Shown here: piece by piece, positions 1 through 64,000 of the stretch
Layout: each line of letters begins with the position of its first letter
How positions within the stretch are numbered: the first letter of the stretch is position 1
Assembly (NCBI RefSeq): GCF_016026235.1
Contig: NZ_CP065613.1
Length of the DNA stretch: 64,000 nt
Reading direction: 5' to 3' (one strand)
From: Escherichia coli
GTDB taxonomy: Bacteria; Pseudomonadota; Gammaproteobacteria; Enterobacterales; Enterobacteriaceae
Notes under the pieces: generated by a model
The model's input: the letters and a program-made list of their open reading frames with translations, nothing else
Told to the model about the DNA's origin: nothing
The model's database searches: none
Translations under genes and position numbers: made by a program

Positions 1-939
<939 letters not shown>

Positions 940-977
940 CGTTTATGCCGGATGGTATGCCATCCGGCGCGCATGAA

Positions 978-1787
978 TTACTTCTGGCACTGCCGACAAT
1001 AAAACGTTGCCCGCTGCGCATGTTTAGTCGCCACAATCGGCGTACCGCACACCCGACAGGGCTCGCCTTTTCGCCCGTAAACCTGCAATTCCTGAGCGAA
1101 ATAGCCCGGTTTACCATCACTTTGCAGAAAATCTTTCAGCGTTGTACCACCCTGCTCAATCGAACGCAGCAACACCGCTTTAATCACCCGAGCTAACAAT
1201 TCACACTCTGCCAGCGACAGTGATGACGCCAGCCGATCCGGATGGATCCCCGCCGCAAACAGTGATTCGCTGGCATAGATATTCCCTACCCCTACCACCA
1301 GCTTGTTATCCATCAGCCACGGTTTAATCGCCGTTTTTTTCTTCGCGCACTTCTGATGCAGATACTCACCATTGAAATCGTCGCTAAGCGGCTCCGGTCC
1401 AAGATGAGCCAGCACGTTGTGCCCTTCCAGCTCTTTGGTCCACAGCCAGGCACCAAAGCGGCGCGGATCGGTGTAGCGCAGCACTTTGCCGTTGCTCATC
1501 ACCAAATCCACATGGTCATGCTTTTCAGGGGGAAGTTCTTCTGGAAGGATGCGCAGGCTGCCAGACATCCCCAAATGAATGATAATCCAGCCCTCAGGCA
1601 GCTCCAGCAGCAGATATTTAGCCCGCCGCTGCACGCTAAGCACTGGTTGGTCGCTTAAACGGTAGATCTCTTCTGAAACCGGCCAGCGCAAGCGTCCGTT
1701 GCGCACCACCGCATGAAGAATGGTTGCACCAACGAGATGCGGTTCTATGCCGCGGCGGCTGGTTTCAACTTCGGGTAATTCAGGCAT
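978..1787 (-). CDS. mutM: formamidopyrimidine-DNA glycosylase (Fpg/MutM)
   Basis: 269 aa beginning MPELPEVE (N-terminal Pro-Glu catalytic motif) and ending in a C-terminal zinc finger CRVCGTPI...CRQCQ. Confidence 0.95.
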
Positions 1788-1836
1788 AGCATCTCCAGGA
1801 ATGAACAGATGCAGTCAATATGGGGGCAAGCAGATA

Positions 1837-1869
1837 ACAAAAAACCCCGCCGGAGCGAGGTTTTTTGTT
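1837..1869 (-). terminator. rho-independent terminator after rpmG (hairpin plus U-run on the minus strand)
   Basis: Minus-strand CCUCGC-UCCG-GCGGGG hairpin followed by UUUUUUGUU, directly downstream of the rpmG stop. Confidence 0.5.
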
Positions 1870-1884
1870 ACATCAAAGCGAGAA

Positions 1885-2055
<171 letters not shown>

Positions 2056-2072
2056 TTATTTCCTCTAAGTAC

Positions 2073-2330
<258 letters not shown>

Positions 2331-2525
2331 TTAGCTCGAGCTTCGTATGGGGTATTGGCGCCTCGTCAGGCTTTACAGCCCGGTCATCGCAGTTCTATGT
2401 GAACTCTCGATTGCCAGGCCCAAATGCCAAACCCGAGATTCTCAAAGGTGGCGTAGTATACGCTGACTCAGCGATGTGCTCAAGTCCCGAACAGACAAAG
2501 ATCCCGAAGGATCGCGCATAGCGGG

Positions 2526-3200
2526 TTAAATCCAGCCGCGTTCGGCAAAAGAAACATACTCTCCACGCCCAATCACGATATGGTCGAGCACGCGTAAATC
2601 CATGAACTGACAACTCTTTATTATCCGTTCAGTAATGAGTTTATCCGCTTTACTGGGTTCAGCGCAACCCGAAGGGTGATTATGTGCAAGGATCAGCGCC
2701 GAGGCGTTTATTTTTATCGCTTCGCGGATAATTTCCCGAGGATGGACTTCAACATGGTTTAGCGTGCCGGAAAAAAGACGGCTATGCGTTATAACCCGGT
2801 GTTGGGAGTCGAGAAAGATCACCATAAAGATCTCCCGCTCCTCACCCGTGAGCTGGCTTTGTAAAAATTCCCTCGTCATCTCCGGGCTGAGTAAAGGGCT
2901 TTCTTCACGCATCCGCACGTTGTAGTAACGCCGCGCCAGTTCAGCAATCCCCTTTAACTGGGCAAATTTCGCCACGCCAATTCCATGAACGCCACTAAAT
3001 TGTTCATATTCAGAGGTTAACAAGCCATAAAGAGAGCCGAAATTCTCCAGCATCTCTTTTGCCAGGGTTAATACATCTTTACCGCGCGTTCCGGTACGCA
3101 GAAATAGCGCCAGCAGCTCGACATCCGTTAAGGCGCTAATACCAAACTTCAGCATTTTTTCGCGCGGCATCAACAGCTGTGAATTGTTTTTCACCTTCAC
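2526..3200 (-). CDS. yicR: UPF0758/RadC-like JAB-domain protein YicR
   Basis: 224-aa ORF with helix-hairpin-helix N-terminus and JAMM-like HNHPSG motif; the true start may be a few codons downstream of the listed one. Confidence 0.9.
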
Positions 3201-3365
3201 CTCCTTTGTGGTGCTCGCATCCTGTCATAGCCGTTTCGTTAAATCGACGGCCAGTTTTCAATCCTGGAAAGCGCCTCGCAAAGTGAATCTCAGGTGAAGG
3301 CACGACAACAAAAGTATTGTGATAAAATCGCCAACTTCTGGTGTCACCCTACAGGAAAAATCATC

Positions 3366-4586
3366 ATGAGCCTGGCCGGTAAAAAAATCGTTCTCGGCGT
3401 TAGCGGCGGTATTGCTGCCTATAAAACCCCTGAACTGGTGCGTTGTTTGCGCGATCGCGGGGCCGACGTCCGCGTAGCCATGACCGAAGCGGCAAAAGCC
3501 TTTATCACCCCACTTAGCTTGCAGGCGGTTTCTGGTTATCCCGTTTCCGACAGTCTGCTGGACCCGGCAGCCGAAGCCGCTATGGGCCATATTGAGCTGG
3601 GTAAATGGGCTGATTTAGTGATTCTCGCCCCTGCCACGGCAGATTTGATTGCCCGTGTTGCTGCCGGAATGGCGAATGACCTGGTATCGACGATTTGTCT
3701 GGCTACACCTGCGCCTGTAGCCGTGCTCCCCGCCATGAACCAGCAGATGTACCGTGCCGCTGCCACGCAGCATAATTTAGAGGTGCTTGCTTCCCGTGGT
3801 TTGCTCATCTGGGGGCCAGACAGTGGCAGTCAGGCTTGTGGTGATATCGGTCCTGGGCGAATGCTCGATCCGTTAACCATTGTGGATATGGCGGTAGCGC
3901 ATTTTTCGCCCGTCAACGACCTGAAACATCTGAACATTATGATTACCGCCGGCCCGACGCGTGAACCGCTCGATCCCGTGCGTTATATCTCTAATCACAG
4001 CTCCGGCAAGATGGGTTTTGCTATCGCCGCCGCCGCTGCCCGTCGTGGCGCGAACGTCACGCTGGTATCAGGTCCGGTTTCACTACCAACGCCACCGTTT
4101 GTTAAACGTGTTGATGTGATGACCGCGCTGGAAATGGAAGCCGCCGTGAATGCTTCTGTACAGCAGCAAAATATTTTTATCGGCTGCGCCGCCGTGGCGG
4201 ATTATCGCGCAGCTACCGTGGCCCCAGAGAAAATCAAAAAGCAGGCCACGCAGGGTGATGAATTAACAATAAAAATGGTTAAAAACCCCGATATCGTCGC
4301 AGGCGTTGCCGCACTAAAAGACCATCGACCCTACGTCGTTGGATTTGCCGCCGAAACAAATAATGTGGAAGAATACGCCCGGCAAAAACGTATCCGTAAA
4401 AACCTTGATCTGATCTGCGCGAACGATGTTTCCCAGCCAACTCAAGGATTTAACAGCGACAACAACGCATTACACCTTTTCTGGCAGGACGGAGATAAAG
4501 TCTTACCGCTTGAGCGCAAAGAGCTCCTTGGCCAATTATTACTCGACGAGATCGTGACCCGTTATGATGAAAAAAATCGACGTTAA
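3366..4586 (+). CDS. coaBC: bifunctional phosphopantothenoylcysteine decarboxylase / phosphopantothenate-cysteine ligase
   Basis: ATG at 3366 gives 406 aa [21 protein letters not shown]... (flavoprotein N-domain plus CoaB C-domain); the listed ORF 3294..4586 is an upstream extension. Confidence 0.95.
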
Positions 4587-5022
4587 GATTCTGGACCCGC
4601 GCGTTGGGAAGGAATTTCCGCTCCCGACTTATGCCACCTCTGGCTCTGCCGGACTTGACCTGCGTGCCTGTCTCGACGACGCCGTAGAACTGGCTCCGGG
4701 TGACACTACGCTGGTTCCGACCGGGCTGGCGATTCATATTGCCGATCCTTCACTGGCGGCAATGATGCTGCCGCGCTCCGGATTGGGACATAAGCACGGT
4801 ATCGTGCTTGGTAACCTGGTAGGATTGATCGATTCTGACTATCAGGGCCAGTTGATGATTTCCGTGTGGAACCGTGGTCAGGACAGCTTCACCATTCAAC
4901 CTGGCGAACGCATCGCCCAGATGATTTTTGTTCCGGTAGTACAGGCTGAATTTAATCTGGTGGAAGATTTCGACGCCACCGACCGCGGTGAAGGCGGCTT
5001 TGGTCACTCTGGTCGTCAGTAA
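4564..5022 (+). CDS. dut: dUTP diphosphatase
   Basis: [35 protein letters not shown]...; overlaps the coaBC 3-prime end as in K-12. The start could be the second Met at 4567. Confidence 0.95.
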
Positions 5023-5128
5023 CACATACGCATCCGAATAACGTCATAACATAGCCGCAAACATTTCGTTTGCGGTCATAGCGTGGGTGCCGCCTGGCAA
5101 GTGCTTATTTTCAGGGGTATTTTGTAAC

Positions 5129-5725
5129 ATGGCAGAAAAACAAACTGCGAAAAGGAACCGTCGCGAGGAAATACTTCAGTCTCTGGCGCTGATGCTGGAA
5201 TCCAGCGATGGAAGCCAACGTATCACGACGGCAAAACTGGCCGCCTCTGTCGGCGTTTCCGAAGCGGCACTGTATCGCCACTTCCCCAGTAAGACCCGCA
5301 TGTTCGATAGCCTGATTGAGTTTATCGAAGATAGCCTGATTACTCGCATCAACCTGATTCTGAAAGATGAGAAAGACACCACAGCGCGCCTGCGTCTGAT
5401 TGTGTTGCTGCTTCTCGGTTTTGGTGAGCGTAATCCTGGCCTGACCCGCATCCTCACTGGTCATGCGCTAATGTTTGAACAGGATCGCCTGCAAGGGCGC
5501 ATCAACCAGCTGTTCGAGCGTATTGAAGCGCAGCTGCGCCAGGTATTGCGTGAAAAGAGAATGCGTGAGGGTGAAGGTTACACCACTGATGAAACGCTGC
5601 TGGCAAGCCAGTTGCTGGCATTTTGTGAAGGTATGCTGTCACGCTTTGTCCGCAGCGAGTTTAAATACCGCCCGACGGATGATTTTGACGCCCGCTGGCC
5701 GCTAATTGCCGCGCAGTTGCAGTAA
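5129..5725 (+). CDS. slmA: nucleoid occlusion factor SlmA (TetR family)
   Basis: ATG at 5129 gives 198 aa [52 protein letters not shown]... with a TetR-type HTH. Confidence 0.95.
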
Positions 5726-5739
5726 TTCTCCCCTAAACG

Positions 5740-5772
5740 GTCAGGCAGAAACGTCTGCCTGACGCTTTTCTT
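5740..5772 (+). terminator. slmA rho-independent terminator (hairpin could act bidirectionally toward the convergent RT gene)
   Basis: GTCAGGCAGA-AACG-TCTGCCTGAC perfect 10-bp stem followed by GCTTTTCTT. Confidence 0.5.
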
Positions 5773-6730
5773 ACCCTGCAACCAGCATTCGCTTAACACT
5801 CTCTCTCGCCTGTTGAAAGGCCTCATCCTCAGGGTTGATTTGCAATAACCAGTTTATTCTTCCCTGCAAAGCATAAAGATACGCCGTTGCCTGTGCGTGG
5901 AGATCGCCAGAAGGATCAAGTTCACCACGATGACTAAGATGCGAAATAACGCCATATTTTTGGCACAAGTGTACTTCCTGACGCAGCGCCCGGCGCGCTT
6001 CGCGGGCAAGCTGTGGTTTGTGATTAACAACAATCCCGGTTACTTGCTGGCGCTTACAGGCAGCTATCAGGCAGCTTTTGCGTTGATAGAGGCTCAGGCC
6101 CAGCTCCGCTAACAATCCGCACACTTTATTTTTAACCTGGCGGGCATTGAAGTGACCTGAAAAGGTCATGTCATCGCAGTAGCGGGTGTAGGTAATTCCC
6201 CGAGCCTGACACCATTCCCCTATGCGTTCATCAAAACAGCGCATCACAAGATTGGAAATGGCTGGCGAAGTTGGTGCCCCCTGTGGTAACGCGTCGTTAT
6301 AACAACAAATCCAGGTCAGCATGGTTACCACATTACGTGGCAACTGGACCTGGCGAAACACACGCCAGACCTGTAACCAGCTAATGCTATCGAAAAAGTT
6401 TTCGATATCGAGTTTCAGGATCTGCGGCTGTTGGCAGTGTGGCTGCGCGTTGCTGACGATTGGGCAACCTGGTCGGTAGGCTGTAGCAAAAGGGGAAAGC
6501 GGAAATTGTGAAAGGACGTTCTTAAGAATGTTGCGCTGTACGGTTTTGAGCAAGTAATCAGGGGCTAACACCAGCCGCTGACCACCGTGGCGTTTAGAAA
6601 GAATAATGCGTCGGTAATGGCGTCCGGCATGATTACTGAGCGCATACAACCGCTGTATTTCTTTATCGGCGCTCCAGCCCGGCGAGCCGAACAAATCGAG
6701 CGCCAGAAGGGTTATCCGGGTAGCATCCAT
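5771..6730 (-). CDS. retron-type reverse transcriptase, consistent with retron Ec107
   Basis: RT motifs in the translation: LKLDIENFFDSI, LPQGAPTSPAISN, YTRYCDDMTFSG (YxDD box) and the retron-typical VTG motif (QQVTGIVVN). The internal ATG at 6730 gives 319 aa; the listed ORF begins at an upstream GTG. Lies between slmA and pyrE, where retron Ec107 is reported (recalled, not searched). Confidence 0.9.
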   Translation of the reverse strand: MDATRITLLALDLFGSPGWSADKEIQRLYALSNHAGRHYRRIILSKRHGGQRLVLAPDYLLKTVQRNILKNVLSQFPLSPFATAYRPGCPIVSNAQPHCQQPQILKLDIENFFDSISWLQVWRVFRQVQLPRNVVTMLTWICCYNDALPQGAPTSPAISNLVMRCFDERIGEWCQARGITYTRYCDDMTFSGHFNARQVKNKVCGLLAELGLSLYQRKSCLIAACKRQQVTGIVVNHKPQLAREARRALRQEVHLCQKYGVISHLSHRGELDPSGDLHAQATAYLYALQGRINWLLQINPEDEAFQQARESVKRMLVAG

Positions 6731-6763
6731 TCCACTCTCCACATCACGGCGGCCAAAAGAGGT

Positions 6764-6954
6764 GCCAACAGCGGCAATACCATTAAACCATCCCGAAGGC
6801 GCGTAACTGTACTGAGCGCGTCAGCGCGACGTACGCGAAGCGTACTTAAGTACAATGAAGCGACTTTGGGTATATGGACATACTACTGGCGTTAAGTCGG
6901 CGACTCGCCGACCCTCCCGGCACAAAGGCCGGAAACGCTATTGCCACTGCTGGC
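6764..6954 (-). ncRNA. retron msr-msd non-coding RNA (template for msDNA), bounded by a1/a2 inverted repeats; boundaries approximate
   Basis: Minus-strand a1 GCCAGCAGUGGCAAUA (plus 6939-6954) pairs over 16 nt (including 2 G-U wobbles) with a2 UAUUGCCGCUGUUGGC (plus 6764-6779), which sits 34 nt upstream of the RT ATG. Between them are msr hairpins (GUCGGCGA-G-UCGCCGAC) and a palindrome-dense msd stem (GUACUUAAGUAC, GCGC-UGAC-GCGC). Confidence 0.55.
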
Positions 6955-7025
6955 GAAAGCAGATTAACACGATATCTTAAAGCGCATCACGCTGCGCACA
7001 GTAAAAACTTGCGCAGCGCATATTT

Positions 7026-7667
7026 TTAAACGCCGAACTCTTCGCGATAGGCCTTAACCGCCGCCAGATGTTCCGCCATTTCCGGCTTCTCTTCCAGGTA
7101 GGCAATCAGATCTTTCAGGGTGATGATAGAGATCACTTTGCAGTTGTAATCACGCTCAACTTCCTGAATCGCCGAAATCTCGCCGCGCCCGCGTTCCTGA
7201 CGATCAAGCGAAATCAATACGCCAGCAAGCGTCGCGCCATTGGCCTGAATAATTTCCATCGACTCGCGAATCGCCGTTCCGGCGGTGATCACATCATCCA
7301 CCAGCATTACGCGTCCTTGTAACGCGCTACCGACCAGATTGCCGCCTTCACCGTGGTCTTTTGCCTCTTTGCGGTTAAAGCAGTACGGCAGGTCCAGGTC
7401 ATGATGCTCCGCCAGCGCCACGGCGGTTGTGGTAGCAATCGGGATCCCTTTGTAAGCAGGGCCAAACAGCAGATCGAACTCAATGCCGGAATCCACCAAT
7501 GCTTCAGCGTAAAAACGGCCTAACAGTGCCAGATCGCGCCCGGTATTAAACAGCCCGGCGTTGAAGAAATAGGGGCTTTTGCGCCCGGATTTCAGCGTAA
7601 ACTCACCAAACTTTAATACCTGTTTGCTAAGCGCAAATTCAATAAACTGGCGCTGATATGGTTTCAT
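7026..7667 (-). CDS. pyrE: orotate phosphoribosyltransferase
   Basis: ATG at 7667 gives 213 aa [40 protein letters not shown]... with the PRPP-binding motif [13 protein letters not shown]. Confidence 0.95.
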
Positions 7668-7698
7668 GCCTTCGCTCCTCATCTTACTTTTCTACAGA

Positions 7699-7728
7699 CA
7701 AAAAAAAGGCGACTCATCAGTCGCCTTA
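7699..7728 (-). terminator. pyrE attenuator (intrinsic terminator in the rph-pyrE intercistronic leader)
   Basis: Minus-strand hairpin AAGGCGACUGAUGAGUCGCCUU followed by a U9 run, directly after the rph stop and upstream of pyrE. Confidence 0.6.
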
Positions 7729-7732
7729 AAAA

Positions 7733-8449
7733 TCAGTTTGCCAGCGCCGCCTTCTGCGTCGCTACAATGGATTCGATTCCCCCTCGGGCCAGCGCCAACA
7801 AGGTGAGTAACTCTTCATGGGTGAACGGCTCGCCTTCTGCCGTCCCCTGCACTTCAATGATGCGCCCGTCTTCGGTCATCACTACGTTCATGTCGGTCTC
7901 TGCGGCTGAGTCTTCAACGTATTCCAGATCGCAAACCGCTTCGCCGTTCACAATCCCGACAGAAACCGCGGCTACCATCCCTTTCATTGGATTGGTTTTC
8001 AGCTTGCCGTTTTCCACCAGCTTCTGTAGCGCATCTGCCAGCGCCACACAGGCACCCGTAATCGAAGCGGTACGCGTGCCACCATCAGCCTGAAGCACGT
8101 CGCAGTCCAGCGTAATGGTGAACTCACCCAGCGCTTTCAAATCTACTGCCGCACGAAGAGCACGGGCGATCAGACGCTGGATTTCCATTGTGCGTCCACC
8201 CTGCTTACCTTTCGCTGCTTCACGAGCGTTACGGGTGTGGGTAGAACGTGGCAGCATGCCGTATTCTGCGGTGATCCAGCCCTGGCCCTGACCTTTCAGG
8301 AAGCGAGGCACGCCTTCTTCAATAGAGGCGGTACACAATACTTTGGTATCGCCAAATTCGACCAGCACCGAGCCTTCTGCATGTTTTGTATAGTTACGAG
8401 TCAGGGTAACGGGACGCACCTGATTATTGCTACGGCCTGCTGGACGCAT
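7733..8449 (-). CDS. rph: ribonuclease PH, intact full-length reading frame
   Basis: ATG at 8449 gives 238 aa [41 protein letters not shown]..., read through to the natural C-terminus without the K-12 rph-1 frameshift. Confidence 0.95.
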
Positions 8450-8575
8450 ATTGAAATCTCCGGCTTGAAACAAATGTGGCTGCGCATTATACGGACTTCC
8501 GGCGGTTATTCCTATCCTGACAAGGCATCGATGGCTATAATCCTTCCACCTCTCCTTTTATAAACAGGAACGTCT

Positions 8576-9439
8576 ATGATCCGCAGTATGACCGCCTACG
8601 CCCGGCGTGAAATCAAGGGTGAATGGGGGAGCGCAACCTGGGAAATGCGCTCGGTAAACCAGCGTTATCTGGAAACTTACTTTCGTCTGCCGGAGCAGTT
8701 CCGTAGCCTTGAACCTGTCGTTCGTGAGCGTATTCGTTCTCGCCTGACGCGCGGTAAAGTGGAATGTACCCTGCGCTATGAGCCAGATGTTAGCGCGCAA
8801 GGTGAGCTGATCCTCAACGAAAAACTGGCTAAACAGCTGGTAACTGCCGCGAACTGGGTAAAAATGCAGAGTGACGAAGGGGAAATCAACCCGGTTGATA
8901 TTCTGCGCTGGCCGGGCGTGATGGCAGCCCAGGAGCAGGATCTTGACGCCATTGCCGCTGAAATTCTCGCGGCGTTGGATGGCACCCTGGACGACTTTAT
9001 TGTCGCGCGCGAAACCGAAGGTCAGGCACTGAAAGCATTGATCGAGCAGCGTCTGGAAGGCGTCACCGCCGAAGTGGTCAAAGTCCGCTCCCATATGCCG
9101 GAAATCCTGCAATGGCAGCGTGAACGCTTGGTCGCGAAGCTGGAAGATGCTCAGGTGCAGTTGGAAAACAACCGTCTGGAGCAGGAGTTGGTTCTGCTGG
9201 CACAACGAATTGACGTTGCCGAAGAGCTGGACCGCCTCGAAGCGCATGTCAAAGAGACCTACAACATTCTGAAGAAAAAAGAAGCCGTTGGTCGTCGTCT
9301 GGACTTTATGATGCAGGAGTTCAACCGCGAGTCGAACACTCTTGCGTCGAAGTCTATCAATGCCGAAGTGACAAACTCCGCGATTGAGCTGAAAGTGTTG
9401 ATTGAGCAGATGCGCGAGCAGATTCAGAATATTGAATAA
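8576..9439 (+). CDS. yicC: YicC-family stress-induced protein
   Basis: 287 aa MIRSMTAYARREIKGEWGSATWEMRSVNQRYLETYFRLPEQFR... matches the YicC family. Confidence 0.95.
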   Translation: MIRSMTAYARREIKGEWGSATWEMRSVNQRYLETYFRLPEQFRSLEPVVRERIRSRLTRGKVECTLRYEPDVSAQGELILNEKLAKQLVTAANWVKMQSDEGEINPVDILRWPGVMAAQEQDLDAIAAEILAALDGTLDDFIVARETEGQALKALIEQRLEGVTAEVVKVRSHMPEILQWQRERLVAKLEDAQVQLENNRLEQELVLLAQRIDVAEELDRLEAHVKETYNILKKKEAVGRRLDFMMQEFNRESNTLASKSINAEVTNSAIELKVLIEQMREQIQNIE

Positions 9440-9475
9440 CTCGTAACGCCAATTCTTACTTTTCAGCCTTCACAA

Positions 9476-9510
9476 ATGCCGCCCACTCAAACAGAGCGGC
9501 ATTTTTCTTC
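9476..9510 (+). terminator. yicC rho-independent terminator
   Basis: ATGCCGC-(loop)-GCGGCAT hairpin followed by TTTTTCTT. Confidence 0.4.
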
Positions 9511-9599
9511 CCCGCAACTTTCAATTCTGTTTTGCGTGCCTGCTCCAGATTTTGCGATGTCTTTTTGCCCAGCACACTGAGAACGTGAGACACTCACAA

Positions 9600-9615
9600 C
9601 TGTATATAAATACAG
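9600..9615. promoter_or_regulatory. LexA operator (SOS box) in the dinD promoter
   Basis: CTGTATATAAATACAG fits the CTGT-N8-ACAG LexA consensus, about 45 bp upstream of the dinD start. Confidence 0.6.
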
Positions 9616-9660
9616 TTACAGATTTACTTTCTTTGCAATCGATATCACATGGAGTGGGCA

Positions 9661-10484
9661 ATGAACGAACATCATCAACCTTTTGAAGAGATACGGCATT
9701 ATGGCACTGAAGGGCAAGAATTTTGGTCAGCGAGAGAATTGGCACCGTTACTGGATTATCGGGACTGGTGCAATTTTCAAAAGGTACTGACCCGCGCGAC
9801 TCAAGCGTGCGAAGCCAGCAATCAAGCTGCATCTGACCATTTCGTTGAAACCACCAAAATGGTTGTATTAGGTTCAGGGCTCAACGAGAACTTGAAGATG
9901 TTCATCTCTCCCGCTATGCCTGTTACCTGGTAGTACAAAACGGCGACCCTGCGAAACCGGTTATTGCGGCAGGACAAACTTATTTTGCTATCCAGACCCG
10001 ACGGCAGGAGCTGGCTGACGATGAAGCTTTCAGGCAACTTCGTGAAGACGAAAAGCGTCTTTTTCTGAGAAATGAATTGAAAGAACATAACAAACAATTA
10101 GTTGAGGCAGCGCAGCAAGCTAGGGTAGCGACAGCTATCGATTTCGCCATATTTCAGAATCATGGTTACCGGGGGCTGTATGGTGGATTAGATCAGAAAG
10201 CCATCCATCAGCGGAAGGGGCTGAAAAAGAGTCAGAAGATCCTGGATCATATGGGTTCAACAGAACTGGCGGCTAATCTCTTTCGAGCTACCCAAACAGA
10301 AGAAAAACTTAAGCGGGATGGCGTGAATTCAAAACAGCAAGCTAACACCACACACTTTGACGTAGGTCGCAAGGTGAGGCAAACCATTCAGGAACTTGGC
10401 GGAACCATGCCTGAGGAGTTGCCGACCCCGCAGGTCAGCATTAAGCAGTTGGAAAACAGTGTAAAAATTACAGAGAAAAAATAG
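9661..10484 (+). pseudogene. dinD: DNA damage-inducible protein DinD, disrupted by a 1-bp deletion frameshift
   Basis: ORFs 9649..9933 and 10077..10484 are the same protein in two frames. Frame 0 resumes ...[21 protein letters not shown]... right after a GGG run at 9877-9879, which is one G short of the GGGG remembered in the intact K-12 gene. Total span is 824 nt against 825 expected. Confidence 0.75.
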
Positions 10485-10775
10485 CAGAAACTAAAAACTC
10501 TTTTTGTTGATTGAGACACCCGATGCGTAAGCCAAAGTCCAGGTGCGGTGAATACAATAGCTAAACATTGCACCTTTCTTTTCCACCCCTCAGTTTTAAC
10601 CTATTTTTTCTTATGCATTTTCTCAGACAAGAAGTCAGAAGAATGCATCTCCGCTACAGAAAATAGAGATTTCACATAACTACAAGTTATCAATTCCCCC
10701 TCACCTTAAAAAATCTCAATCGTGACAATGCGCACAAATCGCTACCCTGCCAGACAGATTTTTAGGGAGAGAACC

Positions 10776-13118
<2,343 letters not shown>

Positions 13119-13119
13119 G

Positions 13120-13164
<45 letters not shown>

Positions 13165-13205
13165 GAATCGTCTTTATTGCAGTAAATCACAGGCAAATGC
13201 GGAAA

Positions 13206-13953
<748 letters not shown>

Positions 13954-14007
13954 ACCTGATTTCAGTATCATGCCCAGTCATTTCTTCACCTGTGGAGCTT
14001 TTTAAGT

Positions 14008-14283
14008 ATGGCACGCGTAACTGTTCAGGACGCTGTAGAGAAAATTGGTAACCGTTTTGACCTGGTACTGGTCGCCGCGCGTCGCGCTCGTCAGATGCAG
14101 GTAGGCGGAAAGGATCCGCTGGTACCGGAAGAAAACGATAAAACCACTGTAATCGCGCTGCGCGAAATCGAAGAAGGTCTGATCAACAACCAGATCCTCG
14201 ACGTTCGCGAACGCCAGGAACAGCAAGAGCAGGAAGCCGCTGAATTACAAGCCGTTACCGCTATTGCTGAAGGTCGTCGTTAA
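14008..14283 (+). CDS. rpoZ: RNA polymerase omega subunit
   Basis: 91 aa [39 protein letters not shown]... Confidence 0.95.
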
Positions 14284-14301
14284 TCACAAAGCGGGTCGCC
14301 C

Positions 14302-16410
14302 TTGTATCTGTTTGAAAGCCTGAATCAACTGATTCAAACCTACCTGCCGGAAGACCAAATCAAGCGTCTGCGGCAGGCGTATCTCGTTGCACGTGATGCT
14401 CACGAGGGGCAAACACGTTCAAGCGGTGAACCCTATATCACGCACCCGGTAGCGGTTGCCTGCATTCTGGCCGAGATGAAACTCGACTATGAAACGCTAA
14501 TGGCGGCGCTGCTGCATGACGTGATTGAAGATACACCCGCCACCTACCAGGACATGGAACAGCTTTTTGGTAAAAGCGTCGCCGAGCTGGTAGAGGGGGT
14601 GTCGAAACTTGATAAGCTCAAGTTCCGCGATAAGAAAGAGGCGCAGGCCGAAAACTTTCGCAAGATGATTATGGCGATGGTGCAGGATATCCGCGTCATT
14701 CTCATCAAACTTGCCGACCGTACCCACAACATGCGCACGCTGGGCTCACTTCGCCCGGACAAACGTCGCCGCATCGCCCGTGAAACTCTCGAAATTTATA
14801 GCCCGCTGGCGCACCGTTTAGGTATCCACCACATTAAAACCGAACTCGAAGAGCTGGGTTTTGAGGCGCTGTATCCCAATCGTTACCGCGTAATTAAAGA
14901 AGTGGTGAAAGCCGCGCGCGGCAACCGTAAAGAGATGATCCAAAAAATCCTCTCTGAAATCGAAGGGCGTTTGCAGGAAGCGGGAATACCGTGCCGCGTC
15001 AGTGGTCGCGAGAAGCATCTTTATTCGATTTACTGCAAAATGGTGCTCAAAGAGCAGCGTTTTCACTCGATCATGGACATCTACGCTTTCCGCGTGATCG
15101 TCAATGATTCCGACACCTGTTATCGCGTGCTCGGCCAGATGCATAGCCTGTATAAGCCGCGTCCGGGTCGCGTGAAAGACTACATCGCTATTCCAAAAGC
15201 GAACGGCTATCAGTCGTTGCACACCTCGATGATTGGCCCGCACGGCGTGCCGGTTGAGGTCCAAATCCGTACCGAAGATATGGATCAGATGGCGGAGATG
15301 GGTGTTGCCGCGCACTGGGCTTATAAAGAGCACGGCGAAACCAGCACGACTGCACAAATCCGCGCCCAGCGCTGGATGCAAAGCCTGCTGGAGCTGCAAC
15401 AAAGCGCCGGTAGCTCGTTTGAATTTATCGAGAGCGTTAAATCCGATCTCTTCCCGGATGAGATTTACGTTTTCACACCGGAAGGGCGCATTGTCGAACT
15501 GCCTGCCGGTGCAACGCCCGTCGACTTCGCTTATGCAGTGCATACCGATATCGGTCATGCCTGCGTGGGCGCACGCGTCGACCGCCAGCCTTACCCGCTG
15601 TCGCAGCCGCTTACTAGCGGTCAAACCGTTGAAATCATTACCGCACCGGGCGCTCGCCCGAATGCCGCTTGGCTGAACTTTGTCGTTAGCTCGAAAGCGC
15701 GCGCCAAAATTCGTCAGTTGCTGAAAAACCTCAAGCGTGATGATTCTGTAAGCCTGGGCCGTCGTCTGCTCAACCATGCTTTGGGTGGTAGCCGTAAGCT
15801 GAATGAAATCCCGCAGGAAAATATTCAGCGCGAGCTGGATCGTATGAAGCTGGCAACGCTTGACGATCTGCTGGCAGAAATCGGACTTGGTAACGCAATG
15901 AGCGTGGTGGTCGCGAAAAATCTGCAACATGGGGACGCCTCCATTCCACCGGCAACCCAAAGTCACGGACATCTGCCCATTAAAGGTGCCGATGGCGTGC
16001 TGATCACCTTTGCGAAATGCTGCCGCCCTATTCCTGGCGACCCGATTATCGCCCACGTCAGCCCCGGTAAAGGTCTGGTGATCCACCATGAATCCTGCCG
16101 TAACATCCGTGGCTACCAGAAAGAGCCAGAGAAGTTTATGGCTGTGGAATGGGATAAAGAGACGGCGCAGGAGTTCATCACCGAAATCAAGGTGGAGATG
16201 TTCAATCATCAGGGCGCGCTGGCAAACCTGACGGCGGCAATTAACACCACGACTTCGAATATTCAAAGTTTGAATACGGAAGAGAAAGATGGTCGCGTCT
16301 ACAGCGCCTTTATTCGTCTGACCGCTCGTGACCGTGTGCATCTGGCGAATATCATGCGCAAAATCCGCGTGATGCCAGACGTGATTAAAGTCACCCGAAA
16401 CCGAAATTAA
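14302..16410 (+). CDS. spoT: bifunctional (p)ppGpp synthetase/hydrolase SpoT
   Basis: 702 aa starting at a TTG codon (MYLFESLNQLIQTYLPEDQIKRL...), with HD hydrolase, synthetase, TGS and ACT regions. Confidence 0.95.
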   Translation: MYLFESLNQLIQTYLPEDQIKRLRQAYLVARDAHEGQTRSSGEPYITHPVAVACILAEMKLDYETLMAALLHDVIEDTPATYQDMEQLFGKSVAELVEGVSKLDKLKFRDKKEAQAENFRKMIMAMVQDIRVILIKLADRTHNMRTLGSLRPDKRRRIARETLEIYSPLAHRLGIHHIKTELEELGFEALYPNRYRVIKEVVKAARGNRKEMIQKILSEIEGRLQEAGIPCRVSGREKHLYSIYCKMVLKEQRFHSIMDIYAFRVIVNDSDTCYRVLGQMHSLYKPRPGRVKDYIAIPKANGYQSLHTSMIGPHGVPVEVQIRTEDMDQMAEMGVAAHWAYKEHGETSTTAQIRAQRWMQSLLELQQSAGSSFEFIESVKSDLFPDEIYVFTPEGRIVELPAGATPVDFAYAVHTDIGHACVGARVDRQPYPLSQPLTSGQTVEIITAPGARPNAAWLNFVVSSKARAKIRQLLKNLKRDDSVSLGRRLLNHALGGSRKLNEIPQENIQRELDRMKLATLDDLLAEIGLGNAMSVVVAKNLQHGDASIPPATQSHGHLPIKGADGVLITFAKCCRPIPGDPIIAHVSPGKGLVIHHESCRNIRGYQKEPEKFMAVEWDKETAQEFITEIKVEMFNHQGALANLTAAINTTTSNIQSLNTEEKDGRVYSAFIRLTARDRVHLANIMRKIRVMPDVIKVTRNRN

Positions 16411-16416
16411 TGTTTT

Positions 16417-17106
16417 ATGAACCCAACACGTTATGCACGCATCTGCGAAATGCTCGCCAGGCGGCAGCCTGATCTGACCGTCTGCATGGAGCAGGTCCAC
16501 AAACCTCATAACGTTTCTGCGATTATTCGTACCGCAGATGCCGTTGGCGTACATGAAGTTCACGCCGTCTGGCCTGGTAGCCGCATGCGTACCATGGCCT
16601 CTGCGGCGGCGGGTAGCAACAGTTGGGTGCAGGTGAAAACGCACCGCACCATTGGCGATGCCGTCGCTCATCTCAAAGGCCAGGGCATGCAAATTCTGGC
16701 AACCCATCTTTCTGATAACGCTGTCGATTTTCGCGAAATTGATTACACTCGCCCGACCTGCATTTTGATGGGTCAGGAGAAAACGGGCACCACTGAGGAA
16801 GCGTTGGCCCTGGCGGATCGGGACATCATCATTCCGATGATTGGCATGGTGCAATCGCTGAATGTTTCCGTTGCCTCAGCCCTCATTCTTTACGAAGCCC
16901 AGCGCCAGCGGCAAAATGCGGGCATGTACCTGCGTGAAAACAGCATGTTGCCGGAAGCAGAGCAACAACGCCTGTTGTTTGAAGGCGGCTATCCGGTGCT
17001 GGCGAAAGTCGCAAAACGCAAAGGCCTGCCTTACCCCCACGTCAATCAGCAAGGCGAGATCGAAGCTGATGCCGACTGGTGGGCTACTATGCAGGCTGCA
17101 GGGTAA
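16417..17106 (+). CDS. trmH: tRNA (guanosine18-2-prime-O)-methyltransferase
   Basis: 229 aa MNPTRYARICEMLARRQPDLTVCMEQVHKPHNVSAIIRTADAVG..., SpoU family. Confidence 0.95.
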   Translation: MNPTRYARICEMLARRQPDLTVCMEQVHKPHNVSAIIRTADAVGVHEVHAVWPGSRMRTMASAAAGSNSWVQVKTHRTIGDAVAHLKGQGMQILATHLSDNAVDFREIDYTRPTCILMGQEKTGTTEEALALADRDIIIPMIGMVQSLNVSVASALILYEAQRQRQNAGMYLRENSMLPEAEQQRLLFEGGYPVLAKVAKRKGLPYPHVNQQGEIEADADWWATMQAAG

Positions 17107-17111
17107 GTGCC

Positions 17112-19193
17112 ATGAAAGGTCGCCTGTTAGATGCTGTCCCGCTCAGTTCCCTAACGGGCGTTGGCGCAGCGCTTAGTAACAAGCTGGCGAAAATCAACCT
17201 GCAGACTGTGCAGGATCTACTCTTACACCTTCCCCTGCGCTACGAAGATCGCACCCATCTCTACCCCATCGGAGAACTACTACCGGGCGTTTATGCCACG
17301 GTGGAAGGCGAAGTGCTGAATTGCAATATCACCTTCGGCGGCCGCCGGATGATGACCTGCCAGATCAGCGACGGTTCCGGCATTCTCACCATGCGCTTTT
17401 TCAACTTCAACGCGGCAATGAAAAATAGCCTGGCGACGGGCCGCCGTGTGCTGGCCTATGGAGAAGCAAAGCGCGGTAAATATGGTGCGGAGATGATCCA
17501 CCCGGAATACCGCGTGCAGGGCGATCTCAGTACGCCAGAGTTGCAGGAAACGCTCACGCCGGTTTATCCAACAACCGAAGGCGTAAAGCAGGCCACGCTG
17601 CGTAAATTAACCGACCAGGCGCTGGATCTGCTCGACACCTGCGCCATTGAAGAACTCCTGCCGCCGGAACTGTCACAAGGAATGATGACGCTACCGGAAG
17701 CGTTGCGCACTTTGCACCGCCCGCCGCCGACGCTGCAACTTAGCGATCTGGAAACCGGGCAGCATCCGGCGCAACGTCGTCTGATTCTGGAAGAACTGCT
17801 GGCGCATAACCTCAGCATGTTAGCCTTACGCGCCGGAGCGCAACGTTTCCATGCCCAGCCGCTGAGCGCCAATGACACGCTGAAAAATAAACTTCTTGCC
17901 GCCTTACCGTTCAAGCCAACGGGCGCTCAGGCTCGCGTGGTGGCGGAGATCGAGCGCGATATGGCGCTGGATGTGCCGATGATGCGCCTGGTACAGGGCG
18001 ATGTAGGTTCCGGTAAAACGCTGGTCGCTGCCCTCGCCGCGCTGCGTGCGATTGCCCACGGCAAACAGGTGGCATTGATGGCACCAACCGAATTACTCGC
18101 CGAACAGCACGCCAATAACTTCCGTAACTGGTTTGCACCGCTCGGTATCGAAGTGGGCTGGCTCGCCGGTAAGCAGAAAGGTAAAGCGCGGCTGGCACAG
18201 CAGGAAGCCATCGCCAGCGGTCAGGTGCAGATGATTGTCGGAACACACGCCATCTTCCAGGAACAGGTGCAGTTTAACGGCCTGGCGCTGGTGATTATCG
18301 ACGAACAGCATCGCTTTGGCGTGCATCAGCGTCTGGCATTGTGGGAGAAAGGCCAGCAGCAAGGCTTCCATCCGCATCAGTTGATCATGACCGCCACGCC
18401 GATCCCCCGCACGCTGGCGATGACTGCGTATGCCGATCTCGACACCTCGGTCATTGATGAACTGCCGCCAAGCCGCACGCCAGTGACTACGGTCGCTATT
18501 CCTGATACTCGCCGTACCGACATCATTGACCGCGTGCGCCACGCCTGCATAACTGAAGGTCGTCAGGCGTACTGGGTTTGTACGTTGATTGAAGAGTCAG
18601 AGTTACTGGAAGCGCAGGCGGCGGAAGCTACCTGGGAAGAGTTGAAACTGGCGCTACCAGAATTGAATGTTGGCCTGGTACACGGGCGGATGAAACCAGC
18701 CGAGAAACAGGCGGTGATGGCGTCGTTTAAACAAGGTGAGCTACATCTGCTGGTTGCCACTACCGTTATTGAAGTCGGTGTTGATGTGCCTAACGCCAGC
18801 CTGATGATTATCGAAAACCCTGAGCGTCTGGGTCTGGCGCAGTTACACCAGCTGCGCGGGCGCGTAGGTCGTGGCGCGGTGGCTTCTCACTGCGTGCTGC
18901 TCTACAAAACGCCGCTTTCTAAAACGGCGCAAATTCGCCTGCAAGTGCTGCGCGACAGTAACGACGGTTTTGTGATTGCGCAAAAAGATCTGGAGATTCG
19001 CGGCCCTGGCGAATTGTTAGGCACGCGTCAGACGGGTAATGCTGAATTTAAAGTGGCGGATTTACTGCGCGATCAGGCGATGATCCCGGAAGTTCAGCGC
19101 CTGGCGCGACATATTCACGAACGTTACCCACAACAGGCAAAAGCCTTGATAGAACGCTGGATGCCGGAGACGGAACGTTACTCCAACGCATGA
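17112..19193 (+). CDS. recG: ATP-dependent DNA helicase RecG
   Basis: ATG at 17112 gives 693 aa MKGRLLDAVPLSSLTGVGAALSNKLAKINLQTVQDLL... with Walker A GDVGSGKT and the DEQH box. Confidence 0.95.
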   Translation: MKGRLLDAVPLSSLTGVGAALSNKLAKINLQTVQDLLLHLPLRYEDRTHLYPIGELLPGVYATVEGEVLNCNITFGGRRMMTCQISDGSGILTMRFFNFNAAMKNSLATGRRVLAYGEAKRGKYGAEMIHPEYRVQGDLSTPELQETLTPVYPTTEGVKQATLRKLTDQALDLLDTCAIEELLPPELSQGMMTLPEALRTLHRPPPTLQLSDLETGQHPAQRRLILEELLAHNLSMLALRAGAQRFHAQPLSANDTLKNKLLAALPFKPTGAQARVVAEIERDMALDVPMMRLVQGDVGSGKTLVAALAALRAIAHGKQVALMAPTELLAEQHANNFRNWFAPLGIEVGWLAGKQKGKARLAQQEAIASGQVQMIVGTHAIFQEQVQFNGLALVIIDEQHRFGVHQRLALWEKGQQQGFHPHQLIMTATPIPRTLAMTAYADLDTSVIDELPPSRTPVTTVAIPDTRRTDIIDRVRHACITEGRQAYWVCTLIEESELLEAQAAEATWEELKLALPELNVGLVHGRMKPAEKQAVMASFKQGELHLLVATTVIEVGVDVPNASLMIIENPERLGLAQLHQLRGRVGRGAVASHCVLLYKTPLSKTAQIRLQVLRDSNDGFVIAQKDLEIRGPGELLGTRQTGNAEFKVADLLRDQAMIPEVQRLARHIHERYPQQAKALIERWMPETERYSNA

Positions 19194-20044
19194 CCAGACT
19201 CATCACGAGACAAGTCACGCAGTAAATCTTCAATCTGGATAGTGAGGATATCCATTGCCTCATACGCATCCTGTGCAATTCGCGCCGCCATTGCGCCTTC
19301 CGGTTCACCACGCAGAATTTCAGCCGCTGCCTGTACGCCAGCCACAATCATTTCAGGTGTTAACATTTGGCGAAGAAAAGCGCGATTATCAGAGGACCAG
19401 CCATCTTTATGGCCTAATGGATGCCCCCAGCCTATCCATTCTTGCGACCATAACGGATTGGCTTCTATGGGATAAATTAGATGCGCGGCATACTGAATAG
19501 CACACACCGCTTTTCCCGGCGTATCCAGCGCCCACCAGCGCGACCAGAGAGAACGAATTAACGGCGCGGCCCCACCCAGAGTATTGAACACCGCCAGCCA
19601 GCAAAGAACGTTATTGAAACCACGCTCGTTATCCATACGCTGCAACGCGGTGTCCAGTAAAAATTGCCGTACCTGCTGGCGTTGGGAAGCATTCATCATC
19701 TCCTGCCAGAGATAGGGCCGACGCAATGCCTTCATTAAGGATTCTTCGAAGTGATCACCATAACCGCCAGCTAAAACGGTTTCATGCCATTGCGCCAGGC
19801 AGAGCGGAAACAGATAGCGAAACAACTCTATTTGCATCGGTTCGTTATAAACGAGATTGAGTACATAGTAAGCACTCAAATCCCATTCGCTGATCTGCTG
19901 CCACTCTTTAGCCGCCAGCGCCTTGAGTTCGGCATCTGCGTAATCAAATTCCGTTTCCCATACACAGAGCACTGGCGGCTCATCACCAAAAATGTGGCGA
20001 CAGTGTTCACGTAGCGTTTCCGGTTCCTTCCGACGCTTTTTCAT
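19178..20044 (-). CDS. hypothetical protein, no recognisable domain; accessory relative to K-12
   Basis: 288-aa ORF (MKKRRKEPETLREHCRHIFGDEPPVLCVWETEF...) with E. coli-like codon usage; its ATG lies 2 bp after the gltS stop (GGT TAA AA ATG) and its 3-prime end overlaps the recG stop by 16 bp. No TM segment or signal peptide evident; tryptophan-rich. Confidence 0.6.
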   Translation of the reverse strand: MKKRRKEPETLREHCRHIFGDEPPVLCVWETEFDYADAELKALAAKEWQQISEWDLSAYYVLNLVYNEPMQIELFRYLFPLCLAQWHETVLAGGYGDHFEESLMKALRRPYLWQEMMNASQRQQVRQFLLDTALQRMDNERGFNNVLCWLAVFNTLGGAAPLIRSLWSRWWALDTPGKAVCAIQYAAHLIYPIEANPLWSQEWIGWGHPLGHKDGWSSDNRAFLRQMLTPEMIVAGVQAAAEILRGEPEGAMAARIAQDAYEAMDILTIQIEDLLRDLSRDESGHALE

Positions 20045-20046
20045 TT

Positions 20047-21252
20047 TTAACCCGCAAAAATCGGCAACATCAAATACAGCTTAATCACCAGCGCGTTAAC
20101 GATATCAATAAAGAACGCACCGACCATCGGCACTACCAGGAAGGCCATGTGCGACGGGCCAAAACGTTCAGTGATCGCCTGCATGTTGGCGATTGCCGTT
20201 GGTGTTGCACCGAGGCCAAAACCACAGTGACCCGCAGCCAGCACTGCCGCATCGTAGTTTTTGCCCATCATGCGCCAGGTAACGAAGATGGCATACAACG
20301 CCATGAAGATGGTCTGTACCACCAGAATCGCCAGCATCGGCAGCGCCAGCGAAGCCAGCTCCCACAGTTTCAGCCCCATCAACGCCATCGCCAGGAACAA
20401 CGACAAGCTTACGTTACCCAGCACGGATACCGCACGCTCAAAGACGCGGTAAAAGCCCATTATTGACAGACCGTTGCTCAGAATCACGCCAACAAACAGT
20501 ACACAGACGAAGGTCGGCAGTTCAAAAGCAGTGCCAGCCAAAAGTTGCGCAACAATTTTCCCCACCGTCAGGCAGATAGCAATCAGCGCGATAGTTTCAA
20601 TCAGCACCAACGAGGTGATCATGCGGCCCACATCCGGCTTTTCAAACGCCGTCGGGACTTCCTGGTCATCCGGAATACCGTTCGGCGTGGTGGAGTGTTT
20701 CACCAGATAGCGCGCTACCGGACCGCCAATCAAGCCGCCCAGCACCAAACCGAACGTTGCACAGGCCATCGCCACTTCCGTCGCATTGGTGAAGCCATAA
20801 CGTTCAATGAACAATTTACTCCATGCAGCTCCCGTACCGTGACCGCCGGAAAGCGTAATAGAACCGGCCAACAGCCCCATCAGCGGATCAAGCCCTAACA
20901 GGCTAGCCATCCCAATGCCAATGGCATTTTGCATCACCAACAGACCAACAACCACAATCAGGAAGATGCCAACCACACGCCCACCGGCACGCAAACTGGC
21001 AATGTTGGCGTTCAGGCCAATGGTGGCGAAGAATGCCAGCATTAACGGATCGCGCAGGGACATATCAAAGTTGACTTCCCAGCCCATGCTTTTTTTCAGT
21101 ACCAGTAGCGCCAGCGCCACCAACAAACCACCCGCAACAGGTTCCGGTATGGTGTATTTCTTCAAAAAGGAGACGGAATGGACCAACTTACGCCCGAGCA
21201 GCAACGTCAGCGTTGCGGCAACAAGCGTTGCTAAAGTATCGAGATGAAACAT
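20047..21252 (-). CDS. gltS: sodium/glutamate symporter
   Basis: 401 aa MFHLDTLATLVAATLTLLLGRKLVHSVSFLKKYTIPEPVAGGLLVAL..., polytopic. Confidence 0.95.
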   Translation of the reverse strand: MFHLDTLATLVAATLTLLLGRKLVHSVSFLKKYTIPEPVAGGLLVALALLVLKKSMGWEVNFDMSLRDPLMLAFFATIGLNANIASLRAGGRVVGIFLIVVVGLLVMQNAIGIGMASLLGLDPLMGLLAGSITLSGGHGTGAAWSKLFIERYGFTNATEVAMACATFGLVLGGLIGGPVARYLVKHSTTPNGIPDDQEVPTAFEKPDVGRMITSLVLIETIALIAICLTVGKIVAQLLAGTAFELPTFVCVLFVGVILSNGLSIMGFYRVFERAVSVLGNVSLSLFLAMALMGLKLWELASLALPMLAILVVQTIFMALYAIFVTWRMMGKNYDAAVLAAGHCGFGLGATPTAIANMQAITERFGPSHMAFLVVPMVGAFFIDIVNALVIKLYLMLPIFAG

Positions 21253-21531
21253 AGTTACTCCTTTGTATCCGCATCACTCTTTCATACTCGTCATACTTCA
21301 TCGCGCAGTGGCAACTTCATGAACTATGACGGGTATCGAGTTATGCTTTCCTGGGTCAAATTCTCAGCTGTTAATGAAAAAATGGCATGGATTTTAAGCA
21401 GAAAAATACCAAAAGTTATATAAAAAAGTGCATTTATCTCATTTAAATATTTAGATGAGGATGTGGCAAACGTTTGCTTTTCTCTTTCGGTCAGCTAAAA
21501 TGCCCGCTTTGCTACCACGGGATTGTTTTCG

Positions 21532-22923
21532 ATGTCTGTTTCCACCCTCGAGTCAGAAAATGCGCAACCGGTTGCGCAGACTCAAAACAGCGAACTGATT
21601 TACCGTCTTGAAGATCGTCCGCCGCTTCCTCAAACCCTGTTTGCCGCCTGTCAGCATCTGCTGGCGATGTTCGTTGCGGTGATCACGCCAGCGCTATTAA
21701 TCTGCCAGGCGCTGGGTTTACCGGCACAAGACACGCAACACATTATTAGTATGTCGCTGTTTGCCTCCGGTGTGGCATCGATTATTCAAATTAAGGCCTG
21801 GGGTCCGGTTGGCTCCGGGCTGTTGTCTATTCAGGGCACCAGCTTCAACTTTGTTGCCCCGCTGATTATGGGCGGTACCGCGCTGAAAACCGGTGGTGCT
21901 GATGTTCCTACCATGATGGCGGCTTTGTTCGGCACGTTGATGCTGGCAAGTTGCACCGAGATGGTGATCTCCCGCGTTCTGCATCTGGCGCGCCGCATTA
22001 TTACGCCGCTGGTTTCTGGCGTTGTGGTGATGATTATCGGCCTGTCGCTAATTCAGGTGGGGCTGACCTCCATTGGCGGCGGTTACGCAGCCATGAGCGA
22101 TAACACCTTCGGCGCACCGAAAAATCTGCTGCTGGCAGGCGTGGTTTTAGCCTTAATTATCCTGCTTAACCGTCAACGTAACCCTTACTTACGCGTGGCC
22201 TCACTGGTAATTGCGATGGCGGCCGGATATGCGCTGGCGTGGTTTATGGGCATGTTGCCAGAAAGCAACGAACCGATGACGCAAGAACTGATTATGGTGC
22301 CAACGCCGCTCTATTACGGTCTTGGCATTGAATGGAGTCTGCTGCTGCCGCTGATGCTGGTCTTTATGATCACTTCGCTGGAAACCATTGGCGATATCAC
22401 GGCGACCTCTGACGTTTCCGAACAGCCAGTGTCCGGTCCGCTGTACATGAAACGCCTGAAAGGCGGCGTGCTGGCAAACGGCCTGAACTCGTTTGTTTCG
22501 GCGGTGTTTAACACCTTCCCGAACTCCTGCTTCGGGCAAAACAACGGAGTGATCCAGTTGACTGGTGTTGCCAGCCGCTATGTCGGTTTTGTCGTCGCGC
22601 TGATGTTGATCGTGCTGGGTCTGTTCCCGGCAGTGAGCGGTTTTGTACAACACATTCCAGAACCGATTCTGGGCGGCGCAACGCTTGTAATGTTTGGCAC
22701 CATCGCCGCCTCCGGTGTGCGTATCGTTTCTCGTGAGCCGCTGAACCGTCGGGCGATTCTGATTATCGCGCTGTCGCTGGCGGTTGGTCTGGGCGTGTCT
22801 CAGCAGCCGCTGATTTTGCAGTTTGCCCCTGAATGGCTGAAAAACCTGCTCTCCTCCGGGATCGCCGCGGGCGGTATTACTGCCATCGTGCTGAATCTGA
22901 TTTTCCCACCAGAAAAACAGTAA
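21532..22923 (+). CDS. xanP: xanthine permease (NCS2 family)
   Basis: 463 aa from [43 protein letters not shown]... Confidence 0.9.
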
Positions 22924-23043
22924 TTCACTGGCGGCGGTAAGATAATTACCGCCGCAGTCTCACCTCTTTAACCATTCCCGCCTTGAGGATTGCGCGTAAA
23001 TCGTGCATAACTCCCTTATGTGCATTTCACGGGATGGAAGACC

Positions 23044-24753
23044 ATGAAATTTATTGGGAAGCTGCTTCTCTACATTCTCATCGCTCTGTTAGTGGCGATC
23101 GCTGGCCTCTATTTTCTTCTGCAAACCCGCTGGGGAGCAGAACATATCAGCGCATGGGTTTCCGAGAATAGCGACTATCATCTGGCCTTCGGGGCGATGG
23201 ATCACCGTTTTTCCGCGCCATCTCATATCGTGCTGGAGAACGTCACGTTTGGTCGTGATGGCCAGCCCGCGACCCTGGTGGCCAAAAGTGTCGACATTGC
23301 GCTAAGCAGTCGGCAACTGACCGAACCACGCCATGTCGATACCATCCTGCTGGAAAACGGGACGCTGAATCTCACCGACCAGACCGCGCCGCTACCGTTC
23401 AAAGCCGATCGTCTGCAACTGCGTGATATGGCGTTTAATAGCCCGAATAGCGAATGGAAACTGAGCGCGCAGCGGGTAAATGGCGGCGTAGTTCCGTGGT
23501 CACCAAAAGCCGGTAAAGTGCTGGGTACGAAGGCGCAGATTCAGTTTAGTGCCGGATCGCTTTCGCTCAATGATGTTCCTGCCACCAATGTACTGATTGA
23601 AGGCAGTATTGATAACGATCGCGTTACGCTGACTAACCTGGGTGCCGACATCGCCCGCGGGACATTAACCGGAAACGCGCAGCGTAACGCCGACGGCAGC
23701 TGGCAAGTGGAAAACCTGCGCATGGCGGATATACGTCTACAAAGCGAAAAATCGCTAACCGACTTCTTTGCGCCATTACGCTCTGTCCCGTCGTTGCAGA
23801 TTGGTCGCCTGGAAGTGATCGATGCTCGTTTGCAAGGTCCGGACTGGGCGGTGACCGACCTCGATCTCAGCTTGCGCAACATGACCTTCAGTAAAGATGA
23901 CTGGCAGACACAGGAAGGCAAACTGTCGATGAACGCTAGCGAGTTCATTTATGGTTCGCTGCATTTATTTGACCCGATTATAAACGCGGAATTTTCCCCG
24001 CAGGGCGTAGCGCTGCGCCAGTTCACCAGCCGCTGGGAAGGGGGTATGGTCAGAACGTCAGGGAACTGGCTGCGTGACGGGAAAACGTTGATCCTTGATG
24101 ATGCGGCAATTGCCGGGCTGGAATATACCTTGCCGAAAAACTGGCAACAGTTGTGGATGGAAACGACACCCGGTTGGTTAAACAGCCTGCAACTGAAGAG
24201 ATTTAGCGCCAGCCGCAATCTGATCATTGATATCGACCCTGACTTCCCGTGGCAGCTCACCGCGCTCGATGGTTACGGTGCCAACCTGACGCTGGTTACC
24301 GATCATAAATGGGGCGTCTGGAGTGGCTCGGCGAATCTGAATGCCGCCGCCGCGACATTCAATCGTGTTGATGTTCGTCGCCCGTCGCTGGCGCTGACCG
24401 CCAACAGCAGCACGGTGAATATCAGCGAACTGAGTGCATTTACTGAAAAAGGCATTCTGGAAGCCACTGCCAGTGTTTCACAAACGCCACAACGTCAGAC
24501 CCATATCAGCCTGAATGGACGCGGTGTGCCGGTGAATATTTTGCAACAGTGGGGATGGCCTGAATTACCGTTGACTGGCGACGGCAATATTCAGCTTACC
24601 GCCAGTGGCGATATTCAGGCCAATGTCCCGCTGAAACCTACGGTTAGCGGGCAATTGCATGCCGTGAACGCCGCAAAACAGCAAGTGACTCAAACCATGA
24701 ATGCGGGCGTCGTTTCCAGTGGCGAAGTTACATCGACGGAGCCGGTGCAGTAA
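23044..24753 (+). CDS. yicH: AsmA-family protein YicH
   Basis: 569 aa from MKFIGKLLLYILIALLVAIAGLYFLLQTRWGAEHISAW... with an N-terminal membrane anchor. Confidence 0.9.
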   Translation: MKFIGKLLLYILIALLVAIAGLYFLLQTRWGAEHISAWVSENSDYHLAFGAMDHRFSAPSHIVLENVTFGRDGQPATLVAKSVDIALSSRQLTEPRHVDTILLENGTLNLTDQTAPLPFKADRLQLRDMAFNSPNSEWKLSAQRVNGGVVPWSPKAGKVLGTKAQIQFSAGSLSLNDVPATNVLIEGSIDNDRVTLTNLGADIARGTLTGNAQRNADGSWQVENLRMADIRLQSEKSLTDFFAPLRSVPSLQIGRLEVIDARLQGPDWAVTDLDLSLRNMTFSKDDWQTQEGKLSMNASEFIYGSLHLFDPIINAEFSPQGVALRQFTSRWEGGMVRTSGNWLRDGKTLILDDAAIAGLEYTLPKNWQQLWMETTPGWLNSLQLKRFSASRNLIIDIDPDFPWQLTALDGYGANLTLVTDHKWGVWSGSANLNAAAATFNRVDVRRPSLALTANSSTVNISELSAFTEKGILEATASVSQTPQRQTHISLNGRGVPVNILQQWGWPELPLTGDGNIQLTASGDIQANVPLKPTVSGQLHAVNAAKQQVTQTMNAGVVSSGEVTSTEPVQ

Positions 24754-24761
24754 AAATAAGG

Positions 24762-24787
24762 ACGCTAGCGGATATCAGCGCTAGCGT
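24762..24787 (-). terminator. stem-loop between convergent yicH and the last gene of the sugar island; probable terminator of the island operon
   Basis: ACGCTAGCG-(8 nt loop)-CGCTAGCGT perfect 9-bp stem; on the minus strand it is followed by CCUUAUUUUUAC. Confidence 0.4.
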
Positions 24788-24796
24788 TCCCCGTTA

Positions 24797-25477
24797 TTAG
24801 CGCAAAATTCCATACTCACTGCACAATAACCATTTCACCGGTTCATCTTCTTCTATCGCAGGAAAACGTCCTCCCGGCTCAAGAAAATAGTTATCGTGTT
24901 GGTCATCATTTACCATCGAAATTTCCCAGCCGAGAACAAACGCTTTTTCCGCCCAGAAGCGATGATACAGACGCGGCGGCAGGCAAATGCCCTGCCCCGG
25001 CTTTAACACCAGCGTTTCACCAGGTTTCATGGTACGCCGCTGACCATCAACACTCACGGTAATGACTCGTTGATCATCACAGAGACTGGCTTCGTTGGCC
25101 CAGGCCAACTGCATGCATAAGTCTCCACCGCCCCGATTGAGGATATCTTCCATTTTGTGGGTGTGAAAATGCCAGGGAGTCTGCTGATCTTGTTGGATCT
25201 GCAACATTTTCTCAGCATACGGTTTTGGATATGCCGCCGACCCCAGCGCGCCGTTGCGCATCGTTAGCAGTGTTAGTCCCGTTTGGTTGAAATCACCACG
25301 ACCAAAATCGGTGATATCCCAACCGAGCTGTAAGTCGACCACTTCTTGCCAGTTATCCCGTTCCCGCTGCAGCCAGTCATCCACCGTAAAATAGGCGAAC
25401 TCTGGCAAACAAACGCGGAAGGTCTGCGCAATGGCATGTGCTTTATCAATAACATAATTAATTTGTGAACGTTTCAT
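24797..25477 (-). CDS. cupin-fold sugar isomerase-like protein (D-lyxose/D-mannose isomerase family-like)
   Basis: 226 aa from the ATG at 25477 (GGAGAA Shine-Dalgarno 6 nt upstream); MKRSQINYVIDKAHAIAQTF... with a His/Glu-rich cupin core (WHFHTHKMEDIL). The family call is a recalled similarity, not searched. Confidence 0.75.
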   Translation of the reverse strand: MKRSQINYVIDKAHAIAQTFRVCLPEFAYFTVDDWLQRERDNWQEVVDLQLGWDITDFGRGDFNQTGLTLLTMRNGALGSAAYPKPYAEKMLQIQQDQQTPWHFHTHKMEDILNRGGGDLCMQLAWANEASLCDDQRVITVSVDGQRRTMKPGETLVLKPGQGICLPPRLYHRFWAEKAFVLGWEISMVNDDQHDNYFLEPGGRFPAIEEDEPVKWLLCSEYGILR

Positions 25478-26390
25478 TGGCTTCTCCGTTGCGCATAGCA
25501 AGCCAGGCAGCGCCACGCATTCCGCTACTGTCGCCGTGCTGTGCTTTTACAATGGGAGTGGTGAATTGATCGGTGAAAACCAGTGGAGTGACTTCTGCGT
25601 TCAGATCGGTGATAAGCAGTTCCACATTCGAAAGCCCGCCGCCGATCACAATCACGCCAGGGTCAACAACATTAACGATGGTTGCGAGCGTGCGGGCAAG
25701 CTGTTGGCGAAAACGTGCCACCTGCTGCATGGCACAAGCATCACCACGTTGTGCCAGGGTGACAATCGCCGCAGGAGTGAGCAAGTTACCAGTCATCTGT
25801 TGATAGCGTTCACTAAAACCGCTGCCGGAAACAAACGACTCCACGCAGTTGTGTTTGCCGCAATAGCAACTGACTGATGGACCATCTTCCTGCTCCGTAT
25901 AGCCTGGCAACGTGATATGACCGCATTCGGCAGCATTTCCCCAGGCCCCTATAAACGGTCGTTGCTTGATGGCAATGCCACCGCCGCAGCCCGTACCAAG
26001 CGTAATACCAAATACCACGTCATAATCTTGCCCCGCACCGTCGCAAACTTCTGATAGCGCGAAACAGTTACCATCATTGGCTATCACCACCGGTTGCCCA
26101 AGCAATTGCTGCAAATCAGCCTGTAACGCATGACCGTTAATCACCTGAATATTCGCGTTTTTAATCAGGCCAGTGAGTGGCGAGATACTGCCGGGTAAGG
26201 CGATCCCTGTCAGCATCGGTCGTTGAACGTCCCGCCTAATCTGCTCGATAAGTGCCACAACGCATGAGACAAATTGTTGATATGTCGACTTTTGCGTCGG
26301 GCAGCGGTAACGGCGAATCTCCCAGCCATGCGCATCCATGACGACGGCGGCGATTTTGGTCCCACCAATATCCAACCCCAGATAGTGCAT
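25458..26390 (-). CDS. ROK-family sugar kinase
   Basis: ATG at 26390 (AAGGAA Shine-Dalgarno); MHYLGLDIGGTKIAAVVMD... N-terminal ATP-binding motif and a Cys/His zinc motif (CYCGKHNCVE) typical of the ROK family. Confidence 0.85.
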   Translation of the reverse strand: MHYLGLDIGGTKIAAVVMDAHGWEIRRYRCPTQKSTYQQFVSCVVALIEQIRRDVQRPMLTGIALPGSISPLTGLIKNANIQVINGHALQADLQQLLGQPVVIANDGNCFALSEVCDGAGQDYDVVFGITLGTGCGGGIAIKQRPFIGAWGNAAECGHITLPGYTEQEDGPSVSCYCGKHNCVESFVSGSGFSERYQQMTGNLLTPAAIVTLAQRGDACAMQQVARFRQQLARTLATIVNVVDPGVIVIGGGLSNVELLITDLNAEVTPLVFTDQFTTPIVKAQHGDSSGMRGAAWLAMRNGEANETFTN

Positions 26391-26437
26391 ATCTCGTTCC
26401 TTGTTGCGTAAAAGGCGGGTCACCCCGCCCTTCTGGC

Positions 26438-27298
26438 TTAGTACAGTGATGCTTTACCGAGCGAACCGAACAGTTTCATTTTGTGGCGAATGACTTCCCG
26501 CGCCGCGTTAATCGCATCCGGATAGATGACGTTCGGGTCCCACCAGCTCTCTTTAGCGAGAATTTCACGCACTTTCTGGAAATAGGCGTATTTCATATCG
26601 CTGGAGATATTGATTTTGCCGACGCCGAGCGTAACTGATTCAGCAATCTCCGCGTCCGGGTTTGCCGAACCACCGTGTAGTACCAGCGGAATATCAATAC
26701 GTCCGGCAATGTCGCGCAAAATGTTCATTTGCAGCTTCGGTTGCATCCCTTTTGGATAGATGCCATGCGCTGTACCAATCGCCACAGCCAGTGTGTCGGC
26801 ACCTGTACGAGCAATAAAATCGGCGGCCTGCGCCGGATCTGTGTAGGTCACTTGTGAAACACCACCTTCTACCGACGTTCCTGTTTGTCCGATGGTTCCC
26901 AGTTCACCTTCAACCGACACGCCAACCGCGTGAGCGAGGCGAACCACTTCTGCGGTCAGCGCCACGTTTTCTTCATACGGCAGCAGCGAACCGTCGATCA
27001 TTACTGAGGTAAATCCGCAGCGAATCGCACGCAAAACATGCTCTACAGAGGCACCATGATCGAGGTGCAGTACAAACGGGACTGGACTACGCTGGGTAAT
27101 TTCGCGAACGTGAGCGAAAAAGGCATCGCCCACAAAATCATGTTCGCTGGGATGGATGGCAATAATCGCCGGAGTATTTGTCGCTTCTGCTTCATCCACG
27201 ACTGCGCGAAGGAAACAGTTATCCGCCACATTAAATGCGCCAATGGCAAAGCCGTGCTGGCGGGTAGGTTGCAGTAATTCTTTCATCGAAACTAACAT
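26438..27298 (-). CDS. class II ketose-bisphosphate aldolase (GatY/KbaY/FbaA family), copy 1
   Basis: 286 aa with LHLDHGAS metal-binding motif and ...AIGTAHG.. / LVLHGGS motifs. Confidence 0.85.
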   Translation of the reverse strand: MLVSMKELLQPTRQHGFAIGAFNVADNCFLRAVVDEAEATNTPAIIAIHPSEHDFVGDAFFAHVREITQRSPVPFVLHLDHGASVEHVLRAIRCGFTSVMIDGSLLPYEENVALTAEVVRLAHAVGVSVEGELGTIGQTGTSVEGGVSQVTYTDPAQAADFIARTGADTLAVAIGTAHGIYPKGMQPKLQMNILRDIAGRIDIPLVLHGGSANPDAEIAESVTLGVGKINISSDMKYAYFQKVREILAKESWWDPNVIYPDAINAAREVIRHKMKLFGSLGKASLY

Positions 27299-27378
27299 GT
27301 TAAATCTCCAGTTTCAGCGTGTAGTCCGCCCTGCCGGTGCGTTATTGCACTGGCATAAAGGCCATGACAGAAAATGAA

Positions 27379-28230
27379 TCAGGCTTTGCCGATAGAGCCG
27401 CTCGCCTGTAAATACGGTGTAATCGCTTCTTCGAAGGCCAGTTCCATAGCTTTCAGCGCGTCCACCAGTTCAATGGATATATCGTGACAGAGGGTATGCA
27501 GGAGCGCGGATTTCCCCCGTTCAAAAATGGCCGCCCCCACGTTGATTTTTGCTACCCCCAGCGTCGTACAGAGCTGGAGCTGATCGAACGGCGTACCGCT
27601 ACCGCCATGTAATGCCAGAGGCACGCTCGAGCAGTGGAAAATCTCCGCCAGACGCTGAAAATCAATAGCAGGTACAACACCAGGCGCGTACATGCCGTGC
27701 GCCGTACCCACAGAGACAGCCAGTAGATCAATGCCTGTCTGCGCGATAAACGGTTCCACATCAGTGGGTTGCGTCATCATGTCTGCATTGGCGGCCTGGT
27801 CGTAACGCGGCGCATCTGCCAGATGGCCCAGTTCGCCTTCCACGCAGAGCTGCGCGCTGGCGGCGAGTTCCACCACCGCCCTGGTCTGGCGCACGTTTTC
27901 CTCCAGGGGAAAAGCAGAAGCATCAATCATTAATCCGCTGAAACCAGCACGAAACGCCTGACGAATACAGTCCGGATTTTTGCCATGATCAAGCGCCAGA
28001 GTGACCGGTACTGAAGCAGATTCCGCGAGCGTTTTAACCACTGCCGCCGCGACGGGTGCAGGAAAATGCGCCAGATGCCCCTGATATAGATTGAGAATGA
28101 TCGGAGCGCGATTCTTCTCCGCCACGCGGATAGCTGCGTAAGCACTTTCCAGATTCATACAGTTGATCGCCAGCAAGGCGTAATGTTCATGCCAGGCTTT
28201 CATCACCATACTTTTCATATCGGCAAACAT
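27379..28230 (-). CDS. class II ketose-bisphosphate aldolase, copy 2 (divergent paralog)
   Basis: 283 aa with LALDHGKN, SVGTAHG and LALHGGSG motifs; GGAGG Shine-Dalgarno upstream. Confidence 0.85.
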   Translation of the reverse strand: MFADMKSMVMKAWHEHYALLAINCMNLESAYAAIRVAEKNRAPIILNLYQGHLAHFPAPVAAAVVKTLAESASVPVTLALDHGKNPDCIRQAFRAGFSGLMIDASAFPLEENVRQTRAVVELAASAQLCVEGELGHLADAPRYDQAANADMMTQPTDVEPFIAQTGIDLLAVSVGTAHGMYAPGVVPAIDFQRLAEIFHCSSVPLALHGGSGTPFDQLQLCTTLGVAKINVGAAIFERGKSALLHTLCHDISIELVDALKAMELAFEEAITPYLQASGSIGKA

Positions 28231-28241
28231 AGGGCCTCCGG

Positions 28242-29333
28242 TTATTCGAGGGTGAAAGTGATCTCTTCATCTTTCAGCTTTTGATCGCTCAGTTCGTCAA
28301 ACTCTTCGTCGCGTTCCGTTACCGGTTTCTTCCAGAGTGAAAGCATCACGCCACAAATCACCGTGCCTATACCCAGCGCCAGGCAAAACAGCAGAGGATG
28401 GGTGAACAGAGGCACAACAAACATGCCGCCATGCGGAACCGGACTCTCCACGCCCCACACCATGATTAAGCCGCCCGCGACCGCCGATGCCACCACACAA
28501 GATCCCACTACTCGCAGCAGGTCACGCGCGGCGATCGGAATGACTCCTTCAGTGATCATGCAGATCCCCATCGGAAACGCGGCTTTCAGCGCCTCGCGCT
28601 CCGCACGGGTGTATTTATGGCGTGTCAGTAAGAACGAAAGTGTGATGCCAAACGGAGGGATGATTGAGCCGACAAATTTCACGGCTTCTGGTCCGTAGAC
28701 GCCACTGACCAGCAAGCCATCGGAAAACAGCGACATGGTTTTGTTGACCGGACCACCGAAATCGAAGGTTGCCATCGCGCCAAGTATGGCCCCCATCAGG
28801 AAGCGCGATCCGCCCTGCATCGACTCGAGCAAATGAATCAGTGCTTCTTGTAACCAGGCGATGGGTTTACCAATCAGCGTCATCATTAACAGCCCACCGA
28901 TAATGGTGCTTAATACCGGCAACACCATGATTGGCATGAGTCCTTGCATCGACTGCGGCAGGCGGATATAGCGTTTAAGTAGCAAAATGGTGTAGCCCAC
29001 CAGGAAACCACCCAACATACCGCCAATAAATCCGGTATGGATTTGCCCACAGAGAAAGCCGACAATCAGACCCGGGGCAAATCCGGGACGATCGGCAATA
29101 GAATAGGCAATTGCCGCGCTAATCAGCGGCACAATCAGCCCCATTCCCCAGCCGCCAATCTGATTAAGCATCCACGGGATTGTTCCTGTTTTTTCACCAA
29201 CATCTGTACCGCCAAGAACTTGCCCCAACGCAATACATATCCCGGCGGCCACAATAAGGGGTATCATCCACGAGATGCCGGTTAATAAATGTTTTTTAAT
29301 TTCCTGTGAAACCGGAATTTTATTGTCTTTCAT
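28242..29333 (-). CDS. PTS fructose-family EIIC permease component
   Basis: 363 aa, highly hydrophobic and polytopic, adjacent to the EIIB and EIIA genes. Confidence 0.85.
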   Translation of the reverse strand: MKDNKIPVSQEIKKHLLTGISWMIPLIVAAGICIALGQVLGGTDVGEKTGTIPWMLNQIGGWGMGLIVPLISAAIAYSIADRPGFAPGLIVGFLCGQIHTGFIGGMLGGFLVGYTILLLKRYIRLPQSMQGLMPIMVLPVLSTIIGGLLMMTLIGKPIAWLQEALIHLLESMQGGSRFLMGAILGAMATFDFGGPVNKTMSLFSDGLLVSGVYGPEAVKFVGSIIPPFGITLSFLLTRHKYTRAEREALKAAFPMGICMITEGVIPIAARDLLRVVGSCVVASAVAGGLIMVWGVESPVPHGGMFVVPLFTHPLLFCLALGIGTVICGVMLSLWKKPVTERDEEFDELSDQKLKDEEITFTLE

Positions 29334-29357
29334 ATTAAGATCCCTCCAGTATAAGGA

Positions 29358-29672
29358 TCATTTGTTTCCCAGTGATTTTTCGACCTTTTCAAGAAATTGA
29401 ACGGGCGATTTAATGACGATCTCTGTCTTTACTCGCACAATACGTTTATTGGTGAAGCGTTCTTCTCCTTTTATTTTCACATCTACAGCAAGAATCACGA
29501 CGTCAGCAGCAGAGATATCTGCCGCCTGTAATTCATTTTCTGTACCAATGGTTCCCTGGGTTTCAACTTTAATGGTATGGCCCAGAGCTTTTGCTCCTTT
29601 GATTAACTTTTCACGAGCAATATAGGTATGAGCAATACCCGCCGTACAGGCGGCAACACAGACAATATTCAT
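29358..29672 (-). CDS. PTS fructose-family EIIB component
   Basis: 104 aa MNIVCVAACTAGIAHTYIAREKL..., with the phospho-cysteine loop CxxGxAHT. Confidence 0.85.
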   Translation of the reverse strand: MNIVCVAACTAGIAHTYIAREKLIKGAKALGHTIKVETQGTIGTENELQAADISAADVVILAVDVKIKGEERFTNKRIVRVKTEIVIKSPVQFLEKVEKSLGNK

Positions 29673-29689
29673 GACATACTCCCTGTTAT

Positions 29690-30160
29690 TTAGCAGACAT
29701 CGGATTGTGCATACTGACTAAAGAGATCAATGATTTTTTGCGGACTCGTCTCAACTAACAATTGTTCTATGATGTCATCATCCGCCAGCGCGCCCGCGAC
29801 CTGGGAAAGTAAACGGATATGGGTGGTATTTTGATCTTCAAGACGTACCGCAAATAAAATAATACAGCGCACGCTACTACCATCCAGCGTTTCCCAAGGA
29901 ATATCCTGGCGGGTACGGCCAATTGCCAGCGTAGTATTAATTACCGCAGAAGATTTACCATGCGGGATCGCAATATGATTTTCAAAACCAGTCGAGCCTT
30001 CCGCTTCGCGCTGCCAGACATCTTTAATAAAGGTTTCCCGACAATCGATCGCACCATCTTTTTTGAGAAGATTAGTTAATTCTTCAATCGCCTCCGCTTT
30101 ATTCGTCGCTTGCATATCTAAAATAACGCGATTCGTATTCAGGATTTTTGTTATGTCCAT
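29690..30160 (-). CDS. PTS EIIA component (fructose/mannitol type)
   Basis: 156 aa with the phosphorylatable histidine context IAIPHGK. Confidence 0.85.
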   Translation of the reverse strand: MDITKILNTNRVILDMQATNKAEAIEELTNLLKKDGAIDCRETFIKDVWQREAEGSTGFENHIAIPHGKSSAVINTTLAIGRTRQDIPWETLDGSSVRCIILFAVRLEDQNTTHIRLLSQVAGALADDDIIEQLLVETSPQKIIDLFSQYAQSDVC

Positions 30161-30186
30161 TCGTCATACCTCATAAAATTCTGACA

Positions 30187-31740
30187 TTAAATTTCAACGA
30201 CCCGAGACGTCGCATGATGTAATTTTTCCGTAATCACCACTTCAGTGATCCGCTTAATATCGGCATCATTAAAAAAAGCGGTAACATAAGCGACCGGCAT
30301 AGTGACTGTAGGCAAATTAATGGTCGAAATAATCAGTTCGATATTGTCAGGCAAAACCTGTGATAAATTCGCTGCTGAAATAACATCAACAATCGTCCAT
30401 TCAGGAAATGCTCGCAGAATACGGCTTTTCAGTAGATGCGAAGTTCCGATTCCGGTTGAACAGACCAGTAATACACGTTTACGGGCAATTTGCCGCTCCA
30501 TCGCAGCCTGAAAATGAACGGTCAGGTAACCCACTTCATCCTCGCTCACTGCATTCTCACCCCAGGTTTTAAATACCTGATTCACCACATATTGCGTCAA
30601 CCGCCAGACATCCGCTAATTCTGCTTTAATATCTTCCAGCAATGGATTACGGATATGAATACGATAATTTAGTCGGTTAATCAGCGGTTTAATATGCACC
30701 AATAAGCCATCATATAATGCGCTGTCTTCACTAAAATCGCAGTCCACGATGTCACTGAATACCGTAATTAAACGCCAGGTAATAAGACGCGCTTCATTGC
30801 TGGCCTGCATATGTGAAATAATGCTAACATCTTTTTGTCCATCAATCGCCACACCTGATGAAATGATATATTGATAAATAAACCAGACTTCATCATCGGG
30901 CAATGTATGTGCAATTCGTTGTTCTATCTTATGAATCATCTGACTGGCAACATTAAAGATATTTTCATCATATTGCCTGGTTTGATCTTCTTCTCTTGAT
31001 AACGCATTCCCGTGCGTGTTGCGATACATCATAATAAGGATGTGAGTAAAAATGTTAACGTAATAAGGTTCTCCCAAAGACCAACTTAATTCATTTTCCA
31101 TATCCAGTAACAATGACTGGACAAATAACACCTCTTCTTCTCCAAAATAATGGACTAATGCTTTATAACTTCCGGGATCCAGACGTGAATACACGACACC
31201 TTGCGGCTCATTATGGTTAATAATGCCGTTAATCAGTAATGCCATTGCCTGTCGGACTTGCCCTTCACTACCTTCAATATGCGTACCACTTGGGCTGCGG
31301 ATCAACGATAACCCCAACGGCGCAAGCCAGGACTCAATTACTCTCAGGTCATTAACAATAGAGGCTCCGCTGATAAAGTAGCGTTCTGACAATTTACTGA
31401 TCGACGTTTCATTCGGTGTTTCACTTAATAACTGCGACGCTATTTTAACGCGCCTAGCATTATTCATTACACCATCAATCTCTTCACATTCTGCTCCCAA
31501 CAAATGATCAAGATGCAGCAAATCAGCAATATTCTCCGCACTTAACATCACACCCGCGCCAGCACGCTTCTCAACATTTATTCTCCATTGCCCCAGCCAT
31601 TGCTCAAGTAAACGTAAATCACGTTGAATGGTTTTTTCCGAAACATTTAAATAGCCGGCAATCTTAACAATAGTCGTATATTCCCTTCGAGGTAAAAGGA
31701 ATCGTAATAATCTGTTTTGTCGCGAGGTAATCATTTGCAT
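30187..31740 (-). CDS. PTS-regulated transcriptional activator (Mga/BglG-like; HTH plus PRD plus EIIB/EIIA-like domains)
   Basis: 517 aa; N-terminal HTH (YTTIVKIAGYLNVSEKTIQRDLRLLE), central PRD-like regions and a C-terminal PTS EIIB-like segment (RVLLVCSTGIGTSHLL). First gene of the island operon. Confidence 0.8.
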   Translation of the reverse strand: MQMITSRQNRLLRFLLPRREYTTIVKIAGYLNVSEKTIQRDLRLLEQWLGQWRINVEKRAGAGVMLSAENIADLLHLDHLLGAECEEIDGVMNNARRVKIASQLLSETPNETSISKLSERYFISGASIVNDLRVIESWLAPLGLSLIRSPSGTHIEGSEGQVRQAMALLINGIINHNEPQGVVYSRLDPGSYKALVHYFGEEEVLFVQSLLLDMENELSWSLGEPYYVNIFTHILIMMYRNTHGNALSREEDQTRQYDENIFNVASQMIHKIEQRIAHTLPDDEVWFIYQYIISSGVAIDGQKDVSIISHMQASNEARLITWRLITVFSDIVDCDFSEDSALYDGLLVHIKPLINRLNYRIHIRNPLLEDIKAELADVWRLTQYVVNQVFKTWGENAVSEDEVGYLTVHFQAAMERQIARKRVLLVCSTGIGTSHLLKSRILRAFPEWTIVDVISAANLSQVLPDNIELIISTINLPTVTMPVAYVTAFFNDADIKRITEVVITEKLHHATSRVVEI

Positions 31741-32034
31741 TTTTTACCCTTATCACAGATTAAGAAGCCCCATGAGGAAGAGCTTCAGTTGCCATCTCTG
31801 AGGGTAAATATAAAGCAGAATAATTTCACAACAATACTAAAATCTGTCCGTAATCCGGACAGTGATAAAACAAAGCAAGGCGGTTAAGGGATATTTTTCA
31901 GCACAGATCACATTTTCGCGATGAATAATCGTGATCATGCTCGCAAATACGATGGAAGAAATATTTATTACCAGATGTGAGATTATTTACCGGATACGAC
32001 ACGAAACCATTCGTATCCGGCATTCTTCAATAGA

Positions 32035-34353
32035 TTACAACGTAATTGTCAGCGCATTCCCTTGAGGAGTCACCACCAGTCCCTGCTCACTTTCAGCCTG
32101 CGAACCGCCTTGCAGACCATTTACTTTCACAACATTGCGCAAGCACAGCGTCCAGTTCTTCGCCTCGCCCGCACCAGTCACAGTAATCGTGTTGCCAGTA
32201 CGTGCTGCTTTTAAAGTAAAGATCACCGAACCGTCAGCAGCGGGCACTTCACAGACGGCTTCATGCCCGTCTTGCAGTTTAAAGAGCTGGAATGCCGTAC
32301 CTTCGTGCCACGCGTAATCGGGACGTTGATCGTTGTTGCCCAGCGCCAGTAGGGTGTTATCACGCACATAAACGGGCAGACTCAGGAAGCCGTGCTGCTG
32401 TTTATGCCAGCGACTACCGTCGAGCTCATCGTTGTGCCACAGGTGTGTCCAGCGACCTTCCGGCAAGTAGAACTGCACCTCGCCCTCCTCAGTGAACACC
32501 GGAGCAACCATCACGTTGTCGCCTAGCATGTATTGACGGTCAAGGTAATCACAAGCCGGATCGTCCGGGAACTCCATCATCATGGCCCGCATCATCGGCG
32601 TACCCCGCGCGTTCGCACGCGCAGCTTCACGATACAGATACGGCATCATGCGGCATTTCAGTTGCGTGAAGAAGCGCACCACATCACAGGACTCATCATC
32701 GTAGGCCCACGGCACACGATAAGATTTGCTGCCATGTAAACGACTATGGCTGGAGAGCAAACCAAACGCGCACCAGCGTTTGTAAACGTGCGCCGGCGCG
32801 GTATTCTCAAAGCCGCCGATATCGTGGCTCCAGAAGCCAAAACCTGAAAGGCCAATAGACAAACCACCGCGCAGGCTTTCCGCCATTGATTCGTAGTTAG
32901 CGTAACAGTCGCCACCCCAGTGTACCGGGAATTTCTGCGCACCGACGGAGGCCGAGCGGGCAAACAAGACAGCTTCTTCCTCACCAACGGTGTCCTTGAG
33001 CACGTTCCACACCAGTTCGTTGTAGATGTACGCATAATGGTTATGCATTTTCTGCGGATCGGAACCGTCAAACCACTGAACATCAGTTGGGATACGTTCG
33101 CCAAAGTCGGTCTTAAAGCAATCAACGCCCATCGCGACCAGACCTTTCAGTTTGTCGGCGTACCATTTGCAGGCATCCGGATTGGTAAAGTCATAAATCG
33201 CCAGACCTGGCTGCCATTTATCCCACTGCCATAGCGAACCGTCCGGGCGTTTGAGTAAATAGCCTTTCTCTTGTAACTCTTTAAAGACGGGGGATTTTTG
33301 ACCGATATAGGGGTTAATCCAGACGCAGATTTTCAGCCCTTTCGCTTTCAGGCGGCGGATCATCCCTTCCGGGTCAGGGAAAGTCAGCGGGTCCCACTCA
33401 AAATCGCACCACTGGAAGGCTTTCATCCAGAAACAGTCAAAGTGGAAAACATGCAGCGGCAGATTGCGTTCCGCCATACCATCGATAAAGCTGTTTACCG
33501 TCGCTTCGTCGTAGTTGGTGGTAAATGAAGTGGTTAGCCACAGGCCGAAGGACCACGCGGGCGGCAGCGCCGGACGACCAGTAAAGCGGGTATAACGATC
33601 AAGTACCGCTTTCGACGTCGGGCCGTCGATAACAAAGTATTCGAGATATTCACTCTCAACGCTGAACTGCACTTTGGAGACTTTCTCCGATCCCACTTCA
33701 AAAGAGACACACTGGGGATGATTGACCAGTACCCCATAACCACGGTTAGTCATGTAGAACGGGATATTTTTATACGCCTGTTCAGTACTTGTGCCGCCGT
33801 CCCGGTTCCAGGTCTCTACCGTCTGGCCATTGCGCACCAGGGCAGTAAAGCGCTCTCCCAGACCGTAAACTGTTTCGCCAACGCCAAGATCAAGCCGCTC
33901 AAACATATAATTGCGTTGATTATTCGTGTCCTGCACGTAGCCATTATTTTTCACCTGACTACCGGTAATACGTTCGCCGTTGCGCAGAAAATCCAGTGAC
34001 CAGAACTCACCTTTGCTGACACGCGCGCTTAAGTTGCCACTTTTAAACTCAGCATAACGTTCTGTGTTTTCGATTGTGACCTTCACGTCCTGCAAAATAT
34101 TGAGCGGATAATGAGGGCCGTTATTCAGCGCCCCCTGAAAATGCTCAATCCGCACCCCGACAATACCTTCCTGTGGGGAGAAAAAGCGCAGCGTAAATAA
34201 AGGCGTGTCAAGCTGCCATGTACGTTCACGTACATCACGGGGGGCAGCATAGACCACCATTTCATTACCCTGCTGTTCAACCTCGAACACCTGAAGCGGG
34301 TGAATCAAATTGAGGCCAGGTTGAATCAACCAGTTTCCATCGCTAATTTTCAT
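32035..34353 (-). CDS. yicI: alpha-xylosidase (GH31)
   Basis: 772 aa [38 protein letters not shown]... with the GH31 catalytic region (WINPY..., KTDFGE). Confidence 0.95.
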
Positions 34354-34362
34354 TGCCGTTCC

Positions 34363-35745
34363 TTAGTTCTGCACTTCTTGAGAGGTGAATTGTTGCTGGC
34401 AACGGCGTTTGCCCTGAGCCAGCTGTTCCATAACGGTTTTCAGATTGTGCGTCGTGAGTGAGTAGTAGCGTTTAGCGATAATCGCGCTCAGCAAATAACA
34501 GATCGCCGGAACAATCGTGAATAGCGCGATAATGATGCTAATCGTGGCGCTGTTCTGCGCTTTTTCTGCCGCATCATATCCGCCATAAGCCAGCATCCAG
34601 CCGATAAGAGCGCCGCCGAAGGCCAACCCCAGTTTGAGCACAAACAGCGTGCCAGCAAAACTGATCCCGGTCAGGCGTTTACCATTGCACCACTCGCCGT
34701 AATCGACGGTATCGGACATCATTACCCACTGGATAGGTGTCACCAGTTGATGCAACACACCAATCACGAAGATGAAGACAAACATAGTGATGCTGGCCTG
34801 CATGGGAACAAAGAACATTGCGAGGCTAATCACTGCCAGCAGGGCGTTCGTCCACCAGAAGATAGTGACTTTACATTTCCAGTCGGTCAGCGGTTTTGCC
34901 AGTGCGGAACCAATCAGGTTACCCACGCAATAAGTGGTGAGAAAAGCGACAAACACTTCCGGCGTACCCAAAATCCATGTGACGTAATACATCATCGCCC
35001 CACCGCGTACGCACACCGCCAGGATATTGAAAATGGTTAGTAAACCGACAATCCGCCACTGGTCGTTTTGCCAGATATCACGTAAATCTTCCCGCATAGA
35101 CGTCGTTGTAGGTGGTGCTTCAACGCGTTCTTTAGTGGTGAAGAAACAGAATGCCAGCATCATGAATGCCACCACGGAAAGGACCGCGATACCGCCCTGG
35201 AAACCGAGTGGTTTATTATCACCACCAATTAAATTAACCAGTGGCATCATCAGAACAGTAGAGAGCATGCCTCCCGCGGTCGCCAGCACAAAACGCCAGA
35301 ATTGCAGCGAGATACGCTGAGTCGGGTCATTGGTGATTACACCACCCAATGCGCAGTAAGGGATATTGACGACGGTATAAAGTAAGGTAAGTAGGGTGTA
35401 AGTAATTGCTGCATAGATCATTTTTCCGTTCATAGTGAGATCTGGCGTGCTATAGGCCAGTACACAGACGATCCCGAATGGCAGTGCGCCAAACAGTACC
35501 CACGGACGAAATTTACCCCAGCGAGAGCGCGTTCGATCGGCCAACAATCCCATGCAAGGATCGGAAATCGCATCCAGTGCACGAGCGACCAAAAACATGG
35601 TTCCGACAAATCCGGCAGGAATGCCAAAAATATCGGTATAAAAGAACATCATATATAACATTACGTTATCGAAAATAATGTGGCTGGCGGCGTCTCCCAT
35701 GCCATAACCAATTTTCTCTTTAACGGACAACACTTCACTCTTCAT
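34363..35745 (-). CDS. yicJ: GPH-family sugar:cation symporter
   Basis: 460 aa from MKSEVLSVKEKIGYGMGDAASHIIFDNVMLYMMFFYTDIFGI...; the listed ORF extends 19 codons upstream. Confidence 0.9.
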   Translation of the reverse strand: MKSEVLSVKEKIGYGMGDAASHIIFDNVMLYMMFFYTDIFGIPAGFVGTMFLVARALDAISDPCMGLLADRTRSRWGKFRPWVLFGALPFGIVCVLAYSTPDLTMNGKMIYAAITYTLLTLLYTVVNIPYCALGGVITNDPTQRISLQFWRFVLATAGGMLSTVLMMPLVNLIGGDNKPLGFQGGIAVLSVVAFMMLAFCFFTTKERVEAPPTTTSMREDLRDIWQNDQWRIVGLLTIFNILAVCVRGGAMMYYVTWILGTPEVFVAFLTTYCVGNLIGSALAKPLTDWKCKVTIFWWTNALLAVISLAMFFVPMQASITMFVFIFVIGVLHQLVTPIQWVMMSDTVDYGEWCNGKRLTGISFAGTLFVLKLGLAFGGALIGWMLAYGGYDAAEKAQNSATISIIIALFTIVPAICYLLSAIIAKRYYSLTTHNLKTVMEQLAQGKRRCQQQFTSQEVQN

Positions 35746-36037
35746 CTGCTTTTCCTTGATGCTATAGGGGTGCTGAGACCGATAACGCATTTTGTAAACC
35801 ATCCCTGTGAGAGCGAATATTCCGATATCTGGTTATTAATTTATGATTCTTGTTTTATGTGATCGTGGTAGCGTTAATTCCGCTCATATATCATTGTAAA
35901 ATATGGGTTTTATATGAACTATAATGCTTTCGTGATAATACGCTGCGTGTATTAGGCGGAAAAAACTGATCTGGGGGATGTAGAAACTCAAGGAAGTAGC
36001 TATAATGCGCCCCGCCTCCATGTAGCAATCGAGGCGC

Positions 36038-36132
36038 GGAAGATCGTCGTCTCCGGTGAGGCGGCTGGACTTCAAATCCAGTTGGGGCCGCCAGCGGTCC
36101 CGGGCAGGTTCGACTCCTGTGATCTTCCGCCA
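36038..36132 (+). tRNA. selC: tRNA-Sec (selenocysteine tRNA)
   Basis: GGAAGATCGTCGTCTCCGGTGAGGCGGCTGGACTTCAAATCCAGT...GATCTTCCGCCA: 95 nt, long acceptor stem and extended variable arm, TCA anticodon in the loop (CTTCAAATC), genomically encoded CCA. Confidence 0.9.
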
Positions 36133-36769
36133 AAATGCCTCTTCTGACGTTCTCCAATCCCTTGTAATACTGTCAATCCAGATATTTTCTACTGCTCAAT
36201 ATTCAATCGGCTTCAGGAATACCTGGTCAAAGGTTTTGTGATGGACGATGAGCAGCTGAAGAATCCGCCTGTCGGTTCTTCTGTCCTCGAACGCATCCGC
36301 GATATTCGCGCCAGCATGCGCCGTGTTTATTTGCAGGTGATTTGCCCCCCTGCTGACTCTCAGCCAACTGTATCGCCATTAAGGTGAAGATGTTGTTTTA
36401 CACGCTCCAGAACACCCTTTTTTATACGACTATTCTATTCCTTTAACAGCTGGCGAAAAAAACTGACCTATAAACCTCACCAATAATCAGACTGCCATCA
36501 AGATTAATTTGTTAATTTAATATATCAAATCAACTTGTTTTATTTTTACTATCAAAAATAGCTCATTGCCTTACTATAATTAATATATAAATTCGGTAAT
36601 TAATTCTTAACATGCTTTTGCTAATAATCTCAATTGCTGGCCCTATAATATTGCGCTAGCATTGCTTTCTGGTTGTATCAGCGATACTCAAAAATTCTTA
36701 ATACAATACTCATTCGACTGGTACTTATTTGTAACTCAGTTATATTTTGTCGCTCGGTGATTCAGAAGA

Positions 36770-37954
36770 ATGCAAAAAACGGCTACCACTCCATCAAAAA
36801 TACTTGATCTCACTGCCGCGGCATTTTTACTTGTCGCCTTTCTGACGGGTATTGCGGGCGCTCTTCAGACTCCTACCCTAAGTATATTCCTCGCAGATGA
36901 ACTGAAAGCCCGTCCTATAATGGTAGGTTTTTTCTTCACCGGTAGCGCTATTATGGGAATTCTGGTCAGTCAATTTCTGGCAAGGCACTCCGATAAACAA
37001 GGCGACCGTAAATTACTGATTCTGCTATGTTGCTTATTTGGAGTGCTGGCCTGCACGCTTTTTGCGTGGAATCGCAACTACTTCATTCTGCTCTCAACGG
37101 GCGTACTTCTGAGTAGTTTTGCTTCCACCGCAAACCCGCAAATGTTCGCCCTCGCCCGTGAACACGCCGATAGAACAGGCCGTGAGACGGTCATGTTCAG
37201 TACATTTTTACGTGCTCAGATCTCGCTTGCCTGGGTTATCGGGCCACCGCTCGCTTATGAACTGGCAATGGGATTTAGTTTTAAAGTGATGTATCTCACC
37301 GCTGCCATCGCATTTGTTGTTTGCGGGCTGATAGTCTGGTTGTTTTTGCCATCAATACAAAGAAATATTCCTGTCGTTACCCAACCCGTAGAAATTTTAC
37401 CCTCCATCCATAGAAAGCGAGATACGCGGCTACTTTTTGTGGTTTGTTCAATGATGTGGGCGGCGAATAATCTCTACATGATAAATATGCCGCTATTTAT
37501 TATTGATGAACTGCATCTAACCGATAAACTGGCTGGAGAAATGATTGGTATCGCTGCCGGTCTGGAAATTCCGATGATGTTAATCGCAGGCTATTACATG
37601 AAACGTATTGGCAAGCGACTATTAATGCTCATTGCTATCGTGAGTGGAATGTGTTTTTACGCCAGCGTACTCATGGCGACGACTCCGGCGGTTGAGCTGG
37701 AATTGCAAATTCTTAATGCCATCTTCCTTGGTATTCTCTGTGGTATCGGCATGCTTTATTTTCAGGACTTGATGCCTGAAAAAATAGGCTCTGCGACAAC
37801 GTTATATGCAAATACTTCACGCGTCGGCTGGATTATCGCCGGCTCTGTTGACGGAATTATGGTTGAAATCTGGAGCTACCATGCGTTGTTCTGGCTGGCG
37901 ATAGGGATGTTGGGTATTGCGATGATTTGCCTGCTGTTTATTAAAGATATTTAG
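36770..37954 (+). CDS. setC: sugar efflux transporter SetC (MFS)
   Basis: 394 aa MQKTATTPSKILDLTAAAFLLVAFLTGIAGALQTPTLSIFLADELKARP... Confidence 0.9.
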   Translation: MQKTATTPSKILDLTAAAFLLVAFLTGIAGALQTPTLSIFLADELKARPIMVGFFFTGSAIMGILVSQFLARHSDKQGDRKLLILLCCLFGVLACTLFAWNRNYFILLSTGVLLSSFASTANPQMFALAREHADRTGRETVMFSTFLRAQISLAWVIGPPLAYELAMGFSFKVMYLTAAIAFVVCGLIVWLFLPSIQRNIPVVTQPVEILPSIHRKRDTRLLFVVCSMMWAANNLYMINMPLFIIDELHLTDKLAGEMIGIAAGLEIPMMLIAGYYMKRIGKRLLMLIAIVSGMCFYASVLMATTPAVELELQILNAIFLGILCGIGMLYFQDLMPEKIGSATTLYANTSRVGWIIAGSVDGIMVEIWSYHALFWLAIGMLGIAMICLLFIKDI

Positions 37955-38064
37955 CTCACCAGTCTGGGCTAAGAAAAATCGGCGTGGCGCAAACAGAGCC
38001 ATCCTCGCCATTTTTGCTATCATGCCTGCATACATAAACGACAAAACAGTATGCAGAGGGAAAA

Positions 38065-38988
38065 ATGGGTTCCACCAGAAAGGGGATGCTGAACGTTCTG
38101 ATTGCCGCCGTGTTGTGGGGAAGTTCAGGGGTCTGCGCGCAATACATCATGGAGCAAAGCCAGATGTCGTCGCAGTTTTTGACTATGACGCGTTTGATAT
38201 TCGCCGGTTTGATTCTACTGACGCTGTCATTTGTTCATGGCGATAAAATCTTTTCTATTATTAACAATCATAAAGATGCCATTAGCCTGCTGATTTTTTC
38301 CGTGGTTGGCGCGCTAACTGTACAGCTCACTTTTTTGCTAACCATCGAAAAATCGAACGCAGCCACGGCAACGGTGCTGCAATTCCTCTCACCGACGATT
38401 ATCGTCGCCTGGTTCTCACTGGTGCGTAAATCGCGCCCGGGCATTCTGGTTTTCTGCGCTATTTTGACATCGCTGGTCGGGACTTTTTTATTGGTGACAC
38501 ACGGTAATCCGACGTCATTATCGATCTCTCCTGCCGCGTTGTTCTGGGGCATTGCCTCGGCATTTGCTGCTGCATTCTATACCACCTATCCCTCAACGCT
38601 AATTGCCCGCTATGGCACGTTACCAGTCGTCGGCTGGAGTATGCTGATTGGCGGTCTGATTCTGTTGCCTTTTTATGCCAGACAAGGAACAAACTTTGTC
38701 GTTAACGGCAGTTTGATTCTGGCGTTTTTTTATTTGGTGGTCATTGGTACGTCCCTGACATTTAGTCTGTACCTGAAAGGAGCACAATTAATTGGCGGTC
38801 CAAAAGCCAGCATTTTGAGCTGTGCAGAACCATTAAGTAGCGCGCTACTCTCTTTGCTGTTGCTGGGGATCACGTTCACATTACCGGACTGGCTGGGAAC
38901 GCTGCTGATTCTGTCATCGGTGATTTTGATTTCAATGGATTCCCGTCGCCGCGCCAGAAAAATAAATCGTCCGGCGCGGCATGAGTGA
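38065..38988 (+). CDS. yicL: EamA/DMT-family transporter YicL
   Basis: 307 aa [33 protein letters not shown]..., about 10 TM segments. Confidence 0.9.
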
Positions 38989-38991
38989 GAA

Positions 38992-39810
38992 TTACCAGCC
39001 AGGCACCGCGCCACCGTTAAAAATGGTTTCTGCCGCTTTAGCGACTTCGGGTGATTGATAAGATTGCAGAAATTCCTTCACGTTTTCTGCATTCTTATTA
39101 TCTTCCCGTGCCACCAAAATATTCACATACGGCGAATTCTTATCTTCAATAAATACGCTGTCGTGCACCGGAGAAAGCCCTGTCTGCTGAATGTAAGTGG
39201 TGCTGATAATCGCTACATCAACTTTGGGATCATCCAGTACGCGCGGAAGCTGCGCCCCCTCGAGTTCCATAATCTGCAAATGACGAGGATTATCGGTTAT
39301 ATCCAGCGCGGTAGGTAATAACCCTTTTCCCTCTTTCAGAGTAATTAGCTTCTCTTTTTGCAACAGTAAAAGTGCGCGACCAAGGTTGGTCGGGTTGTTG
39401 GGGATCGCCACTGTCGCGCCTTCTTTTATTTGCGCCACGGTTGTGATTTTTTTGGAATAACCCGCCATAGGGAAGACAAACGTATTTCCCACCGCTACCA
39501 GTTTATAACCATGCGCCTGATTATCTTGTTCAAGAAAGGGTCGATGCTGGAAGACATTCGCATCAAGTTCGCCATGATTTGTCGCATCGTTCGGTAGCAA
39601 CGAACCGCTAAATCCTACCAGTTCAACATCGAGGCCATATTTCTCTTTTGCCACCTTTTTAGCGACTTCCGCGACATCTTGTTCTGCGCCATTTATAACG
39701 CCAACTTTAATGTGTTTTGCATCGCTGCTACTCTGGTCGCAACCTGCCAGCAGAATTCCGGCCAGCAATAATGCGGCCCCTGTCCGTAGATGATGTGTTG
39801 TCAGTTTCAT
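38992..39810 (-). CDS. nlpA: lipoprotein 28 (MetQ/NlpA family)
   Basis: 272 aa with lipobox LLAGC at the signal peptide end. Confidence 0.95.
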   Translation of the reverse strand: MKLTTHHLRTGAALLLAGILLAGCDQSSSDAKHIKVGVINGAEQDVAEVAKKVAKEKYGLDVELVGFSGSLLPNDATNHGELDANVFQHRPFLEQDNQAHGYKLVAVGNTFVFPMAGYSKKITTVAQIKEGATVAIPNNPTNLGRALLLLQKEKLITLKEGKGLLPTALDITDNPRHLQIMELEGAQLPRVLDDPKVDVAIISTTYIQQTGLSPVHDSVFIEDKNSPYVNILVAREDNKNAENVKEFLQSYQSPEVAKAAETIFNGGAVPGW

Positions 39811-40031
39811 TTTTTTATCCTTTTATTAATGATTACCTGACTATAGCGGTAAGGTCGCTGCGGTTTAAAAAACGAAACGCTATCGATAAGAATAAAAAGG
39901 AATAAAAGTGGAATATAAAGTCTGGCACTTCTTACTGACCACGCAAGCGCGTTTCGTACAGCATGATGAGAGCGATGAAAGCAAACTACACTTATGCTTC
40001 ATTCGATACACATTTGTAAAAGGTTGAATCC

Positions 40032-40325
40032 ATGAAACCAACGACACTACTGCTTATTTTCACTTTTTTCGCTATGCCAGGCATCGTATACGCCGAGTCG
40101 CCTTTTAGCTCACTGCAGTCCGCAAAAGAGAAAACCACGGTATTACAAGATTTACGTAAAATTTGCACGCCACAGGCGTCATTATCAGATGAAGCGTGGG
40201 AAAAGTTAATGTTGTCAGATGAAAACAATAAACAACATATACGCGAGGCCATCGTGGCGATGGAACGTAATAATCAGAGCAATTATTGGGAAGCGTTGGG
40301 TAAGGTAGAATGCCCGGATATGTAA
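40032..40325 (+). CDS. yicS: small secreted protein YicS
   Basis: 97 aa MKPTTLLLIFTFFAMPGIVYAESPFSSLQ... with a signal peptide. Confidence 0.85.
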   Translation: MKPTTLLLIFTFFAMPGIVYAESPFSSLQSAKEKTTVLQDLRKICTPQASLSDEAWEKLMLSDENNKQHIREAIVAMERNNQSNYWEALGKVECPDM

Positions 40326-40365
40326 GAACAGCAACAACTACTGACCAACGCTTCTTTACCTGATA

Positions 40366-41556
40366 TCAGGATTTCTTCATTTTCACCTTTGCAGTAACCA
40401 ACAATGCAGTCAGCAACATCAATGTGCCGGACAACATCAACGGCGAAGTCAGACCAATATTATCCAGCGCATAACCGCCGATTGCCGCACCACAGGTATT
40501 AGCAAGCTGAATAACCGCCACCTGAATAGACCCGGCTTTTTCTGCCTGATCGGCCAGCGAGCGGGTGATCCACGTTGACCAGCCGACGGGAACCAATGCA
40601 AAAGTTAGCCCCCAGATAATCGCCACGCCGGTAGCAACGATTTTATCGCTTCCCCACAACGTCAGTACCAACGCACTCACAGCCAGTATTAACGGCGCGC
40701 CTGCTAAGGCCAGTTTTACCGAACGTTTAAGAATGAACGACGAAAGCGACGTACCAATAAAGCTGGCGATACCAAAACTCAACAGCACCAGCGTTAAGCC
40801 ATCCACGCCGAATCCCGCCAGGTTCATATACACCGGGCGAATATACGTGAAGAAAGCAAACTGCCCGGCGAAAGACATGAAGATGGCGATCATCCCTGCC
40901 ATCACACCCGGACGTTGTAATAAGCGGAAAGTATTTTGTTTCTGATGCGAGGGTTCGCCTGGCAGCGAAGGCAATGATTTGATAATCCAGAAAATACACA
41001 ACACGCCCATCACCGCCGCCGCATTAAAGACATTGCGCCAACCGATAAGCTCGCCTAAAAAACTGCCCAACGGCGCGGCAATCACCAGCGCAATAGAAAC
41101 CGCGCCGAAGATCACCGACAGCGCCTTCGGCACCGTACGCGGCGGTACCAGACGCATGGTCAGCGACGCCGACATCGCCCAGAACCCGCCCAGCGCCAGC
41201 CCCAGACAGGCACGACCGATTAAAAGCAAACTGAATGAGTTAGCAAAGGAAACCAGCAAACAGGAGAGCGTCAGCAAAACGGCAAATAAAATAACAACGT
41301 AGCGGCGGTCAGTAGCCTGAATTGTCTGGGTAATAAACAAACTGGCAAACATTGCCACAAAGGCGGTCACGGTCACCGATTGCCCGGCAACCCCTTCCGA
41401 AATGCCTAAATCCTGGGCCATTGGCGTCAACAAACTGACGGGCAAAAACTCAACGATAATCAGACAGGCGACGCAAAACGCCACCGAGAAAACGGCTGAC
41501 CAGTTCGGTCGGGTGATGGCATCCGCGCCGCGGTTTTCGGCAATAAATTCACTCAT
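40366..41556 (-). CDS. nepI: purine ribonucleoside efflux pump NepI (MFS)
   Basis: 396 aa from [40 protein letters not shown]...; the listed ORF extends upstream to an earlier start. Confidence 0.9.
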
Positions 41557-41783
41557 GGTGTTACCCGTGGCATGTTTCAGGGGAAAAGCCGACCACTTTA
41601 ACATTGAAATGTGTGACGCATTTAACGTTTTTGCAACTTTTACGGTGTTGTGGGAAAAGTTCGAGGCTGCTCGAAGAAACAAAAATCATAGGGCAAGCTG
41701 ATATGCATTTTCGCGATTGGGTTGGGAATAAGGGATAAAGTATTGCACTTGGTGATATACTTTAATAACAGGACCTCAACGAT

Positions 41784-42143
41784 ATGCGCGTGTTTAAAAC
41801 CAAATGGTTTGCAAGGGAAGCCAGGTCTCATGCAATAACAGATGAAGAGTTGTGCCGGGCCATTTTAGAAACGGAGCAAGGTAAAGCTGATGCACTTGGT
41901 GGTGGCGTTTTTAAAAAGCGCCTTCACCAAAATCGTGAGCGTGCAATTATTCTGGCAAAAGGGGGAAGCAATTGGTTTTACACGTTTTTATATGCAAAAC
42001 AGGATATGTCGAACATCAATAGTCAGGAACTGGCTGGGTTTCGTGAACTTGCAAAGCATTATGCCTTCCTGACGAAAGCCCAGCTAACAGCAATGATTAA
42101 CACTAAAGAACTGACAGAGATCTGCTATGACTGCAAAAACTAA
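41784..42143 (+). CDS. HigB-like toxin (RelE/ParE superfamily) of a type II toxin-antitoxin pair
   Basis: 119 aa; the motif ...LGGGVFKKRLHQNRERAIILAKGGSNWFYTFLYAKQDMSNINSQEL... parallels the HigB pattern GxGGLRKxRxxxxGKGKRGGxRxIYYF...KNEMSDL (recalled). Toxin-first order with a 17-bp overlap onto the following HTH gene. Confidence 0.7.
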   Translation: MRVFKTKWFAREARSHAITDEELCRAILETEQGKADALGGGVFKKRLHQNRERAIILAKGGSNWFYTFLYAKQDMSNINSQELAGFRELAKHYAFLTKAQLTAMINTKELTEICYDCKN

Positions 42144-42450
42144 ATTTAAAAGTCCTGCATTTGAGGCTATTCACAGCGCAGCGGCTGGATTGTCCAGCGT
42201 CGATGCTATTTCTGCCGAAACAATGCGTACTTTTGACAAAGCCTGCCTGACCAGCGTGCAAGACTTACAACCTGTTGAGATAAAAGCACTGCGGGAAAAA
42301 TTAAAAGTGAGTCAGCCCGTCTTCGCTCACTATCTCAATACCAGCGTTTCAACTGTACAAAAATGGGAAAGTGGCGCTAAACGCCCCAATGGCATTTCAT
42401 TAAAACTGCTCAGCATTGTGCAAAAACACGGGCTGGATGTGCTGCTGTAA
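42127..42450 (+). CDS. HigA-like antitoxin (XRE-family helix-turn-helix)
   Basis: 107 aa; ...LKVSQPVFAHYLNTSVSTVQKWESGAKRPNGISLKLLSIVQKHG... matches the HigA-type HTH (VSQPVFA...STVQSWEQG...LRLLQIV, recalled). Confidence 0.7.
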   Translation: MTAKTKFKSPAFEAIHSAAAGLSSVDAISAETMRTFDKACLTSVQDLQPVEIKALREKLKVSQPVFAHYLNTSVSTVQKWESGAKRPNGISLKLLSIVQKHGLDVLL

Positions 42451-42475
42451 ATAGAACGTAGATAATGCGTCACCT

Positions 42476-42560
42476 ACTGTCAGTTCCGATACCGGATGCG
42501 GCGTGAACGTCTTATCCACCCACCAGCTCAGGCGCGGTCTGTAGGCTGATAAGACGAAGC
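42476..42560. repeat. REP-like (repetitive extragenic palindromic) element(s)
   Basis: CCGGATGCGGCGTGAACGTCTTATCC ... GTAGGCTGATAAGACGAAGCGG resembles the REP consensus GCCGGATGCGGCGTAAACGCCTTATCCGGCCTAC. Confidence 0.4.
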
Positions 42561-42564
42561 GGTT

Positions 42565-43017
42565 TTAATGCAGCCAGTGAACGCCCTCGGCAGGCTGAAA
42601 GAATGCGTTATAGCGCATCTGAAAAGCATTAATATCCTGCATTTCAGGTTCAGTTTCGCGCAGAAAACCCAGCGCCAGCCTGACCTGAGCATCGGTAATC
42701 GGCGCGGCAAGGCGGGCTTTTTGTAAAATCCGATGCCATTGCAGCAGGTTCTGTTCGCTACCATCGACAATGACAATTTGCCAGATGAGCAACACCTGCG
42801 CGGCGTTTTGCAGGTGCGACTCATCCGGACGATGCAAATAACGTAAAAATTCGTCACCAGCTGACTTTCCCATTTGATCGACCATCGACTCCACGGGTAC
42901 GACATCGATATTCAGCCGATCGCTGAGACGGCGAATCGCTTTTCTGGCCCCGGATGTCAGCACCCGAAAACCAACCACAAACACTACCGCCAGCGTGGCG
43001 AGCATTATCCAGATCAT
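42565..43017 (-). CDS. yicN: DUF1198-family protein YicN
   Basis: 150 aa from MIWIMLATLAVVFVVGFRVLTSGARKAIRRLSD...; the listed ORF has an upstream extension. Confidence 0.85.
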   Translation of the reverse strand: MIWIMLATLAVVFVVGFRVLTSGARKAIRRLSDRLNIDVVPVESMVDQMGKSAGDEFLRYLHRPDESHLQNAAQVLLIWQIVIVDGSEQNLLQWHRILQKARLAAPITDAQVRLALGFLRETEPEMQDINAFQMRYNAFFQPAEGVHWLH

Positions 43018-44301
43018 GAGTTCTCCTGCGTAATCAAAACTCATGATATCTGGAAACCCTCGCCAGTTACTAATCCACCAGAATAATCTTGAGTGCAAAC
43101 AGAGCTGCGACCACCACCACACACAGGTTCAGATCGCGCCAGCGCCCGGTGCACACTTTCATGATGCAGTACGACATAAAGCCGAGTGCAATCCCTTCGG
43201 TGATCGAGAAAGTAAAGGGCATCATCACCGTGGTAATAAACGCAGGCACCGATTCGGTAAAATCATCCCAGTTAACGCGCGCCAGGCTCGAAGTCATCAG
43301 CACGCCAACAAAGATTAACGCTCCAGCGGTTGCGTAAGGAGGAACCATCGCCACCAGCGGTGAGAAGAACATAACCAACAGGAACATAACGCCAACCACA
43401 ACCGCAGTCAGCCCCGTGCGGCCACCCACTGCCACGCCAGAAGTACTTTCAATATAGGCGGTAACAGACGAGGTGCCGATAAACGCACCCGCCACCGAAC
43501 TCACGCTATCAACATACAGCGCCTTATTCATATTGGGGAATTTACCGTTACTATCTATTAAGCCAGCTTTATCAGTCACACCAATTAATGTTCCTGATGA
43601 ATCAAATAGGTTGATCAGCATAAAGGAGAAAATGATACCGGCGAGTTCAAGTGTTAACGCGCCGCTCAAATCCACTTCACCAATGACGCCGCTAATATCA
43701 GGCGGAATGGAATAGACACCGCTAAAATGAACATCACCGAAAAATAATCCACAGCAAGACGTCACCACAATAGAAACCAGCACCGCGGCATGAAAATGAC
43801 GTGATGACAACACGGTTATAATAAAAAACCCTAAAATACCTAACAACACGCCGTGAGAACTTAAATCGCCAATCATCACCAGAGTGTCTTTATTGGCGAC
43901 AATAACGCCAGTATTTTTTAATCCCATTAAGGCGATAAATAATCCAATTCCGCTGGTGATACCAATACGTAAACTTAATGGAATGTTGGAGATCATCCAG
44001 TACCGGATACGAAACAGCGTGAGCAAAAATAGTCCAATTGCACCCCAGAATATTGCGCCCATCCCGGTCTGCCATGAGATCCCCATCGCCCCCACGACCA
44101 CGAAGGCAAAGAAGGCGTTCAGCCCCATTGCCGGAGCCAGCGCCACAGGTAAGTTAGCAAATATCCCCATCGCAATGCTGCCGATACCGGCAATCAAACA
44201 GGTGGTAACAAACACCACTTTCGGGTCCATTTGTGCCGCGCCGAGAATTTGCGGGTTCACAAAAACGATGTACACCATGGTTAAAAAAGTGGTCATCCCC
44301 T

Positions 44302-45589
44302 GAGGGATCCCCAGAAAATTTAGTAAACCATTATCATATTGGTATACCGTTGCTGTAGAACTTTCAGCCCTGCGTCAAGTGACAGTGTGTTTAGTATGAG
44401 TGGAGAATGTCGAATCACATTCTCCGCCAGTTTTAATAACGAGATGACTCGCCTGTGCTTCACTGTATTTGCCTGATATTTATGATGTATCCCTTTGTTT
44501 TCCAGGCTGAAACCGCTTAACCACATAATGATACTGGCTAATGTTGCGATCAGACTCAATACCGTGACCCGCCCGGATGAATGACTGGCACCAAACCGTA
44601 GTCCAAATCCCCAGCGAGGATTTTTTCATCCCTGAAATTTTGCTCAATTTGCATTCTACGGCTGTATAATTTCATTACCTGTTTTGGCGAGAACTCAGTA
44701 CTGTTTGTGAAAATAAACCATGGTGATTTCCCGGCAGTACGAGCTTTAGCCGTCACCGATGGTCTGGTTGCTCTTTCCTTCGAGCGTTTAAATCTACGAC
44801 CTTTAGACTTACTTTTATAAAGATAAAAATGCCCTTCATGTTGTGCATTTTTATCTCGACCCAGCAGGCCTTCATCTAAATAAATTGCTGTCGTTGATGC
44901 TTTTGTGCCTGAGTCCGACACCTTTTCCCAGCCATTACCAACATTGTAATAATGATTGCCCAGTACCCGGCAAATATAGGTCCAGCCACGGGAGCGGAGC
45001 TGTTGGAACCATCGCCCCTGAAAACCGGCATCTGTAATAACAATGACATCAGTCCCGGGGGAAAAGCACTCAGCAAGCGATTCCAGAAAACGCTCATGTA
45101 CATCTGCATTCGCTGTCTGTGATGATGGAACGACACAACTCATCAACGGTAAAGAACGCCCGTCACATGCCAGGCTTGCCCGCAAAAGCTGAAAACGAGA
45201 GGCATGATAAGCACTCCAGTCAATGAGTATCACAACACGAGACATTCCCCGCGTAATCTTTTGGGTAATTCGCTGAAAAATGGTGGAAACCTCATTTTGC
45301 AAATGTCGATTCCCCAACAGTCGATCCACCCGCTTTATTTTGTTTTTAACTGATGCCGTACCGGTTAAATGACGCCCGATACTGGTAAGTGTGAGGGAAG
45401 CGCCATTTATTACAGCATTAGTTGCGTCAATCAGTGATTTTTGACGGTAAAGATGCAAAGGGGCCAGTATGTTGTTAAGGAAATTTTGGCATAATGAACG
45501 TGCAGGCATAGTGGTGATCTCCTTGAAATTGTTAGCACAATCAATTAGATCACATCTCACTATGCCTGTCTTGTTTTCTGGGGATTCCT
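44302..45589 (-). mobile_element. IS4-family insertion sequence (IS10-like transposase), about 1.29 kb, with imperfect terminal inverted repeats and a 13-bp target site duplication
   Basis: Ends TGAGGGATCCCCAGAAAA (left) and, as reverse complement, GAGGAATCCCCAGAAAA (right); flanked by direct repeats AGTGGTCATCCCC at 44289-44301 and 45590-45602; encodes an IS10-like transposase. Confidence 0.8.
44320..45509 (-). pseudogene. IS4-family (IS10-like) transposase, reading frame broken by a frameshift in an A6 run
   Basis: MPARSLCQNFL...NKIKRVDRLLGNRHL...DAGF...YLYKSKSKGRRF...LYSRRMQIEQNFRDEK parallels IS10 transposase up to plus-strand 44621-44626 (TTTTTT). The homologous continuation ...NPRWGFGLRFGASHSS...HKYQANTVKHRRVISLL... 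is in another frame, ending at 44320. Confidence 0.7.
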
Positions 45590-45881
45590 CAGTGGTCATC
45601 CCCGCAATCAATTCTGTGCGGACGGTGGTCCCATGCTGAGGTAGTTTAAATAATCGCGAAAGCGTCCCTGATTCATTACTCACGTAATCGGTATTGTCAT
45701 TATTCATTTTTTTGTCCATTGGAGGAGATTTAATCCCTTGCTTTTGTAAAACAAATGACAACAACGGTTCAGTGATAATTATCACATTTCAATTGCACAT
45801 TAATGGATATTCTTTAATAATCTCGCGACGTTTCTTTATGATAAATAATAATCAAATTGATAAAATCAAAATGAGAAAAAT

Positions 45882-47648
45882 ATGAATAATTCTATTAACC
45901 ATAAATTTCATCACATTAGCCGGGCTGAATACCAGGAATTGTTAGCCGTTTCCCGTGGCGACGCTGTTGCCGATTATATTATTGATAATGTCTCTATTCT
46001 CGACCTGATCAATGGCGGAGAAATTTCCGGCCCAATTGTGATTAAAGGACGTTACATTGCCGGTGTTGGCGCAGAATACACTGATGCTCCGGCTTTGCAG
46101 CGGATTGATGCCCGCGGCGCAACGGCGGTGCCAGGGTTTATTGATGCTCACCTGCATATTGAATCCAGCATGATGACGCCGGTCACCTTTGAAACCGCTA
46201 CCCTGCCGCGTGGCCTGACGACCGTTATTTGCGACCCTCATGAAATCGTCAACGTGATGGGCGAAGCCGGATTCGCCTGGTTTGCCCGCTGTGCCGAACA
46301 GGCAAGGCAAAACCAGTACTTACAGGTCAGCTCTTGCGTACCCGCCCTGGAAGGCTGCGATGTTAACGGTGCCAGTTTTACCCTTGAACAGATGCTCGCC
46401 TGGCGGGACCATCCGCAGGTTACCGGCCTTGCAGAAATGATGGACTACCCTGGCGTAATTAGCGGGCAGAATGCGCTGCTCGATAAACTGGATGCATTTC
46501 GCTACCTGACGCTGGACGGTCACTGTCCGGGTTTGGGTGGCAAAGAACTTAACGCCTATATTGCTGCGGGTATTGAAAACTGCCACGAAAGTTATCAGCT
46601 GGAAGAAGGACGGCGGAAATTACAACTCGGCATGTCGTTGATGATCCGCGAAGGGTCCGCTGCCCGCAATCTCAACGCACTGGCACCGTTGATCAACGAA
46701 TTTAACAGCCCGCAATGCATGCTCTGTACCGATGACCGTAACCCGTGGGAAATCGCTCATGAAGGGCATATCGATGCCTTAATTCGCCGCCTGATCGAAC
46801 AACACAATGTGCCGCTGCATGTGGCATATCGCGTCGCCAGCTGGTCGACGGCGCGCCACTTTGGTCTGAATCACCTGGGCTTACTGGCACCCGGTAAGCA
46901 GGCTGATATCGTCCTGTTGAGCGATGCGCGTAAGGTCACGGTGCAGCAGGTACTGGTGAAAGGCGAACCGATTGACGCACAAACCTTACAGGCGGAAGAG
47001 TCGGCGAGACTGGCGCAGTCTGCCCCGCCATTTGGCAATACCATTGCCCGCCAGCCAGTTTCCGCCAGCGACTTTGCCCTGCAATTCATGCCCGGAAAAC
47101 GCTATCGGGTCATTGACGTCATCCATAACGAATTGATTACGCACTCCCGCTCCAGCGTCTATAGCGAAAATGGTTTTGATCGCGATGATGTGTGCTTTAT
47201 TGCCGTACTTGAGCGTTACGGGCAACGGCTGGCTCCGGCCTGTGGTTTGCTCGGCGGCTTTGGCCTGAATGAAGGTGCGCTGGCTGCGACGGTCAGCCAT
47301 GACAGCCATAATATTGTGGTGATCGGTCGCAGTGCGGAAGAGATGGCGCTGGCGGTCAATCAGGTGATTCAGGATGGCGGCGGGCTGTGCGTGGTACGTA
47401 ACGGCCAGGTACAAAGTCATCTACCGTTGCCCATTGCCGGGCTGATGAGCACCGACACGGCGCAGTCGCTGGCCGAGCAAATTGACGCCTTGAAAGCCGC
47501 CGCCCGTGAATGCGGTCCGTTACCCGATGAGCCGTTTATTCAGATGGCGTTTCTTTCTCTGCCAGTGATCCCCGAGCTAAAACTAACCAGTCAGGGGCTA
47601 TTTGATGGCGAGAAGTTTGCCTTCACCACGCTAGAAGTCACGGAATAA
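45882..47648 (+). CDS. ade: adenine deaminase
   Basis: 588 aa [41 protein letters not shown]... with amidohydrolase metal-binding motif ([10 protein letters not shown]). Confidence 0.95.
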
Positions 47649-47690
47649 AAAAAGCCCGGCGTCATGCCGGGCAAAAGTCACCAGTTACGT

Positions 47691-49082
47691 TTATGCCACT
47701 GTCAACTGCTGAATTTTTTTCTCGCGGCGGATTTTGCGTTCTTCCATCACCGCCACTATCGCCATCAGGCAGATACAACCAATCGCGGCGATATCCAGCG
47801 CGGCGAAGGTGCCTGCCCAGCCGGTAAGGCCGAATACCGGCGTCCCATCGGCAATCATTCCCAGACCTAACTTGGCAAAGCTGTCACCAATCAGGTAAGC
47901 AAAGGTGCCTTTAATACCATCGGCAGCGCCAATCGCTTTTTTAGGTACAAAGCCAACAGCAGCCACACCAATCAACAATTGCGGGCCAAAGACCAGGAAA
48001 CCCAACGCAAAGAGAGAAGCCAGATAGATATATTGATTGCTGGCATGTTGATACACACCGAGCGTGGCGATAATCAGCGCCAGCGCGATGCAGGCCACCA
48101 GGCCACGGCGACCGTTCGCCAGATCAGAGAGCCAGCCCCACAGCAGCGTACCGACCAGCGCACCGGCTTCAAACAGCGTAAAGCCCTGAATCGCCACCGC
48201 TTTAGAGAGTTTCAGTTCCTGGAACGCGTACACGGTTGACCACTGGTCGATACCAATACGCACCACATAGAGGAAAATGTTGGCGAAGCACAGCAGCCAG
48301 ATCACTTTGTTTTTCAGCACATACTCAACAAAGATCTGCCACTTGGTCATATCGGTAGATTCAGTCTCTTTGTCCTCTTCGCTGATCTCCTCGCCGAACA
48401 GCTCTTCAGCTTTGCCGAGGCCATAAGATTCCGGGGAGTCGCTGCCGTAACGCAGGCCGATAAAACCAACAATCAGCGCGATAATCGACGGGAAGATAAA
48501 CATGCCGATGACATGGCCATCGAACAGGTAATTTGCACCGAACAGCGCCACACCTGCTGCGCCTGCACCGCCAAGGTTGTGAGAAATATTCCAGAAACCG
48601 AGGAATGTCCCGCGTTTACGACGCGGCGTCCATTTGGTGATGGTGGAGTAACTGCACGAACCGCCGGTACTCTGGAAAAAGCCGCTTAAGGCGTAGAAGG
48701 CAATCATCAGGAACAGGCTAACCGAGCCGCTGCCCATACTGGCACTGAAGCCCAGCATACAAATGGCAGACAGGATAAGCATAAACGGCAGGAATTGTTT
48801 GGTGTTTTTGCCGTCGGCGTAGTAGGAAACCAGCGTTTTACCCACGCCATAAGTGATGGAGAAACCCAGGCCGATCATCCCCAGCTGCGTCATGCTCAAC
48901 CCGTAGGTCGAAATCATGTCGTTCTGCGCGATGTTAAAGTTCTTGCGAATCAGGTACATCGTCAGGTAGCCGATAAAGACCACCAGGTAGGATTGCATGA
49001 ACGGTTTGAACCACATTTTGCGCCGCACTTCGAGCGGAAGGTCCAGGGTCGGCTTGCGAACCTGGTTTAGGAAAGCCAGCAT
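47691..49082 (-). CDS. uhpT: hexose-6-phosphate:phosphate antiporter
   Basis: 463 aa [40 protein letters not shown]... Confidence 0.95.
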
Positions 49083-49219
49083 GGGTTACTCCTGAAATGA
49101 ATACCTGCGTGAGGCATGCATTGTAAAAATCAGCAGCAAATCAGGCCTGAGATAGCGTCCAGGCAAAACCTGGAAAATTTCTTAGTTTTGCCGGATATGA
49201 AGTGAAAAGGTGAGATGCA

Positions 49220-50539
49220 TCACGCTTCGCGCGGTGTCTGGGCGTTCAAAAAGGGCAGTAACAGCAGTGCGGAAACCCCGGCGGCGATAGAGATAACCAC
49301 AAAAAATCCGCTCCAGTGCCAGGTATCGAGTACTTTCGCCAGCGGCCAACCAGCAAGCGACGCCCCCAGATAAGCAAACAAGCCGACAAACCCCGTCGCC
49401 GCCCCTGCCGCCTCTTTGTGGGAACACTCTGCCGCCGCCATGCCGATTAACATCTGCGGGCCAAAGACAAAAAAACCAATGGTGAAGAAGCAGGTTGCCT
49501 GCATCACGTAGCTGGCAAATGGCATCAGCCACAGCGAGCCGACTGAAAGCAAAATTCCGGCGGCGAAAATCAAATTCATCGGCCCACGGTTGCCGTTAAA
49601 CAATTTGTCCGAGCCCCAACCCGCTACCAGCGCACCGATAAATCCACCCAGTTCAAACATCGTCACTGCCGTATTCGCCGTGACCAGATCGACGCCCAGC
49701 GTCTCGGACATATACAAATTGCCCCAGTCGTTGATCGCCGCCCGGACCACATAGACCAGCACATAGCAAAACGAAAGCAGCCAGATATACGGATTCAGCA
49801 ACACATATTTGGTGAGGATCTCTTTACGCGTCAGCCCTGCCCCTTCTTGTTGTTGAGCAATCTCCAGCGCGTCGTGCCGCCATTCACCGACCGCCGGTAA
49901 ACCTAACGCCTGCGGGCGATCGCGCAGCCGCCAGCAGAGAAAAATCCCCACGACGATCGCCATACAACCAGCAATCATCATCCCGGCACGCCAGCCGTAA
50001 TGTAGTGCAGCCGCTGCCATCACAATGGGAATGAGTGCGCCGCCGACGTTATGCGCCGTGTTCCATAATGCCCACCAACCGCCGCGCTCGGTACGAGAAT
50101 ACCAAGCGGTTAACAGACGCGCACACACCGGTGAACCCCAGCCCTGGAAAAAGGCGTTCAGCACCCAGAGCACGGCAAACGCCCATAGCGACGTCGAGAA
50201 GCCAAACAGAATGTTGATGATGCCCGTGGCAATAAGCCCTATCCCCATAAAATAACGGGCATTTGAACGATCGCTGACAATGCCGGAGACAAACTTCGAC
50301 ACGCCGTAAGTAATGTAAAACAGGGTCGCTAACAGGCCGATATCGCTACGGCTGAGCACGCCGTTAGCAAGGATTTCTGGTACGGCGGCGTTAAAACTTT
50401 TACGCGTGAAGTAAAACAGCGCGTAACCCAGCCAGATGGTCAGCAGAATATGCCGACGCCAGTAGCGATAACGGGCATCAATTTCATGTTTATCAGTCAT
50501 TAATGGCGCATCGGCAGGCGCTTTCAGAAACGGCAACAT
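49220..50539 (-). CDS. uhpC: glucose-6-phosphate sensor protein UhpC
   Basis: 439 aa from MLPFLKAPADAPLMTDKHEIDARYRYWRRHILLTIWLGYALFYF... Confidence 0.95.
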   Translation of the reverse strand: MLPFLKAPADAPLMTDKHEIDARYRYWRRHILLTIWLGYALFYFTRKSFNAAVPEILANGVLSRSDIGLLATLFYITYGVSKFVSGIVSDRSNARYFMGIGLIATGIINILFGFSTSLWAFAVLWVLNAFFQGWGSPVCARLLTAWYSRTERGGWWALWNTAHNVGGALIPIVMAAAALHYGWRAGMMIAGCMAIVVGIFLCWRLRDRPQALGLPAVGEWRHDALEIAQQQEGAGLTRKEILTKYVLLNPYIWLLSFCYVLVYVVRAAINDWGNLYMSETLGVDLVTANTAVTMFELGGFIGALVAGWGSDKLFNGNRGPMNLIFAAGILLSVGSLWLMPFASYVMQATCFFTIGFFVFGPQMLIGMAAAECSHKEAAGAATGFVGLFAYLGASLAGWPLAKVLDTWHWSGFFVVISIAAGVSALLLLPFLNAQTPREA

Positions 50540-50548
50540 CATCGAACC

Positions 50549-52051
50549 TTAGACATAACGTTGAGGTAGAGAAACGCTGACACGCGTGCCGTGCAGACAG
50601 GAAATGTGTAATGTGCCGCCCAGCGCCGTTACGCGCTCGCGCATTCCGGTGAGGCCAAAACCTTGTTGCCCGAAACCCGGCGGCAAACCGCTGCCATCGT
50701 CTTCAATCACCAGCATCAACCGTTCATCCTGCTGCCAGCCTTGCAGCGTGACCGCGCTGGCATCAGCATGTTTCACAATGTTGTTCAGCCCTTCCTGGCA
50801 GACACGAAACAGCGTCACGCGCTGGTTTTCACTTAATGCTGATTCATCGATTCGCCATTCGAGATGGCTGACAATGCCGCGCCCTTCCAGCTCCATTTCC
50901 CGCATCAGTGAGCGGATGGCCTGCTCCAGGGTGAGATCATCCAACTGGCGCGGACGTAACCGTCCTAATAAACGGCGCACCGCGTCGTAAACGCCCAGCG
51001 ACAGTTGTTCGATGAGCTGTCCGCTCTGCTTCACACTGGCGTTATCTGCCGCCAGTCGCTGAACAATGCCCGCCTGAGTACGAATAGCAGTGATGGTCTG
51101 ACCGATATCATCATGCAGCTCACGCGCCACATCACGACGCACGCTCTCTTCGGTTTCCAGCAACCGTTCAGCCAGATGCTGATTGCGCGCCAGTTCCTTT
51201 TGCAGCGACTGGTTAAGTTCACGCAACCGCTGGATGCCAGCGCCCAGTAACAACCCTGTCAGACTTTGCACCAGCAACGAGAGCAATAAATCCACCGGAT
51301 GATCGCGCCAGGTTTGACTGGCGATCAGCGCGATGGCGTTCATCAACGTCGCGATCAGCGCCCCTTGCCAACCGTAGTGCCAGGCCAGCGCGATAATCGG
51401 CAGCGCCAGGCAGAATGGCGTAAAGCGCGACAGTTCGTCCGGCAATCCCAACTGGAGCCAGAGACTAATAACAAACAACAGCAAGTACCAGACCAGATGC
51501 CGCCCGCGCCAGTTGATCGGTTGAGAAACCAGTGACGGGCCGAGCGGCAGCCAGGTGTTATTGGCGAGATAGTGCCAGAACACCAGACATATCGGGGCCA
51601 GCGTCAGGCCGCCAGTTAAAGTCAGCAACAGCGCATTCCACGACTCTTTGCCGTGCCAAAGCCAGGGCAGCGACTGCAACAACGCCGCCGCCGTTAACGC
51701 CGTCCCCTGTAACAGCAAGGTGCGCCAGTCACGCTGATGGCGATAGCGCGAGATCAGCGCTACGGGCAGTAACGTCAGTAAACTACCGATCATCAATAAC
51801 GGAAAATGGGTTAAACCGACCGCCTGCGTTAGCCAGTAAATCAGCAGCCATTCCGCACCCAGCAATACGGGCCAGTATCCGCGCGGGCATTGCAGCATTA
51901 GCCCTAGCCGCAGACCAAACGGAAATAACAGCACCGCCATATCAGGGCGCTCAACCAGGTGCAGGCTGATACTCCACAGGCAAAACCATGCGGCAGAGAA
52001 GATAAAAAAGCAGGCAATAACGGTAATTAAGCGGGAGAACAACGTCTTCAT
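50549..52051 (-). CDS. uhpB: sensor histidine kinase UhpB
   Basis: 500 aa from [22 protein letters not shown]...; HisKA_3-type H-box (ELHDDIGQT) and ATPase domain. Confidence 0.95.
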
Positions 52052-52641
52052 CACCAGCCATCAAACATGCGGCGCGCCAGTTCTACGTCGTTACTGACGC
52101 CCAGTTTTTCCATCAGATTGGCGCGATGGACGTGTACCGTTTTCGGTGACAAGCCCAGTTCGGCGGCAATCTCTTTCACCGCCATTCCTTGCGCCAGTTT
52201 TTCCGCCACCTGGCGTTCACGTTTGGTTAGCGGGTCCTGACGACCGGATGCCAGTTTAATGGCAATATCCGCCGTCAGATAACAGCCGCCCGTGGCAACC
52301 GTATGCACCGCAGCAATGAGTTCATCCGGGCTACAGCGTTTGGAAAGAAAGCCACGTGCCCCCGCGTTAAGCGCCTGCTCAACCAGCGCAGGACTGTCGT
52401 GAACGGAGAGCATAATCGTCGCCATACCTTTCGGCAGCTGGCTTAGCAGCTCCAGACCGGAGATATCGGGCATGGAGATATCGCAAATACACACCTGCAC
52501 ACCGCGCCCCGGCAGCCCCGCCAGCGCCTCGCGCCCCGAACCAAACTCGGCAACTACCTGCAAATCAGGTTCCAGCCCCAGCAGCTGCGCAAAGCCGGAG
52601 CGGACGATGAGGTGATCGTCTATAAGGGCAACGGTGATCAT
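52051..52641 (-). CDS. uhpA: response regulator UhpA (NarL/FixJ family)
   Basis: 196 aa from [21 protein letters not shown]...; C-terminal LuxR-type HTH; its stop overlaps the uhpB start. Confidence 0.95.
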
Positions 52642-52715
52642 GGTCTTGTCCTGGCGGGTAAAAAAAAACGCGCTTACCTTAACGATAAGCGCGATGTTGT
52701 TCAAGCCTTGAGCGG

Positions 52716-53006
52716 TTACTGAAAAAACACCGCGATCTTGTTAAACATCGTCGGATCGGACTGATTACGCTGCACTTTCACGACATCTTCCAGCTTATCG
52801 ATTTGGCTTATCATCTGCTCCAGACGCTGGTCGTCATTGACCAGTAGCCAGATATGGCTTTTGTCGCTGTCCTGAATCGGCAGACAAAGAATGCCTTCAA
52901 CGTTAAAAGCGCGGCGGGCAAAAAGGCCACAAACGTGGGTCATTACGCCCGGATGGTTGCGAACGGTGAGCTCCAGAATTACGTTGTTATGAGTTGTGTT
53001 TTGCAT
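52716..53006 (-). CDS. ilvN: acetolactate synthase I small (regulatory) subunit
   Basis: 96 aa [40 protein letters not shown]... (ACT domain). Confidence 0.95.
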
Positions 53007-53009
53007 GGC

Positions 53010-54698
53010 TTATTCCCCCACCATTTCAGTATTCGCCGCACCTGGCGGCACCATCGGGTAAACTTTTTCTTCGGCATCAATGCGCACATGGATCAGCGCC
53101 GGGCCAGGGCGATTGATGATTTCCTGCAATGCAGCCTGCGGATCGGCTTCGTTATTCAAATCACAGGTTTCGAGGCCGAATCCGGCGGCAATCTGCATAA
53201 AGTTGATTTTGCCCGGATAGGTGGCGGCAAAAACGCCTTGCTCGTAGAACAGACTCTGTTGCTGATGCACCAGCCCCAGCGCTTCGTTGTTCATCAGAAT
53301 GATTTTGACATCCAGCTGATTTTCACTGGCGGTCGCCATCTCCTGAATATTCATCATCAGGCTGCCGTCGCCGGAGAAACACAACACTTTGCGATCCAGG
53401 TTCGCCAGCGCCGCGCCAATCGCCGCAGGCAGGCCAAAACCCATCGTGCCCAGCCCACCGGAGGTCAGCCACTGGCGTGGGCGATTGAGCGGATAAGCTT
53501 GCGCGGTCCACATCTGATGCTGACCCACATCGGTGGTGATAATCGCATTGTCATCGACACAGGCGGCAACGGCGTTGATCAGGCCGTAATGGCTTAATGG
53601 ATCGCACGCTTTCGGGATTGGACACGGGAATTCGCGCTGCAAATCCGCTACCAACTGGTGCCACTCTGCACGCGGTTGCGCTTCCACCTGCGGGATCAAT
53701 TGCGCCAGCACGTCATCAACATCAGCCTGAATCGCCACATGCGGCTGCTTGATTTTACCCAGCTCTGCGCGATCGATATCGACATGAATAATTTTGGCAT
53801 TCGGACAGAACTGCTCGGTTTTGCCAATCGCCCGGTCATCAAAACGCGCACCGAGCACTATCAACAAATCCGCCTCCTGCAAAATATAGTTGGTGCTGCG
53901 CACGCCGTGCATCCCCAGCATACCCAGCGACAACGGATGCGCTTTTGGCAACATGCCCAGCGCCATTAAAGTCATGGTGGTAGGCAGTTGCGCTTTCTCC
54001 GCCAGTTCACGCACCCGTGCGGGCGCATTGATCACACCGCCGCCCAGATAAAGCACCGGGCGTTTGGCAGCGTTAATCATCGCCGCTGCGTCACGAATGC
54101 TTTCTTCGCTAAAGGCGGGGGCGGCGGCTTTTTCTGCCATAGCGGGCTGTGTTTCAATCTCAAAAACTGCCGTTTGCACATCCTTAGGAATGTCTATCCA
54201 CACCGGGCCTGGGCGGCCTGATTGCGCAATGCGGAAGGCATCGCTCATGACCTGCGGGAGTTCTTCGATATGTCTGACCAGATAGTTGTGTTTGGTGATG
54301 GGGATAGAGATGCCGTAGGTGTCCACTTCCTGGAAGGCGTCGGTGCCGATCATCGAGGCGAGAACCTGACCGGTGATGCAAATCAGCGGGATGGAGTCCA
54401 GCCGCGCATCGGCAATGGCGGTCACCAGGTTAGTCGCACCCGGTCCGCTACAGGCCATACAGACCGCCGGTTTACCGTCGGTGCGCGCCATCCCCTGAGC
54501 GATAAATCCCGCGCCCTGTTCATGACGGGCCAGAATATGGCGGATTTGCGTGCTTTGGCTTAAGGCATCGTAAACAGGCAGGATAGAACCGCCCGGAATG
54601 CCCGTCACAATCTTAATGCCCTGCTGTTCCAGGAAATGAACGATAAATTCTGCGCCGGTAAAGCGCTTACGCGTCGATGTTGTGCCCGAACTTGCCAT
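53010..54698 (-). CDS. ilvB: acetolactate synthase I large subunit
   Basis: 562 aa MASSGTTSTRKRFTGAEFIVHFLEQQGIKIVTGIPGGSILPVYDAL..., ThDP-dependent enzyme. Confidence 0.95.
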   Translation of the reverse strand: MASSGTTSTRKRFTGAEFIVHFLEQQGIKIVTGIPGGSILPVYDALSQSTQIRHILARHEQGAGFIAQGMARTDGKPAVCMACSGPGATNLVTAIADARLDSIPLICITGQVLASMIGTDAFQEVDTYGISIPITKHNYLVRHIEELPQVMSDAFRIAQSGRPGPVWIDIPKDVQTAVFEIETQPAMAEKAAAPAFSEESIRDAAAMINAAKRPVLYLGGGVINAPARVRELAEKAQLPTTMTLMALGMLPKAHPLSLGMLGMHGVRSTNYILQEADLLIVLGARFDDRAIGKTEQFCPNAKIIHVDIDRAELGKIKQPHVAIQADVDDVLAQLIPQVEAQPRAEWHQLVADLQREFPCPIPKACDPLSHYGLINAVAACVDDNAIITTDVGQHQMWTAQAYPLNRPRQWLTSGGLGTMGFGLPAAIGAALANLDRKVLCFSGDGSLMMNIQEMATASENQLDVKIILMNNEALGLVHQQQSLFYEQGVFAATYPGKINFMQIAAGFGLETCDLNNEADPQAALQEIINRPGPALIHVRIDAEEKVYPMVPPGAANTEMVGE

Positions 54699-54742
54699 GC
54701 TCCAGTCCTTTTCTTCTGGGCCGACTTTCCGGGAGGTGCTTA

Positions 54743-54780
54743 AACGAAAAACCCCGCCCGGTTTGCGCCGGCGGGGTTTT
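54743..54780 (-). terminator. ilvB attenuator terminator
   Basis: Minus-strand AAAACCCCGCCGGCGCAAACCGGGCGGGGUUUUUCGUUU hairpin plus U-run between the ivbL leader and ilvB. Confidence 0.6.
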
Positions 54781-54803
54781 GGAATCGTGTGTTGTTCCAG
54801 TCC

Positions 54804-54902
54804 CTACGGCGCATTGCCGACGACCACCACCACACGCACGACGACCACTGCGGCGGATGGCGCAGTTGGTAGTAGTTTTGCGTTGAACATGGAAGTAGTC
54901 AT
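54804..54902 (-). CDS. ivbL: ilvB operon leader peptide
   Basis: Hand-translated 32-aa ORF MTTSMLNAKLLPTAPSAAVVVVRVVVVVGNAP with Val/Leu-rich regulatory codons. Confidence 0.85.
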   Translation of the reverse strand: MTTSMFNAKLLPTAPSAAVVVVRVVVVVGNAP

Positions 54903-55028
54903 TGGGGACCTTGTTGGTTTTGTGTTTAACAATATTTATACAAGCACAGCTTTACAGGGGAGACAATGGAAAATTTTTCAGCAAGGGAAAATTGAGGGGT
55001 TGATCACGTTTTGCACTGAATTGCAGGT

Positions 55029-55170
55029 AACAAAAAACCCCGCCGGAGCGAGGTTTCGTCAGCCGCCTGCGGCTGGTAACCGCAAAGCACACTGTATTAT
55101 GTCAACACTGAAAGTATACCTGTTCCGCGCAGAACGCGCAATTTCGGCACGAATTTTGACGTATTTAGTA
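55029..55170 (-). ncRNA. istR: IstR small RNA (antitoxin RNA of the tisB type I toxin system); boundaries approximate
   Basis: Minus-strand terminator at 55029-55058; the segment GCACACTGTATTATGTCAACA (55087-55107) is a near-identical direct repeat of 55345-55365 in the tisB leader, as needed for a divergently encoded RNA to pair with tisB mRNA. Confidence 0.45.
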
Positions 55171-55212
55171 CATAGTTGAGTATCGATCACAGTTTGCGTT
55201 TTGTCCAAAAAT

Positions 55213-55232
55213 TACTGTTTATTTATACAGTA
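55213..55232. promoter_or_regulatory. LexA operator controlling the tisAB/istR-2 promoters
   Basis: TACTGTTTATTTATACAGTA fits CTGT-N8-ACAG, with a TATAAT -10 box immediately downstream (55241-55246). Confidence 0.6.
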
Positions 55233-55466
55233 AACTTCTATAATATCACTGTACGCAATGTGTTATGCGGGGGCCGCATCGTTACCCGGCGCACTAAGTC
55301 CTGGCTGAAACGGGTGGTGCCGTCAGCGCCTTAACCCCGCGTGAGCACACTGTGTTATGTCAACAAGCACAACGTTTCTCCTTGAGATACCGCGTGCACA
55401 ACAGCTGGCAACAGGCAGCGGAAAGGTACGTCAGCTGGCAGTGCTCCTGAACCACAGGAGACGCGT

Positions 55467-55556
55467 ATGAGCCTGGTGGATATCGCCATTCTTATCCTCA
55501 AACTCATTGTTGCAGCACTGCAACTGCTTGATGCTGTTCTGAAATACCTGAAGTAA
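55467..55556 (+). CDS. tisB: type I toxin TisB (SOS-induced membrane peptide)
   Basis: Hand-translated 29-aa ORF MSLVDIAILILKLIVAALQLLDAVLKYLK. Confidence 0.85.
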   Translation: MSLVDIAILILKLIVAALQLLDAVLKYLK

Positions 55557-55575
55557 TTCAGATTCAAGTCGCACC

Positions 55576-55604
55576 AAAGGGGAGCGGGTAACCGCTCCCC
55601 TTTT
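55576..55604 (+). terminator. tisB rho-independent terminator
   Basis: AAAGGGGAGCGG-GTAA-CCGCTCCCCTTTT hairpin directly after the tisB stop. Confidence 0.5.
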
Positions 55605-55974
55605 ATATTTAGCGTGCGGGTTGGAGTTGGGGGCTTCTTCTACCAGCAGAATGTTTGCACCTGCGCTGCCTGTGCCCCTCACCCTAGCCCTCTCCCCAAA
55701 GGGGCGAGGGGACCGTCCCGTGCAATGTTTAGCTCATTTTCTGAAAGGGAACGGTGGTTTCCCCCTCGCCCTTTCAGGGAGAGGGTTACAGTTCGCACGT
55801 AATCCCTTCCGGCAACATTTATTGCCGCTTTTGTTTACATATTCTGCCGTTTTGCTTTTCGCCATTCCCGGCACATATCTGGCTAACATTCATCAATGTG
55901 ATAGATTCCTCTCCCGCATTTATGGGAATGCGTAGTGACTTATTCTAATTATTTTTATAAAAGCATCCGTGATA

Positions 55975-57159
55975 ATGAAAAGGCATAGAAACGTCAATTT
56001 GTTATTGATGTTGGTATTACTCGTGGCCGTCGGTCAGATGGCGCAAACCATTTATATTCCAGCTATTGCCGATATGGCGCGCGATCTCAACGTCCGTGAA
56101 GGGGCGGTGCAGAGCGTAATGGGCGCTTATCTGCTGACTTACGGTGTCTCGCAGCTGTTTTATGGCCCGATATCCGACCGCGTGGGTCGCCGACCAGTGA
56201 TCCTCGTCGGAATGTCCATTTTTATGCTGGCAACGCTGGTCGCGGTCACGACCTCCAGTTTGACGGTATTGATTGCCGCCAGCGCGATGCAGGGGATGGG
56301 CACCGGCGTTGGCGGCGTAATGGCGCGTACTTTGCCGCGTGATTTATATGAACGGACACAGTTGCGCCATGCTAACAGCCTGTTAAACATGGGGATTCTT
56401 GTTAGTCCGTTGCTCGCACCGCTAATCGGCGGTCTGCTGGATACGATGTGGAACTGGCGCGCCTGTTATCTCTTTTTGTTGGTTCTTTGTGCTGGTGTGA
56501 CCTTCAGTATGGCCCGCTGGATGCCGGAAACGCGTCCGGTCGATGCACCGCGCACGCGCCTGCTTACCAGTTATAAAACGCTTTTCGGTAACGGCGGTTT
56601 TAACTGTTATTTGCTGATGCTGATTGGCGGTCTGGCCGGGATTGCCGCCTTTGAAGCCTGCTCCGGCGTGCTGATGGGCGCGGTGTTAGGGCTGAGCAGT
56701 ATGACGGTCAGTATTTTGTTTATTCTGCCGATTCCGGCGGCATTTTTTGGGGCATGGTTTGCCGGGCGTCCTAATAAACGCTTCTCAACGTTGATGTGGC
56801 AGTCGGTTATCTGCTGCCTGCTGGCTGGCTTGCTGATGTGGATCCCCGACTGGTTTGGCGTGATGAATGTCTGGACGCTGCTTGTTCCCGCCGCGCTGTT
56901 CTTTTTCGGTGCCGGGATGCTGTTTCCGCTGGCGACCAGCGGCGCGATGGAGCCGTTCCCCTTCCTGGCGGGCACGGCTGGCGCGCTGGTCGGCGGTCTG
57001 CAAAACATTGGTTCCGGCGTACTGGCGTCGCTCTCAGCGATGTTGCCGCAAACCGGTCAGGGCAGCCTGGGGTTGTTGATGACCTTAATGGGATTGTTGA
57101 TCGTGCTGTGCTGGCTACCGCTGGCAACGCGGATGTCGCATCAGGGGCAGCCCGTTTAA
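55975..57159 (+). CDS. emrD: multidrug efflux MFS transporter EmrD
   Basis: 394 aa from MKRHRNVNLLLMLVLLVAVGQMAQTIYIPAIADMARDLNV... Confidence 0.9.
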   Translation: MKRHRNVNLLLMLVLLVAVGQMAQTIYIPAIADMARDLNVREGAVQSVMGAYLLTYGVSQLFYGPISDRVGRRPVILVGMSIFMLATLVAVTTSSLTVLIAASAMQGMGTGVGGVMARTLPRDLYERTQLRHANSLLNMGILVSPLLAPLIGGLLDTMWNWRACYLFLLVLCAGVTFSMARWMPETRPVDAPRTRLLTSYKTLFGNGGFNCYLLMLIGGLAGIAAFEACSGVLMGAVLGLSSMTVSILFILPIPAAFFGAWFAGRPNKRFSTLMWQSVICCLLAGLLMWIPDWFGVMNVWTLLVPAALFFFGAGMLFPLATSGAMEPFPFLAGTAGALVGGLQNIGSGVLASLSAMLPQTGQGSLGLLMTLMGLLIVLCWLPLATRMSHQGQPV

Positions 57160-57166
57160 GTTCACG

Positions 57167-57664
57167 TCACCGCAGCATCGTCATCAGCTCCATGGGAGAA
57201 CGATGCTGCTTTATCAGATCACGCATTACCCGCATATGCGGTGCGGAGTAAGAATAAAACGCCTGATAGCCCGCACAAAGCACGTTGTCTGGCGTCTCCT
57301 CCCGAGCGTGCGGACACAGCCGATGCCAGTCGCACGCCTGGCAGTCACGGCGCGATTGCGGGTTTTCGCTGCCACACCATTTTTGTAGGGTGGCGTCAAA
57401 AAGCTCAATCGAAATACGACTGATATCTGCCCGCACCCAACACTCAAACAGGGCAATTAAAAATTTCCCCCACAGCTCTGCTGTCACCGAAGCGGCCGTC
57501 ATATCGCCCCAGTCATCAAATTCAAGATGGGGAATAAGCTGTACGGAGCGGATGCCCCGCTGTTTGAAATTGTGATAAAAATCGGCAGGTTGCAGAGTAT
57601 CCTTATACTCTACAACCAGTTTATGCCTGTCCTCTTCAGCATCAATGACCTGACTTCCTGTCAT
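57167..57664 (-). CDS. yidF: YidF (Cys-rich protein, putative radical-SAM/anaerobic sulfatase maturase-related)
   Basis: 165 aa with several Cys clusters; position conserved relative to yidG/yidH. Confidence 0.8.
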   Translation of the reverse strand: MTGSQVIDAEEDRHKLVVEYKDTLQPADFYHNFKQRGIRSVQLIPHLEFDDWGDMTAASVTAELWGKFLIALFECWVRADISRISIELFDATLQKWCGSENPQSRRDCQACDWHRLCPHAREETPDNVLCAGYQAFYSYSAPHMRVMRDLIKQHRSPMELMTMLR

Positions 57665-58023
57665 GCGACTCTCTCAATAAATACGATAAGTTGATGTATA
57701 TGCGTTACAGCAAACAGTATTGCGAGAGATAACACCGCGAGGGAGATCAAAAATTTGTCACGGACTACGTGAAATTGGGAAAAATCGCTATTCGTGACAT
57801 CCATTAAATTGCGATTACGAGTGTAGTGCCAGAGGATCAGCGCCACGATGGCGAGGATGCCAATCGAAATCCAGAATAACATGCCCGCCTGGTGCCAGTT
57901 GTGTTTGATAGCCAACGCCATCAACGCGCCGTAGCCCAGCATGGTACGAAACCACGCCAGTGATGTACGCTCCGGCTGCAGCCCTGGGTCGGCAATGCGT
58001 CTGGCTTTGCGGCTATCCGGCAT
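57661..58023 (-). CDS. yidG: inner membrane protein YidG
   Basis: 120 aa, 3 predicted TM segments; 4-bp overlap with the yidF start. Confidence 0.85.
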   Translation of the reverse strand: MPDSRKARRIADPGLQPERTSLAWFRTMLGYGALMALAIKHNWHQAGMLFWISIGILAIVALILWHYTRNRNLMDVTNSDFSQFHVVRDKFLISLAVLSLAILFAVTHIHQLIVFIERVA

Positions 58024-58360
58024 ACAACACCAGTCCCATAACGATCACTGCTACGACCATCAATATTAAGCTGATGATTAATAAGCTGTTGGTGTAGGGC
58101 AGGTCCTCTTTCAGACGCATCGCTTTTTCATTGCGTAACCAGCGCAAGTAGCCATACATCGCTAACCCGCCGGAAAACAGACACAACAACAACGCCAGCA
58201 GTTCGCGAATGACGGGCGTGGCGAAATCTGGCGCAAGTTGATCAAGCCCAACCCCCGCCGCCAGAAATCCTAGTGCAGTACGGATCCACGCCAGAAAAGT
58301 ACGCTCATTAGCCAGCGAGAAGCGGTAATCGGGCGCTTCTCCGAGGCGGGAAATTTTCAT
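58013..58360 (-). CDS. yidH: DUF202-family inner membrane protein YidH
   Basis: 115 aa MKISRLGEAPDYRFSLANERTFLAWIRTALGFLAAGVGL...; overlaps the yidG start by 11 bp. Confidence 0.85.
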   Translation of the reverse strand: MKISRLGEAPDYRFSLANERTFLAWIRTALGFLAAGVGLDQLAPDFATPVIRELLALLLCLFSGGLAMYGYLRWLRNEKAMRLKEDLPYTNSLLIISLILMVVAVIVMGLVLYAG

Positions 58361-58468
58361 TGTTGCTCCTTTGCAATTTCACTAACGCTCTACCTTTAGC
58401 GGTTTTTTTTAAGAATTTCGTCCGCCCGTTTCCTGATATGCTTTTGCCATCCGCTACAAGGAGGTCAG

Positions 58469-58918
58469 ATGGGTATCATAGCTCAAAATAAAATCAGTTC
58501 ATTGGGCATGCTGTTCGGTGCCATCGCTTTAATGATGGGGATTATCCACTTTTCATTCGGCCCTTTCTCCGCACCACCGCCAACGTTTGAAAGCATCGTG
58601 GCGGACAAAACGGCTGAAATTAAAAGAGGTCTTCTCGCCGGAATAAAAGGCGAAAAAATTACCACCGTGGAGAAAAAAGAGGACGTAGATGTCGATAAAA
58701 TCCTCAATCAAAGCGGTATCGCACTGGCCATTGCTGCGCTACTTTGCGCATTTATTGGCGGTATGCGTAAGGAAAATCGCTGGGGCATTCGCGGCGCGCT
58801 GGTTTTTGGCGGCGGGACGCTGGCTTTCCATACCTTGCTTTTTGGTATCGGCATCGTGTGCAGCATTTTGCTGATATTCCTTATCTTTTCCTTCCTGACT
58901 GGCGCTTCACTGGTTTAA
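58469..58918 (+). CDS. yidI: inner membrane protein YidI
   Basis: 149 aa, hydrophobic. Confidence 0.85.
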   Translation: MGIIAQNKISSLGMLFGAIALMMGIIHFSFGPFSAPPPTFESIVADKTAEIKRGLLAGIKGEKITTVEKKEDVDVDKILNQSGIALAIAALLCAFIGGMRKENRWGIRGALVFGGGTLAFHTLLFGIGIVCSILLIFLIFSFLTGASLV

Positions 58919-58964
58919 GCAGCCTGAATAATGCCCGCCGGGTGTTCATCAGCGGGCATTATCG

Positions 58965-60458
58965 TCAGAACTTCTGTTTTTTCTCTTCCACCTTCACCCC
59001 TTGTGTCGGCAGGCCGGTGTCATAGTCGCGTACCACTGGCGAATAACCATCTTGTGGGCGTGGACGAAATGCCCCCATCCAGCGCGGCTGTGCATCTTTA
59101 CGCCACGGACGCAGGCTCCATTGGTAACTGCGGAACGGATCGCGAATTTTGTCCATATAATCCAATAAGGCATCATGCATTTTGCTGCGAACGTCGGCAA
59201 AATGGGCATCATCGATCAGGTTATGCATTTCATTTGGATCATTACGGCGATCGTAAAGTTCATCACTGGTGAAGAGGTTGAGCACCAGTTTAAAGTCATC
59301 CGTCACCCAGCAACGCACCGGAATAAAACCGCCAAAGCTGTCATGCTCAATCTCATAGCGGTTAAATTCCACCATCACGCCGCGTGGCTCTTTCACGGCA
59401 AGGATATTTTCCCCCGGCAGAATCTCTGGTTTTTCAATATCTGCCAGCGCCATCATTGTCGGCAGTAAATCGATATGACTGACTGGCGTATTGACCTGTC
59501 GCCGCTCCCCTTGCGGCGAACGGATGATCAGCGGAATACGGGTGATGTCGTCATACATCGCCGCTCCTTTACTGATCAGCTTATGTGCGCCCATCATTTC
59601 GCCGTGATCGGATGTATAAATAACCCACGTATTTTCACGTTGCTCTGGCGTTAAGGCATTGATGACCCGTCCTATTTGGTCATCAACAAAGTCATTACAG
59701 GCAAAATAGAGCGGATGGTGATAAAGCCCGTCATCACCGACTGGCGATGGCATCGCCTGCGCCCATAAGCGGTGATGTTCTGGTTTGTTCGCCAGGTCAT
59801 CCTGTGCTTTCTCGCCCAGCTCGTAGTAAAAATCAGCGTATTTCTCTAAATACTCCACCGGACAGGTGAACGGGTGATGCGGCTCATCATACGAAACCAC
59901 CATCAGGAAGGGTTCCTCGGTGCGCGCGGGCTGTTGCAGAAAATCCACCGCCCGATTGCTGATGCGGTGCGCCCAGGTGAAGGTTTCGTCAATATGGTTC
60001 GCCTGTAAATCTTCGACGCTGTTTAGGCCATTGCGCCACAGGCTAATCTCTTTTTCCGTCAGTTCGCTAAGATAGTTCGCCCCATCGAACCAGTAATCAG
60101 CATCCCACTCCGGCGGACACTCGCCAGTGCCGAAATAGTCATGTCCATCGAGATGCCATTTGCCGATGTAACAGGTGTGATAGCCGGCATCCTTAAAGTA
60201 GCGCCCCATAGTAGAGATGTTTTTGCCTGGCGCGACGTTGTTGGTCCACGGGCCGGACTGGTTAGCGTAGATACCGGTAAACAGCCCGGCGCGTGCAGGC
60301 GTACAAACCGGTGAACAGGTGTAGGCGGAATTAAAGCGAATACCTTCCGCCGCCAGACTATCAATATTTTGCGTATTCAGCGGGTTACCGCTATAGCACC
60401 CGACCATATTGGTGGCCTGGGTATCGGTCATGATGAACAGAAAATTGGGGCGTTTCAT
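58965..60458 (-). CDS. yidJ: sulfatase-family protein YidJ
   Basis: 497 aa with sulfatase signature C-x-P-x-R context (YTCSPVCTPARAGLFTG). Confidence 0.9.
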   Translation of the reverse strand: MKRPNFLFIMTDTQATNMVGCYSGNPLNTQNIDSLAAEGIRFNSAYTCSPVCTPARAGLFTGIYANQSGPWTNNVAPGKNISTMGRYFKDAGYHTCYIGKWHLDGHDYFGTGECPPEWDADYWFDGANYLSELTEKEISLWRNGLNSVEDLQANHIDETFTWAHRISNRAVDFLQQPARTEEPFLMVVSYDEPHHPFTCPVEYLEKYADFYYELGEKAQDDLANKPEHHRLWAQAMPSPVGDDGLYHHPLYFACNDFVDDQIGRVINALTPEQRENTWVIYTSDHGEMMGAHKLISKGAAMYDDITRIPLIIRSPQGERRQVNTPVSHIDLLPTMMALADIEKPEILPGENILAVKEPRGVMVEFNRYEIEHDSFGGFIPVRCWVTDDFKLVLNLFTSDELYDRRNDPNEMHNLIDDAHFADVRSKMHDALLDYMDKIRDPFRSYQWSLRPWRKDAQPRWMGAFRPRPQDGYSPVVRDYDTGLPTQGVKVEEKKQKF

Positions 60459-62170
60459 AGGCTATCCTTTGCATCGGGAGTAAAGGTTACGGCTGGGTCG
60501 TGACGATGCCGCCAGCTGTCAAAAATCAGGTAGACAATCACTACGGCGGCAATGAAATAACTGATCATCGCTAACCAGCGCGTACCGTAGCCGCCGAATT
60601 CAGCCAGCCCGGCATAGACGCCAATCATCGCGAACAGGATGCCAATTGACGCGATCTTGACGTTTTTCCACGGTTTCATGTCCACCGCAAACGCATCTTT
60701 GAAGGTGAACGGCGTGGCGCGCGGTTTGATAAAACCGATCACCAGCATCACGACCACGTTGATGCAGAACGTACAGGCCAGCACATAGAGGAAATGGAAG
60801 TCGAACTTCACCAGATAGTTGATGGTGATATAGCTGATTATGCCAATCCCCATCGCCACTTTTGCCGCCAGCGCCGGGATGCGCGGGAAGAAAAAGCCCA
60901 TAATGATGATGGTAACCAGCGGCACGTTGTAAATGCCGTTGAGCTGTTTCATCCAGCTATACAGCCCCTGCGGCGCGTTGGCGATCCACGGCGCTACCAG
61001 CACCGAAACGATAGCGATAAAGAAACCAAATTTGCGCCCGACGGTGACCAGCTGCTGCGGCTCGGCATTCTGGTTAATGATGCGACGGTAAATACCCATA
61101 CTGAATAACGTACTGGCGCTATTCAGAAAGCCGTTGAAGGTACTGATCACCGCACCAAATAACACCGCGCCGAAGAAACCCACCAGTGGCACTGGCAGAA
61201 CGTTATTGACCAGCGTCGGGTAGGCCATGTCGGCTTTCGGTAGATCCTGATACAGATGAAACGCAATCAACCCTGGCAGCACCAGTACCAGCGGGTCGAG
61301 CATTTTCAGCACCGCCGTTAACAGCGCCCCCTTTTGCCCTTCCGCCAGGCTTTTTGACGCCAGCGTGCGTTGCACGATGCCCTGATTTGTACACCAGTAA
61401 AAGGTGTTCACCAGAATTAAACCGGTAAATGCCGCGCCAATCGGCAAGGGATCGGTCGGGCCACCGACTGAGTTTAATTTCTCGGCGTGAACGGTGGTAA
61501 TTTGCTCAATGCCCTGCATAAAGCTGCCCTTGCCCATCGCGATCAGGCCAAATACCGGCACCATCAACCCGCCGATAACCAGCCCAATACCGTTGATGGA
61601 GTCCGCCACTGCCATTGCGCGCAGTCCGCCGATCACCGCATACAAAATTCCCGCCAGACCAAGCAAAATTACCAGTAGCCAGATAGCCGCACCGTGAGAA
61701 ATCTGTAGCGATTCCCCGACGTGAAACAGGCTGTTGAGCGCCAACGCGCCGGAGTAGAGAACAATCGGCAGAAAGCAGACGCCGGTGGCAATGAGGAAGC
61801 AGAAGTCGATGATAATACGCGTCGTTTTATCATAACGTTCCTCCAGAAAATCGGGGATGGTGGCAATGCCGCGCTTCAGATAGCGCGGTAAAAAGATTAG
61901 CGCGAGGAAGATCAGCGTCACCGCTGAAGTGACTTCCCAGCCCATCACCGACATGCCGCTTTTGTAGGCCTGCCCGGAAAGACCAACCAGTTGTTCCGTG
62001 GAAAGGTTGGTTAACATTAACGAAGCGGCAATAACCGGCGCTTTTAGTGAACGTCCGGCAAGAAAATAGCCTTGTTGCGATCCGGTATCTGTTTTGCGAA
62101 CCTTCCACCAGGTGATGACCGCCACCAGCAGCGTAAAACCGACAAAACTCAAGATTTGTAACGAATTCAT
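60455..62170 (-). CDS. yidK: sodium:solute symporter family transporter YidK
   Basis: 571 aa, polytopic; its stop overlaps the yidJ start. Confidence 0.9.
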   Translation of the reverse strand: MNSLQILSFVGFTLLVAVITWWKVRKTDTGSQQGYFLAGRSLKAPVIAASLMLTNLSTEQLVGLSGQAYKSGMSVMGWEVTSAVTLIFLALIFLPRYLKRGIATIPDFLEERYDKTTRIIIDFCFLIATGVCFLPIVLYSGALALNSLFHVGESLQISHGAAIWLLVILLGLAGILYAVIGGLRAMAVADSINGIGLVIGGLMVPVFGLIAMGKGSFMQGIEQITTVHAEKLNSVGGPTDPLPIGAAFTGLILVNTFYWCTNQGIVQRTLASKSLAEGQKGALLTAVLKMLDPLVLVLPGLIAFHLYQDLPKADMAYPTLVNNVLPVPLVGFFGAVLFGAVISTFNGFLNSASTLFSMGIYRRIINQNAEPQQLVTVGRKFGFFIAIVSVLVAPWIANAPQGLYSWMKQLNGIYNVPLVTIIIMGFFFPRIPALAAKVAMGIGIISYITINYLVKFDFHFLYVLACTFCINVVVMLVIGFIKPRATPFTFKDAFAVDMKPWKNVKIASIGILFAMIGVYAGLAEFGGYGTRWLAMISYFIAAVVIVYLIFDSWRHRHDPAVTFTPDAKDSL

Positions 62171-62336
62171 CTCATAGCCCTTATTTATGTTTATGTCCCG
62201 GACGCATGAATATAGGGAGAGGTAAAATGCGTCGGGTCAGGCAGTCAGATTCTTAAAATACAAACGTCGTATCCCTGAACGGATTGTTTTCTGTTAAGTT
62301 CAGGTTGTGAGCATAATTCGCTGGAGGGATATTAAA

Positions 62337-64000
<1,664 letters not shown>

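Follow-up and report, generated by a model that had tools for sequence, protein, structure and literature searches.

The stretch of Escherichia coli DNA analyzed here (64 kb, hereafter the window) carries, with a probability of about 0.96, a complete and functional-looking copy of the chromosomal tisB/istR-1 type I toxin-antitoxin locus of the species. We find the gene order ilvB-ivbL-istR-tisB-emrD, as in K-12, with all parts of the locus in place and intact. A 651-bp query (54990–55640) is 100% identical to strain FDAARGOS_943, for which RefSeq annotates tisB (WP_000060506.1). The toxin gene tisB (55467–55556, plus strand) encodes a 29-residue membrane toxin, MSLVDIAILILKLIVAALQLLDAVLKYLK, in its Ser2 allelic form, and matches the Pfam family TisB_toxin (PF13939; E = 2.1e-9, 37.6 bits, with a cut-off of 25). 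It is preceded by the Shine-Dalgarno sequence AGGAGA (55457–55462, plus strand; PMC11264685, Table 1), which is predicted to be sequestered in structure: in our folds, the mean unpaired probability of the Shine-Dalgarno/AUG region is ∼0.2 in each of the +1, +42, and +106 forms of the mRNA. Inverted-repeat and terminator scans locate an intrinsic terminator downstream of the gene (55576–55609, plus strand), which consists of a perfect 12-bp stem (55576–55587/55592–55603), a GTAA loop, and a T-rich tail. The 29-codon ORF and the terminator that an earlier note had read from this sequence are thus both present.

On the opposite strand, the Rfam family istR (RF01400, gathering score 45) matches positions 55032–55161 over its full length (1–130 of 130; 144.8 bits, E = 2.8e-31). 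The antitoxin small RNA IstR-1 is placed at 55032–55106 (minus strand, about 75 nt) by transferring its K-12 ends by alignment; the RefSeq annotation of K-12 IstR-1 maps to 55032–55104, and a length of 75 nt with 21 nt of complementarity has been reported (PMC4147584). The longer IstR-2 (55032–55171, minus strand, 140 nt; from K-12 3853118..3853257) includes all of IstR-1. It is SOS-induced and was described as being under LexA control without repressing tisB (PMC2826370, PMC11264685). The terminator scan identifies the core stem-loop of the IstR terminator, equivalent to the final helix in the Rfam model, at 55037–55049 (minus strand), with a U-tract at 55036–55032. By analogy with K-12, we take the active antitoxin to be the short, constitutive IstR-1, expressed from a LexA-independent promoter located inside istR-2. 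The earlier note had placed a minus-strand small RNA at 55029–55170; istR is indeed found there, but this span is that of IstR-2 and not that of the antitoxin. The 5′ end of IstR-1 and the tisAB start are separated by a 144-bp gap, and istR is divergent from tisB without overlap. Matches to the Rfam families STnc310, P6, and mir-1275 were below their gathering scores, lie on GC-rich hairpins, and were rejected.

A perfect LexA operator, the inverted repeat TACTGTTTATTTATACAGTA of the form TACTGT-N8-ACAGTA, is located at 55213–55232. It is the only match to this pattern in 64 kb, even when one mismatch is allowed (the chance expectation is 0.03), and a CTG-N10-CAG box is found at the equivalent site in 33 of 33 related loci among the matches listed. 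The operator lies at −38 to −19 from the inferred tisAB start and overlaps the −35/spacer region of the tisAB promoter, whose −10 hexamer TATAAT (55239–55244, plus strand; cross-genus identity 0.91) was read from the sequence and is given in PMC11264685, Table 1. By analogy, the tisAB promoter should be LexA-controlled and hence SOS-inducible. Relative to the istR-2 start the operator is positioned at −42 to −61, 5′ of the −35 hexamer and without overlap with the istR-2 promoter core. A promoter scan places the istR-2 promoter at 55179–55207 (minus strand; −35 TGGACA at 55207–55202 and −10 GATACT at 55184–55179, separated by a 17-nt spacer), and the constitutive istR-1 promoter maps to 55113–55141 (minus strand; −35 TTGCGC at 55141–55136, −10 TATACT at 55118–55113, again with a 17-nt spacer). 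Both sets of hexamers appear in Table 1 of PMC11264685. The istR-1 hexamers have cross-genus identities of 0.95 (−10) and 0.92 (−35) in the loci among the matches listed. The two istR promoters are predicted to be separate, with hexamers equal to those of K-12. The operator had earlier been described as lying between divergent promoters; this holds, except that the flanking promoters are those of tisAB and istR-2 and not that of the antitoxin IstR-1.

Comparison with E. coli K-12

The tisB/istR-1 locus of K-12 MG1655 (b4618/b4616) was reportedly described by Vogel and colleagues in 2004 and by Darfeuille and colleagues in 2007. An alignment to this region, which the earlier note had proposed as a check, shows eight differences up to position 55625 (at 55014, 55027, 55063 in the IstR hairpin, 55120, 55170, 55210, 55471, and 55589). 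Past about 55625 the two strains diverge, owing to a dispersed repeat of ∼170 bp that takes the place of the REP element found 3′ of tisB in K-12. None of the eight differences maps to the repeat copies described below, the 20-bp LexA box, the promoter hexamers, the Shine-Dalgarno sequence, or the block between +42 and the IstR-1 target. The two strains share the LexA 20-mer, the hexamers of all three promoters, the Shine-Dalgarno sequence, the +42-to-target block, both repeat copies including their A/G difference, and 28 of 29 TisB residues. The change at 55589 converts the terminator loop from GAAA in K-12 to GTAA, and the change at 55471 replaces Asn2 of K-12 TisB by Ser. Ser2 is the majority E. 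coli TisB allele (85%) and is reportedly slightly more toxic than the Asn2 form at low induction; toxicity and its suppression by IstR-1 have been demonstrated for both K-12 TisB and the Ser2 variant (PMC11264685).

We positioned the tisAB primary transcript at 55251–55609 (plus strand) by combining the published length of 359 nt (PMC2577331) with the locations of the terminator and the −10 hexamer, which would set its start at about 55251, to within 1–2 nt. With the same tolerance, the processing site that generates the +42 form would be at about 55292 and the RNase III site that generates the +106 form at about 55356 (both plus strand; forms as defined in PMC6690012). The 5′ structured element of the +42 mRNA, which lies upstream of the ribosome standby site (PMC6690012), would correspond to 55292–55343 (plus strand). 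This element is among the best conserved non-coding blocks of the locus (identity 0.91 across 32 other Enterobacteriaceae loci in the matches listed). The mean unpaired probability of the standby site rises from 0.38 in the +1 form to 0.47 in the +42 form, so the folds reproduce the reported opening only weakly.

The direct repeat and the IstR-1/tisB duplex

A repeat search identified a 22-nt direct repeat (55086–55107 and 55344–55365, 21 of 22 positions identical) whose copies are 258 bp apart on the same strand. No further copy with up to three mismatches was found in the window, where none is expected by chance. In 200 shuffles of the surrounding 800-bp region the best 22-mer direct match averaged 15.3 identities and never exceeded 19, compared with the 21 observed. 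The 21-bp repeat reported previously at 55087–55107 and 55345–55365 (20/21 identical) is present within this 22-nt repeat, but its register has to be adjusted. We take the meaningful register to be 21 bp at 55086–55106/55344–55364, one base to the left, because the pair 55086/55344 is invariant across genera, whereas 55107/55365 is often unpaired (in 9 of 18 distinct sequences among the matches listed) and probably falls outside IstR-1, past its 5′ end. In this register, copy 1 (55086–55106) is transcribed from the minus strand as the 5′ 21 nt of IstR-1, the antisense segment GUUGACAUAAUACAGUGUGCU. Copy 2 (55344–55364, plus strand), AGCACACUGUGUUAUGUCAAC, lies in the tisB leader and represents both the standby site for ribosomes and the target of IstR-1.

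The single difference between the copies (A55096/G55354) yields a U·G wobble, and the RNA duplex is therefore unbroken over 21 bp. It contains 20 Watson-Crick pairs and one G·U pair (−33.5 kcal/mol), and its center is located 113 nt upstream of the tisB AUG. The earlier note had suggested predicting the pairing of IstR with the tisB mRNA; in our co-fold the IstR-1 5′ end pairs with 55343–55364, with a net gain of −26.6 kcal/mol. RNAduplex applied to the full-length RNAs ignores intramolecular structure, and we used the co-fold and the 21-mer duplex instead; its value of −73.5 kcal/mol (shuffles, −53.8) reflects an over-extended interaction and was set aside. The arrangement conforms to that described for IstR-1/tisB, with about 21 nt of complementarity in the 5′ UTR about 100 nt 5′ of the tisB ribosome binding site. 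By analogy with K-12, the IstR-1 target would thus be a standby site about 113 nt upstream of the start codon rather than the ribosome binding site itself.

Conservation and covariation in Enterobacteriaceae

Related loci were sought with a DNA pattern built on the istR 3′ hairpin and terminator, outside the pairing segment. This returned at least 120 pattern loci, about 85 of them chance matches in GC-rich genomes, which we filtered out by keeping only loci with a LexA box and the repeat next to them. At least 33 Enterobacteriaceae loci were retained, a sample outside which other Escherichia species and most Salmonella lie. Both repeat copies recur 236–257 bp apart in 33 of these loci among the matches listed. 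The 29-residue TisB ORF, extracted via the alignment, is intact in 32 of 33, and most of the 33 aligned loci keep the GGAG core of the Shine-Dalgarno sequence (GGGAG in two), again among the matches listed. Across genera, conservation in the listed matches peaks on exactly those elements that have been defined by experiment.

The duplex itself is maintained in these loci. Among the matches listed, 95.5% of the duplex cells are paired, compared with 17–47% when the register is slid. Two compensatory double changes were found in the matches listed, from U-A to C-G in 5 and from C-G to U-A in 6 of 18 distinct sequences, and the covariation score was equaled in none of 500 shuffles. One pair shows an A·C mismatch in 7 of 18 distinct non-E. 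coli sequences among those listed. The co-variation of the two copies lends support to the pairing, although covariation between short repeats could in principle reflect homogenization at the DNA level. Together with published work (PMC4147584, PMC6690012), it bears out the antisense logic proposed earlier, in which a same-strand repeat and an istR gene on the opposite strand yield complementary RNAs. Equal counts of variant E. coli near both copies had also hinted at covariation within the species; this was rejected, as the changes lie outside the 21-bp duplex in the two strains sampled.

The A at 55096 distinguishes Escherichia. Every other genus among the matches listed has a G-C pair at this position, and the U·G wobble costs about 1.9 kcal/mol. 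It is conceivable, but in our view unlikely, that the weaker duplex in Escherichia is not neutral but adaptively tunes the threshold of TisB expression and, through it, how often persisters form.

Alternative explanations

The IstR-1 target also contains the ATG (55357–55359) of a 37-codon ORF, tisA (55357–55470, plus strand). The tisA stop codon overlaps the tisB AUG, and the ORF is kept in >99% of E. coli loci (PMC11264685), as might be expected if tisA were a real leader ORF coupled to tisB in the manner of hok/mok/sok, with IstR-1 covering its start codon. We consider such coupling highly improbable. Among the matches listed, the start codon is ATG in 12 but ACG in 21 of 33 loci (ACG being the native form in Enterobacter and Kosakonia), the length of the ORF varies erratically from 19 to at least 50 codons, and nowhere is the locus less conserved than in the tisA body (55366–55400). 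A Pfam search with the tisA product returned no match, and tisA has been reported to be untranslated (PMC2826370). The ATG is lost through a T/C change at one of the two duplex positions that covary, which argues for selection on pairing and not on the codon. In E. coli, Salmonella, and Citrobacter, the tisA ORF appears to exist by accident, as a side effect of this covarying pair being in its U-A state, and tisA represents neither a conserved gene nor a conserved, translated leader ORF with its start codon as the antisense target, as in hok/sok.

Alternatively, the repeat could be a duplicated site acting at the DNA level, either a protein binding site or a duplication remnant under gene conversion, with the RNA complementarity being incidental. 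Only 258 bp separate the two direct-repeat copies on their common strand, a weaker collinear similarity is found nearby (D7, 55052–55063 versus 55316–55327), and covariation of repeat copies by itself does not separate DNA-level from RNA-level constraint. We regard this explanation as extremely improbable, given that both copies lie inside opposite-sense transcripts mapped from K-12, in agreement with the earlier expectation that the repeat is transcribed, and that copy 1 is found exactly at the IstR-1 5′ end. Many one-sided differences produce G·U pairs and preserve pairing rather than DNA identity; among the matches listed, 10 distinct sequences have G-C and 8 have G-U at pair 2-49, to give one example. 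In addition, the +106 RNase III site falls inside the duplex, at its center, in the geometry of the 359-nt transcript, and direct experiments showed that IstR-1 keeps 30S and S1 from binding to the target (PMC6690012). A further possibility is that the long, SOS-induced IstR-2 (55032–55171) is the effective antitoxin. The entire pairing segment lies within it, the LexA-flanked intergenic region is common to it and tisAB, and an unexpected persister phenotype was seen upon deletion of the istR-2 promoter (PMC2826370). This too seems very improbable: IstR-2 does not repress tisB translation (PMC11264685), and in IstR-2 the pairing segment is internal, with its ends within two helices of the Rfam consensus structure. 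The IstR-2-specific part is also poorly conserved (cross-genus identity 0.58 in the matches listed, compared with 0.88 for the pairing segment and 0.92–0.95 for the istR-1 promoter hexamers).

Discussion

Our analysis favors antisense control of tisB by IstR-1, as established in K-12, and no observation made here speaks against it. Because the functional elements are conserved base for base, we transfer the K-12 mechanism to this strain (PMC6690012, PMC4147584, PMC2826370, PMC11264685); the transcript ends, processing, standby loading, RNase III cleavage, and toxicity are drawn from that literature. In unstressed cells, LexA bound at 55213–55232 would keep the toxin mRNA scarce. DNA damage would remove LexA and allow synthesis of the 359-nt tisAB RNA from about 55251. 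This primary +1 RNA would be translationally inert until processing to +42 (about 55292) exposes the single-stranded standby site at 55344–55364, where the 30S subunit may load via protein S1 and slide ∼100 nt to the sequestered tisB Shine-Dalgarno/AUG. Sequestration of the ribosome binding site, +42-dependent translation, and standby loading have been demonstrated experimentally in K-12 (PMC6690012). IstR-1, made constitutively from the opposite strand, would pair with copy 2 through its first 21 nt, the reverse complement of copy 1. The resulting 21-bp duplex with its one U·G wobble would stop standby loading, and RNase III cleavage at about +106 would leave an untranslatable RNA. TisB would then be made only when SOS-driven tisAB transcription exceeds the fixed pool of IstR-1, and may depolarize the inner membrane, leading to dormancy and persistence.

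The hok/sok system of plasmid R1 likewise combines an RNA antitoxin, a toxin mRNA activated by processing, and RNase III cleavage of the duplex. Sok, however, is cis-encoded, overlaps the toxin transcript, and acts via the translated leader ORF mok, whereas in tisB/istR the small RNA gene is separate (with the 144-bp gap) and tisA, the leader ORF, lacks conservation. The dinQ/agrB, zorO/orzO, and shoB/ohsC systems resemble tisB/istR more broadly, in that a small hydrophobic toxin is paired with a divergent small RNA, a short complementarity targets the long toxin 5′ UTR and not the ribosome binding site, and translation requires prior processing of the mRNA (PMC4147584). They belong to other toxin and small RNA families; the locus described here specifically matches Pfam TisB_toxin and Rfam istR.

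The tisB/istR system is already known, as the earlier note had stated, and its identification here is correct but ordinary: synteny and all parts are those of K-12. The locus is missing from about one-fifth of complete E. coli genomes, and the value of our findings is mainly one of annotation. The cross-genus comparison modestly strengthens, on independent grounds, both the published register of IstR-1/tisB pairing and the case against tisA being a gene. The strain possesses an intact copy of a locus with a role in the formation of SOS-induced, antibiotic-tolerant persisters.

Results

The tisB/istR locus comprises a tisB ORF on the plus strand (55467..55556; from our reading of 54700-55900 and the small-ORF list), which encodes MSLVDIAILILKLIVAALQLLDAVLKYLK and matches the Pfam family TisB_toxin (PF13939; E=2.1e-9, 37.6 bits, cut-off 25). 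It is followed by a terminator (55576-55603, plus strand) formed by a 12-bp perfect hairpin and a T-rich tail, so that both elements claimed in the earlier note are present. Of 33 related loci (among the matches listed), 32 retain the whole 29-codon ORF. TisB of Enterobacter sp. EA-1 ends in ...AVLEIPAV and not ...AVLKxxR*, which suggests a frameshift in this genome or an alignment artefact. TisB residue 2 is Ser in the window and Asn in K-12 (difference at 55471). Ser2 occurs in 85% of E. coli, and among laboratory strains Asn2 is restricted to the K-12 lineage (PMC11264685); across the cross-genus set the residue is always S or G, never N (among the matches listed). Ser2 is no peculiarity of the window's strain.

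The perfect LexA operator described previously is confirmed at 55213-55232 (TACTGTTTATTTATACAGTA). Nowhere else in the 64-kb window are the LexA consensus arms matched, even at one mismatch (0.03 expected by chance), and a CTG-N10-CAG box of the LexA type occupies the same place in 33/33 loci (among the matches listed). In E. coli O157:H7 strain 3384 the box ends in ACAGCA vs ACAGTA (equivalent of 55231). The operator spans -38..-19 of the tisAB promoter. Relative to istR-2 its position is -42..-61, with 5 bp between it and the -35 hexamer downstream and with no core-promoter overlap, and simple promoter occlusion therefore fails to explain the reported LexA control of IstR-2.

The minus strand contains an end-to-end match to Rfam istR (RF01400) at 55032-55161 (144.8 bits, gathering score 45). 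K-12 annotation carried over by alignment places the 3' end of IstR at 55032, the IstR-2 5' end at 55171, and the IstR-1 5' end at 55104 (RefSeq, 73 nt) or 55106 (75 nt, original description). The span 55029-55170 given earlier for a minus-strand sRNA corresponds to IstR-2, and the antitoxin is IstR-1. The promoter hexamers catalogued for istR-1, istR-2 and tisAB (PMC11264685) are all found in the window: TTGCGC (-35, 55141..55136) and TATACT (-10, 55118..55113) for istR-1 and TGGACA (-35, 55207..55202) and GATACT (-10, 55184..55179) for istR-2, the latter pair also from a promoter scan and all on the minus strand, and TATAAT (-10, 55239-55244, plus strand) for tisAB. Because full-length tisAB RNA is 359 nt long (PMC2577331) and the terminator T-tract ends near 55609, the tisAB start (+1) is placed at about 55251, with which the -10 position concurs. 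Counted from there, the +42 processing site would fall at about 55292, and RNase III would cut (+106) at about 55356, midway through the second repeat copy.

A repeat search returned a direct repeat at 55086-55107 and 55344-55365 (21/22 identical). With up to three mismatches allowed, the window contains two copies of the 21-mer and no more, where none is expected, and among 200 shuffled versions of the 800-bp region the best 22-mer match averaged 15.3 identities (maximum 19). Transcription of istR runs along the minus strand, so IstR-1 begins with the reverse complement of copy 1, and this segment pairs with copy 2 in the tisB leader, which is transcribed from the plus strand. The antisense match expected from a same-strand repeat is thus correct, and the duplex is unbroken over 21 bp: the lone difference between the copies, A at 55096 vs G at 55354, places a U opposite a G. 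The repeat noted earlier is consequently real, its register shifted one base to the left, and its 20/21 mismatch is a wobble. The duplex amounts to -33.5 kcal/mol, or -35.4 kcal/mol with G-C in place of the wobble, which costs ∼1.9 kcal/mol. Co-folding IstR-1 with the +42 mRNA, a pairing prediction called for in the earlier note, puts IstR nucleotides 1-22 on 55343-55364 in copy 2 (net gain -26.6 kcal/mol). According to the K-12 literature (PMC6690012), the IstR-1 target is the standby site, not the ribosome binding site. The tisB Shine-Dalgarno and AUG are predicted to be mostly paired in every mRNA form (probability unpaired ∼0.2), and this predicted occlusion fits the published requirement for a standby site at a distance. 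Processing is predicted to open the target modestly (0.38 to 0.47); that it opens rests on the literature, not on the folds computed here.

We scanned one genome per species with a pattern built on the 3' hairpin and terminator of IstR, an anchor placed outside the pairing segment on purpose; the scan gave many chance matches, in GC-rich genomes. At least 35 loci of Enterobacteriaceae, representing 12 or more genera, came out of it, and 33 of them were long enough for analysis. In 33/33 loci (among the matches listed) the segment adjoining the anchor recurs on the same strand 236-257 bp away. When these loci were reduced to 18 distinct sequences (among the matches listed), 95.5% of duplex cells were paired, vs 17-47% with the register slid by 1-3 columns. 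Compensatory double changes are found, among the matches listed, at pair 55353/55095 (U-A to C-G, 5/18) and at pair 55358/55100 (C-G to U-A, 6/18), and none of 500 shuffles reached the observed covariation score. Pair 1 (55344/55086) is invariant, and half of the sequences (among the matches listed) fail to pair at position 22 (55365/55107), which defines the conserved duplex as 21 bp, 55086-55106/55344-55364. Among the matches listed, the A at 55096 is seen in Escherichia sequences only, the other 16 distinct sequences having G-C. Seven of the 18, all non-E. coli, carry a target C opposite an IstR A (equivalent of 55102/55360; among the matches listed). Kosakonia, Phytobacter, Superficieibacter, Siccibacter and some Enterobacter tolerate this A·C mismatch, which is located five pairs in from the 5' end of IstR-1. 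The four E. coli strains compared share one and the same duplex, wobble included, and the polymorphisms of two variant strains sampled fall just beyond it (55068, 55109, 55365). O157:H7 strain 3384 has G for A directly 3' of the 21-bp target (55365 equivalent).

Conservation, taken as identity to the window across the 32 other loci (among the matches listed), is 0.93 in the target, 0.91 in the block from +42 to the target (55292-55343), 0.88 in the IstR pairing segment, 0.95 and 0.92 in the istR-1 -10 and -35, 0.91 in the tisAB -10, 0.88 from Shine-Dalgarno to AUG, 0.85 in the LexA box and 0.84 in the tisB ORF. It drops to 0.58 in the IstR-2-specific part and is lowest (0.51) in 55365-55453; nearly no conservation is seen at 55366-55400, directly 3' of the target (32 other loci listed). 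The tisA ORF (55357..55470, plus strand, 37 codons) has its ATG inside the IstR-1 target, and the T of this codon belongs to one of the two pairs that covary. Among the matches listed, the start codon is ATG in 12/33 loci, confined to Escherichia, Salmonella and most Citrobacter, and ACG in 21/33. Counted from this codon, the frame varies in length between 19 codons and 50 or more (33 loci listed), and a Pfam search with tisA returned no match. The ACG starts, erratic length, poorly conserved body and missing Pfam match support the published view that tisA is untranslated (PMC2826370), and the ORF itself appears to be a by-product of the duplex sequence. A hok/mok-like coupling via tisA is argued against by the ACG codons, the body and the Pfam result alike.

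E. coli FDAARGOS_943 matches a 651-bp locus query (54990-55640) with 100% identity. Among 5,426 complete genomes of E. coli, 4,358 carry the locus, chromosomal in all, and 1,068 (∼20%) have no match, which agrees with the published 15% absent and 3% interrupted (PMC11264685). Partial or interrupted matches occur in some genomes (for example H24 and H25). K-12 shares the gene order ilvB-ivbL-istR-tisB-emrD, and alignment to it reveals eight differences up to 55625: 55014 and 55027 (past the istR 3' end, ivbL side), 55063 (IstR hairpin), 55120 (IstR-2-specific part), 55170 (IstR-2 position +2), 55210 (3 bp away from the LexA 20-mer), 55471 (TisB Asn2 to Ser) and 55589 (tisB terminator loop). None affects the repeat copies, operator, promoter hexamers, Shine-Dalgarno or the leader from +42 to the target, and the known K-12 system is thus intact here, as had been stated.

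Past 55625 the divergence from K-12 is due to a dispersed repeat. The tisB-emrD gap, ∼140 bp longer than that of K-12, holds an unannotated GC-rich element of ∼170 bp with internal palindromes (55625-55805), in place of the single REP element of K-12; this GC-rich element recurs on the chromosomes of 3,993/5,426 E. coli genomes (median 3, maximum 8 places per genome). On the minus strand, the ilvBN leader peptide ivbL (54807-54905) is intact (Pfam IlvB_leader, E=2.2e-21), with Phe at residue 6 where K-12 has Leu. A GC-rich hairpin at ∼54745-54780, with sub-threshold Rfam matches only, is probably the ilvBN attenuator terminator, read on the minus strand. A small minus-strand ORF (55819-55896) is the counterpart of K-12 ysdE (24 aa), retained with a diverged middle (MNVSQICAGNGEKQNGRICKQKRQ in the window vs MNVSQIYARNGELFSGRICKQKRQ in K-12).

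Discussion

The locus is a textbook system, already annotated in an identical RefSeq genome, and contains nothing new. Our analysis confirms the original observation and supports the antisense interpretation, with four refinements: IstR-1 as the antitoxin, the wobble, the register and the standby site. Because every functional element is identical in sequence to K-12, the mechanism described there (PMC6690012, PMC4147584, PMC2826370) should be transferable. tisAB would be repressed by LexA, and SOS induction would give the inert +1 RNA, in which +42 processing would expose the standby site. Constitutive IstR-1 would pair there, blocking 30S/S1 loading and leading to RNase III cleavage into the inert +106 RNA. 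TisB would be made only once tisAB transcripts exceed IstR-1, and would then depolarise the membrane and favour persistence.

Follow-up and report, generated by a model that had tools for sequence, protein, structure and literature searches.

The BoxC repeat of Escherichia coli (Bergler et al. 1992) is the same element as the PIT, or potential intrastrand triplex, element (Hoyne et al. 2000; Hoyne and Maher 2002) and as TMECO, the intrastrand-triplex motif of E. coli (Holder et al. 2015) (PMC4666352). Strain K-12 contains 23 copies, all of them intergenic, which belong to two types, A with TTA and B with CCG as loop 2; five inverted pairs are found in K-12, each consisting of one type-A and one type-B copy (PMC4666352). 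The core is built of three blocks, CCCTC(T/G)CCC(C), a loop of 3 to 5 nt, (G)GGG(A/T)GAGGG, TTA or CCG, and GGGTGAGGG(G), and the G/C-rich motif has been found in over 260 genomes (PMC4666352). An oligonucleotide with the G-rich consensus forms an intrastrand triplex in vitro, as seen by CD and NMR, a structure that was detected neither in duplex DNA nor in vivo (PMC4666352). Earlier experiments with PIT elements found no promoter or terminator activity; RNA polymerase and reverse transcriptase were unaffected, and studies in vivo likewise revealed no effect, as reported in PMC4666352. According to the same paper, the genes that flank TMECO copies follow no functional pattern, and sequence variability around the motifs is raised (PMC4666352). 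In the literature searched, no later functional work on TMECO/PIT elements was found.

Here we report on a pair of inverted, GC-rich motifs between tisB and emrD in a 64-kb stretch of E. coli DNA (the window). Both arms are copies of this dispersed repeat, so that the repeat-family option among those raised by the original prediction is the one that stood. The pair is very probably two BoxC copies, one of type A and one of type B, inverted with their third blocks outward and without a dedicated local job. The element is already known, the family having been described in 1992 and the left copy being present in a published table.

Two inverted BoxC copies between tisB and emrD

As originally described, the pair is located between tisB (55467-55556, plus strand) and emrD (start at 55975, plus strand); gene coordinates are those of the PGAP annotation of FDAARGOS_943, which is 100% identical over 601 bp. 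The features of the region, in positions of the window, are as follows.

55032-55161, minus strand: istR (Rfam, 144.8 bits)
55576-55603, plus strand: intrinsic terminator of tisB, a 12-bp stem and then a T-run, with the repeat pair downstream
55633-55801, no strand assigned: strain-variable segment of 169 bp that carries the pair (alignments, megablast counts, K-12 sequence)
55650-55724, minus strand: left arm, a complete BoxC/TMECO type-A unit with family flanks (family alignment)
55675-55710, minus strand: left 36-nt three-block core, CCCTCGCCCCTTTGGGGAGAGGGCTAGGGTGAGGGG (sequence; Table 1 of PMC4666352)
55710-55702, 55696-55688 and 55684-55676, minus strand: blocks 1, 2 and 3 of the left core
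55725-55756, no strand assigned: spacer between the units, partly homologous to the spacers of other outward pairs
55757-55798, plus strand: right arm, BoxC unit of type B, truncated (from alignment with the consensus of that type)
55772-55776, plus strand: clustered substitutions at 55772, 55775 and 55776 (window allele versus common long allele)
55810-55827, plus strand: second terminator-like hairpin, CGGCAACATTTATTGCCG and then CTTTTGTTT, between the repeat pair and emrD
55819-55893, minus strand: ysdE-like small ORF of 24 aa (annotated in other strains; translations)

The two motifs first noticed, AGCCCTCTCCCCAAAGGGGCGAGGGGA at 55686-55712 and CCCCCTCGCCCTTTCAGGGAGAGGGTT at 55761-55787, were found within 1 nt of where they had been placed, and their mutual reverse complementarity was borne out, with 23 of 27 positions of the arms 55685-55711 and 55762-55788 being complementary. 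A repeat search of the window recovered the same arms of 27 nt at 85% complementarity and 50 nt apart. The 24-nt core recurred on the opposite strand with 3 mismatches in a search of the window, and the relaxed pattern CCCTCTCCC-N(2-12)-GGGNGAGGG had two sites only within the 64 kb, which are the two arms. The searches for the core and for the relaxed pattern each returned 0 matches in 100 dinucleotide-preserving shuffles.

The left unit (55650-55724) is identical at 66 of 81 positions (81%) to the consensus of nine other type-A copies, and BLAST matches from other loci begin at about position 22 to 26 of the query, corresponding to 55649-55653 of the window. It contains the three-block core in the form designated "A mm", the commonest in K-12, with CTA in place of TTA as loop 2. 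The exact left 36-mer accounts for 14 entries in Supplementary Table S8 of PMC4666352, and the E24377A entry 4170381-4170416 of that table falls in the tisB-ysdE interval, so that the left-hand copy here had already been catalogued. Since K-12 lacks the element here, the locus is not among the 23 K-12 copies. By analogy with the described motif, the left copy could fold into a hairpin and, when the DNA is single stranded, could alternatively adopt an intrastrand triplex.

The right core, CCCTCGCCCTTTCAGGGAGAGGG (55763-55785), is that of K-12 TMECO no. 10 and is flanked by TTTCC on its 5' side and by the type-B 3' flank TTACAGTTCGCAC. The complete three-block core is absent from this arm: loop 2 and block 3 have been lost in a single 12-nt gap at about 55785/55786, between the GAGGG of block 2 and its direct repeat in block 3. 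When this one 12-nt gap is allowed, 42 of 49 aligned positions (86%) are identical to the type-B consensus; the gap was left unplaced by MAFFT (49% apparent identity) and was resolved by affine-gap pairwise alignment. Because loop 2 and block 3 are lost, the right arm can form a hairpin only, and neither a three-block motif nor a triplex. The right arm is thus a decayed and incomplete member of type B. With type-A flanks and core on the left and type-B flanks and core on the right, the two arms conform to the one-A-plus-one-B composition of inverted pairs. Alignment revealed the outward arrangement, together with a partly homologous spacer, also at rhaD-rhaA in another strain and at lldD-trmL in K-12.

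A genome-wide search, which had been proposed at the outset, revealed the element to be multicopy rather than unique to the tisB-emrD interval. In BLAST searches, a 175-bp query (55628-55802) matched 13 places in the median E. coli genome, with a maximum of 26; nearly all of the places were chromosomal, with 31 of 68,318 being on plasmids. All of the copies that were inspected lie between unrelated genes, among them gldA-yijF, rhaD-rhaA, bacA-cca, hemH-adk, lldD-trmL, and others, and the unit form that they have in common is roughly CTGTTCCCCTCACCCTAACCCTCTCCCCnnnGGGGCGAGGGGACnGTnCG. Membership of the REP/BIME family was considered and rejected, the REP tail CTTATC(C/A)GGCCTAC having 0 matches in the window at up to one mismatch.

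Folding, transcription, and neighboring genes

The original statement that each arm can also fold on itself was supported: each forms a 9/10-bp hairpin at -15 to -17 kcal/mol as RNA. For the region 55660-55805, one long hairpin is the preferred fold according to the folding tools, which consider Watson-Crick and G-U pairs only, with the following predicted energies.

55660-55805, RNA, plus strand: -68.5 kcal/mol, z -5.0
55660-55805, RNA, minus strand: -71.3 kcal/mol, z -5.25
55660-55805, DNA, plus strand: -34.3 kcal/mol, z -4.5
55660-55805, RNA, local pairs only: about -48 kcal/mol

The pairing of the long hairpin follows from the construction of the element, because its arms are repeat copies.

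It had been suggested that such hairpins are riboregulatory structures in the emrD leader or in the 3' region of tisB. The element begins after the tisB terminator at 55576-55603 and ends before the hairpin at 55810-55827, and it is therefore unlikely to be part of either the tisB mRNA or the emrD leader. Of the complete E. coli genomes, moreover, about 72% are without it and nevertheless keep tisB, ysdE, and emrD. A consensus scan found neither a terminator-like nor a promoter-like site on the element, and no T/U-run follows the arms, the next bases being TTACAGTTCGC on the plus strand and CTAGGGTGAGG on the minus strand. An intrinsic terminator was rejected on this basis, the test for a GC-rich hairpin directly followed by a U/T-run having failed on the element. 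A known RNA family was likewise rejected: at E ≤ 1 over 54500-56500, the only Rfam match on the element is to mir-1275 at chance level (19.7 bits versus a gathering threshold of 71; E = 0.78), in the same search that correctly found istR nearby at 144.8 bits. The PGAP annotation of the identical genome has no feature on the element, and mechanical ORFs of 62, 104, 39, and 51 aa that run across it are all unannotated there. Together with the experiments on PIT elements cited in PMC4666352, in which promoter and terminator activity were not found, these results argue against a riboregulatory structure. The pair belongs to an already described repeat class and shows no sign of a local function, and we infer that it is without a regulatory function.

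Next to the pair is ysdE, a small ORF reported as translated. Its stop codon, at 55819, faces the repeat pair, so that on the minus strand ysdE comes first and the pair follows. The ORF is intact in the window; in FDAARGOS_943 it was not annotated by PGAP. The hairpin at 55810-55827 overlaps the last codons of ysdE on the opposite strand and is kept in all alleles, including the one that lacks tisB. The only promoter-like site found by consensus scan in 55300-56100 is on the minus strand (55975-55948), upstream of ysdE. Compared with K-12 and other long-form strains, the ysdE-like ORF of the window has 10 substitutions within 25 nt (55850-55874), and 5 of the 24 residues of its product are changed (MNVSQICAGNGEKQNGRICKQKRQ versus MNVSQIYARNGELFSGRICKQKRQ). 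This cluster could be either a recombination patch or a templated change.

Since the element lies directly downstream of ysdE and its predicted fold is very stable, it could enter an RNA and affect the 3' end or stability of that RNA. REP and BIME elements act as barriers or stabilizers at other 3' ends. A functional RNA element of this kind, serving as a 3'-end barrier, stabilizer, or insulator between convergent transcripts and acting on the ysdE mRNA (minus strand) or on tisB read-through (plus strand), would agree with the very stable hairpin predicted on both strands, with the position of the pair just beyond the ysdE stop codon, and with the location of the sole promoter-like site upstream of ysdE. 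In the genome paper of Enterobacter sp. 638, moreover, similar CCCTCTCCC..GGGAGAGGG palindromes were presumed to act in termination (PMC2869309). However, the hairpin has no U-tract after it on either strand, the terminator scan was empty on the element, ysdE and emrD are kept in the roughly 72% of E. coli genomes without it, and terminator activity was not found for PIT elements in the experiments cited in PMC4666352. The alleles, furthermore, differ by deletions and noncompensated changes rather than by covariation. We therefore consider an RNA element unlikely.

The original prediction had also named a protein binding site, an option for which nothing beyond sequence conservation was found. 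The idea that the arms are sites for a sequence- or structure-specific DNA-binding protein, whether nucleoid associated or regulatory, draws on the 9-nt blocks, which are strongly conserved among copies and across phyla. It is nonetheless a most improbable explanation, given that the flanking genes are functionally unrelated (PMC4666352), that most strains dispense with the element, and that the literature searched reports no binding protein.

Two further observations concern the neighborhood of the pair. The tisB terminator (55569-55603) resembles the left arm at 55688-55714, with a direct match of 16 of 20 positions (TCGCACCAAAGGGGAGCGGG versus TCTCCCCAAAGGGGCGAGGG), and 55698-55714 has 76% complementarity to the 3' half of the terminator; this is probably a chance similarity of GC-rich hairpins. 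In one long-form genome (L002, 90-380, plus strand; about 54889-55179 of the window), PGAP annotated a hypothetical protein of 96 aa, WP_000454297.1, whose ORF overlaps ivbL and istR on the opposite strand. The annotation is missing both from FDAARGOS_943 and from K-12 and is therefore probably spurious.

Alleles of the tisB-emrD intergenic site

At least five alleles were found at this locus. The long form, which carries the BoxC pair, is present in 1,494 to 1,508 of 5,426 complete E. coli genomes by megablast, and the approximately 72% without the element include K-12. In the short form, found in K-12 and most other strains, the segment is replaced by the 31-nt sequence GTCGGATGCGATGCTGACGCATCTTATCCGCCCTACC; in K-12 (NC_000913.3; L005, 1212-1250) the site corresponds to 55633-55801 of the window, and GTCGGATGCGATGCTGACGCATCTTATCCGCCCTACC is unannotated in the RefSeq record. 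This sequence is itself dispersed, being matched at 17 places in the median E. coli genome, and by the REP consensus we take it to be a degenerate REP. The comparison with the K-12 intergenic sequence that had been called for thus revealed the pair to be missing there and a degenerate REP to be in its place. Since the BoxC pair and the REP occupy the same position, two repeat families are present as alternative alleles.

Among long-form genomes, three sequence variants were encountered. The window allele, found in about 14 to 20 genomes, differs from the common long allele by the clustered substitutions at 55772, 55775, and 55776. In the common long allele, the right and left cores are exact reverse complements of each other, and the predicted DNA fold reaches -44 kcal/mol (z -8.1). 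The right core of the window matches the type-B cores of other loci, which suggests that the window allele is the older state; instead, the window allele, with its cluster of ten substitutions at 55850-55874, may be a recombined divergent haplotype.

In strain JNU (L015, NZ_CP083263.1, about 575-612), the long form has lost 75 bp between CCCTC sequences that are directly repeated in the two arms. The arms are thereby fused to one hairpin, which is still preceded by the third block of the left arm, and the fused sequence folds weakly as DNA (-13.2 kcal/mol, z -1.2). The partial deletion of inverted pairs that leaves a hairpin has been termed the "palindrome effect" (PMC4666352), and the JNU deletion matches it.

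In strain BCE049 (L004, NZ_CP042250.1, 1335-1505; about 54980-55805 of the window), the istR-tisB region is swapped for about 180 bp of unrelated sequence that ends in the REP-tail-like CCTTACCCTACC. Many E. coli genomes are without the whole istR-tisB toxin-antitoxin locus. The right junction of the tisB-less allele immediately precedes the CCGGCAACATTTATTGCCG hairpin, a position shared by the junctions of the BoxC and REP alleles. The hairpin at 55810-55827 is the right edge of every rearrangement that was seen.

Presence/absence polymorphism with sharp boundaries and inverted-repeat-like ends could also be expected of a MITE-like mobile element, in which the BoxC arms would be the terminal inverted repeats of the 169-bp segment and a transposase or recombinase would have inserted it recently. 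The family is, moreover, dispersed and multicopy, outward pairs of the form A-spacer-B elsewhere are homologous across the spacer, and the same core is present at high copy number in unrelated phyla. Against this, no target-site duplication was found at the junctions of the long segment in the two alignments checked, and the "empty" allele has 31 nt of REP-like sequence, unrelated to the segment, in its place, which makes the event a replacement and not a clean insertion; a MITE was rejected on these two grounds despite the inverted arms. Homology within the family starts from about 55650 and not from the segment edge at 55633, and single units and oppositely arranged pairs exist as well. Neither transposons nor phages nor plasmids are associated with the family (PMC4666352), and only the above-mentioned 31 of 68,318 places are on plasmids. 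Recent insertion of a mobile element is therefore very unlikely.

Under the preferred reading, the BoxC pair would be noncoding repeat DNA in a transcriptionally quiet gap that extends from the tisB terminator to the ysdE/emrD side, and its main effect would be on DNA. A hairpin, cruciform, or triplex-prone structure may cause replication slippage and template switching and may in this way make the locus hypervariable, and the third block of the right copy would have been lost by a slippage-type deletion of 12 nt. The two deletions between short direct repeats in the arms, the clustered three-base change that perfects the palindrome, and the replacement of a REP are what is expected of slippage and template switching at a hairpin-prone repeat. 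The variation at this site thus appears, as far as the allele sequences indicate, to be driven by structure. In PMC4666352, instability is linked to structure by correlation, and in vivo footprinting did not detect the triplex there.

Distant genomes and comparison with known systems

In a species-wide scan with the three-block pattern, the matches listed comprise about 120 stretches, all from three MAGs. The same three-block core is present in a MAG of Archangium sp. (L020-L084), a MAG of "Candidatus Contendobacter" (L017-L019), and the unclassified MAG GL140 (L085-L096). The Archangium MAG contains at least 67 copies of the core, mostly CCCTCTCCCTCGGGGAGAGGGTCAGGGTGAGGG, with nonconserved flanks. 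Among the matches listed for GL140, the core is embedded in longer repeats of two types, in which about 35 nt to either side of it are conserved. The presence of the core in these distant MAGs agrees with the statement in PMC4666352 that the motif occurs in more than 260 genomes.

Pure neutrality explains poorly the high copy number of the core in distant phyla. The BoxC core might instead be the recognition or structure element of a trans-acting system for mobilization, recombination, or repair, in which case the pair may alter the expression of ysdE, tisB, or emrD. This suggestion arises because a near-identical core of 33 to 36 nt with lineage-specific flanks is found at high copy number in distant phyla and because the pair here replaces a REP beside a toxin-antitoxin gene; we regard it as quite unlikely for this locus. 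Two BoxC copies without a dedicated local job remain the reading that we prefer.

The eye-catching GC-rich inverted repeat beside the persistence toxin gene tisB is thus a copy of a known family. BoxC is unannotated in RefSeq records, and its rediscovery will therefore recur. The locus is also a good illustration of repeat-driven variation at one intergenic site, where the alleles variously carry a REP, a BoxC palindrome that is intact or nearly perfect, a single hairpin that arose by fusion, or no tisB locus.

Several systems resemble the pair in part. Like REP and BIME elements, it is short, GC rich, hairpin forming, intergenic, multicopy, and strain variable, and its family often occurs as inverted pairs; in K-12-type strains, the very same position is taken by a REP. 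It differs in that the REP tail CTTATCCGGCCTAC is missing from the whole window. BoxC is also not known to have a RAYT-type mobilizing enzyme, an IHF site, or a gyrase site.

Quasipalindrome- or hairpin-associated mutagenesis proceeds by template switching and slippage at imperfect inverted repeats. The losses of 12 nt between GAGGG repeats and of 75 bp between CCCTC repeats, both inside the arms, resemble its products, as do the three clustered substitutions that perfect the complementarity of the arms. In contrast to this process, the window allele is possibly a recombined haplotype and neither the ancestor nor the product of a templated event.

MITEs such as ERIC/IRU in enterobacteria and Correia in Neisseria share with the element a length of about 100 to 170 bp, inverted-repeat ends, an intergenic multicopy distribution, and presence/absence polymorphism. 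They differ in having the target-site duplication, related transposase, and clean empty site that are lacking here, and the repeat unit of BoxC is a single arm of about 56 to 80 nt and not the whole pair.

The closest system is the BoxC family itself. The right arm departs from it by the loss of loop 2 and block 3, so that a search with the three-block pattern would miss this arm. In other respects the locus is typical of the family: the left three-block core is one loop base off, both arms have the extended flanks, and the site is intergenic. As in the BoxC pairs of K-12, in which outward and inward arrangements both occur, the two copies are an inverted A and B, and as at other BoxC loci, the site is hypervariable among strains.
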